Shown: positions 1 to 32,000 of the stretch, in pieces
How the letters are laid out: each line of letters begins with the position of its first letter
Numbering within the stretch: the first letter of the stretch is position 1
Source: Dysgonomonas sp. 520
GTDB taxonomy: Bacteria; Bacteroidota; Bacteroidia; Bacteroidales; Dysgonomonadaceae
Direction of reading: 5' to 3'
Length of the DNA: 32,000 nucleotides
Assembly (NCBI RefSeq): GCF_010501095.1
Contig: NZ_QVMP01000007.1
Location: forward strand, 1-32,000
Made by a program: the position numbers and the translations under genes
The notes under the pieces: generated by a model
The model's database searches: none
What the model saw: the letters and a program-made list of their open reading frames with translations, nothing else
Told to the model about the DNA's origin: nothing

Positions 1-138
1 AAATCACAAAGTTATGTAAAAGAACGCTTTAATAAACTATTAAATATAAACTCTAGTAAGGGTTGAGATAAACGGAAAAATAAAGACAAAGAAAATTATT
101 ATATAGAGCTAAATAAGTTTTTCAATTAAAACAATGTG

Positions 139-2964
139 ATGATGCTACCAGAAAACTATCAATTGCTGAAAGATGAACTTTCAAAGAAAATCGATTCGAA
201 ACGAATCGTTACTAACCCGTTGCAACTACTGGCATACGGAACAGATGCAAGTTTTTATCGTTTAATACCTAAACTTGTGGTGCAAGTACACACAGAGGAA
301 GAGGCTGTTGAAGTGATACGGTTGACTGGAAAAATGAACATACCTGTAACCTATCGGGCTGCCGGAACAAGCCTTTCGGGACAAGCGATAAGCGACTCGG
401 TATTGATGGTAGCAACACACAAATGGAAAAAATATACTATTCTGGAAGACGGACTTAAAATTCGCCTGCAACCCGGTATTGTGGGAGCAAGAGCTAATAT
501 ATTCCTTGCACCTTTCGGCAGGAAAATAGGTCCTGATCCGGCCTCGATTAATGCTGCTATGATTGGAGGTATAGCGGCAAACAATGCAAGCGGGATGTGT
601 TGCGGCACTGCTCAAAACTCGTACCAGACCATTGCCGATATTCGTATAGTTTTATATGATGGTACAATATTAGACACATCGGACGACAAAAGTAAAAAGG
701 AATTCATAGAAAAGCACCCCGAGATAATTAAAGATATAGAATCACTGAGGGATGGTATAGAAGCAGATAGAGTATTATACGACAGAATAAAGCGTAAATT
801 CAAAATAAAAAACACCACAGGATACAGCATCAATGCCTTTGTCGATTTCAGCGATCCGTTCGAAATCATCAAACATCTGATGATCGGCTCGGAAGGCACA
901 TTGGCTTTCATCTCCAATATTACCTACAACACTGTTGTTGACGAAAAATATAAAGCATGTGCCTTGTTGATATTCGAAACGATAGAAAAAGCCTGTGAGG
1001 CTGTTCCTTTATTAAAAGAGAGTCCGGTTTCCGCCGTCGAGTTGTTAGACCGTGATTCCATTCGTTCGGTGGAAGATGATCCCGATGCTCCGGAGTATTT
1101 CAAGACTCTACCCGAAACGGCATGTGTTTTACTGGTCGAAATACAGGCTAACGACAAGGAAACAATGTCGACAAAAGAAACAGCCATCAGAAAGGCAATA
1201 GAAACAACTCCTACGATTTTGCCCTACAAATTTACGTCCGACCCGAAAGAATATAATTTCAACTGGAAAGCAAGGAAAGGACTCCTTTCGTCTGTTGGCG
1301 GATTAAGAAAAACCGGAACCACCTGTTTGATAGAAGATGTAGCTTTTCCTGTTTCCCGTTTGGCAGAAGCGTGTGTAGCCTTGAAAGACCTTTTCAAAAG
1401 GCTTGAATATCACGATGCTGTTCTTTTCGGTCATGCTTTGGAGGGAAATTTGCACCTTAATTTTTCTCAGGATTTTTCATCTCCGCAAGAGGTAGAACGT
1501 TATGCCAAACTGATGGATGAACTTGCCGATATTGTGGTGAACAGGTTCGACGGTTCGCTGAAAGCCGAACACGGCACAGGGCGCAACATGGCTCCTTTTG
1601 TGGAAAAAGAATGGGGAGAGGCGGCTTATAGTATAATGTTACGTATAAAGGATATCTTCGATCCGCTGAAACTAATAAATCCGGGAGTTATCATAAATGA
1701 AAATCCGAAAATACACCTCGAAAACCTAAAACCTTTACCTGCTGCACACGAATTGGTGGATAAATGTATGGAATGTGGTTTCTGCGAACCCAATTGTGTG
1801 TCGGAAGGATTAACACTTTCGCCACGCCAGCGTATTGTTATTGCCCGTGAAATTGCCCGTTTGAAGGCATTGGGCGAATCAACCGAAAGATTGGTACAAA
1901 TGCTGCATGACGCAAAATATTTTTCCGACGAGACATGTGCAACTGATGGATTATGCGGACTTGTTTGTCCTGTAAAAATAGACACGGGAAAATATATAAA
2001 GGAAGTGCGCCACATGGAATCATCCGACAGAGCAAAAAAAACGGCGGCGTACATAGGCGATCACATGAAAGACGTAACATCAGTTGGACGTGTCGGACTG
2101 AATTTTGTCGATTTCTTTCACTCTATATTGGGAGACACTTTGATGGGAGGAATAGCCGGCGGTATGAGAACTATCTCGGGAAACAGGATTCCTAAATGGA
2201 ACAAAGATATGCCCAAAGGCTCGCACAAGATAAAACATTCTGTGGTGAATGAGAGTCAAGAAAATAAAGTTGTGTATTTTCCGTCCTGCATCAACCGCAC
2301 GATGGGAAAATCGAAGGGATATGAAAAAGATGAAGTGGAACTAACCCGAAAAACGGAAGAATTATTGACCAGAGCAGGATTTACAATCATCTATCCCGAA
2401 AATCTGGATAAATTGTGTTGCGGTATGGCATTCAGTAGCAAGGGATTGAAAGACGAAGGAAGTAAAAAATCGAAGGAACTGGAAGCCGCCTTGTTCGAGG
2501 CCTCTGATGGTGGGAAATATCCGGTTCTCTTCGATATGAGTCCTTGTTTTTATACTTTTCACGATGCTTGCGCAAACGAAGCCTTGAAGATTTATGATCC
2601 TATCGAGTTTATGCTCGATTTTGTAATGCCAAAGCTGCAAGTGAAGAATCCGAAAAAGATAGTGACAGTATTTCCTGTTTGCTCTGTCAAAAAAATAGGA
2701 ATGGAGCAAAACCTGTACAAACTAGCTCAAATGTGTTCGGAAGAAGTGAAACTTGTGGAAAGCAATTGTTGCGGGTTTGCCGGCGATAGGGGTTTTACTT
2801 ATCCCGAGTTAAACAAACACGGATTAAGGCACTTACAGGAACAAATACCGGCAAATTGCAAAGAAGGCTATTCAACAAGCCGTACGTGTGAGATTGGGAT
2901 GAGCGAGTATAGCAATATCAACTTCAAATCTATTTTCTATTTGATAGATGAAGTAACCAGATAG
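139..2964 (+). CDS. FAD-linked oxidase fused to 4Fe-4S and CCG cysteine-rich domains (Dld-II-type D-lactate dehydrogenase-like oxidoreductase)
   Basis: 942-aa ORF. N-terminal FAD-oxidase-like motifs (RAAGTSLSGQA, GSEGTLAFI, KAEHGTGR). Two ferredoxin-type clusters (CMECGFCEPNC, CATDGLCGLVCP). Two C-terminal CCG motifs (LCCGMAF, NCCGFAGDRG). The track start at 136 is GTG; ATGs at 139 and 142 are equally plausible. Confidence 0.8.
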   Translation: MMLPENYQLLKDELSKKIDSKRIVTNPLQLLAYGTDASFYRLIPKLVVQVHTEEEAVEVIRLTGKMNIPVTYRAAGTSLSGQAISDSVLMVATHKWKKYTILEDGLKIRLQPGIVGARANIFLAPFGRKIGPDPASINAAMIGGIAANNASGMCCGTAQNSYQTIADIRIVLYDGTILDTSDDKSKKEFIEKHPEIIKDIESLRDGIEADRVLYDRIKRKFKIKNTTGYSINAFVDFSDPFEIIKHLMIGSEGTLAFISNITYNTVVDEKYKACALLIFETIEKACEAVPLLKESPVSAVELLDRDSIRSVEDDPDAPEYFKTLPETACVLLVEIQANDKETMSTKETAIRKAIETTPTILPYKFTSDPKEYNFNWKARKGLLSSVGGLRKTGTTCLIEDVAFPVSRLAEACVALKDLFKRLEYHDAVLFGHALEGNLHLNFSQDFSSPQEVERYAKLMDELADIVVNRFDGSLKAEHGTGRNMAPFVEKEWGEAAYSIMLRIKDIFDPLKLINPGVIINENPKIHLENLKPLPAAHELVDKCMECGFCEPNCVSEGLTLSPRQRIVIAREIARLKALGESTERLVQMLHDAKYFSDETCATDGLCGLVCPVKIDTGKYIKEVRHMESSDRAKKTAAYIGDHMKDVTSVGRVGLNFVDFFHSILGDTLMGGIAGGMRTISGNRIPKWNKDMPKGSHKIKHSVVNESQENKVVYFPSCINRTMGKSKGYEKDEVELTRKTEELLTRAGFTIIYPENLDKLCCGMAFSSKGLKDEGSKKSKELEAALFEASDGGKYPVLFDMSPCFYTFHDACANEALKIYDPIEFMLDFVMPKLQVKNPKKIVTVFPVCSVKKIGMEQNLYKLAQMCSEEVKLVESNCCGFAGDRGFTYPELNKHGLRHLQEQIPANCKEGYSTSRTCEIGMSEYSNINFKSIFYLIDEVTR

Positions 2965-2975
2965 AAAAAACTTGA

Positions 2976-3013
2976 GAAATGAGGTTATTTTTTGCGAAAA
3001 AAAACCTCATTTC
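2976..3013. terminator. Shared hairpin between convergent genes (likely bidirectional terminator)
   Basis: 11-bp perfect stem gaaatgaggtt (2976-2986) / aacctcatttc (3003-3013). The loop is itself self-complementary (tttttt..aaaaaa). T-rich on both sides. Lies between the stop at 2964 (+) and the stop at 3019 (-). Confidence 0.55.
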
Positions 3014-3018
3014 TTATT

Positions 3019-4278
3019 TCATACAAATTGTTTTTTGGGAACAACAGTCACCAATTTGAACAGCTTATCGGACGGGCGTATTTTGTCTGTCAGTTTAATT
3101 GAAAATTTTTCACCCTTAACAGTCTCTTGCACAGGTTTGAGATCTACACGAATCTCTTCCACTGTCTGAGTTATAGCTCCGGTTGTAGGACCGGTAATCA
3201 ATATTTCATCACCTACTTTCAGGGTTTGTGTCTCCATCAGGAATTCTCCGACCCCAAGATTTGAAAAATATTTGATGCCTTTCCCTATATATACTTTCTT
3301 CTTAGTAGATTCCGACCCGTAATTCATAGACCACTCGCCCAATCTTTGTCCAAGATAATAACCATCCCAAAATCCACGGTTGAAGACAGTTGCCAAACGG
3401 GAATCCCAGTCCTTTATCTTATCTTCGGAGAATGAACCGCCGCAATATGCTTTCACAGCTTCTTTATAACATTCAACAACTGTGCGCACATATTCAGCTC
3501 CACGGGCACGTCCCTCTATTTTGAAAACCCGTACTCCGGCATCCATCATTTTATTCATGAAATGGATTGTTTTCAAATCTTTAGGAGACATAATGTATTC
3601 ATTATCAATCTCTAATTCTATTTCACTGTCTTTGTCCTTAACAATATATCCACGACGGCAAATCTGGTTGCATGCCCCTCTGTTTGCCGACAAATGTTTT
3701 TCGTGAAGACTCAGATAGCATTTTCCTGAAACAGCCATACACAATGCTCCATGAGAAAACATTTCTATGCGGATCAGTTCTCCATTTGGTCCTTTAATTT
3801 GCTGGTTTTCTATATCTTGGTATATACTATGAACCTGCTCAAGGTTCAACTCACGAGCCAATACAACAACATCAGCAAACTGACCATAAAATTTCAAAGC
3901 CTCTGTGTTGGTAATATTCAGTTGAGTTGATAAATGTACTTCAACATCTATGCTGCGAGCATACATCATGACTGACACATCCGAAGCGATAATTGCCGAT
4001 ATATTAGCCTCTTTAGCCGCATCCACAATTTTGCGCATCAATTCTATGTCATTGTCATAAATGATTGTATTTACAGTCAGGTAGCTTTTAATGCCGTTTT
4101 CCTTACATATTCCGGCTATATTTTTGAGGTCGTCTGTTGTAAAATTATTTGCCGACTTGGCACGCATATTCAACCCTTCTATACCAAAATAGATTGAATC
4201 TGCTCCTCCTTGTATAGCTGCCGCCAACGATTCGTACGAACCCACGGGAGCCATTATTTCAAAGTCTTTTATATTCAT
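3019..4278 (-). CDS. Peptidase U32 family protein (collagenase-like PrtC type)
   Basis: Contains the U32 signature E-x-F-x2-G-[SA]-[LIVM]-C-x4-G-x-C-x-[LIVM]-S as EMFSHGALCMAVSGKCYLS. N-terminus FEIMAPVGS is typical of the family. The track start at 4296 is a TTG; the first ATG (MNIKDFEIMAP) is at 4278. Confidence 0.85.
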   Translation of the reverse strand: MNIKDFEIMAPVGSYESLAAAIQGGADSIYFGIEGLNMRAKSANNFTTDDLKNIAGICKENGIKSYLTVNTIIYDNDIELMRKIVDAAKEANISAIIASDVSVMMYARSIDVEVHLSTQLNITNTEALKFYGQFADVVVLARELNLEQVHSIYQDIENQQIKGPNGELIRIEMFSHGALCMAVSGKCYLSLHEKHLSANRGACNQICRRGYIVKDKDSEIELEIDNEYIMSPKDLKTIHFMNKMMDAGVRVFKIEGRARGAEYVRTVVECYKEAVKAYCGGSFSEDKIKDWDSRLATVFNRGFWDGYYLGQRLGEWSMNYGSESTKKKVYIGKGIKYFSNLGVGEFLMETQTLKVGDEILITGPTTGAITQTVEEIRVDLKPVQETVKGEKFSIKLTDKIRPSDKLFKLVTVVPKKQFV

Positions 4279-4339
4279 TTCAATATAAGATGTCAATAGA
4301 ATCTAGAGTCTGTTTATTTTTTTTGAGAGTACAAAGATA

Positions 4340-4374
4340 AAAGAAAATGAGCCGCAAGAAAAACCTACGGCTCA
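4340..4374 (-). terminator. Rho-independent terminator after phnA
   Basis: 7-bp GC-rich stem tgagccg (4348-4354) / cggctca (4368-4374). On the minus strand it is followed by a U-rich run (complement of aaagaaaa, 4340-4347). Confidence 0.55.
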
Positions 4375-4402
4375 ATATAATTACCTTTTAGTTAAAGCTA
4401 AT

Positions 4403-4735
4403 TTATCCTTTCTTTAAAAAGCATGTTTTAAGAACAATGCTCGATCCGTCAATTTTGCAATCAACTTCTTCCGGATTGTCTGTCAATCTGATGCTTTTCA
4501 CTTTTGTTCCTCTTTTTATAACCATCGACGAACCTTTCACTTTCAGGTCCTTAATAACCGTAACTGCGTCGCCATCCATAAGTTCTGAGCCGTTGCTATC
4601 TCTTGGCGTGTCGTCTGTTTCTGTTTCGTTGCCATCATTTGTCCATTCGTAGCTACAGTCGGGACAAACAAATAAAACCCCATCAAAGTAGGTGTTTTCC
4701 ATACTGCATTTCGGACAACTTGGTGCTTCTGCCAT
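4403..4735 (-). CDS. phnA: PhnA/YjdM zinc-ribbon protein
   Basis: 110 aa. N-terminal CPKC...CPDC zinc ribbon, then the conserved C-terminal beta domain (GDAVTVIKDLKVKGSS..IKRGTKVK..IRL). No other phn genes nearby. Confidence 0.85.
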   Translation of the reverse strand: MAEAPSCPKCSMENTYFDGVLFVCPDCSYEWTNDGNETETDDTPRDSNGSELMDGDAVTVIKDLKVKGSSMVIKRGTKVKSIRLTDNPEEVDCKIDGSSIVLKTCFLKKG

Positions 4736-4856
4736 TCTTCTGTATTTTTTATTAAAGTTTATAAATCAAGGCAACAAAGGTAGGCTTTATATGTTTCAGT
4801 TGCAAATGGATGATTGCAGGAAATAGGTTTCATCTATAATGTACTTAAAATATCTA

Positions 4857-4888
4857 TTTGATTTATATCTATCGAGTCCATACCTTTG
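4857..4888 (+). promoter_or_regulatory. Bacteroidota-type promoter (-33 TTTG / -7 TAccTTTG) for the peroxiredoxin gene
   Basis: TTTG at 4857-4860 and TACCTTTG at 4881-4888, 20 nt apart. About 40 nt upstream of the ATG at 4929. Confidence 0.5.
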
Positions 4889-4928
4889 TGAAAATTATTT
4901 ATCAAAACAAAAACAAAAACTTATAATT

Positions 4929-5564
4929 ATGTCAGTATTAGTAGGAAAAAAAGCTCCTGTATTCAAAACTAACGCAGTGATAAATGGAAATGAGATTGTA
5001 GAAAATTTTTCGTTGAAACAATATCTCGGAAAAAAGTATGTGGTATTTTTCTTCTATCCTGCCGATTTCACGTTCGTATGCCCAACTGAATTGATCGCAT
5101 TTCAAGAGCAAATTTCAGAATTTGAAAAACGTGATGTTGCCGTTGTTGGTGCTTCAACAGATTCTGCTTTCTCGCACTGGAAATGGTTGCAAACAGAACA
5201 AAATGATGGTGGAATAAAAGGCGTTAAATATCCGATCGTTGCCGACCAAACGCTCATGATATCTAAAAACTACGATGTCTTAGCAGGGGATTTCGATTAT
5301 GACGACGAGGGTAATGATATTTTCGAGGGTGCACCTCAGGCCTATCGAGGACTTTTCTTGATTGACAAGGAAGGTGTTGTTCGTCATCAAGTGGTAAATG
5401 ACATGCCGCTCGGACGTAGCATTGAAGAAGCATTGCGAGTGGTTGATGCCCTACAATTCACAGAAGAATACGGGGAGGTTTGCCCTGCTAACTGGAAAAA
5501 AGGTAAAGGAGGATTGAAAGCAACACAAGAAGGTATTGCCGATTATCTTTCTAAAAATCATTGA
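4929..5564 (+). CDS. Typical 2-Cys peroxiredoxin (AhpC/TsaA type)
   Basis: Peroxidatic-Cys motif FTFVCPTE and resolving-Cys motif GEVCPANW. Start set at the internal ATG (MSVLVGKKAPVF), which matches the family N-terminus and lies downstream of the promoter boxes. The 30-codon upstream extension in the track is rejected. Confidence 0.9.
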   Translation: MSVLVGKKAPVFKTNAVINGNEIVENFSLKQYLGKKYVVFFFYPADFTFVCPTELIAFQEQISEFEKRDVAVVGASTDSAFSHWKWLQTEQNDGGIKGVKYPIVADQTLMISKNYDVLAGDFDYDDEGNDIFEGAPQAYRGLFLIDKEGVVRHQVVNDMPLGRSIEEALRVVDALQFTEEYGEVCPANWKKGKGGLKATQEGIADYLSKNH

Positions 5565-5586
5565 TTTAATTTTATATTCTGATTAA

Positions 5587-5621
5587 GAAAAGTATCAAGT
5601 CAATGATACTTTTCTTTTTTT
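5587..5621 (+). terminator. Rho-independent terminator after the peroxiredoxin gene
   Basis: 12-bp perfect stem agaaaagtatca (5587-5598) / tgatacttttct (5604-5615), followed by a T-run. Confidence 0.7.
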
Positions 5622-5622
5622 G

Positions 5623-5630
5623 TATATTTG
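5623..5630 (+). promoter_or_regulatory. -7 box TATATTTG immediately upstream of the yccF-like start
   Basis: Exact TAnnTTTG match 5 nt before the ATG at 5635. Confidence 0.35.
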
Positions 5631-5634
5631 CCGT

Positions 5635-6009
5635 ATGAAAACTGTTGGAAATGTGATATGGCTCGTATTTGGAGGGTGGATGATTGCCCTTGAATATTTT
5701 ATGGCCAGCTTGGTTTTGATGGCTACCATTGTCGGAATACCCTTTGGTTTGCAGAACATAAAGTTGGGGGTTCTTGCCCTATGGCCTTTTGGATGCAGAG
5801 TGGTGACAGCAGAAGATACCTCCGGATGCCTGAATGTAGCCTTGAACGTGATCTGGATAATTATAGGTGGCATTTGGATAGCTCTCACCCATATTGCTTG
5901 GGGCATATTATTATGTATTACCGTTTTCGGAATACCTTTCGGATTACAGCACTTCAAATTTATCAAACTGGCATTATTTCCTTTCGGAAAAGTGGTTGAA
6001 GAGGCATAA
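5635..6009 (+). CDS. YccF-family inner membrane protein
   Basis: Two repeats of the YccF motif (GIPFGLQNIKLGVLALWPFG and GIPFGLQHFKFIKLALFPFG). N-terminus MKTVGNVIWLVFGG resembles E. coli YccF. Start moved to the ATG at 5635. Confidence 0.8.
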   Translation: MKTVGNVIWLVFGGWMIALEYFMASLVLMATIVGIPFGLQNIKLGVLALWPFGCRVVTAEDTSGCLNVALNVIWIIIGGIWIALTHIAWGILLCITVFGIPFGLQHFKFIKLALFPFGKVVEEA

Positions 6010-6036
6010 AAAAGGTGATTTTAATAAACCACCTTT
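6009..6036. terminator. Hairpin between convergent genes
   Basis: Stem aaaaggtg (6009-6016) / cacctttt (6029-6036), followed by ttctgtt. Confidence 0.45.
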
Positions 6037-6060
6037 TCTGTTATCAATATTTTTGCAAAT

Positions 6061-6852
6061 TTATTTTTGAGAGAAAACTAATTTTTTTACATCATATTTG
6101 TAGTCGCCGGAACTAAATTGCACCATAACTACCTGACTCATTTTCAACGGAGTTTTTGTAGTGATTGAGCCTGCTATCGGGGTATTTGTCGGGAAATTGA
6201 CAGCATTTCTTAATGTTATAGGAGCTTTGTGAGCATTGCCCTCATTGTCTATTATTGTAGCTTCGTTGTATGAATAGAAACTTACTTCCTGATCTTTGTT
6301 AGCTTTGTTTTCCACCACAAAATTGATTTTAAGAGCAGTAGCCGATTCCTCCGCCTTTGTCCATTTCAAATACACATCTTTATAAATTTCCATTACACTT
6401 GCGCTAGCCAGATTCGGATCAGCCTTTAGTGGCACAGCTATGTTTTTCATTACAATCTGCATTCTTTGCTGTGTTGTATGGTTAAAGAACTTAATAATCA
6501 GGGCTGTAATAGGATTCATGTTTTTATTGTCTGTTTTAATTGCCAGATCAAAACTATAAGGTATATCAGGAAGCAAAGTATTATCCCAGCTCGACAAATA
6601 AGCAGATTTTCCTGCCCACCACAAAGCCTTACAGGGTTGAGCATCACCATCCTGAGTTACGGCCGAGGCCTCAATACCCATCAAACGAACGCCCGAACTG
6701 GTTGTTAATTTCCCTGAGACTAATAAATAATCTCCAATCACTCTGGTCGATTCAATTTTTATTGTCAAAGGATCAACAGTAATCTGTGTCTGACTTGATG
6801 CGCCGAAAATCAATGCTACACTGATAAAAACGGCAAGAAGAAGTTTTTTCAT
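6061..6852 (-). CDS. Hypothetical secreted protein (beta-rich, two-domain appearance)
   Basis: 263-aa ORF with a clear signal peptide (MKKLLLAVFISVALIFGASSQ). No recognisable catalytic motifs. Confidence 0.6.
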   Translation of the reverse strand: MKKLLLAVFISVALIFGASSQTQITVDPLTIKIESTRVIGDYLLVSGKLTTSSGVRLMGIEASAVTQDGDAQPCKALWWAGKSAYLSSWDNTLLPDIPYSFDLAIKTDNKNMNPITALIIKFFNHTTQQRMQIVMKNIAVPLKADPNLASASVMEIYKDVYLKWTKAEESATALKINFVVENKANKDQEVSFYSYNEATIIDNEGNAHKAPITLRNAVNFPTNTPIAGSITTKTPLKMSQVVMVQFSSGDYKYDVKKLVFSQK

Positions 6853-6906
6853 AGTTGGTATTATTTTTCGTTAAAAAGGATTACTACTTTGATTTTAAGG
6901 CATTTT

Positions 6907-6914
6907 CAAAGATA
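6907..6914 (-). promoter_or_regulatory. -7 box (TATCTTTG on the minus strand) for the 263-aa gene
   Basis: CAAAGATA on the + strand, about 50 nt upstream of the start at 6852. Confidence 0.4.
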
Positions 6915-6950
6915 AGGAAAATTTCAATCCTATATTCAAAATAAAAGCAC

Positions 6951-6958
6951 TATTTTTG
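6951..6958 (+). promoter_or_regulatory. -7 box TATTTTTG for the 6985-11103 gene string
   Basis: Exact TAnnTTTG match about 27 nt upstream of the ATG at 6985. Confidence 0.45.
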
Positions 6959-6984
6959 TACCTTAATTTTGAGGTCGTAACTAA

Positions 6985-7494
6985 ATGAAGATTCTTAAGG
7001 TAATATCAATAATATTCATTCTAACTATCCCCGCAACATGCTCTGCACAACTCTTCGGGTTGGCCGGGCAATATGCCGATGGAGCGAAAGGGCAATTTGT
7101 GGCTAGTTTTGCCATTCCCACCATTCATCCAAAAAATCCGCTGAATTCATATATTTCGAGTGGATTGGAGTATACCACCTCGGGAGGGGCGAAAATGAGC
7201 GGATTGAATGTTAAGCCAATCCAGATATCAACCTTTTTCACGGAGGATTTTTTTAATAAAACACCATACACGCTTCTGCTGAATCTGGACGGTGGCTATT
7301 TGTTCGATTTCAGAAGCGATCATAAAAATGGAGTTGTTATCACCCCCAACATATATCTGAACTATAAATTCTTTTACGTGAAAACGGGTGTGGATTTTGA
7401 TGTTACCAACGGTGATAATCAGTTCTTTGTGCGGGCAGGTGTTTGTCTAGGTTCGGGTTTGTTGAAGTCTTTTGTTAAAACTAAAATCTGGTAA
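6985..7494 (+). CDS. Small secreted protein, possibly an outer-membrane beta-barrel (paralog 1)
   Basis: Signal peptide ending CSAQ. Alternating beta-strand-like pattern. Homologous along its whole length to the next ORF. Confidence 0.6.
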   Translation: MKILKVISIIFILTIPATCSAQLFGLAGQYADGAKGQFVASFAIPTIHPKNPLNSYISSGLEYTTSGGAKMSGLNVKPIQISTFFTEDFFNKTPYTLLLNLDGGYLFDFRSDHKNGVVITPNIYLNYKFFYVKTGVDFDVTNGDNQFFVRAGVCLGSGLLKSFVKTKIW

Positions 7495-7510
7495 TTTTAC
7501 TGTCTCAACA

Positions 7511-8047
7511 ATGAAGACTGCCGTTACAATCCTGCTATTTTTGATTCCGTTTCCTGTATTTGCACAATATGTAGGTTTGGGCTATCAAGTTGCTGATTTA
7601 GAGAAACATCAATTTGTGGCAACACTTACTCTGCCGTGGCTGATGCCGAGAAACAATTTCAATCCATCCATTGCAACAGGTATTGAATACTCGACCGGAG
7701 CGGCAAAAATTTCGGGACTGAACATTAAGGCTCTTTCAGCATCGCTTCCGTTCTTGATAAGGAAAAACAATAATTGGTTGAATATTGACCCCGGAGTTGA
7801 TGCCGGTTATATGTTTGGTCTGGGACATTCAAAAAATGGGGTAGTGGTAAGTCCCAATTTACATTTAAGTTTCAATCTGGCATTTCATCTGAAAGCCGGT
7901 TACGATTATAACATAACAGAAAAAAACGGACAATTTTTTATCCGTTTGGCATTCGGTCTTGGCTCCGGATTGCTGATACATTTAAATACACCACCTCCTT
8001 ATCGGAGACATCTTTTAGAAGAAAATAACACAACAACATCTCAGTAA
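7511..8047 (+). CDS. Small secreted protein, possibly an outer-membrane beta-barrel (paralog 2)
   Basis: Start set at [19 protein letters not shown] (signal peptide). Shared blocks with paralog 1: QFVA, GxEYxTxxAKxSGLNxK, KNGVVxxPN, QFFxR, GLGSGLL. Its stop overlaps the mnmA ATG (TAATG). Confidence 0.6.
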
Positions 8048-9126
8048 TGAAAATAGCAGCACTGGTTTCGGGCGGAGTCGATAGCTCGGTCGTAGTTCAT
8101 CAACTGAAAGAACAAGGGTACGACCCAACTATTTTTTATATTCGCATAGGCATGGAAGATAAAGACGGATACATCGACTGTCCGTCGGAAGAAGATATAG
8201 AGATAACCACCTATATAGCAAAAAAATATGGGTGCAAAATGGAAATTGTGTCACTACACGAAGAGTATTGGGAGAATGTGGTAAATTATACCATTGAAGC
8301 CGTAAAGCGAGGACAAACGCCAAATCCCGACATGATGTGCAACAAGATGATCAAATTTGGCTGTTTTGAGCAAAAATGGGGGCACGAGTTTGATAAAATT
8401 GCTACCGGACACTATGCTACAACAACCGAAATAGATGGAAAAACATGGCTCTCGACAGCAAAAGACCATGTGAAAGACCAAACTTATTTTCTTGGGCAAA
8501 TAAGCCAGATGCAAGTTTCTAAACTGATGTTTCCTATTGGCAATCTGCTGAAAAGCGAAGTACGTGCCATAGCCTCGCAGCAAAATATGCCGTCGGCTCA
8601 ACGCAAAGACAGTCAGGGTATTTGTTTTCTGGGAAAAATAAATTACAATGACTTCATAGGCAGATATCTGGGCGAGCAAGAAGGGAAAATTATAGAATTG
8701 GAAACAGGCAAAGTTGTAGGCAAACATAAAGGATATTGGTTTCATACAATTGGTCAACGCAAAGGTTTAGGCCTGAGTGGTGGCCCCTGGTTTGTTATAA
8801 AGAAAGATATAAAAAGAAATATCATCTATGTATCAAATGGTTACGACCCTGAAACTCAATATGGCAAAACGGTTAATCTGGGAGGATTCTCGTTTATTAC
8901 GGAAGATATCTGGGGCGATTTTGGCGGGACGAAAGACATAACTTTTAAAATTCGCCATACTCCGGACTTTACTAAAGGAACCATCGAAAAGATTGGAGAC
9001 ATTTATCGTATTCAATCGGAAGAAAAGATACAGGGAATCGCAGCCGGACAGTTCGGTGTTGTTTACGATGAAGCATCAAAACTCTGCATTGGTAGCGGAG
9101 TTATAGCCGATGACTCGGAAATCTAA
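8047..9126 (+). CDS. mnmA: tRNA 2-thiouridine(34) synthase MnmA
   Basis: PP-loop SGGVDSS at the N-terminus, catalytic-Cys context (DSQGICFLG), length 359 aa. Confidence 0.9.
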
Positions 9127-9138
9127 ATAGAACTTGTT

Positions 9139-9768
9139 ATGTTTGAGTTTTGGAAAGACATTGAACTTGTCGATATAATCGAGTTTTGCGGTACATTTGC
9201 TTTTGCCATAAGTGGAATCCGATTGGCATCAGCAAAAAAGTTCGATTGGTTTGGTGCTCTTGTCGTTGGATTTGTAACTGCCACGGGAGGTGGAACATTG
9301 CGTGACCTGCTGCTGGGAGTGACGCCATTTTGGATGGAATCGAGCGTTTACATGATTTGTACTGTGTTTGCATTGGGATTTGTCATCTGTTTTAAAAAAT
9401 ATCTTGTACACCTCAATAATACTTTCTTTTGGTTCGATAGCATTGGCTTGGGATTGTTTGTCGTTGTGGGTGTTGAAAAAGCCATAGCCTTAGACTATGC
9501 TCCTTGGGTAGTGGTGGCTATGGGAACTATAACCGGAATAGTAGGCGGTATAATAAGAGATATATTGATTAACGAAATACCATTGGTTTTCACGCAGGAA
9601 TTGTATGCCGTGGCATGTATAATTGGAGGGTGTTTGTTCTGCATATTGAATTATTTTAATGTAACTTTGAATGTTAATGAAATAATAACCGCAGTTACAG
9701 TATTTTTTATCCGCATAATTGCAACTAAATTCAGTATAAAGCTACCCACATTGAAAGATGAAGTGTAG
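9139..9768 (+). CDS. TRIC-family (UPF0126, YadS/YicG-like) membrane channel protein
   Basis: 209 aa, seven hydrophobic segments, duplicated glycine-rich motifs (TATGGGTLRD and GIVGGIIRD) typical of UPF0126 repeats. Confidence 0.75.
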   Translation: MFEFWKDIELVDIIEFCGTFAFAISGIRLASAKKFDWFGALVVGFVTATGGGTLRDLLLGVTPFWMESSVYMICTVFALGFVICFKKYLVHLNNTFFWFDSIGLGLFVVVGVEKAIALDYAPWVVVAMGTITGIVGGIIRDILINEIPLVFTQELYAVACIIGGCLFCILNYFNVTLNVNEIITAVTVFFIRIIATKFSIKLPTLKDEV

Positions 9769-9780
9769 AAGAAAAGGCTC

Positions 9781-11103
9781 ATGAAAATACAACAAAAGAT
9801 AAAAAACTTTATCAATGAAAACAGCCTGTTTCCGGATGGGTCTAAGATTATTGTAGGTGTCAGCGGTGGTGCCGATTCTGTGGCCTTGTTGGATATTTTG
9901 CACCATTCGGGTTATGAGTGTGTTGTAGCGCATTGTAATTTTCATTTGCGGGGAGAAGAATCGTACAGGGATGAGTATTTTGTTGAAAAACTGGCTTCAA
10001 AATATCATCTCACTTATGTTTCAACGCATTTCGATACAAAAAAATATGTGCAGGATAGTTCCGTTTCGGTTGAAATGGCTGCACGGGAACTGCGTTATGC
10101 CTGGTTCGAAAAAATAAGGAAAGAGTACGAAGCAGAATATATTGCCGTGGCTCATCACATGGATGATTCGGTGGAAACCGTATTGTTAAATCTGATCAGA
10201 GGTACTGGCATACGTGGACTGTCGGGCATTTCCATAAAAAACGGATATGTTGTGAGGCCTTTGTTGTGTATAACAAGGGAAGAGGTGTTGAATTATCTGG
10301 AAAAGAAAGGCTTAAAGTATGTAACAGATAGCACAAATACGGATGAAGTATACACAAGAAACAAGATAAGATTGTCCGTCATACCTCTGTTAGAGACAAT
10401 TAACCCTTCTGTGAAACAAACCTTAGCCCGTACGGCAGCAAATCTCCAACAAGCAGAAAATATTTATTCGTCGTACATCGAAAATGCGAAAAGTAAAGTA
10501 TTTGTAGACAATCGGATAGATATTCTTGAACTGATGAAATTTACTGAGCCAAAGAATGTACTTTTTGAAATTTTGTTTCCTTATGGCTTCAATCCGCCTA
10601 CTGTTGAAAATATATTCGACTCGATAAAATCTCAATCCGGAAAATTCTTTTACTCAGATATTTACAGACTAGTGAAAGACCGTAACTGTTTCATTCTGGA
10701 AGAAGTGATCGCATCGCCCGAAAAAGAAGAATATCTTATAGAAGAATCTGATACCGGCATAGAAAAACCTATCAACCTTGGCATTGAAAGGATTGAAAAC
10801 GATAAGAATTTTGAGATAGAAAAAGACAAGAATATTACATACCTCGATGCCGGAAAATTAAAATTCCCTTTATCAGTAAGACGCTGGAAACATGGCGATT
10901 GGTTTGTTCCTTTTGGCATGAAAGGCAAGAAAAAACTCAGCGATTATTTTACGGATAAAAAATACAGTATACCTGAAAAAGAAAACGTCTGGATATTATC
11001 GAGTGGAAACAAGATAATATGGATTATTGGCGACAGGGCGGATAATAGATTTAGAATAACAGACGAAACACATGAAATATTGAAAATTACCCTAAAAAAG
11101 TAA
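9781..11103 (+). CDS. tilS: tRNA(Ile)-lysidine synthase TilS
   Basis: PP-loop VGVSGGADS, the AHHMDD motif, and the C-terminal TilS domain (GMKGKKKLSDYF). Confidence 0.9.
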   Translation: MKIQQKIKNFINENSLFPDGSKIIVGVSGGADSVALLDILHHSGYECVVAHCNFHLRGEESYRDEYFVEKLASKYHLTYVSTHFDTKKYVQDSSVSVEMAARELRYAWFEKIRKEYEAEYIAVAHHMDDSVETVLLNLIRGTGIRGLSGISIKNGYVVRPLLCITREEVLNYLEKKGLKYVTDSTNTDEVYTRNKIRLSVIPLLETINPSVKQTLARTAANLQQAENIYSSYIENAKSKVFVDNRIDILELMKFTEPKNVLFEILFPYGFNPPTVENIFDSIKSQSGKFFYSDIYRLVKDRNCFILEEVIASPEKEEYLIEESDTGIEKPINLGIERIENDKNFEIEKDKNITYLDAGKLKFPLSVRRWKHGDWFVPFGMKGKKKLSDYFTDKKYSIPEKENVWILSSGNKIIWIIGDRADNRFRITDETHEILKITLKK

Positions 11104-11132
11104 CTTATACCATAAAAGATGATGGCAAAGTG

Positions 11133-11162
11133 TTTGCATATTTCATTTTTTTTATAACTTTG
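11133..11162 (+). promoter_or_regulatory. Bacteroidota-type promoter for rho (-33 TTTG, -7 TAACTTTG)
   Basis: TTTG at 11133-11136 and TAACTTTG at 11155-11162, 18 nt apart. Implies a leader of about 105 nt before the ATG at 11274. Confidence 0.45.
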
Positions 11163-11273
11163 TGACCTGAAATAGGAGATAAATCTACACTCCTTTCAAT
11201 TTCCAAATAAAATTTCAAAACAAATTTTTACTAAATAGTAAAACTATCATAATCATTTTATCTATAAATATAC

Positions 11274-13190
11274 ATGCGTATATACAATATTTTAGAGCTT
11301 AACGAAAAGCTCATAACAGATTTAAGAACCTTAGCTAAAGAATTGGGCATAAAACGCCCTGACGCATTCAAAAAAGAAGAATTAATCTACAAAATTTTGG
11401 ATGAACAGGCCATCATTGAAGCACGTAACAAAAATGCCGAGGATGAAAAAAGAGAAAAGGTAAAGAAAGAAACAGAAAAAACATCTTCATCTGCTTCCTC
11501 TCCAAAGAAAAAGCAAGGACAAAGCAAAAAGGAAAATCAAACAAAAGCGAAAGACGACAAACAGCCTACACAAGAAAAAACTCAAAAAGGAAAAGCTAAC
11601 CAGCCTCAGAAAACATCTTCTCCGGAACAAAAAACTCAACAAGATGCGGCAGTAGTAAAACCGGCGGAAAAACAAGTGCAGGATAATGAGAAAAAGCAAA
11701 ATACAAAAGCTGCAAATGTTGAACCACAAGCTGCTCAAGTGAAAAAAATTGAGGTGAAACCGAAACAACAAGATGCCACTGTAAACAAATCGGCGGAAAG
11801 ACCTGCTGAAAATCAAGAAAAGCAGGTTACAAAACCAACTCAATTGGTTTTCAGATCTCAAAAAAGCAGAGTTCAACCAGAAATTCAGGATGTGGAGCCA
11901 CTTCCGCTTCTGATTCCGGTACAGGCCGAAATAGAAGAAGTTAAGGAAGTGAAGCCTGTTGTTCAGAAACAAGCTAATAATCAGCAGCAAAACAATAACA
12001 ACAATAATAATCAAAAGCAGAATGGAAACGGTCAGAACGGCCATTCTCAAGAAAAAGAAAAACCATTTGAGTTTGACGGAATATTGTCGGCTACGGGTGT
12101 TTTGGAAATAATGTCGGAAGGCTATGGTTTCCTTCGTTCTGCCGACTACAATTACATGTCTTCGCCTGACGATATATACATATCTCAATCGCAGATACGT
12201 TTGTTCGGACTTAAGACAGGTGATATTGTGGAAGGACCTATTCGCCCGCCAAAAGAAGGTGAAAAATTCTTCCCCTTGGTGAAGGTTGATAAGATAAACG
12301 GTCGCTCTCCGGAGGAAGTAAGGGATCGTGTTCCGTTCGATCACTTGAAACCATTATTTCCTGATGAGAAATTCAGGCTTACAACAGGACGTAACGATAA
12401 TTTTTCGTGCCGTGTTGTAGATCTATTTTCACCAATAGGTAAGGGACAACGTGGGTTGATTGTTGCGCAACCTAAAACGGGGAAAACCTCTCTGTTGAAA
12501 GATATTGCAAACGCAATAGCCAGTAATCATCCCGAGGTTTACATGATTGTGCTTCTTATAGACGAACGTCCGGAAGAGGTTACAGACATGGAACGGAGTG
12601 TAAATGCTGAAGTTATAGCATCTACTTTTGACGAACCGGCAGATCGCCATGTGAAAATTGCAGAAATTGTGTTGAACAAGGCAAAAAGAATGGTTGAATG
12701 TGGACATGATGTTGTTATATTGCTCGACTCTATAACTCGTCTTGCGAGGGCATACAATACAGTACAACCGGCTTCGGGTAAAGTGTTGACCGGTGGTGTT
12801 GATGCTAACGCCTTACATAAACCAAAGCGATTCTTCGGTGCAGCTCGTAATATTGAAAACGGTGGTTCGCTGACAATAATTGCAACGGCACTAACAGAAA
12901 CAGGTTCTAAGATGGACGATGTAATCTTCGAAGAATTTAAAGGAACAGGTAATATGGAACTTCAATTAGACCGCAGATTGTCTAATAAACGAGTATTCCC
13001 TGCCGTTGATATTATAGCATCAAGTACACGTCGTGACGATCTTCTGTTAGATAAAGAAACACTTAGCCGCATGTGGGTGCTACGTAATTTCTTGTCAGAC
13101 ATGAATTCGGTGGAAGCGATGGAATTTTTGCAAAGCAGATTAAGAAAAACGTTCAATAACGAAGAATTCTTGATCTCAATGAATGATTGA
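11274..13190 (+). CDS. rho: Transcription termination factor Rho with a large low-complexity N-terminal insertion
   Basis: Rho N-terminal helix bundle ([19 protein letters not shown]), RNA-binding OB domain (GYGFLR), Walker A (QPKTGKTS), and the C-terminal RecA-like domain. About 220 aa of K/Q/E/N-rich insertion lies between the helix bundle and the OB fold. Confidence 0.95.
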
Positions 13191-13220
13191 TATAATATAG
13201 AAACACACTATAATAAGAAG

Positions 13221-13257
13221 AGCGATGGTTCCGAATTTCGGATATCATCGCTTTTTT
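13221..13257 (+). terminator. Rho-independent terminator after rho
   Basis: Stem agcgatg (13221-13227) / catcgct (13246-13252) with inner stem tccgaa/ttcgga, followed by TTTTTT. Confidence 0.7.
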
Positions 13258-13292
13258 AATCAACACATTACGGGAATGATAGGGCGGATTTT

Positions 13293-13997
13293 CTATTTTA
13301 TTTCCGATGGTTTATCGGAGATACTCATATCGTAGATGATAATTTTTTGATTCATTCCGATAGAGTCTGAACGGATATAGCCTTTTAGCCTTTCCAGTTT
13401 AGATGGGTTTGTATTGGAAAAAGAATATTCCTTATTTAAGTCAATAATTTTATCCTGATATATAGTTGTGTCCGCATATTCATAAATAAGAGCAGCCTCT
13501 AGTTTTGTGCTTTTGGGCAGACCTTCCAGATTGAAAGACCAGGTTATATTGTCTCCAATAAGTTTCGACAATAAATTATCCCGAATAGTAAAGGCATAAA
13601 ACGGAACATCTTGATCTAACATGATAAAATGAGGAACAAGTAAGTCTGCCTTTTTACCCTTATTAAGTTGGGCTTCCATCACAACAAGCTGCCTGTTCAA
13701 ACGGGATTGAACTGAGTCGTTAATACGAATGAGTTTATCCACATTATCAGAATACCAAACCAATGAAGAATCGAATTGAGCTTCCGTTATTTTATGCTTT
13801 TCAAAGATTCCTCTCAAAAGAGCTTCTTTAGCATCATCCGAAACAAAATCGTTATAACGTGACTGGTAAATACCTTGTGCCAATTGAATATCGTAAATGA
13901 CGTCTGTCATTTCTTCTTCGGTAAGAACATCGGAATTACATGCCGATAATCCACATATTGACGCAAATAAGATGATGTATGTCAATATCTTATTCAT
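13293..13997 (-). CDS. Lipoprotein of unknown function (DUF4296-like from memory of lspA neighbourhoods, unverified)
   Basis: Signal peptide with lipobox (LSAC). Starts 3 nt after the lspA stop. Confidence 0.6.
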   Translation of the reverse strand: MNKILTYIILFASICGLSACNSDVLTEEEMTDVIYDIQLAQGIYQSRYNDFVSDDAKEALLRGIFEKHKITEAQFDSSLVWYSDNVDKLIRINDSVQSRLNRQLVVMEAQLNKGKKADLLVPHFIMLDQDVPFYAFTIRDNLLSKLIGDNITWSFNLEGLPKSTKLEAALIYEYADTTIYQDKIIDLNKEYSFSNTNPSKLERLKGYIRSDSIGMNQKIIIYDMSISDKPSEIK

Positions 13998-14000
13998 ACA

Positions 14001-14636
14001 TCAAATCTTTTCTTCGTTTTTTTCTTCTTGCAAAGAATAGGATAATGTTTTCCTGTAAAATAACAACAAAACCACTATACCAACCGATATGGCAGCGTCT
14101 GCTATATTGAAAATTGCATTGAAGAATGTGAAATCTTGTCCACCCCAAAAAGGAATCCACGATGGGAAAGATCCTTTAAACAAAGGGAAATAAAACATGT
14201 CTACAACTCTTCCATGCAGCCATGTACCATATCCTTCTCCCACAGGAACAAATTCGGCGACCTGTATACGAGTACTTTCAGAGAAAATCTCGCCATAGAA
14301 AACACAATCCACAATGTTGCCAAAGGCTCCGGCCAAAATGAGAGCTATACACACAACATAACCGTAATTGTATTTCTGCTTAACTATTTTATGCAGATAG
14401 TAAACGATGAAACAAACGGCCACTATTCTGAAAAGCGTGAGGAAAAGCTTGTCAATGACTTCTATTCCGAAAGCCATCCCATTGTTTTCGGCAAATTGTA
14501 TTTGAAACCAATCGGTTATATGAATACTCTCGTATAGAGCCATATTGGTTTTGACCCATATTTTCAAAACCTGATCGGCTAGAATTGTGAATAATACAAC
14601 AAATATGGCTATTACTGACCGTGGAATTTTGTTCAT
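14001..14636 (-). CDS. lspA: Lipoprotein signal peptidase (signal peptidase II)
   Basis: Four transmembrane segments and family motifs (NxGxAFG as NNGMAFG, FNIADAAI). Conserved position downstream of ileS. Confidence 0.9.
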   Translation of the reverse strand: MNKIPRSVIAIFVVLFTILADQVLKIWVKTNMALYESIHITDWFQIQFAENNGMAFGIEVIDKLFLTLFRIVAVCFIVYYLHKIVKQKYNYGYVVCIALILAGAFGNIVDCVFYGEIFSESTRIQVAEFVPVGEGYGTWLHGRVVDMFYFPLFKGSFPSWIPFWGGQDFTFFNAIFNIADAAISVGIVVLLLFYRKTLSYSLQEEKNEEKI

Positions 14637-14841
14637 TCTGAGTTTTCTTAAGGTCGCAGACCTTTTTTATTATTATCGGTAAGTATAACTACAAAAAGCA
14701 GAGTTACACTTAAAAAATATATTTTCAAATATTAGCTATGACTCAGCTAAAAACATGGAGAAAAACAAGAACTTTCGGCTATGCATTTAATACACAGATA
14801 TAAACGAAAATTCTGGCTTTTCTCCACTATTTTTCACAAAC

Positions 14842-15222
14842 TTATTTTACACCGCTATTTTTGGCTTCGATGCTCAAGGTAGCGTGAGGCACTGCACGTA
14901 AACGTTCTTTTGGGATCAGTTTACCTGTTTCGCGACATATACCATAAGTTTTGTTCTCGATACGTATCAATGCTGCCTGAAGATTCTGTATAAACTTCAT
15001 CTGGCGTTGAGCCAAACGACCGGCTTCTTCTTTCGACAAGGTAGAAGCACCTTCTTCAAGAACTTTAAATGTTGGAGACGTATCTGTTACATCATTGCCG
15101 TCCGAATTTGTAATAGAGGCTTTCAAACCTTCATATTCGGCTTTGGCTTTTTCTATCTTATCGAGGATCAGTTGGCGGAATTCCTCCAACTCCTCATCCG
15201 AATATCTAGTCTTTTCTCCCAT
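14842..15222 (-). CDS. DksA/TraR-family protein with a degenerate (mostly Cys-less) zinc finger
   Basis: Coiled-coil N-terminal part and C-terminal ...YGICRETGKLIPKERLRAVPHATLSIEAK. This aligns to the DksA CxxC-x17-CxxC finger with only the first Cys kept. Confidence 0.8.
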   Translation of the reverse strand: MGEKTRYSDEELEEFRQLILDKIEKAKAEYEGLKASITNSDGNDVTDTSPTFKVLEEGASTLSKEEAGRLAQRQMKFIQNLQAALIRIENKTYGICRETGKLIPKERLRAVPHATLSIEAKNSGVK

Positions 15223-15276
15223 AAAACTATGTTTATTAGTTATACATTTAATTTTGTTAATCTATACTTCCTTTCT

Positions 15277-18200
15277 TTATTTTTTTGTTATGCTTATAGT
15301 TAGCGTACAGTCGTCCATTTCTATTTCTGTTCCTTGCTGTACATTTTCCGCAAATTCTATACTGTCGGCCAATATTTGAGATGCAATATAAGAATTAAAT
15401 TCTTTAACAGCCTCCTCTATCTGATTGTTTTTGGAAATAGTTACAAAAATTCTGTCTGTTATATCAAAACCATTCGATTTTCGCAAATTTTGTATTCTGT
15501 TAACAATTTCTCTGGCTATTCCTTCTTTTCTTAACTCTTCTGTAATGGTTATATCAAGAGCCACAGTCAAGCGTCCTTCGTTGGCTACAAGCCATCCCGG
15601 AATATCTTCTGAAATTATTTCCACATCAGCAAGTTCAATCTCAGCCTGTTGACCTTCTATATTCAATGAATATGTACCTTGTTTTTCGAACAGATTGATA
15701 GCATCCTGATCCATTTGCTGAATTGCGGCTGCCAATTGCTTCATTATTTTGCCATAACGCGGCCCCAATTTCTTGAAATCGGGCTTGATTTTTTTTACCA
15801 ATATGCCGGCAGCATTGTCAACGTAGTTCAACTCTTTAACATTTACCTCATTCAATATCAAATCGCGAACTGCTTCTATCGCATCTTTCTGGCTTTCGTC
15901 CAAAACAGGAACCATTATTTGTGTCAAAGGTTGGCGCACTTTGATGTTCACCTTACGACGAAGTGCCAACACCATTGAAGATATGCTTTGAGCAATCTCC
16001 ATTCTTTCTTCCAAAGCCTTATCTACATACGATTCGCTAAATTTAGGGAAGTCGGACAAGTGAACCGATATTGCCCCATCACGCCCCGTTACAGATATTA
16101 AATCAACAAATAGCTTATCCGCATAAAACGGTGCTATAGGCGCAATCAGTTTTGTTATGGTTTCCAAACATGTGTATAATGTTTGATATGCAGACAATTT
16201 GTCCTTTGTCATCTCTCCGCCCCAAAAACGTTTCCTGTTGAGACGTACATACCAATTGCTCAGATGGTCGTTCACAAATTCAGATATAGCACGCCCAGCT
16301 TTCGTTGGTTCGTATGCTTCATAATACTCGTCAACATTTTTTATCAAGGTATTTAGCAGCGAGATAATCCAACGGTCTATTTCAGGTCTTTCTTCAACCG
16401 CAATTTCGGCTTCCGAATAAGTAAATTTATCCACGTTTGCATACAATGCAAAGAATGAATATGTATTGTAAAGCGTGCCAAAGAACTTACGTCGAACTTC
16501 TTCCACGCCATCTATGTCAAATTTCAGGTTATCCCAAGGCGAAGCATTGGTTATCATGTACCAACGCAAGGGGTCGGAACCGTATTTTTCAATTGTTGCA
16601 AATGGGTCGATTGCATTTCCACGGCTCTTGGACATTTTATTTCCGTTCTTATCCAATACCAATCCGTTCGATATTACGTTTTTAAACGAAATGCTGTCAT
16701 TTACCATCGTAGATATTGCATGCAGTGTAAAGAACCATCCACGAGTTTGATCCACACCTTCGGCAATGAAATCGGCAGGATAAACCTCCAAAAATTCTTC
16801 CGCTTTAATATTGGGGTAGAAAACTTGTGCGAAAGGCATCGCTCCCGAATCGAACCAAACATCAATCAGGTCCAACTCGCGTTTCATTGGTCTGCCCGAT
16901 GGAGATACCAATACAATATTGTCTACATAAGGACGATGCAGGTCTATTTTATTGTAGTTTTCCAATTCAAGATTTCCTATTTCAAAATCTTTCCAAGGAT
17001 TATCCTGCATAAAGCCTGCCTTGATAGATTTATTTATCTCATCGTATAACTCTTTAACCGAACCTATGCAGATTTCCTCTTTACCATCTTCTGTTCTCCA
17101 GATTGGCAGAGGTGTACCCCAATAGCGGCTACGGCTCAAGTTCCAATCTTGCAGATTTTCGAGCCATTTGCCAAATCGTCCCGAACCGGTCGATTCAGGT
17201 TTCCAGTTTATTGTTTTGTTCAGTTCTATCAAACGATCCTTGCAAGCCGTTGTTCTTATAAACCAACTGTCCAGAGGATAATATAAAACGGGTTTGTCCG
17301 TTCTCCAGCAATGAGGATAGTTGTGAACATGTTTCTCTATGCGGAAAGCCAGATTTGCTTGTTTCAGCATGACACTGATGTCAATGTCTAAAGTCGAATC
17401 ATTTTCCGACAAGGAAGCATCATATTCATTCTTAACGTATCTTCCGGCATACTCTTTATACAAGTCAACATTAACGAACGATTTTACATATTCAGGGTCT
17501 AAGTCTTCTATTTTGAAGTATTTACCTGTCAGGTCTACCATCGGGCGTATATTGCCGTCTTTGTCAAGAAGCGTAAGTGCAGCCATGTCGTTCTGCTTAG
17601 CCACCTTGGCATCGTCTGCTCCAAAGGTAGGTGCTATATGAACAATACCTGTACCTTCTTCTGTTGTTACAAAATCTCCGGCAATCACCGAAAAAGCATT
17701 TCCATTAGGAGTTATCCAAGGTATCAGTTGTTCGTACTTCATCCCAACCAAGTCTGCTCCCGTCCATTCGCCAACTACTTTGTAGGGCACAAGTTTATCT
17801 CCCTCCTTGTAATCTTCGAGAGATAAATCGGCAGCTTTCGGATTAAATATCACATCTACCAATCCCTTTGCCAAAACTACTGTGATGGGTTTGTAGGTAT
17901 AAGGGTTGTATGTTTGAACAGCAGCATAACTGATATTTGCCCCAACAGCTAGAGCCGTATTCGATGGCAAGGTCCAAGGAGTAGTTGTCCAAGCCAGAAA
18001 ATAAGCATCCCCGAATTGAGACATTTCTTGCTTAGGTTTCAGCATCTTAAACTGAGCTATACAAGTGGTGTCTTTCACATCACGGTATGCTCCGGGTTGA
18101 TTCAGTTCGTGTGTGCTCAACCCTGTGCCCGCTGCGGGAGAGTATGGCTGAATTGTATATCCTTTATACAAGTATCCTTTTTTGTATAATTCTTTCAAAA

Positions 18201-18690
18201 GATACCAAAGAGATTCGATGTATCGGTTGTCGTAAGTAATGTACGGGTCTTTCATATCCACCCAATATCCCATTTTGCGGGTAAGGTCTTCCCACTCTTT
18301 GGTATATTTCATTACTTCTTTCCGGCATGCGTTGTTATATTCTTCTACGGAAATTTTTTTGCCTATATCTTCTTTAGTTATACCCAATGCTTTTTCTACG
18401 CTAAGCTCTACGGGTAATCCGTGTGTATCCCAACCTGCCTTACGATTGACAAGATAACCTTTCATCGTCTTATATCTGCAGAAAATGTCTTTTATGGCAC
18501 GAGCTATGACATGGTGAATACCCGGCATTCCATTAGCCGACGGTGGTCCTTCGTAGAAAACAAAAGAAGGAGCTCCCGATCTTATATCCAAACTTTTCTG
18601 AAACACATTGTTTTCTAGCCACTTGCTAAGTATTTCCTTATTTATATCAGATAAATTAAACTGGTTATATTCCGAAAATTTCTTGTTCAT
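15277..18690 (-). CDS. ileS: Isoleucine--tRNA ligase (long form, 1137 aa)
   Basis: HIGH-region variant (PSANGMPGIHH), KMSKS motif (NGNKMSKSRGN), CP1 editing-domain length, long C-terminal extension. Confidence 0.95.
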   Translation of the reverse strand: MNKKFSEYNQFNLSDINKEILSKWLENNVFQKSLDIRSGAPSFVFYEGPPSANGMPGIHHVIARAIKDIFCRYKTMKGYLVNRKAGWDTHGLPVELSVEKALGITKEDIGKKISVEEYNNACRKEVMKYTKEWEDLTRKMGYWVDMKDPYITYDNRYIESLWYLLKELYKKGYLYKGYTIQPYSPAAGTGLSTHELNQPGAYRDVKDTTCIAQFKMLKPKQEMSQFGDAYFLAWTTTPWTLPSNTALAVGANISYAAVQTYNPYTYKPITVVLAKGLVDVIFNPKAADLSLEDYKEGDKLVPYKVVGEWTGADLVGMKYEQLIPWITPNGNAFSVIAGDFVTTEEGTGIVHIAPTFGADDAKVAKQNDMAALTLLDKDGNIRPMVDLTGKYFKIEDLDPEYVKSFVNVDLYKEYAGRYVKNEYDASLSENDSTLDIDISVMLKQANLAFRIEKHVHNYPHCWRTDKPVLYYPLDSWFIRTTACKDRLIELNKTINWKPESTGSGRFGKWLENLQDWNLSRSRYWGTPLPIWRTEDGKEEICIGSVKELYDEINKSIKAGFMQDNPWKDFEIGNLELENYNKIDLHRPYVDNIVLVSPSGRPMKRELDLIDVWFDSGAMPFAQVFYPNIKAEEFLEVYPADFIAEGVDQTRGWFFTLHAISTMVNDSISFKNVISNGLVLDKNGNKMSKSRGNAIDPFATIEKYGSDPLRWYMITNASPWDNLKFDIDGVEEVRRKFFGTLYNTYSFFALYANVDKFTYSEAEIAVEERPEIDRWIISLLNTLIKNVDEYYEAYEPTKAGRAISEFVNDHLSNWYVRLNRKRFWGGEMTKDKLSAYQTLYTCLETITKLIAPIAPFYADKLFVDLISVTGRDGAISVHLSDFPKFSESYVDKALEERMEIAQSISSMVLALRRKVNIKVRQPLTQIMVPVLDESQKDAIEAVRDLILNEVNVKELNYVDNAAGILVKKIKPDFKKLGPRYGKIMKQLAAAIQQMDQDAINLFEKQGTYSLNIEGQQAEIELADVEIISEDIPGWLVANEGRLTVALDITITEELRKEGIAREIVNRIQNLRKSNGFDITDRIFVTISKNNQIEEAVKEFNSYIASQILADSIEFAENVQQGTEIEMDDCTLTISITKK

Positions 18691-18726
18691 CTCTTCGTAT
18701 TAATGCTATTTGAAAAAAAATTCCCG

Positions 18727-18734
18727 CAAATATA
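18727..18734 (-). promoter_or_regulatory. -7 box (TATATTTG on the minus strand) for ileS
   Basis: CAAATATA on the + strand, about 37 nt upstream of the ileS ATG at 18690. Confidence 0.45.
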
Positions 18735-18873
18735 ATGAAAAAAGATTAGAAACAGGACATATTTTGTGTGTCGCATATACGACAATGTGAGTATATTTTA
18801 TATCGGGTTCACTACATTTTCATTTTTTTATTACTTTTACTGACAAATTGACTTTTCTATAATGACATATTCA

Positions 18874-20421
18874 ATGAAAAAATATATAATCGCTTTACTT
18901 TTGTCTATTGTTTTTTGCTCTGTTTCGGTCGATGCTCGAACGGACAATGATTCGTCAAAGGTGGTTTTAATGCCGGATGATCCGTATGCCTTTCTTTCGA
19001 TGAGAGTAGAACGTGACCCTGAAAAACTAGAGTATATCGAGGCTAAAATAGAAGCCGCAGGCGTTTTCTCTAGCGGAGATAATACACCATTTTGGATGAC
19101 AAATAACAATTATGGTATAGGCTCATTGGATAAAAATAATCAACATCTGCAAGTTGGGTTATTTGCAAATAAAAAGGTAGCAAGAATTAACAACAAACAG
19201 CTTTGGGCAAAGGGTGGGGTAGAGATTCTTGCGGCGAATAATTTTGAATCGGATTTTTATTTCCATCAATTATATGTTGATCTGAAATACAGGTCGTTAG
19301 GCTTGTCTATTGGAGCTAAAGAAAGAAAATCGGAATACCTGAACGATATGCTTAGTACGGGCGGTATGTCTCGCTCTATAAATGCCCGCCCGATACCACA
19401 AGTAGAAGCAGGTTTTCCCGATTATGTGACTGTTCCTTTCACTAATAATCTGTTGCACATCAAGGGTGCGCTTTCGTATGGATGGTTTACGGACAATAAA
19501 TTCTCGAAGAAAAATGCACAAGACGGCAACTATGCGTTGGATGTCCTTTATCATAATAAATACATCTTTTTCAAGTTCGACAAAAACAGGCCATTCAACT
19601 TTACGTTCGGCTTGGAAATGGCTGCACAATTTGGAGGAAAGATGTATCGTGACCACAAATACGTAGGAAACAGTCCTGCTAAATTGAAAGATTTCTTCAA
19701 AATTCTTATACCATCGTCGGGAGACAGTGATTCAAATGGAACAGATCAAATAAACATCTTGGGAAATATGTATGGAAGCTGGCACTTTCTGGGTAATTAC
19801 AAATTCAAAAACAATATTACACTGAAAGCCTATCACGATCATTTTTTCGATGACCATTCGGGAATGTGGTTTAAAAATAAATTCGATGGGCTTTGGGGTG
19901 TGGAGCTTTCATTCAACAAAAGACAGCCAATTACAAATATTTTGTTCGAATATGTGAACACCAAGAGCCAATCGGGTCCTTTTCTGTGGGATGAATCACC
20001 ATCGATACCCATACAAGTGAGTGCCGGAGACGATTATTACAACTCAGTGGACTATGTATCTGTAAGTAACTACGGTCAAAATATAGGTAATCCTTTGTTG
20101 GTTTCTCCTATCTACAATAATGGAAAATCTCTTTACATCTACAACAATCGGATTTCTGCTTTCCATCTGGGTGTTTCCGGATATGTAAGTTCGGAGGTTA
20201 GTTACAGGGCAAAATACACGTTATCGAAAAGTTGGGGCACATATTTTGTACCTTCAACAGATGTCAGAAAACAATATTCTTTTCTGCTGGATGTAAATTA
20301 TCAGCCATATTTCTTAGACGGTTGGTTATTCGGAGGCTCTCTCGCCTACGACGATTCGGATATGGTAGGGGACAATTTTGGAGTACGGTTCAAGGTCGCA
20401 AAATCTTTCTTTATCAAGTAA
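18874..20421 (+). CDS. Large secreted beta-rich protein, probable outer-membrane beta-barrel (possibly Wzi-like; uncertain)
   Basis: Signal peptide MKKYIIALLLSIVFCSVSV. Abundant alternating aromatic/aliphatic strands. C-terminal aromatic residue context (FKVAKSFFIK). Start moved to the ATG at 18874. Confidence 0.55.
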   Translation: MKKYIIALLLSIVFCSVSVDARTDNDSSKVVLMPDDPYAFLSMRVERDPEKLEYIEAKIEAAGVFSSGDNTPFWMTNNNYGIGSLDKNNQHLQVGLFANKKVARINNKQLWAKGGVEILAANNFESDFYFHQLYVDLKYRSLGLSIGAKERKSEYLNDMLSTGGMSRSINARPIPQVEAGFPDYVTVPFTNNLLHIKGALSYGWFTDNKFSKKNAQDGNYALDVLYHNKYIFFKFDKNRPFNFTFGLEMAAQFGGKMYRDHKYVGNSPAKLKDFFKILIPSSGDSDSNGTDQINILGNMYGSWHFLGNYKFKNNITLKAYHDHFFDDHSGMWFKNKFDGLWGVELSFNKRQPITNILFEYVNTKSQSGPFLWDESPSIPIQVSAGDDYYNSVDYVSVSNYGQNIGNPLLVSPIYNNGKSLYIYNNRISAFHLGVSGYVSSEVSYRAKYTLSKSWGTYFVPSTDVRKQYSFLLDVNYQPYFLDGWLFGGSLAYDDSDMVGDNFGVRFKVAKSFFIK

Positions 20422-20442
20422 AAATTAGACATTAATCACAAC

Positions 20443-21669
20443 ATGCTACACTATATAATCATAGCCATTTTTGTTCTTGACTTTATATGGGAACAATATC
20501 TGGCACACAGGAACCGAAAACGGATGAGTCCTCACATTCCCGATGTTTTGAAGGGAATATATAATGAAGAAAAATACGCCCGGCAGCAGGCTTATCAAAA
20601 AGAGTACAGCCGATTTGGACTATTATCGTCTTCGGTTTCGTTTGTTCTGATATTGCTAGTACTTGTTTTCAGGTTGTTCGGTTGGTTGGATGGCGAAATA
20701 CGTGAGCATATCGTATTTCCACTGCTTGTAACTTTGTGTTTTGTAGGTGTTCTGTATACCATTAACGAGTTGATTTACTTGCCATTCTCGTATTATGCTA
20801 CTTTCACTATTGAAAATAAATTCGGATTTAATAAATCTACAAAAAAAACATATTGGTCAGATCAGTTGAAAAGCCTTCTATTGGCTATTCTGTTGGGAGG
20901 CGGAATCTTATCCCTGTTGGTTTGGTTCTACAATGACTTCGAGAATACGGCATGGCTCTATGCGTGGGCACTGGTCACGGCGTTCTCATTGTTCATGAAC
21001 TTGTTTTATTCTAATCTGATAGTACCTCTGTTTAATAAACAAACACCATTGGAAGAAGGTGACTTGAGAAATGCGATAGAACAATTTGCTCAGAAAACAG
21101 GTTTCAATCTGACTGATATTTATGTGATGGATGCGTCGAAACGCACAACAAAGGCAAATGCATATTTCACGGGATTAGGAAAAAAGAAACGCATCGTATT
21201 GTTCGATACCCTGATCAATGATCTTGATACAGACGAAATTGTAGCCGTTTTGGCTCACGAAATAGGGCATTACAAAAAGAAGCACACGCTGCAAAGCCTT
21301 ATCACATCCATCATATACATGGGTGTTTTGCTTTACATCTTATCCTATTTCATAGGAAGCAGACAGTTGGCGACGGCTTTAGGTAGTGATATTCCATCTT
21401 TCCATTTAGGTATTATCGCCTTTTCTATTCTCTTCACACCCATTTCTCTGGTTTTGGGATTAATAACGAACGTTATCAGTCGGAAGAACGAATATCAGGC
21501 AGATGCCTTTGCCGCAAAATACGGTTTGGCTGATAGTTTAGTTTCGGGATTGAAAAAACTTTCAACCAAATCGCTAAGTAACTTGAACCCTGATCCTTGG
21601 AATGTGTTTGTATATTATTCACATCCAACTCTGTTGCAAAGGATGAAAAAATTGAAAGAAATTAAATAG
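20443..21669 (+). CDS. M48-family zinc metallopeptidase (Ste24/HtpX-like, integral membrane)
   Basis: HEIGH zinc motif (VLAHEIGHYKKKH), downstream E (NEYQAD), multiple transmembrane segments, C-terminal HPTLLQR. Confidence 0.85.
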   Translation: MLHYIIIAIFVLDFIWEQYLAHRNRKRMSPHIPDVLKGIYNEEKYARQQAYQKEYSRFGLLSSSVSFVLILLVLVFRLFGWLDGEIREHIVFPLLVTLCFVGVLYTINELIYLPFSYYATFTIENKFGFNKSTKKTYWSDQLKSLLLAILLGGGILSLLVWFYNDFENTAWLYAWALVTAFSLFMNLFYSNLIVPLFNKQTPLEEGDLRNAIEQFAQKTGFNLTDIYVMDASKRTTKANAYFTGLGKKKRIVLFDTLINDLDTDEIVAVLAHEIGHYKKKHTLQSLITSIIYMGVLLYILSYFIGSRQLATALGSDIPSFHLGIIAFSILFTPISLVLGLITNVISRKNEYQADAFAAKYGLADSLVSGLKKLSTKSLSNLNPDPWNVFVYYSHPTLLQRMKKLKEIK

Positions 21670-21696
21670 ATAAGACAATCAAGACATAAACCGGCA

Positions 21697-22932
21697 ATGA
21701 AAGCAGCAATAATAACAATCGGAGACGAAATACTTATAGGTCAAATCGTAGATACAAACTCGGCATGGATATCAGATAAAATGACGCAAGCCGGATTTGA
21801 AATAGAAGAATCTGTTTCGATCGGAGATAACGCCGACCAGATAAAAGATACAATTTCGGATGTTTTCAAGCGGGTGGATGTGATACTGATGACCGGCGGA
21901 TTGGGCCCGACAAAAGACGATATTACCAAAAAAACTTTATGCGAATATTTCAATACCTCCTTGGTTTTTGACAATTCCGTATTAGAAAATATCGAATCGT
22001 TTTTCGGAAAAGGAAAAGTTAACGAATTGACTAAAAATCAGGCTTATGTGCCTGAAAATTGCACAGTCATCCAGAATAGGGTGGGGACGGCTCCTATAAC
22101 TTGGTTCGATTGTGACGACAAAGTGTTGGTTTCTATGCCCGGCGTTCCTTACGAAATGCGTTTTGTGATGGAAAATGAGATTATACCTCGCCTGAAAGAT
22201 CGTTACGAGATAGATGCCTACCTGAAAAAAGTCTTGATAATAGGAGGATATTCCGAATCAGGATTGGCTATGTATCTGACTGATTTTGAGAATAGCTTGC
22301 CGGAAGGTTTCGGACTGGCTTATCTTCCAAGTTTGGGTATAGTGAAACTTCGGCTTTTTGTGAAAGGAGAACATCGACGTGCCCAATTTGACGAACAAGT
22401 GGATAAGCTGAAAACCTTACTTGAAAATAACATATTGTCGGAAGAAGATGCTCCTCTGGAAAAAATATTAGGTGGTATTCTTCTTGAAAAAGGGCTGACA
22501 ATAAGCACAGCCGAAAGTTGCACGGGAGGAAATATTGCCCATTTGATAACTTCCATTGCCGGATCTTCACGCTACTTTAAAGGAAGTGTAGTTTCATACG
22601 CAAATGAAACGAAAATAAATATTCTGCATGTTTCATCCGAAAACATCGAACGTGACGGAGCTGTGAGTGAGTCTGTTGTTCGGGAAATGGCCGAGAATGT
22701 GGCCAAACTTATTCGAACCGACTGCGCTATTTCGACTTCGGGAATTGCCGGACCGGATGGAGGTACAAGCGAAAAGCCTGTGGGAACAGTTTGGATTGCA
22801 ACGCATTATAATGGAAACACCATTGCCCAGCTATACAATAGAACGATGGGGCGTCATAGAGAAGCCAATATAACAAGGGCAACTACTTATGCTATGATTC
22901 AGCTAATTGAAATGATAAAAGGCAGGCTCTAG
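21697..22932 (+). CDS. cinA: CinA-family protein (MoCF-like domain plus nicotinamide-nucleotide amidase PncC domain)
   Basis: N-terminal GGLGPTKDD motif and C-terminal ESCTGG...SGIAGPDGG motifs. Confidence 0.9.
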
Positions 22933-23606
22933 TCCTCTAGCAAGTCGGGGCGCAGGCGCATGGTTCTTTCCAATGCTTGTTTCAATTTCCATTCGTCAAT
23001 CTTAGCCTGATGACCGGACAACAGGACATCGGGAACTTTCCACCCTTTATATTCAGACGGACGGGTATAGACGGGTGGTGCTAAAAGATTATCCTGAAAA
23101 GAATCGGATAGTGCCGACTGTTCGTCTCCTATGGCTCCCGGAATAAGGCGGACTATGGCATCGGTAATCATGGCGGCAACAAGTTCACCTCCGGTCAATA
23201 CAAAGTCGCCTATTGATATTTCTCTCGTAATCAGGTGCTCCCTGATACGGTAATCTATTCCTTTATAATGTCCGCAAAGAATAATGATGTTTTCGAAAGA
23301 CGACATCGTATTTGCCATCTTCTGGTTAAATTGCTCCCCGTCGGGCGATGTGTAAATTATTTCGTCATAATCCCGCTCCTTTTTCAGTGCCGATATAGCA
23401 TTATCTATCGGTTCTATTTGCATCACCATACCAGCCTCACCGCCAAATGGATAGTCATCCACCCTTTTATGCTTATCTGTTGTATAGTCACGCAGATTAT
23501 GGATGTGTATTTCAGTCAACCCCTTATCCTGAGCCTTTTTCAAGATAGAACAATTGAGAGGTTGCTCCAACATTTCGGGTAATACGGTAATTATATCAAT
23601 TCTCAT
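22929..23606 (-). CDS. trmD: tRNA (guanine37-N1)-methyltransferase
   Basis: 225 aa. The [12 protein letters not shown] start, GGEAGMVM, and the [11 protein letters not shown] and [11 protein letters not shown] motifs are typical of TrmD. Confidence 0.95.
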
Positions 23607-23642
23607 AATTTCTTTGTTTCGAACAATACCCTATATTGAAAC

Positions 23643-23772
23643 CGTCTAGACTTTTTCGTTTTGTTCAATTTTGTCATCCTGAGAGTATCGAAGGATCTGT
23701 TTTTTTAGATGTTTCACTACGTTCAACATGACAAAAACTCAAAAATTAAGTATAATTTAAAAAGTCTAGATG
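23643..23772. repeat. MITE-like nested palindromic intergenic element
   Basis: Outer inverted repeat tctagacttttt (23645-23656) / aaaaagtctaga (23759-23770). Inner inverted repeat ttttgtcat (23669-23677) / atgacaaaa (23728-23736). The inner repeat encloses the core gtcatcctgagagtatcgaaggatctg. Confidence 0.45.
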
Positions 23773-23838
23773 ACTTCATTGTTTAAAAATTTATAAATGC
23801 AAAAATAGATAAAAATGCTTATCTTTTTCGTATAAAAC

Positions 23839-23867
23839 AAAAAGTTGCCTCAAAAAGGCAACTTTTT
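23839..23867 (-). terminator. Rho-independent terminator of the mutA-mutB operon (symmetrical)
   Basis: Perfect stem aaaaagttgcct / aggcaacttttt with a 5-nt loop, about 25 nt after the mutB stop. A/T runs on both sides. Confidence 0.8.
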
Positions 23868-23891
23868 ATGTCAATATTTATATGTATTTTA

Positions 23892-26039
23892 TTACTCTGC
23901 AAGTAATATTTCCATAATCTGAACAGCAGCTTTCGTAACCGAAGTACCCGGTCCAAAGATTGCGGCAACACCAGACTTGTAAAGGAAGTCGTAATCCTGT
24001 GCGGGTATAACCCCTCCTGCAATCACCACTATATCCTCACGACCAAGTTTCTTAAGTTCCGCTATCACCTGTGGCACAAGCGTTTTGTGACCCGCAGCCA
24101 GAGAAGATACTCCAAGAACATTCACGTCGTTTTCCACAGCCTGACGTGCAGCTTCTTCCGGAGTTTGGAACAATGGCCCCATATCTACGTCGAATCCACA
24201 GTCTGCATAACCGGTAGCAACTACTTTAGCTCCACGGTCGTGTCCGTCCTGACCCATTTTTGCAATCATAATACGGGGTTGACGACCTTCTTTCTTTGCG
24301 AATTCCGCCACAAGCTCTTTTGCTTGTTGGAATGTAGAATCATTTTTAGTTTCTGATGAATACACGCCTGATATTGTTCTGATTATAGCTTTATAACGAC
24401 CTACAACTACCTCGCAGGCATCTGAAATTTCACCTAGAGTAGCACGAACACGCGCTGCTTCCACCGCAAGTTCGAGCAAGTTTCCTTTTTTCGTTTTCAC
24501 GCATTCTGTGATAGCTTCCAATGCTTTCTTAACAGCATCATTGTCACGGTTAGCTTTCAGTTCGTTCAAACGCTCGATTTGCTGACGGCGAACTTCCGTG
24601 TTATCCACATCAAGAATATCAATAGGATCTTCTTTCTCCAAACGGTATTTGTTAACACCGATAATAGTTTGAGCACCCGAGTCAATTTTAGCCTGAGTAC
24701 GTGCAGCAGCTTCCTCGATACGCATTTTTGGAAGACCTGTTTCGATAGCTTTCGCCATGCCACCCAATTTTTGTATCTCTTGAATATGTTCCCACGCTTT
24801 ATGCACAAGTTCGTTTGTCAGTGTTTCCACATAATAAGAACCTGCCCAAGGGTCAATTTCTTTTGTAATCTGAGTTTCCTCTTGAATATATATCTGAGTA
24901 TTACGTGCAATACGTGCAGAAAAATCGGTAGGAAGTGCAATCGCTTCGTCCAACGCGTTGGTGTGAAGTGACTGAGTGTGTCCAAGTGCCGATGCCATTG
25001 CTTCGATACAAGTACGTCCTACGTTATTGAATGGGTCTTGCTCTGTCAGCGACCATCCCGAAGTTTGAGAGTGAGTACGCAAAGCCAGTGATTTCGGATT
25101 TTTGGCACCGAAACTTTTCACGATTTTCGCCCACAAAAGACGTCCGGCACGCATCTTGGCAATTTCCATAAAGTGATTCATGCCGATTGCCCAGAAGAAC
25201 GACAAACGTGGAGCGAAAGCATCCACATCAATGCCTGCGTCGATACCTGCTTTCAGGTATTCCATACCATCGGCAAGCGTATAAGCCAACTCGATATCGG
25301 CTGTTGCACCCGCTTCTTGCATGTGATAACCCGAAATAGAGATAGAGTTGAACTTAGGCATCTTCTGAGATGTATATTCAAAGATATCAGCGATAATCTT
25401 CATTGAAAATTCAGGTGGATAGATGTATGTATTACGCACCATGAATTCTTTCAGAATGTCATTCTGGATGGTACCTGCCATTTCTTCCAGTTTGGCACCT
25501 TGTTCCAATCCTGCATTGATGTAGAACGCAAGTACAGGAAGAACCGCACCGTTCATAGTCATAGATACTGACATCTGGCTCAACGGAATACCATCGAACA
25601 ACACTTTCATATCTTCAACCGAGCAGATAGAAACACCGGCTTTACCGACGTCACCCACCACACGAGGATGGTCGGCATCGTATCCACGGTGCGTAGCCAA
25701 GTCGAAAGCAACGGAAAGACCTTTTTGTCCCGATGCCAGGTTACGACGGTAGAATGCGTTGGATTCGGCAGCAGTAGAGAATCCTGCATACTGACGGATT
25801 GTCCAGGGACGCATAGCGTACATGCCCGAATATGGTCCACGAAGGAAGGGGGGTAATCCCGAAGCATAATTCAGATGCTCCATTCCTTCCAAATCTTCTT
25901 TTGTGTAAACGGATTTCACCGCAATAAGCTCAGGAGTCATCCAGTCTGCTTTGATATCATTGTCGGCAATCCATTTTGCAGCATCTGTCTGAGCAAATCC
26001 TGCATTTTTGATATCTATATTTTTAAAATCTGGTTTCAT
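23892..26039 (-). CDS. mutB: Methylmalonyl-CoA mutase large (catalytic, B12-binding) subunit
   Basis: 715 aa. TIM-barrel substrate-domain motifs ([21 protein letters not shown]) and a C-terminal cobalamin domain with DxHxxG (QDGHDRG). Confidence 0.95.
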
Positions 26040-26059
26040 TGTTTTATATTTATTTTTGT

Positions 26060-26087
26060 AAACGCAAAGACAGTAAGACGCTAAGAA
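26060..26087. repeat. Left terminal inverted repeat of the GxxExxY cassette
   Basis: AAAC followed by three tandem 8-mers GCAAAGAC AGTAAGAC GCTAAGAA. The last 8-mer overlaps the ORF stop codon. Confidence 0.5.
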
Positions 26088-26479
26088 ATAAAATAATTAT
26101 TGACTTTTCTTTTAATGCCTTCTTTCAATAAAGCAACATTGAAATTTATCAAATAACCCAGTCTCAAATCTGTAAGCTTTAAATAAGTTACTAATTGTAC
26201 TTCATCAACTTTGTGTAAAAGTTCACAAGATTTAAGTTCTATAATAATAAGGTTTTCTACCAGAATATCAATTTTGAAGAATTTGTCTAATTTCTGACCT
26301 TTATAAAAAACAGGTAGTTCCACTTGACTTTTTACTTCTAAATTTCTATTTCTTAATTCTTCACAAAGACAGATTTCATAGACAGACTCTAATAAACCGG
26401 GACCTAATTCCCGATGCACTTCAATGGATGCATCAAGAATATGTTTTCCGATTTCTTCGTATCTTTCTTTTAAAACCAT
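26081..26479 (-). CDS. GxxExxY protein (PD-(D/E)XK nuclease-superfamily fold)
   Basis: 132 aa. Literal GLLESVY (GxxExxY) motif and a D...ELK motif ([14 protein letters not shown]). Confidence 0.85.
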
Positions 26480-26505
26480 CTTTGTGTCTTTGCTTCTTAG
26501 CGTTT
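26478..26505. repeat. Right terminal inverted repeat of the GxxExxY cassette
   Basis: The reverse complement reads AAAC GCTAAGAA GCAAAGAC ACAAAGAT. It matches the left repeat at 20 of 28 positions. The inner 8-mer overlaps the ORF start codon. Confidence 0.5.
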
Positions 26506-26512
26506 ATATATA

Positions 26513-28408
26513 TTATTGAATTCCAAGTTTAGCATTGAATGTTCTTAATGTATCGAGCACGTTACTTCTCACATTAACGAAATGCTCAATTCCCTGAGCT
26601 TTCAATTCATCCATCGAAGCAGGAGCACCCGCTACAACAAAATGAGCTTTTCCTTGTATCAATTTGTGAGCTTCCGGAGCATATTCGGCATATTCATCGT
26701 CGCTAGAGCAAAGCACGATGATATCCGCTTTCTTGTCGAATGCAGCTTTCACACCTTCTTCCACAGTTTGGAAACCTAAGTTATCAATAACTTTATATCC
26801 TGCACAACCAAAGAAGTTAGCCGAGAACTGAGAACGAGCCAAACGCATAGCCAGATTACCGATAGTCAGCATGAATACAACAGGTGTTTTATCTGCTTTT
26901 TCAGTAGCCAGACGTAATTTTTCGAAGTCGGTAGCCAAACGTGTTGTTGGCAATGACTGAAGCGTACCTTGCGAGTGACCTTCGCCACATCCGCAGTTGC
27001 AACCACCTTCAACAATTTTGTGAGCAGCTGTTTCTGTGAAGTTAGGATATTGGTTAGTTCCCAACAGTATCTCGCGACGTGTTGCAACCGCTTTCGAACG
27101 ATTGGCAGCAGAAGCAGCGATAGCCGATTGAACTGTTCCGGCTTTCAATGCTTCGTAGAAACCTTTTTCGTCTGTTTCGAGGAATAATTTCCATGCTTGT
27201 TCAGCGATAGAAGACGTTAGGTTTTCGATATAATAAGAACCTGCCGAGGCATCGGTAATTTTATCGAAGTGACATTCTTCTTTCAACAGCAATTGTTGGT
27301 TACGTGCGATTCTTTCAGAGAAATCATCCGAATCTTTATAGGCTTCGTCGAAAGGAAGAACTGTTAAAGAATTGATACCCGCGATAGTTGCCGACATAGC
27401 TTCTGTTTGGCTACGAAGCAAGTTGACATGAGCATCGAAGATAGTCATATTGTAGGTAGAAGTTTCGGCATGTGCATAAATCTTGGCAGCACATCTGCAT
27501 AATCCGTCATCAGTTTTATTAGAACATTCGTTCGGACATTTAGGGTTGTAAGCCATTACTATTTCTGCCCACAACCAGCGTGCAGCACGGAATTTAGCTA
27601 TTTCCATGAAATAGTTTGAACCGATGCCAAAGTTGAATTTGATTTTCTTAGCAACCAAAGTTGCATCCAAACCTTTTTCTGTCAGTTTGCTCAATATTTC
27701 GTTACCGTTTGCCAATGCGTAACCTAGTTCCTGATAGATATAAGAACCTGCATTGTTTAAACGGGTTGCATTCACATTCAATACTCTGAAACGTGGAAGC
27801 GGAGCCGCAGCTAAAGCAATTTCAGCAGCTTTTTCCACCCACTCAGCATTGTCAACGCCCTTTTTGAGGATCGTTTTGAACGGGTCGTAATTAACCGATC
27901 CAAAGCATTGCAATACATCTACATTCTGCGATTTGATGTAATCTACAAGGATTTTCACCAATTCGAGAGAATGTTTCTGACAAGTTGAAAAATTCAACTC
28001 TACTGCTTCGGGATGAATACCGTTCAAAAGAGCTTTGATGTTTTCCGCATTCACATCCTTGCCCTTGATGTGGAAACCAAGTGACGTAACTCCCTTGTCT
28101 AAAATATCCAAAGCCTTTGCGTTAGCAGCTTTGAAATCAACAACATTGATGTCTTGACGCACATACCAGTTGTTGTCTTTTTTTGTTCCTCTTACGTAAG
28201 GAAACTCTCCGGGCAGTGAATCCACTGTCTTAAGACCTTCCAGATTTTCACCTCTGTAGAAAGGGTTAACATTAAATCCCTCGTTTGTTTTCCAAACGAG
28301 TTTCTTCTCAAAATCAGCACCTTTCAGATCGGCAGTTATTTTTGCCATCCATTCTTCCGTTGACACGGGAGGGAAATCTGTAAAAAGCTTTTCTTTTAGA
28401 TTTGCCAT
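26513..28408 (-). CDS. mutA: Methylmalonyl-CoA mutase small (non-catalytic) subunit
   Basis: 631 aa, homologous to the large subunit (FMEIAKFRAARWLWA, SERIARNQQ) but lacks DxHxxG in the C-terminal domain. Confidence 0.9.
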   Translation of the reverse strand: MANLKEKLFTDFPPVSTEEWMAKITADLKGADFEKKLVWKTNEGFNVNPFYRGENLEGLKTVDSLPGEFPYVRGTKKDNNWYVRQDINVVDFKAANAKALDILDKGVTSLGFHIKGKDVNAENIKALLNGIHPEAVELNFSTCQKHSLELVKILVDYIKSQNVDVLQCFGSVNYDPFKTILKKGVDNAEWVEKAAEIALAAAPLPRFRVLNVNATRLNNAGSYIYQELGYALANGNEILSKLTEKGLDATLVAKKIKFNFGIGSNYFMEIAKFRAARWLWAEIVMAYNPKCPNECSNKTDDGLCRCAAKIYAHAETSTYNMTIFDAHVNLLRSQTEAMSATIAGINSLTVLPFDEAYKDSDDFSERIARNQQLLLKEECHFDKITDASAGSYYIENLTSSIAEQAWKLFLETDEKGFYEALKAGTVQSAIAASAANRSKAVATRREILLGTNQYPNFTETAAHKIVEGGCNCGCGEGHSQGTLQSLPTTRLATDFEKLRLATEKADKTPVVFMLTIGNLAMRLARSQFSANFFGCAGYKVIDNLGFQTVEEGVKAAFDKKADIIVLCSSDDEYAEYAPEAHKLIQGKAHFVVAGAPASMDELKAQGIEHFVNVRSNVLDTLRTFNAKLGIQ

Positions 28409-28548
28409 GTTTATTATTTATAATAGTTTAGTATATAGGTTTATATTTTACTAATAATCAACACATTGCTTGAGCTCTTGTTTTTTGCAGGTCAATATTA
28501 CACATATAATATCTGATACTGAAAAACTTATCTACTCAAAAAACGACG

Positions 28549-28556
28549 CAAAGTTA
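28549..28556 (-). promoter_or_regulatory. -7 box (TAACTTTG on the minus strand) candidate promoter for mutA
   Basis: CAAAGTTA on the + strand, about 140 nt upstream of the mutA ATG and downstream of the 28693-28733 terminator. No good -33 element seen. Confidence 0.35.
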
Positions 28557-28692
28557 ACCCTTTTGTTTGGTTTATACAGCCAATAAATGGAGAAATTTCT
28601 AGCAAAAAGACACTCATTCTATTTTCTTTAAACCACACAAAATAATTATTAAGGTAAATTGATACCTTCACCTGACAATTGATGTGTTTTTG

Positions 28693-28733
28693 ATGAAAAA
28701 ATAAAGCGCAAGTATATCGATATGTACTTGCGC
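28693..28733 (-). terminator. Rho-independent terminator (minus strand)
   Basis: 9-bp perfect GC-rich stem gcgcaagta (28706-28714) / tacttgcgc (28725-28733). On the minus strand it is followed by UUUAUUUUUU. Confidence 0.7.
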
Positions 28734-28919
28734 CTTGCTAAATTTTATTAAATGTGATAAAATTGTCCTTTTGCTGCAAAAGCAAACTTTCTAAATTAAG
28801 ACAAAAATTTCTGCAGGCATACACCCTACAACATTACTATTAGCCAATCACCCATTTTCTTTGCTTTTTAGAACCTAATTTGATAACCCAAAACGAATAG
28901 ACAAAGAATAATACACATT

Positions 28920-30281
28920 TTATTTGACATTATTTTTTTTGTTCGATTTTAAAAATTTCTTGTAATCATTTGAGAGATAGGCGTTATAAAATTCCGACTT
29001 GTTTTCAAAGAATTTTCCGTTTTTGCTCCATTCCTTATTTAATCCTTTGTTGATTTCAATTACAAAATTCATTACTTGTGAATAATATGGCTTATTTTGA
29101 CTTTTGTTTATTACAGACAAAATCTTTTTTCTGTCAGCATTTCCTTTTGAATAATCGGCACGAATCCCCGTGTAAGCCAACAGAACAGCAGAGCCTACGG
29201 TTACCTTTTTTTCTTTTTGAAAATCCATTGATTCAATAAATTTAGAATTGGCGGTAAGATAATTTAAAACCGTTCTTTTTTCAATTTCCTGTGGATAATT
29301 ACCCTGCTTGTAAAAAATCTCGAATTCATCTTTGTTTGCAAACAATTTTCCATTTATCCGATACTCATTTTCGTATTCTTCTCTAAAACTATTATTTAAT
29401 CGTTCAAAATAGGATTGCATAGACGAAATACTATTATTAAAATTGTATTCTCGCCTATCTTTGCCTGTTATTTTGTTGTAATCGGTCAATATTTTTTGAT
29501 TTAGATTATACGGATTTTGCAGAAGTTGACGATTGTAATCTTTGTAAATAGAATCTAATTTTTGATTGTATGTTGCAAGTTCCAACGAATCTAAACGCTC
29601 TAATTCGAGTTTCTTGTTACGAGCGATTTGCGCTGACTGAGACGGATTTTCGTAGGTATAAGTTTTTGAATTATTAGAATATATTAGCGAAAGCAGTGCC
29701 AATTGGTCGTTTTGAATAAAAAAGCGAGCTTTTAAATTCTCCAAACGTTGCATCTCCCACTGCATATTTTTTGCTTCATCAAGAGGAATCGGTATTGGTA
29801 TATTTCCCCAAAAAGTATTGACAATCAGCACTTCATTATCTGCATCATATACTCCCGAATGATAAAAAGGCATACCTGCTAATTTACAGGCATAATCATC
29901 ATAACTAGTTGAAACTCCCAATTCTTTTGCATAAATGTTTATGTGTGATTCTTGTATTGCACTTCTTTTTGTTTCCGTGCTATCTGTCAACCTTCGTTGC
30001 CAGTCTACCGTTGTTTCAAATCCGCCCTTTTTCTTCCAATTCTCCAGCTCTTTTTCTACAAATACACTATATTTGCTGTTTCTTATCTTCTTTAATCTAT
30101 TAGACATCGCTTCTCCAAATACTTCTCCAAACCATCTTATTGCTTCAACTGCATCATTCCCCTCACGTACTGTTTTTTCGAGATTAGTTTCAGGACGAAC
30201 AACAATTGTTTGCTTTTTTTGAGCAAAAACGATATGCCCCCAAAAAGCAAACACCATAAAAATTAAAAATATTTTTCCCAC
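28920..30281 (-). CDS. Hypothetical secreted protein with an internal NGKxFxNKxEF repeat
   Basis: 453-aa ORF with a GTG start (MGKIFLIFMVFAFWGHIVFAQ signal peptide). K/N/E-rich. Two copies of the motif NGK(L/F)F(A/E)NK(D/S)EF at about aa 309 and aa 420. Confidence 0.6.
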   Translation of the reverse strand: MGKIFLIFMVFAFWGHIVFAQKKQTIVVRPETNLEKTVREGNDAVEAIRWFGEVFGEAMSNRLKKIRNSKYSVFVEKELENWKKKGGFETTVDWQRRLTDSTETKRSAIQESHINIYAKELGVSTSYDDYACKLAGMPFYHSGVYDADNEVLIVNTFWGNIPIPIPLDEAKNMQWEMQRLENLKARFFIQNDQLALLSLIYSNNSKTYTYENPSQSAQIARNKKLELERLDSLELATYNQKLDSIYKDYNRQLLQNPYNLNQKILTDYNKITGKDRREYNFNNSISSMQSYFERLNNSFREEYENEYRINGKLFANKDEFEIFYKQGNYPQEIEKRTVLNYLTANSKFIESMDFQKEKKVTVGSAVLLAYTGIRADYSKGNADRKKILSVINKSQNKPYYSQVMNFVIEINKGLNKEWSKNGKFFENKSEFYNAYLSNDYKKFLKSNKKNNVK

Positions 30282-30321
30282 AATTATATAAAAAGTTTGT
30301 GCCTCAAGTCCCGAAGTAGGC

Positions 30322-30561
30322 GATTATAAAAATGAAGAAAGCGTGGGACTTTAACTTTATTCGTGTTCGAGGTCTTAGGATACCTTTGCAGCAAATAAGT
30401 AAGCCCACGCCGACTTTAAATCAACGTGAGCGTCGACTACTTACTCTTGCTGCGTCTGAAAGTTCCTAAGTTTCGAACACAAGAATAAAAGCTAACGCTT
30501 TTTCTTAATATGTTAAATTAATTTATTGTTTTCTATATACTTTCTGTTTTATGTGTTTATT
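30322..30561 (-). ncRNA. Candidate structured leader or sRNA, copy 1 (full length)
   Basis: Lies downstream of a minus-strand -7 box. Helices: 30363-30370/30473-30480, 30374-30380/30464-30470, 30388-30394/30447-30453, 30341-30347/30404-30410, 30338-30344/30495-30501. Ends in CCCACGC plus a U-tract about 45 nt before the GTG at 30281. Confidence 0.4.
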
Positions 30562-30566
30562 TCCTA

Positions 30567-30574
30567 CAAATATA
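30567..30574 (-). promoter_or_regulatory. -7 box (TATATTTG on the minus strand) for the copy-1 RNA and the 453-aa gene
   Basis: CAAATATA on the + strand. Conserved with copy 2, while the adjacent +-strand box has decayed. Confidence 0.45.
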
Positions 30575-30593
30575 AATATTTTAATGAAATCAA

Positions 30594-31577
30594 CTATAAA
30601 GACCCTCTGCAAATTAATTTTGTGGGGATATAAGTTTGCACTTTATTTCTTGTTTTGATGTATTCGGCAGCCAGTTTCCCCATTTGCTTGAAGTCTGTTG
30701 AAATTACTGTAATACCATTCTCAATAACTTCGAGCATTGGCGCATCATTAAAAGTTATCAACCCCACATCTTCGCCCAGTTTATAATCTAATGAACGGCA
30801 GAGTTTTACCATCCTAATCATGTCGTTATGGCTTGCCACCAGATAAGCCGTTCCCGGAGTTACGTCCGAATATCCGAAGTCAGATTCTATAAACTTGTAG
30901 TTGAAGTTATTATCTTCGCAAAACTGAATAAAGTAAGGAATACAACTTTTAGGATGCTCAGAATCATGTCGGATAATAAAATCTATCTCTTTGTATTTTT
31001 TTAGCCTGTTCAGTCCGGATGTAAGGCAATCGTACAGTGTTGTATCAAAACCTTGGCAGACATAAGAAAACTTATCTTTTTTGAATTTTCCCAAGTCGAT
31101 CAATAAAACTTTACTGTTGTCTAACCTGTCCAAGACATCGGAATACATATCATTTGCGATGTTTGTAATCAGATATAAGTCGTAACGTCCGATACAATCT
31201 AGCATCATGTGATTGAATGCCCTTTCATTATAATGATGAAAGTATAAGTCGAGTTTGTAGTTTAAAGGAAGATTTGCGGTCAGTTCTTTGTAAAAATCGT
31301 CCTTGTAGGGGCTGAATATGTCTAGCAGAACAAATATATTATTAACCGTTTTAGACACAAAATAGCCTTTTGTGGGAGCCGATTCGATAATTCCTTTTTC
31401 TTTCAATTCCTGAAAAGCCTTATACACGGTATCCCGCGCCAGTCCATGCTCCGAACTGATTTTGTTGATAGAAGGAAGAATATCTCCCTCCTTGAATTCT
31501 CCGCTGGAAATAGCCATGCGGATGGCATCAGCCAGTTGCCGAACCTTGCTTTTATTTTGATCGAATCTCAATTCCAT
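30594..31577 (-). CDS. GntR-family transcriptional regulator with a sugar-binding (PBP type 1, LacI-like) effector domain
   Basis: N-terminal winged HTH (LPSINKISSEHGLARDTVYKAFQELKEKGIIES). The ~250-aa C-terminal alpha/beta domain is of periplasmic-binding-protein type. Confidence 0.8.
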   Translation of the reverse strand: MELRFDQNKSKVRQLADAIRMAISSGEFKEGDILPSINKISSEHGLARDTVYKAFQELKEKGIIESAPTKGYFVSKTVNNIFVLLDIFSPYKDDFYKELTANLPLNYKLDLYFHHYNERAFNHMMLDCIGRYDLYLITNIANDMYSDVLDRLDNSKVLLIDLGKFKKDKFSYVCQGFDTTLYDCLTSGLNRLKKYKEIDFIIRHDSEHPKSCIPYFIQFCEDNNFNYKFIESDFGYSDVTPGTAYLVASHNDMIRMVKLCRSLDYKLGEDVGLITFNDAPMLEVIENGITVISTDFKQMGKLAAEYIKTRNKVQTYIPTKLICRGSL

Positions 31578-31621
31578 CTCATCATAAATTTGTATTTTTT
31601 TACCTTAAATTCCGAACAGCA

Positions 31622-31843
31622 TATAAAAAAATGAAGCATGGGACTTTAACTATATTCGTCTTTGAGGTCTTAGGATACCTTCGGCACAAACAAGTTAGCC
31701 CACGCCTATATAAATTAACGTAAGCGTTGACTACTTATTCTTGTGCCTATTGCTTTCATACACAGAATAAAAGCTAACGCTTTTCCTTAATACATTAAAA
31801 TCAAATTTTCTTTTTCGAAGTATTTTTTATTTTAAGTATTTAT
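31622..31843 (-). ncRNA. Candidate structured leader or sRNA, copy 2 (one helix arm deleted)
   Basis: Helices 31683-31689/31741-31747 and 31636-31642/31699-31705 are kept through compensatory or wobble changes. Ends in CCCAUGC plus U7 about 46 nt before the GntR ATG. Confidence 0.35.
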
Positions 31844-31860
31844 ATTTGCAAATATAAATA
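31837..31860. promoter_or_regulatory. 24-bp perfect palindrome holding back-to-back divergent -7 boxes
   Basis: tatttaTATATTTGCAAATATAaata. TATATTTG reads on the + strand at 31841-31848 and on the - strand at 31849-31856. Confidence 0.5.
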
Positions 31861-31865
31861 TTTTA

Positions 31866-32000
31866 ATGAAATTAATCACAGTCATAACTTTTATATTTCT
31901 CTCACTATCCGCTTATGGACAATCTTTCCCGAAAATAGGAAAGGATATAACTTCAATAAAAATATTGAATCCGGACAGGCACGACGGCTTAGGAATACAA
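31866..32000 (+). CDS. Secreted protein, N-terminal fragment (runs off the window)
   Basis: The ATG at 31866 opens a frame that stays open to the window end. MKLITVITFIFLSLSAYGQ is a signal peptide. Preceded by the +-strand -7 box. Not in the supplied ORF track because it is truncated. Confidence 0.5.
   Translation, partial: MKLITVITFIFLSLSAYGQSFPKIGKDITSIKILNPDRHDGLGIQ

Follow-up and report, generated by a model that had tools for sequence, protein, structure and literature searches.

The window analysed here is a 32,000-nt stretch of the genome of Dysgonomonas sp. 520 (contig NZ_QVMP01000007.1, positions 1 to 32,000). On its minus strand the genes of the small and large subunits of methylmalonyl-CoA mutase, mutA and mutB, are separated by a segment that holds one small open reading frame (ORF) between two short arms. 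Read in the direction of the operon, the locus is composed of the following features.

26513..28408, minus strand: mutA, methylmalonyl-CoA mutase small subunit, the upstream host gene (TIGR00642, E 5.8e-201)
26506..26512, minus strand: spacer of 7 nt, TATATAT, between the mutA stop codon and the cassette
26060..26505: the segment of interest, 446 bp, between mutA and mutB
26478..26505, minus strand: 5' arm, AAAC GCTAAGAA GCAAAGAC ACAAAGAT on the operon strand, its inner end overlapping the ATG
26081..26479, minus strand: GxxExxY / PDDEXK_3 ORF, 132 aa, ATG start
26060..26087, minus strand: 3' arm, TTCTTAGC GTCTTACT GTCTTTGC GTTT on the operon strand, its inner end overlapping the TAG stop codon
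26040..26059, minus strand: spacer of 20 nt, A-rich, between the cassette and the mutB start codon
23892..26039, minus strand: mutB, methylmalonyl-CoA mutase large subunit, the downstream host gene (NF006944, 1297.7 bits)

Each 28-nt arm contains three 8-mers (3 + 3 units) that follow the family unit C-R-C-N-R-A-G-N, and the 3' arm is the reverse complement of three such 8-mers. Placed in register, AAAC+GCAAAGAC/AGTAAGAC/GCTAAGAA against AAAC+GCTAAGAA/GCAAAGAC/ACAAAGAT, the arms are identical at 20 of 28 positions, and their innermost units overlap the start and stop codons of the ORF, which is separated from its neighbours by gaps of 33 nt and 41 nt. The position of the 132-aa ORF between mutA and mutB, the two gaps and the 20/28 match of the 28-nt arms had all been given in the earlier note and are correct. 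No sense-strand promoter motif and no terminator were found in the gaps beside the ORF, and the gene is probably co-transcribed with the mut operon. The 5' arm, counted from its AAC anchor, begins 8 nt past the mutA stop codon (family median 4 nt), while the outer end of the 3' arm lies 21 nt ahead of the mutB ATG (family median 16 nt). The cassette is flanked by TATATAT on the mutA side and by ACAAAAA on the mutB side. Without it, the 7-nt and 20-nt spacers would leave 27 nt between mutA and mutB, close to the 15-25 nt of empty sites. The ORF has a GC content of 28.1% versus 41.5% and 45.0% in the adjoining genes. An antisense TAnnTTTG motif at 26051-26058 was considered as a further feature and rejected, since by inspection it is not kept in orthologues.

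The ORF product matches the profiles PF13366 PDDEXK_3 (E 3e-42, 144.1 bits with a cut-off of 22, profile positions 2-116 of 117) and TIGR04256 GxxExxY (E 3e-42, 143.5 bits with a cut-off of 35); the function of the GxxExxY family is listed as unknown (PMC3424549). The protein contains the motifs G28-L-L-E31-S-V-Y34, D71, E81-L-K83 and Q95xxxY99, and 86-87 of 87 homologues retain E31, Y34, D71, E81, K83, Q95 and Y99. Single-sequence and profile searches of the PDB found no relative. The best matches of the AlphaFold2 model (pLDDT 90.4, pTM 0.85) among solved folds are Cas4 SSO0001 (E 3.8e-3, TM 0.53) and then lambda exonuclease, the similarity being low, and the PADLOC defence models returned weak Cas4 similarity only. 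The protein is predicted from its motifs and modelled fold to be a minimal Cas4/RecB-like nuclease with an intact PD-(D/E)XK + QxxxY site. Values of dN/dS between 0.03 and 0.10 indicate strong purifying selection on the ORF, with dS saturated between lineages.

A repeat search recovered the arms of the window as an inverted repeat of 35 nt with 71% complementarity. Its Smith-Waterman score of 22 lies inside the range of shuffled sequences (mean 16.3, maximum 26, z 2.6), and by itself the complementarity of these arms is weak, near chance or barely above it. The helix is interrupted, with 17 Watson-Crick and 1 G-U pairs over 24 positions; in MFE folds of both strands an arm-arm stem closes the cassette (z -3.8 and -3.4). 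This weak pairing, with an inverted repeat that does not rise above the best shuffle, speaks against an inserted cassette. The repeat motif, by contrast, is significantly beyond chance in the window. Two consecutive RCWAAGAM units with up to 2 mismatches were matched six times where 1.24 matches were expected, four of the six lying at the arms. The family motif CRCNRAGNCRCNRAG, or (CRCNRAGN)x2, with at most 1 mismatch was matched four times in the 32 kb, always in the two arms, with 0.70 matches expected and 0 of 100 shuffles reaching four; the same scan found no ORF-less arm copy in the window. The resemblance of the flanks is significant for the motif and weak for the inverted repeat taken alone. 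If the resemblance were an accident of AT- and purine-rich intergenic sequence around an ordinary small gene, the inverted-repeat score within the shuffle range would be no surprise. However, every match of the motif falls at the arms, the arms are kept at 25 or more orthologous loci, and the inverted-repeat and period statistics of the family are strong, so that chance is already refuted as an explanation and retains hardly any credence.

The arms are a feature of the GxxExxY family, which comprises 18,938 clusters at 50% identity. They are visible at nearly all of 80 diverse loci, and at 63% of 84 loci from many phyla the flanking inverted repeats score higher than all 100 shuffles, the median score being 28 versus 17 in controls. 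A lag of 8 scores best in 42/84 upstream and 37/84 downstream arms, as opposed to 7/84 in the in-ORF control. These figures bear out the expectation that the ORF and its repeats travel together. The stability of the arm duplexes is far above that of shuffled duplexes (p 3e-12), and other family members have near-perfect repeats over 24-57 bp. The architecture seen in the window recurs at orthologous and at unrelated loci; orthologous 3' arms read CTTnGCG..GCGTT, and AAGACGCAAAGA-type flanks, which the earlier note had mentioned for other Bacteroidota, are indeed found there. The type of arm, CGC or CAC, goes with the lineage of the ORF. Together these loci form an octamer-armed class, in which tandem 8-mers, usually 3-4 units, make up an arm ahead of a promoterless GxxExxY gene and a reverse-complement arm comes after it. 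The window has this arrangement, with tandem units ahead of the ORF and their reverse complement behind it, right at the start and stop codons, and with a co-directional, AT-rich ORF that follows a short spacer right after the upstream stop codon. ORF GC is lower than flank GC at 87/87 loci (median -11.6 points), and upstream neighbours are co-directional with the cassette in 52 of 62 cases. The sites include mutA/mutB, pheS-pheT, groEL-dnaJ, glpK-glpD and trpE-trpG, often the genes of two subunits of one enzyme. No rRNA similarity was detected in any of the 375 fetched loci, and no fetched GxxExxY locus lies in rRNA. Full-text literature searches found no description of periodic arms around GxxExxY or PF05635 genes, and the class, very widespread and cross-phylum, is apparently undescribed.

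In the elements at the mut site pairing is confined to the CRC and RAG triplets; in 13-17 of 22 elements the N positions are unpaired. Relatives at 80-86% identity have changed arm bases without compensation, which at this site fits a conserved motif better than a conserved helix. That pairing is not what is conserved there weighs against the reading as an inserted selfish cassette given below. An excess of G-U over A-C mismatches was considered as a sign of a sense-strand RNA helix and rejected: on the sense strand A.C-type mismatches outnumber G.U-type ones by 130 to 75 (p 1.5e-4). The duplex energies of the arms have no strand preference (p 0.40), so that pairing at the RNA level and at the DNA level is indistinguishable by such tests. 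A sense-RNA helix in particular gains no support from either the mismatch types or the duplex energies, which is a further point on the negative side.

The distribution of the cassette was followed at the mutA-mutB junction of related genomes. The alignment gap is no longer than 45 nt at 56 of 77 related junctions, among them those of the closest Dysgonomonas genomes, which are empty, with spacers of 15-25 nt and without arm remnants. Where the cassette is present, the geometry of the mut site is constant: 4 nt separate the cassette from the mutA stop codon and 16 nt from the mutB ATG. One junction (L025) carries a pseudogene, three others (L014, L084 and L085) carry ORF-less hairpins, and further occupants are four-helix-bundle (PF05635), NYN and ORF6N genes. 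The closest homologues of the cassette protein (62-69% identity) sit at mutA-mutB in distant Bacteroidia. A Mangrovibacterium cassette protein (L089) shares 86% identity with that of Labilibaculum, where mutA shares 65%; compared with a congener (L217), the same cassette protein is 75% identical, mutA 89% and mutB 96%. When between-group distances were resampled, the cassette groupings received bootstrap values of 99.3% and 100%, and mutA and mutB gave 0/1000 each. By these sequence comparisons the cassette has evidently moved between lineages while keeping its junction. A patchy distribution, in which close relatives have intact empty sites, and a phylogeny that conflicts with the host genes are characters of homing-type genes and are found here. 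The proposal made earlier, of an insertion module in operons that is possibly mobile or homing-like, is supported by the empty sites, those of the closest Dysgonomonas included, by the lateral transfer, and by the position of the family in co-directional spacers of housekeeping operons.

Unlike transposons and MITEs, the cassettes have no target-site duplication in 61 of 74 cases, and in the others the duplication is of 2-4 nt and chance-like, the boundary finder being noisy. Plasmid records hardly ever contain the family (8 of 72,556), and phages lack it altogether. The lack of target-site duplication and the negligible plasmid or phage carriage speak against a mobile cassette.

These observations, on the other hand, would be expected of an old, mainly vertical small nuclease, domesticated or beneficial to the host (in repair, processing or defence, for example) and located in strongly expressed operons, with arms acting only in cis on translational coupling or mRNA stability. 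Such a gene would also account for the low dN/dS (0.03-0.10) and invariant active site, for a junction unchanged across families despite saturated dS, and for the correlation of cassette identity with that of the host genes within clades (Spearman 0.42-0.53); STRR hairpins have been proposed as transcript stabilisers or translation couplers (PMC2670836). It does not account for the empty junctions in close relatives, the unrelated four-helix-bundle, NYN and ORF6N occupants of the same junction, the presence of one cassette type across unrelated operons, the significantly incongruent phylogenies of cassette and host genes, the GC deficit at all loci tested, or the existence of decay products, and it is regarded as unlikely. 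Strong purifying selection and saturated dS do imply long residence, which is less typical of a fast-cycling selfish element, and a benefit of the ORF to the host is possible.

ORF-less hairpins with matching arms occur in Acidobacteriota, Planctomycetota, Chloroflexota and Bacteroidota. In relatives they are present at L088, L149-L151 and L268, the last of which carries an array of at least eight. Rfam yielded no match for the window region or for eight loci with ORF-less hairpins. A scan of the collection with GAACGCAAAGNNNCNAAG was unspecific, most of its 120 matches being coding, although about 20 led to hairpins in other phyla. The primary mobile unit might be an ORF-less tandem-repeat hairpin of a foldback, MITE or REP-like kind, moved or generated by an unlinked enzyme, with the GxxExxY ORF a passenger in its loop. 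The hairpins in four phyla, the array, the hairpins at the mut junction and the occurrence of an arrangement '5' arm - ORF - 5' arm - 3' arm' are all in line with this.

The period of the arms, however, follows the cargo. At the mutA-mutB junction the best period is 8 for 46.5/54 GxxExxY arms and 7 for 54/64 four-helix-bundle arms, and the idea of two cargo types with identical arms was rejected on these periods. An arm period specific to the cargo argues that arms and ORF form a functional unit. At the mut site, ORF-less copies show the same period as the ORF-bearing type to which they correspond, which is what decay products would show. Moreover, only two small protein families lie inside such arms among the loci examined, and the ORF is under strong purifying selection; a mere passenger role of the ORF is accordingly judged improbable.

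Among known systems, the 23S rRNA intervening sequences (IVS) of Leptospira and Coxiella burnetii (PMC4990558) are similar in several respects. In Coxiella the IVS measures 428 nt, contains an ORF and ends in a 28-bp stem, which RNase III cleaves midway (PMC4990558). The IVS and the window cassette share a length of about 430-450 nt, one small ORF between terminal inverted repeats, a location in a highly transcribed unit, and a base composition AT-richer than the host. In IVS the repeats form a stem of about 28 bp that encloses the ORF; in the window such a stem is predicted by the MFE fold, with a helix that is interrupted (17 Watson-Crick and 1 G-U pairs of 24) and by itself not above chance. 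Both are sporadic, with horizontal transfer inferred, and IVS are regarded as selfish. A direct link is provided by the PF05635 four-helix-bundle cassettes, which use the mutA-mutB junction too. It is this family that is named after the 23S rRNA IVS, and the attribution of the first GxxExxY proteins to them in the earlier note was mistaken or unsupported. The two systems differ in that IVS lie in helix 25 or 45 of 23S rRNA and encode a PF05635 four-helix-bundle protein, whereas the window cassette lies in the spacer of a protein-coding operon and encodes a predicted PF13366 PD-(D/E)XK nuclease between poorly paired arms of tandem 8-mers. In Coxiella the ORF is in decay and apparently not translated; that of the window is under strong purifying selection. 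RNase III excision has been demonstrated for rRNA IVS (PMC4990558), and for the window cassette it would be an extension by analogy.

The heptamer STRR hairpins of cyanobacteria sit between hupS and hupL (PMC2670836), and PMC7593598, citing Vioque 1997, mentions them inside the RNase P RNA gene as well. They are tandem short inverted repeats that form a hairpin between co-transcribed subunit genes, an arrangement that the arms in the window probably share, and the ORF-less hairpins of the present survey look like the same kind of object. Coupling of translation or transcript stability has been proposed as their role, which may be compared with the arms described here. They differ in being described as 7-mers, without an ORF, from heterocystous cyanobacteria, in contrast to 8-mers that bracket a nuclease gene in many phyla. 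The unit in the window is of 8 nt and not the STRR heptanucleotide; it is the four-helix-bundle cassettes whose arms are heptamers. Full-text literature search yielded no paper that connects STRR-type repeats with GxxExxY or PF05635 genes.

REPIN-RAYT systems combine REP hairpin repeats with a REP-associated tyrosine transposase. As in the GxxExxY cassettes, a nuclease-type gene is flanked by inverted hairpin repeats, the gene is under purifying selection and mostly vertical, and repeat sequence and gene lineage co-vary. REP repeats are also scattered without the ORF in intergenic regions; ORF-less copies of the cassette arms are present in relatives (L088, L149-L151 and L268) and absent from the 32-kb window. 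The enzyme, however, is of the HUH/Y1 type and the palindromes are GTAG-headed, as opposed to a PD-(D/E)XK fold and tandem 8-mers, and GxxExxY genes exist as many paralogues.

Free-standing homing endonuclease genes include those of phage 'intronless homing' and the PD-(D/E)XK enzyme I-Ssp6803I. They resemble the cassette in their patchy presence with empty sites in close relatives, in having their closest homologues at the same site in distant hosts, in trees incongruent with the flanks, in their position between conserved genes, in their decay products and in the nuclease fold. Homing endonucleases cleave the cassette-free allele, and a similar activity of the GxxExxY protein may be supposed by analogy. 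Unlike the cassettes, they have no periodic inverted arms, and they go through a cycle of gain, decay and loss with much weaker purifying selection and shorter residence; the four-helix-bundle cassettes with period-7 arms, for their part, carry no nuclease.

Integron gene cassettes are likewise small, promoterless, co-oriented ORFs found in tandem arrays; they are transcribed by read-through, as is probable for the present cassettes, and they have an imperfect inverted repeat with unpaired positions in which structure is conserved over sequence. In integrons, however, the repeat follows the ORF, whereas here it brackets the ORF; by inspection, arms of the window type lack the R/L-box organisation of attC, and the GxxExxY insertion sites are dispersed housekeeping operons.

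The best explanation, with a probability of about 0.6, is that the segment is a selfish cassette, IVS/STRR-like and faithful to its site, that was inserted into the mut operon and did not originally belong to it; the Coxiella IVS and the STRR hairpins between hupS and hupL serve as precedents. Transcription from the mut promoter would read through the cassette. In the resulting RNA the arms could pair and loop out the AT-rich ORF, which would restore the distance between the mutA stop and mutB start codons to about 20 nt, as in an empty site. The stem would bury the start and stop codons of the cassette gene, and ribosomes ending on mutA might open it, coupling translation of the ORF to that of mutA; by analogy with 23S rRNA intervening sequences, RNase III could cleave a long stem. 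In each unit the conserved CRC and RAG triplets may serve as recognition elements for the cassette's own protein. The putative nuclease would then drive a homing-like copying of the cassette into homologous empty junctions; alternatively, the cassette may spread passively by recombination through the conserved flanking genes.

More tentatively, the octamer GxxExxY and heptamer PF05635 cassettes could be autonomous members of an unrecognised, cross-phylum class of mobile elements, whose protein recognises the CRC/RAG units in the arms of its own cassette, in the form of RNA or of folded single strands, and drives the copying of the cassette and its ORF-less, STRR-like derivatives into the spacers of transcribed operons. 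If so, the relation of protein to repeats would parallel that of REPIN-RAYT with a PD-(D/E)XK enzyme, or else represent a novel kind of homing, and 23S rRNA intervening sequences and STRRs would be explained as special cases. The GxxExxY and 23S-IVS four-helix-bundle proteins are among the commonest small bacterial proteins of unknown function, and rRNA intervening sequences and STRR repeats have been unexplained since the early 1990s. The GxxExxY cassettes, IVS and STRR are tied here into one architecture, in which periodic inverted arms and a small ORF are located in transcribed units. The cargo-specific period, the restriction of conservation to two triplets per unit and the lateral movement with site fidelity make the problem open to testing. 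For genome annotation, cassettes within operons should not be taken as pathway genes; the arms could conceivably be mistaken for CRISPR-like repeats, and they translate into spurious low-complexity peptides.

The genes for the small and large subunits of methylmalonyl-CoA mutase and a 132-aa ORF lie consecutively on the minus strand of the window, the ORF being separated from mutA by 33 nt and from mutB by 41 nt:

26513..28408 (-), mutA, small subunit (TIGR00642, E 5.8e-201)
26478..26505 (-), 5' arm
26081..26479 (-), GxxExxY ORF, 132 aa, matched over its full length by PF13366 (PDDEXK_3) and TIGR04256 (both E ~3e-42)
26060..26087 (-), 3' arm
23892..26039 (-), mutB, large subunit (NF006944, 1297.7 bits)

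The ORF contains GLLESVY and D71...E81-L-K83, and its GC content is 28.1% versus 41.5% and 45.0% in the flanks. Each arm comprises AAAC and three 8-mers; the two are identical in register at 20 of 28 positions and overlap the ATG and TAG, as the earlier note had described them. A Bacteroidetes-type -7 promoter motif, TATTTTTG, is present in antisense orientation directly before the 3' arm (26051-26058, +); it is not conserved among the orthologues inspected and is probably due to chance.

The cassette (arms and ORF, 446 bp) is an inserted unit in which the ORF and the arms go together. The alignment gap between mutA and mutB is at most 45 nt in 56 of the 77 related loci having both genes, and empty sites, in keeping with the insertion proposed earlier, also occur in the closest genomes, where the A-rich spacers of 15-25 nt bear no arm traces. 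The window mutA is 81% identical to that of Dysgonomonas sp. 216. Removal of AAACGC...GCGTTT from the window leaves a spacer of 27 nt, like the empty sites. The geometry of 22 occupied junctions is constant, with median distances of 4 nt from the mutA stop to the start of the 5' arm and 16 nt from the end of the 3' arm to the mutB ATG.

The earlier note had allowed for chance similarity between the flanks, and complementarity in the window alone is indeed weak: the inverted repeat spans 35 nt at 71%, and its best local score of 22 compares with a mean of 16.3 and a maximum of 26 in shuffles (z 2.6). The repeat motif, on the other hand, is not a chance product. The doubled family unit CRCNRAGNCRCNRAG, with at most one mismatch, has four matches in 32 kb, all of them within the two arms and oriented as expected for these, where 0.70 matches would arise by chance; none of 100 shuffles reached four.

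A profile-guided scan yielded 80 GxxExxY loci from Bacteroidota, Acidobacteriota, Planctomycetota, Verrucomicrobiota, Chloroflexota, Desulfobacterota, Proteobacteria, cyanobacteria and one archaeon. Other repeat-flanked copies exist: in nearly all 80 loci a purine-rich tandem arm is found upstream and its reverse complement downstream, typically built of CACAGAGA, CACGGAGA, CGCAGAGG, CGCAAAGA or CACGAAGA units, with TCACCAC...GTGGTGA as a frequent ending. The inverted repeat exceeded all 100 shuffles in 63% of 84 loci (median score 28 versus 17 in controls), and the arm duplexes are far more stable than shuffled ones (p 3e-12). The best lag was 8 in 42 upstream and 37 downstream arms of the 84, compared with 7/84 for an in-ORF control. 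Across the class the arms sit tight against the ORF. ORF GC is below flank GC in 87/87 loci (median -11.6 points). The cassettes are tolerated in operon spacers: of 62 loci, 52 have a co-directional upstream neighbour and 41 have co-directional neighbours on both sides, and the sites include pheS-pheT, groEL-dnaJ, trpE-trpG, glpK-glpD, icd-prpD and radA-FAD protein. Hairpins that have these arms but no ORF are present in several phyla and can be arranged in arrays. The family is very large (18,938 clusters at 50% identity), yet it is nearly missing from plasmids and absent from phages; none of the sampled copies lies in rRNA, and no Rfam family matches.

The cassette has been transferred laterally with its site retained. 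Bacteroidia homologues at 62-69% identity are all located at mutA-mutB except one, which follows prfA, and their arms are the same, with (G)AACGCAAAGACRCAAAGACGCAAAG-ATG on the upstream side and TAA..CTTnGCGnCTTAGCGTCTTCGCGTT on the downstream side; the site is also kept in metagenomic relatives of 98%, 86% and 80% identity. The cassette protein of a Mangrovibacterium locus (L089) is 86% identical to that of Labilibaculum, where mutA is 65% identical; with its congener L217 the values are only 75% for the cassette protein, and 89% and 96% for mutA and mutB. DNA identity profiles change over at the cassette borders. In 99.3% of 1000 bootstraps (0% for mutA and mutB), Prolixibacteraceae group A cassette proteins are less distant from Marinifilaceae than from group B, and in 100% (0% for host genes) a Paludibacteraceae cassette (L050) clusters with the Marinilabiliales type. 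Arm type, with CGC or CAC units, tracks ORF lineage rather than host. The cassette phylogeny contradicts that of the flanking genes, and therefore at least two lateral replacements took place at the same site; they are old, since dS is saturated.

The mutA-mutB junction is an insertion hot spot, with GxxExxY cassettes in Paludibacter, Tannerella, Prevotella, Bacteroides, Marinifilaceae and Prolixibacteraceae. A GxxExxY pseudogene with its arms kept (L025) and ORF-less hairpins (L014, L008, L056, L084, L085) are decay products. A third kind of small insert comprises ORF6N-domain genes or remnants flanked by their own palindrome TTATCACAATTTGTGATAA (L090 2600-2900, L082 1790-1830, L062 6585-6950). 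A Tannerella MAG (L036 5852-6385) has a 177-aa NYN-domain (RNase-like) gene here, with no visible periodic arms. In Proteiniphilum and related lineages (L011, L012, L013, L016, L026, L062, L068) the junction holds a UbiA-family prenyltransferase gene, often with a CPBP-type protease-like gene as judged by eye; they appear to be genuine parts of the operon, not cassettes.

In other Bacteroidia, four-helix-bundle (PF05635, Avd-like) genes occupy the same junction (L013 5932-6285, L015 5989-6384, L032 6031-6414, and 36 of 78 metagenomic loci, L296-L375). They are bracketed by inverted tandem repeats of period 7 instead of 8, such as AACCAAG, AGCAAAG and TAGTATT. Each cargo has its own arm period: at the Bacteroidia mut junction it is 8 in 46.5 of 54 GxxExxY arms and 7 in 54 of 64 four-helix-bundle arms. 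Unit sequence varies widely inside each cargo family while the period persists, so that arms and ORF are functionally coupled. A large screen for CRISPR association includes '23S rRNA IVP' in its CRISPR-linked proteins (PMC10910872); one may speculate that the tandem repeats of cassette arms were picked up as CRISPR-like arrays.

At the mut site, conservation and complementarity of the 8-mer (C-R-C-N-R-A-G-N) are confined to the CRC and RAG triplets. Co-variation is perfect at the outermost R position (14 G-C, 8 A-U, 0 unpaired). N positions have no pairing partner in 13-17 of 22 elements, and R and N bases have changed without compensation between close relatives. This pattern fits repeated-motif recognition better than selection for a continuous helix, although near-perfect repeats of 24-57 bp are seen in many younger-looking cassettes elsewhere. 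Predicted folds have the cassette closed by its arms on both strands alike, and the arms of the window pair better on the antisense (-34.0 versus -24.3 kcal/mol); neither mismatch types nor energies indicate a preference for sense RNA.

The cassette protein is under selection, with dN/dS of 0.03-0.10 in ten pairwise comparisons. A published survey gives no function for it and reports that it was transferred multiple times (PMC3424549). It is very probably an active, minimal RecB/Cas4-like nuclease, a prediction based on this low dN/dS, on the retention of E31, Y34, D71, E81, K83, Q95 and Y99 in 86-87 of 87 sequences, on a confident AlphaFold2 model (pLDDT 90.4), and on matches to Cas4, which are weak in PADLOC. 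The nearest solved structures, all of low similarity, are Cas4 SSO0001, lambda exonuclease and AdnAB nuclease domains.

The cassette is likely to be transcribed by read-through (probability about 0.8). Neither a TAnnTTTG motif on the sense strand nor a terminator is present in the gaps around the ORF, and TAACTTTG, ~140 nt upstream of the mutA start (28549-28556, -), is a candidate promoter motif for the operon. Tentatively, the arms might loop the AT-rich ORF out of the transcript, bringing the mutA stop and mutB start back to ~20 nt and occluding the cassette start and stop; a ribosome that terminates 4-8 nt ahead of the arm would then open it. By analogy with rRNA intervening sequences RNase III could cut the stem, which is doubtful in general and less likely for the degenerate window copy. 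The cassette protein may bind its own periodic arms. Homing into empty junctions promoted by the predicted nuclease seems unlikely; alternatively, homologous recombination in the highly conserved mutA and mutB flanks may spread the cassette passively.

Among described objects, 23S rRNA intervening sequences come closest, with their ORF, terminal stem and cleavage by RNase III (PMC4990558); unlike these, the cassette is not in rRNA and lacks PF05635. Next come cyanobacterial STRR, heptamer hairpins of unknown function between co-transcribed genes (PMC2670836), from which the cassette differs in that its unit is not a heptamer. Its logic resembles that of free-standing homing endonuclease genes, although its nuclease is only predicted, and of REPIN-RAYT, although its enzyme is not HUH. 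The cassette misses defining features of each of the four. Full-text searches of the library yielded no paper in which GxxExxY or PF05635 genes within operons are described as having periodic arms.

In a Thermoguttaceae (Planctomycetota) chromosome, L268 (1840-4060), a single GxxExxY gene is surrounded by an array of eight or more octamer hairpins without ORFs, a layout recalling REP/BIME clusters. In a genome of high GC as judged by eye, L214 (reverse strand, ~1900-4300) has a cassette with CACAGAGA x3 / TCTCTGTG x3 between genes read by eye from translation as trpE and trpG; the repeats translate as MNHRDTETQR, and the next spacer, after the trpG-like gene, holds an ORF-less GCAAAG hairpin. 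The order 5' arm - ORF - 5' arm - 3' arm is found in L261 (2447-2984), L232 (2446-2958) and L239 (2283-2753); the 3' arm could therefore pair with either 5' arm, allowing alternative structures. Proteins of ~275 aa with two GxxExxY-like stretches (P0121-P0137 and others) are tandem-domain fusions.

Follow-up and report, generated by a model that had tools for sequence, protein, structure and literature searches.

Organization of the locus

The DNA analysed here, referred to as the window, is a stretch of 32,000 nucleotides from Dysgonomonas sp. 520. On its minus strand, a gene encoding a GntR/FucR-like regulator of 327 amino acids (30594-31577), whose product matches a GntR-family protein of Dysgonomonas sp. 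520 at 100% identity, is followed by a gene encoding a protein of 453 amino acids (28920-30281) with a GTG start, a signal-peptide-like N terminus and no Pfam domain. The region between these genes contains a conserved leader core, designated copy 1 (30324-30517, minus strand), in which helices P1 to P6 make up a 61-bp rod. A second copy is located in front of the regulator gene (core at 31619-31799, minus strand).

Copy 1 is preceded by an exact match to the Bacteroidetes-type −7 promoter box, TATATTTG (30567-30574, minus strand), from which a transcription start near 30560 was inferred. Alignments showed that the 5′ part of the leader (30518-30560) is A-rich and poorly conserved, and that it is closed by a conserved ACAUAUU box (30507-30513). 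The core was recognized by covariance model R1 with 202.1 bits (E = 1.6e-41), and its rod was supported by the minimum free energy (MFE) fold and by pair counts. The minus strand folded at −69.7 kcal/mol (z = −6.5) and the plus strand at −60.6 kcal/mol (z = −4.0).

All elements of the rod are read from the minus strand. At its base, the segment a region (30488-30501) includes the P1 5′ strand AAAGCGU (30495-30501), the partner of ACGCUUU (30338-30344). P2 pairs 30473-30482 with 30361-30370, and P3 pairs the nearly invariant CUUAGGA (30464-30470) with UCCUAAG (30374-30380), flanked by invariant internal loops. P4 (30447-30453 with 30388-30394) and P5 (30437-30446 with 30393-30402) lead to the apical helix P6 (30403-30431), whose strands are segment b, GCUCACGUUGAUU (30419-30431), and segment c, AGUCGGCGUGGGC (30403-30415). 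Segment d, CCCACGCU (30340-30347), can pair either with segment c, in a terminator stem, or with segment a, through ACGCUUU in P1. A U-rich tract (30326-30341) lies directly 3′ of segment d. The rod base also carries a bulge, AAGUCCC (30345-30351), complementary to the loop GGGACUU (30306-30312) of a hairpin located 3′ of the U tract, hairpin H (GCCU-ACUUCGGGACUUG-AGGC, 30301-30321).

An earlier note on this region had proposed the −7 box, three helices, two competing complementarities and a U-rich run followed about 45 nt on by the GTG at 30281, and all its coordinates held. The proposed helices 30363-30370/30473-30480 (8 bp), 30374-30380/30464-30470 and 30388-30394/30447-30453 correspond to P2, P3 and P4, respectively, and the complementarities of CCCACGC (30341-30347) with GCGUGGG (30404-30410) and of ACGCUUU with AAAGCGU were confirmed. 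On the other hand, the small AACG/CGUU apical hairpin proposed there failed: the conserved apical helix is GCUCACG.../...CGUGGGC (30419-30431 with 30403-30415), so GCGUGGG is paired within the rod and not free. The swap of GCAGCAA/UUGCUGC to GGCACAA/UUGUGCC in copy 2 held, with one correction: this copy has lost the 5′ strand of P3 through an 11-nt deletion, and its predicted fold is not a rod but consists of two hairpins, one of them including the terminator stem.

Distribution of the element

The element is missing upstream of the FucR orthologues of D. macrotermitis, D. termitidis and a Dysgonomonas MAG. A tie of the element to fucR was therefore rejected, and relatives were retrieved by DNA-pattern search. 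The pattern TCTTAGGATACC-N16-22-CCCACGC, run against 185,579 species genomes (one genome per species), returned 35 loci, 32 of them genuine, nearly all in termite-gut Bacteroidales MAGs (taxon labels as deposited), with the addition of Dysgonomonas sp. 216 and 521. No genome had more than two matches, a figure that represents a lower bound on copies per genome because only exact patterns were counted. In metagenomes, the pattern AGCGTTAGCTTT-N13-20-ACTTAGGA gave at least 120 hits from termite-gut and human-gut samples; since this pattern forced the conserved 5′ block, the conservation of that block is overstated. The proteins encoded downstream of the human-gut members were Alistipes proteins. 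A hidden Markov model search of the retrieved loci yielded 156 copies. Searches of plasmid and phage DNA gave no match, and a single matching contig was found in IMG/VR.

Comparison of the whole window with Rfam 15 (4227 models, among them T-box, c-di-GMP-I/II, 6S, 6S-Flavo, Bacteroidales-1 and Bacteroides-1) gave no match at the gathering threshold, and relaxing the search to E ≤ 10 added nothing beyond chance matches to snoRNA and leader models, at 16-20 bits. Over 20 related loci, the same collection identified only rRNA, 5S and tRNA. No description of the leader family was found in the literature searched. These results show an uncatalogued Bacteroidales family of structured RNAs of about 250 nt, present in termite-gut lineages and in human-gut Alistipes.

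Covariation supports a rod read from the minus strand

Covariance model R1 comprised 46 members, 189 positions and 61 pairs, and scored copy 1 at 202 bits on the minus strand vs 33 bits on the plus strand. Across 102 distinct members, standard pairs occupied 93.6% of the pair cells of the rod, against at most 48% in slid controls. Compensatory changes were observed at 38 of the 61 pairs, above every one of 500 shuffles, and changes on both sides of a pair affected 558 cells vs 140 ± 10 in the shuffles, none of which reached the observed value (0/500). These counts come from an alignment fitted to the rod; an independent MAFFT alignment agreed with them (89.6% paired; 206 cells vs 77). A plain MAFFT alignment of 112 sequences was too gappy for RNAalifold, and the covariance-model alignment was used instead. 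Alignment A4, which contained weak opposite-strand matches, was dropped for A5.

The closing helix P1 (AAAGCGU/ACGCUUU) was paired in 98.3% and the apical helix P6 in 98.2% of cases across the 102 sequences. Both-side changes were frequent in P2 (five positions, in 28 to 43 of the 102) and in P4 (in 42 to 61 of the 102). P6 includes a U.G pair that 95 of 102 members retain and that would read as an A-C mismatch on the opposite strand. No conserved reading frame was found on either strand, the length of the element was not constrained to multiples of three, and a conserved small ORF was rejected for both strands. Altogether, the data show that the element is a structured RNA read from the minus strand, with the rod as its conserved fold.

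Position relative to promoters and genes

Of 106 distinct upstream regions, 88 had a same-strand TAnnTTTG box, with a peak 50-100 nt before the core. Downstream, 36 genome-scan copies run into a called gene, and in most of them a start codon on the same strand was found 124-135 nt from the first base of GCGUGGG; the GTG at 30281 of the window, at +129, has this family-typical spacing. In a second subgroup, formed mainly by Alistipes, the AUG follows the U tract directly. One such protein has an NCBI-named relative, WP_288793155.1, with the same N-terminal residues. In the Alistipes members, the A and U of this AUG would pair within the rod base (P1). The position of the element between a Bacteroidetes-type promoter and a same-strand start codon at fixed distance is shown, and identifies it as a 5′ leader rather than a MITE, and probably rather than a stand-alone sRNA; its transcription is inferred. 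An AUG-NNN-stop motif was also noticed about 35-45 nt upstream, in one subgroup only.

The genes behind the leader are shown to be diverse, falling into 54 unrelated clusters. They encode, among others, BspA-type LRR proteins with T9SS tails, BACON/DUF5036 lipoproteins, Sel1, fasciclin, trypsin and PDZ proteins, proteins with phage-tail-collar and S74-chaperone domains, HlyD followed by a C39 ABC exporter, LytTR and small HTH proteins, a PD-(D/E)XK nuclease and the FucR-like regulator. A signal-peptide-like N terminus was predicted in 31 of the 54 clusters vs 29% of the other ORFs at the same loci (p = 4e-5, in a crude test). The gene context offered no metabolic theme or metabolite clue, and no integrase, sigma factor or RNA-binding protein recurred as neighbour among the clustered genome-scan loci and the window.

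An alternative fold with features of a terminator

The pairing of segments c and d, GGCGUGGG (30404-30411) with CCCACGCU (30340-30347), was standard in 97.6% of cells. Four of its eight pairs showed compensatory changes, with 19 cells vs 5.1 in shuffles (0/500), in an alignment that had not been fitted to this pairing. Covariation links segment c to b as well as to d, in a triple b/c/d correspondence. In addition, at least six U within the 9 nt after segment d were found in 97 of 102 members vs 8% of background 9-mers. Both the alternative pairing and the U tract are therefore shown as features of the family.

When the two halves of the core were folded separately, the same shape was obtained in the members examined, copy 2 included. 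The 5′ half formed a hairpin with an AGCGU/ACGCU pairing (mean −20.4 kcal/mol). The 3′ half folded at a mean of −25.7 kcal/mol into a hairpin of about 25 bp that has the c:d pairing as its base and runs up to the U tract. The resulting structure of two hairpins, which excludes the rod and is designated fold T, was 89.4% paired, with 24 pairs changed on both sides vs 13.6 in shuffles (0/500). In it, the 7-mers CUUAGGA and UCCUAAG are placed in the loops of small stems, GAAA/UUUC and GGU/ACC, and these stems account for the conservation of flanking nucleotides that pair poorly in the rod. Segment a can also form a small hairpin, AAAGC-GUUA-GCUUU, which is 96% pairable but invariant and without covariation, its sequence being forced by the metagenome search pattern.

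The stem GGCGUGGG/CCCACGCU satisfies one criterion for an intrinsic terminator, a G+C-rich stem ending at a U tract. Another, a compact hairpin with a short loop, is not fulfilled: the stem closes about 65 nt, which are further folded and include an inner mini-hairpin, and a simple terminator scan did not call it. The rod averages −64.6 kcal/mol, which makes it more stable by about 18 kcal/mol than the two halves (−46.1), and in stepwise folding of the nascent RNA the b:c pairing was in the MFE structure of 100 of 102 members once c was made. From this stability and this early pairing, the rod is predicted to be the default fold.

These results also bear on the broader claims of the earlier note. 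A structure-constrained RNA on the minus strand, a terminator-like 3′ end with alternative pairings and absence from Rfam had been proposed, and all of them held, the pairing of GCGUGGG with its second partner being supported by covariation. That the RNA is transcribed had been claimed as well, and this is inferred, not shown. Between the two options left there, a leader or a stand-alone sRNA, the leader is favoured because of the same-strand start codon at fixed distance and the conserved structure beyond the U tract described below. Homologues without covariation, or dozens of copies per genome with target-site duplications, had been named as observations that would refute the proposal; covariation was strong over 102 relatives, and exact-pattern scans, which give a lower bound on copy number, returned two matches per genome at most.

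A bulge-loop pairing beyond the U tract

The stem of hairpin H covaries, and its loop docks on the bulge at the rod base. Compensatory variants of bulge and loop were found in several forms (GUUCC/GGAAC, CAGCC/GGCUG, UUGUCC/GGACAA and CAAUCC/GGAUUG). The loop was the exact complement of its own bulge in 44 of 99 sequences vs a permutation mean of 34 and a maximum of 43, and the flanking positions paired in 43 and 37 of 64 cases vs permutation means of 33.5 and 29.0. The permutation tests are significant but modest, and together with the compensatory variants they show the bulge-loop pairing. In Alistipes members, hairpin H is part of the coding sequence, which leaves the AUG enclosed by P1 on one side and the pseudoknot on the other. 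A role of hairpin H as terminator was rejected, as most members have no U tract after it.

A model for the leader

The leader probably gates the expression of the gene behind it, a statement made in the absence of transcript data. As to how, we lean, by a modest margin, towards a bistable leader acting as a zipper-like transcription attenuator with read-through as default. According to this model, transcription would start at the TAnnTTTG promoter, and, after the variable A-rich stretch, the RNA would adopt one of two exclusive folds. Fold R would be the 61-bp rod, with GCUCACG/CGUGGGC at the tip, AAAGCGU/ACGCUUU at the base and the bulge AAGUCCC docked on the GGGACUU loop of the hairpin further downstream. 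In fold T, the halves would fold apart, and the 3′ hairpin on GGCGUGGG/CCCACGCU would constitute, with the U tract, an intrinsic terminator before the start codon. Fold R would zip by default and RNA polymerase would read through, the rod being the antiterminator. A putative trans factor, either protein or RNA, that holds the conserved 5′ half would free GGCGUGGG, with the result that the terminator would form and the gene would be off. Termination at fold T, the default fold and the very existence of a trans factor are inferred.

Several observations weigh against this attenuator. Transcription start, 3′ ends and termination lack transcript data, and the terminator stem is no simple hairpin, as it encloses a large structured loop. 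The U tract may be conserved solely for its pairing with the 5′ A tract in P1. Since the rod is the more stable fold by the margin given above, fold T would require either a kinetic trap or a factor, neither of which has been identified. Furthermore, the conservation of structure beyond the U tract shows that the full-length read-through RNA is functional, which fits translational or stability control as well as attenuation, and the predicted pairing of the A and U of the start codon in the Alistipes rod base points to translational control.

Alternative explanations

Translational or stability control is the serious rival, and it may coexist with attenuation. It remains possible that the rod, the pseudoknot and hairpin H hide or expose the start region, with consequences for translation or mRNA fate and without regulated termination; in a variant of this explanation, RNase III would cut the rod and create the 5′ end of the mature mRNA. 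Initiation in Bacteroidota needs an open A/U-rich start region, without Shine-Dalgarno pairing. In favour of this rival, the structure runs past the U tract and docks beside the start region, and the Alistipes AUG lies between P1 and hairpin H with its A and U paired in P1. As for the variant, RNase III could plausibly act on an imperfect duplex of about 85 bp, and the leader-gene-leader-gene arrays resemble intergenic processing sites. However, neither the tracking of c by d at four positions nor the U tract after d in 97 of 102 members is explained in this way, and the rival does not exclude attenuation.

The remaining alternatives are weaker. A stand-alone or 5′-UTR-derived sRNA of about 240 nt, ending at the U tract and acting in trans by base pairing or by binding and titrating a protein through the invariant internal loops, with read-through being incidental, would account for the terminator-like 3′ end, the several near-identical copies per genome and the invariant P3 region, and multicopy sRNA families exist in Bacteroides (PMC11697453). 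It is nevertheless unlikely, given the fixed spacing to a same-strand start codon with no space for a second promoter, so that downstream genes would be without a promoter of their own, the conserved pairing that joins the rod to a hairpin beyond the U tract, and the AUG that abuts the U tract in one subgroup. A riboswitch, in which a small molecule or ion, such as a second messenger, would occupy a pocket made by the rod and the pseudoknot and so set the balance of the folds, is in keeping with the existence of two folds, one of them with a terminator, with the invariant internal loops beside P3 and with a mixed, surface-biased set of downstream genes recalling second-messenger riboswitches. 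We consider it very unlikely, because the rod is nearly continuous, without any multi-helix junction, the alternative fold accounts for the conserved "loop" nucleotides as stems, the genes share no metabolic theme and no known riboswitch model matches. Finally, a DNA-level repeat without RNA function, be it a MITE-like palindrome, a bidirectional terminator or a recombination site, could be suspected from the long imperfect palindrome, its duplication within 1.3 kb in the window, the tandem copies elsewhere and the T run after the palindrome on both strands. This explanation is all but excluded by the strand asymmetry (202 vs 33 bits), the wobbles that would be A-C on the other strand, the orientation of the copies with the next gene and with a promoter in front, the two exact-pattern matches per genome at most among the 185,579 species genomes (a lower bound), and the lack of plasmid or phage matches, with one in IMG/VR. 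The absence of the element upstream of fucR orthologues also speaks against it, but the duplication in the window copies the promoter and the start of the neighbouring gene, as a segmental duplication would.

Comparison with known regulatory RNAs

For the preferred attenuator model, the closest described mechanism, by analogy, is the zipper-type attenuator cATT of Bacillus subtilis plasmid pLS20 (Gonzalez-Alvarez et al., Nucleic Acids Res 2026, PMC13401043), which antiterminates by default and whose trigger is presumed to be either a protein or an antisense RNA (PMC13401043). Two of its features are met here: a long leader with a long imperfect stem-loop, in our case the 61-bp rod, and a 5′ base complementary to the terminator region that extends the antiterminator, P1 sharing ACGC with the terminator stem. 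For a third feature, a conserved weak hairpin upstream of the long stem, AAAGC-GUUA-GCUUU is no more than a candidate, with the caveat on its invariant, pattern-forced sequence made above. There is no sequence relation between both systems. cATT belongs to Bacillota plasmids, where it precedes conAn1 and conjugation genes, whereas the Bacteroidales leader is found on chromosomes before many unrelated genes. Moreover, the latter has no separate local terminator hairpin: the terminator takes its 5′ strand from the tip of the rod, where this sequence is the 3′ strand of the apical helix, and its formation therefore requires the whole rod to refold into two hairpins. We found no described counterpart for the complementary invariant 7-mers in both hairpin loops or for a bulge-loop pseudoknot beyond the U tract.

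The logic of the leader is also reminiscent of trp-leader-type, TRAP and PyrR attenuators, since pairings 1:2 and 3:4 exclude 2:3 in those systems as a:b and c:d exclude b:c and a:d here. The Bacteroidales element has no leader peptide over segment 1, is far larger than these attenuators, with about 60 bp engaged, and its effector is unidentified. With c-di-GMP-I (GEMM) riboswitches it shares the condition of cis leader, the terminator/antiterminator alternatives and a heterogeneous set of genes biased to exported proteins, but not an aptamer-like junction, an Rfam match or a known ligand. Two hairpins showing complementary loops of about 7 nt, from which an extended duplex could be nucleated, recall CopA/CopT and RNA I/RNA II, with the difference that both hairpins are in one molecule here and that kissing is inferred from a predicted fold.

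Known RNAs of the same taxon with upstream TAnnTTTG promoters, namely Bacteroidales-1 (RF01693), Bacteroides-1 (RF01694), 6S-Flavo (RF01685) and FopS/GibS, offered no identity. The models of the first three do not match and the Bacteroidales-1 sequences are unrelated, while FopS consists of a single-stranded seed plus a terminator hairpin, unlike the leader; FopS/GibS, Bacteroidales-1 and the GUCCY hairpin were all considered and rejected. 6S RNA has a central bubble and is encoded by a free-standing gene; it was also rejected, as the leader lacks such a bubble, occupies a leader position and is not matched by 6S models.

Little is understood about how Bacteroidota control their genes once transcription has begun; to our knowledge, they have no Shine-Dalgarno-led initiation, Hfq or ProQ. 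The family described here is large, strongly covarying, absent from Rfam and placed before genes for exported and surface proteins. If it is a regulated attenuator, it would define a new regulon of the cell surface and the secretome in a major gut order and would extend zipper-type attenuation beyond Bacillota plasmids. The conserved 5′ half provides a concrete bait for finding the controlling factor.

Tandem copies and natural variants

A bolder reading, which we consider less likely than not, is that one unidentified trans factor flips a Bacteroidales-wide regulon of zipper leaders, placed before dozens of unrelated genes, mostly for surface or secreted proteins, between read-through and termination. 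As part of it, CUUAGGA and UCCUAAG may be kissing loops that nucleate refolding within the molecule or mediate cross-talk between copies, from which a copy with swapped 7-mers would be insulated.

Leader-gene-leader-gene tandems were found in the window and in four other loci (L014, L021, L035 and L037). In the window, copy 2 was recognized by R1 with 115.1 bits and is, with its flanks (about 31619-31870), about 85% identical to copy 1. Its −7 box (31849-31856, minus strand) is half of a palindromic divergent promoter, inverted repeat I1, whose plus-strand box is at 31841-31848. The duplication extends into the promoter and the start of the neighbouring gene, fitting a segmental duplication. 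In locus L014, copy 2 has both strands of P3 swapped to UUCGAC/GUCGAA, with the loop display being kept, and its segments c and d have changed together, from GCGUGGG/CCCACGC to GCGUGAG/CUCACGC.

Genomic setting and duplication of the leader in Dysgonomonas sp. 520

In Dysgonomonas sp. 520, the gene encoding the GntR/FucR-like regulator (30594-31577, minus strand) is flanked by two copies of the leader, copy 1 (30324-30517, minus strand) and copy 2 (31619-31799, minus strand). In other Dysgonomonas species (loci L001-L009), a GH2 gene and a fucose isomerase gene lie downstream of the FucR-like regulator gene, and a SusC-like gene lies upstream of it. In contrast with these loci, no GH2, fucose isomerase or SusC-like gene was found in the window near the regulator gene at 30594-31577.

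Analysis of the region 5' of copy 2 revealed a palindromic divergent promoter, TATATTTGCAAATATA (31826-31871), which carries a -7 box on each strand (31841-31848 on the plus strand and 31849-31856 on the minus strand). One of these boxes is assigned to leader copy 2, whose transcription is inferred, and the other to a gene on the plus strand with its start at 31866, whose product is a signal-peptide protein. Comparison of 30567-30593 with 31849-31875 revealed that the duplication yielding copy 1 took along the promoter as well, together with the beginning of the coding sequence (ATGAAAT...) of the divergent gene on the plus strand. What is left of the latter at this site is a remnant ORF of 24 codons (30584-30658), which shares sequence with the regulator gene at that gene's 3' end. 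Since promoter and first codons were copied together with the leader, a segmental duplication is the likely origin of copy 1, rather than the movement of a precise mobile element.

Conserved sequences upstream of the core

An ACAUAUU box (30507-30513, minus strand), located 10-12 nt 5' of the AAAGCG start of the core, is conserved at the same position in most relatives. The box does not match the TAnnTTTG promoter motif, and it remains unpaired and without a partner in both the rod and the two-hairpin fold. It might correspond to a second promoter element or to a binding site.

A second motif, YUAUG-NNN-UAA(A), is conserved 35-45 nt 5' of the core in one leader subgroup (L035, L139, L026, L151, L163, L030, L085 and others), and is not present in either window copy. 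In this motif, a start codon is separated from a stop codon by only one to three codons. On its 3' side lies a small hairpin, the stem of which shows covariation (e.g., GGGCGUA...UACGC, GAGAG...CUCUC). Motif and hairpin could represent a mini leader ORF or an additional structural module.

Leader loci in other genomes

The surroundings of the leader were examined in a single Alistipes-type locus, L122. In this locus, the leader (1682-1882, plus strand) and a 148-aa membrane/zinc-ribbon-like ORF are oriented toward the 3' end of an rRNA operon (5S, 2422-2535; 23S, 2715-4742; both minus strand). The ORF had no exact-sequence match in the protein collection. Among the clusters of downstream genes, it falls into the largest, which has 32 members.

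In the MAG locus L014, a second leader copy (5990-6196, minus strand) has both P3 strands replaced (UUCGAC/GUCGAA), segments c and d, which pair as the putative terminator stem, being altered together. This copy may be an "orthogonal" version of the leader beside the standard one. A standard leader (145 bits, HMM) was also present at L041. The label of this contig assigns it to a Fusobacterium ulcerans MAG, but it is probably a misbinned Bacteroidales contig.

Elsewhere in the window, a 132-aa ORF (26081-26479, minus strand) is sandwiched between the genes for the methylmalonyl-CoA mutase subunits (23892-26039 and 26513-28408).
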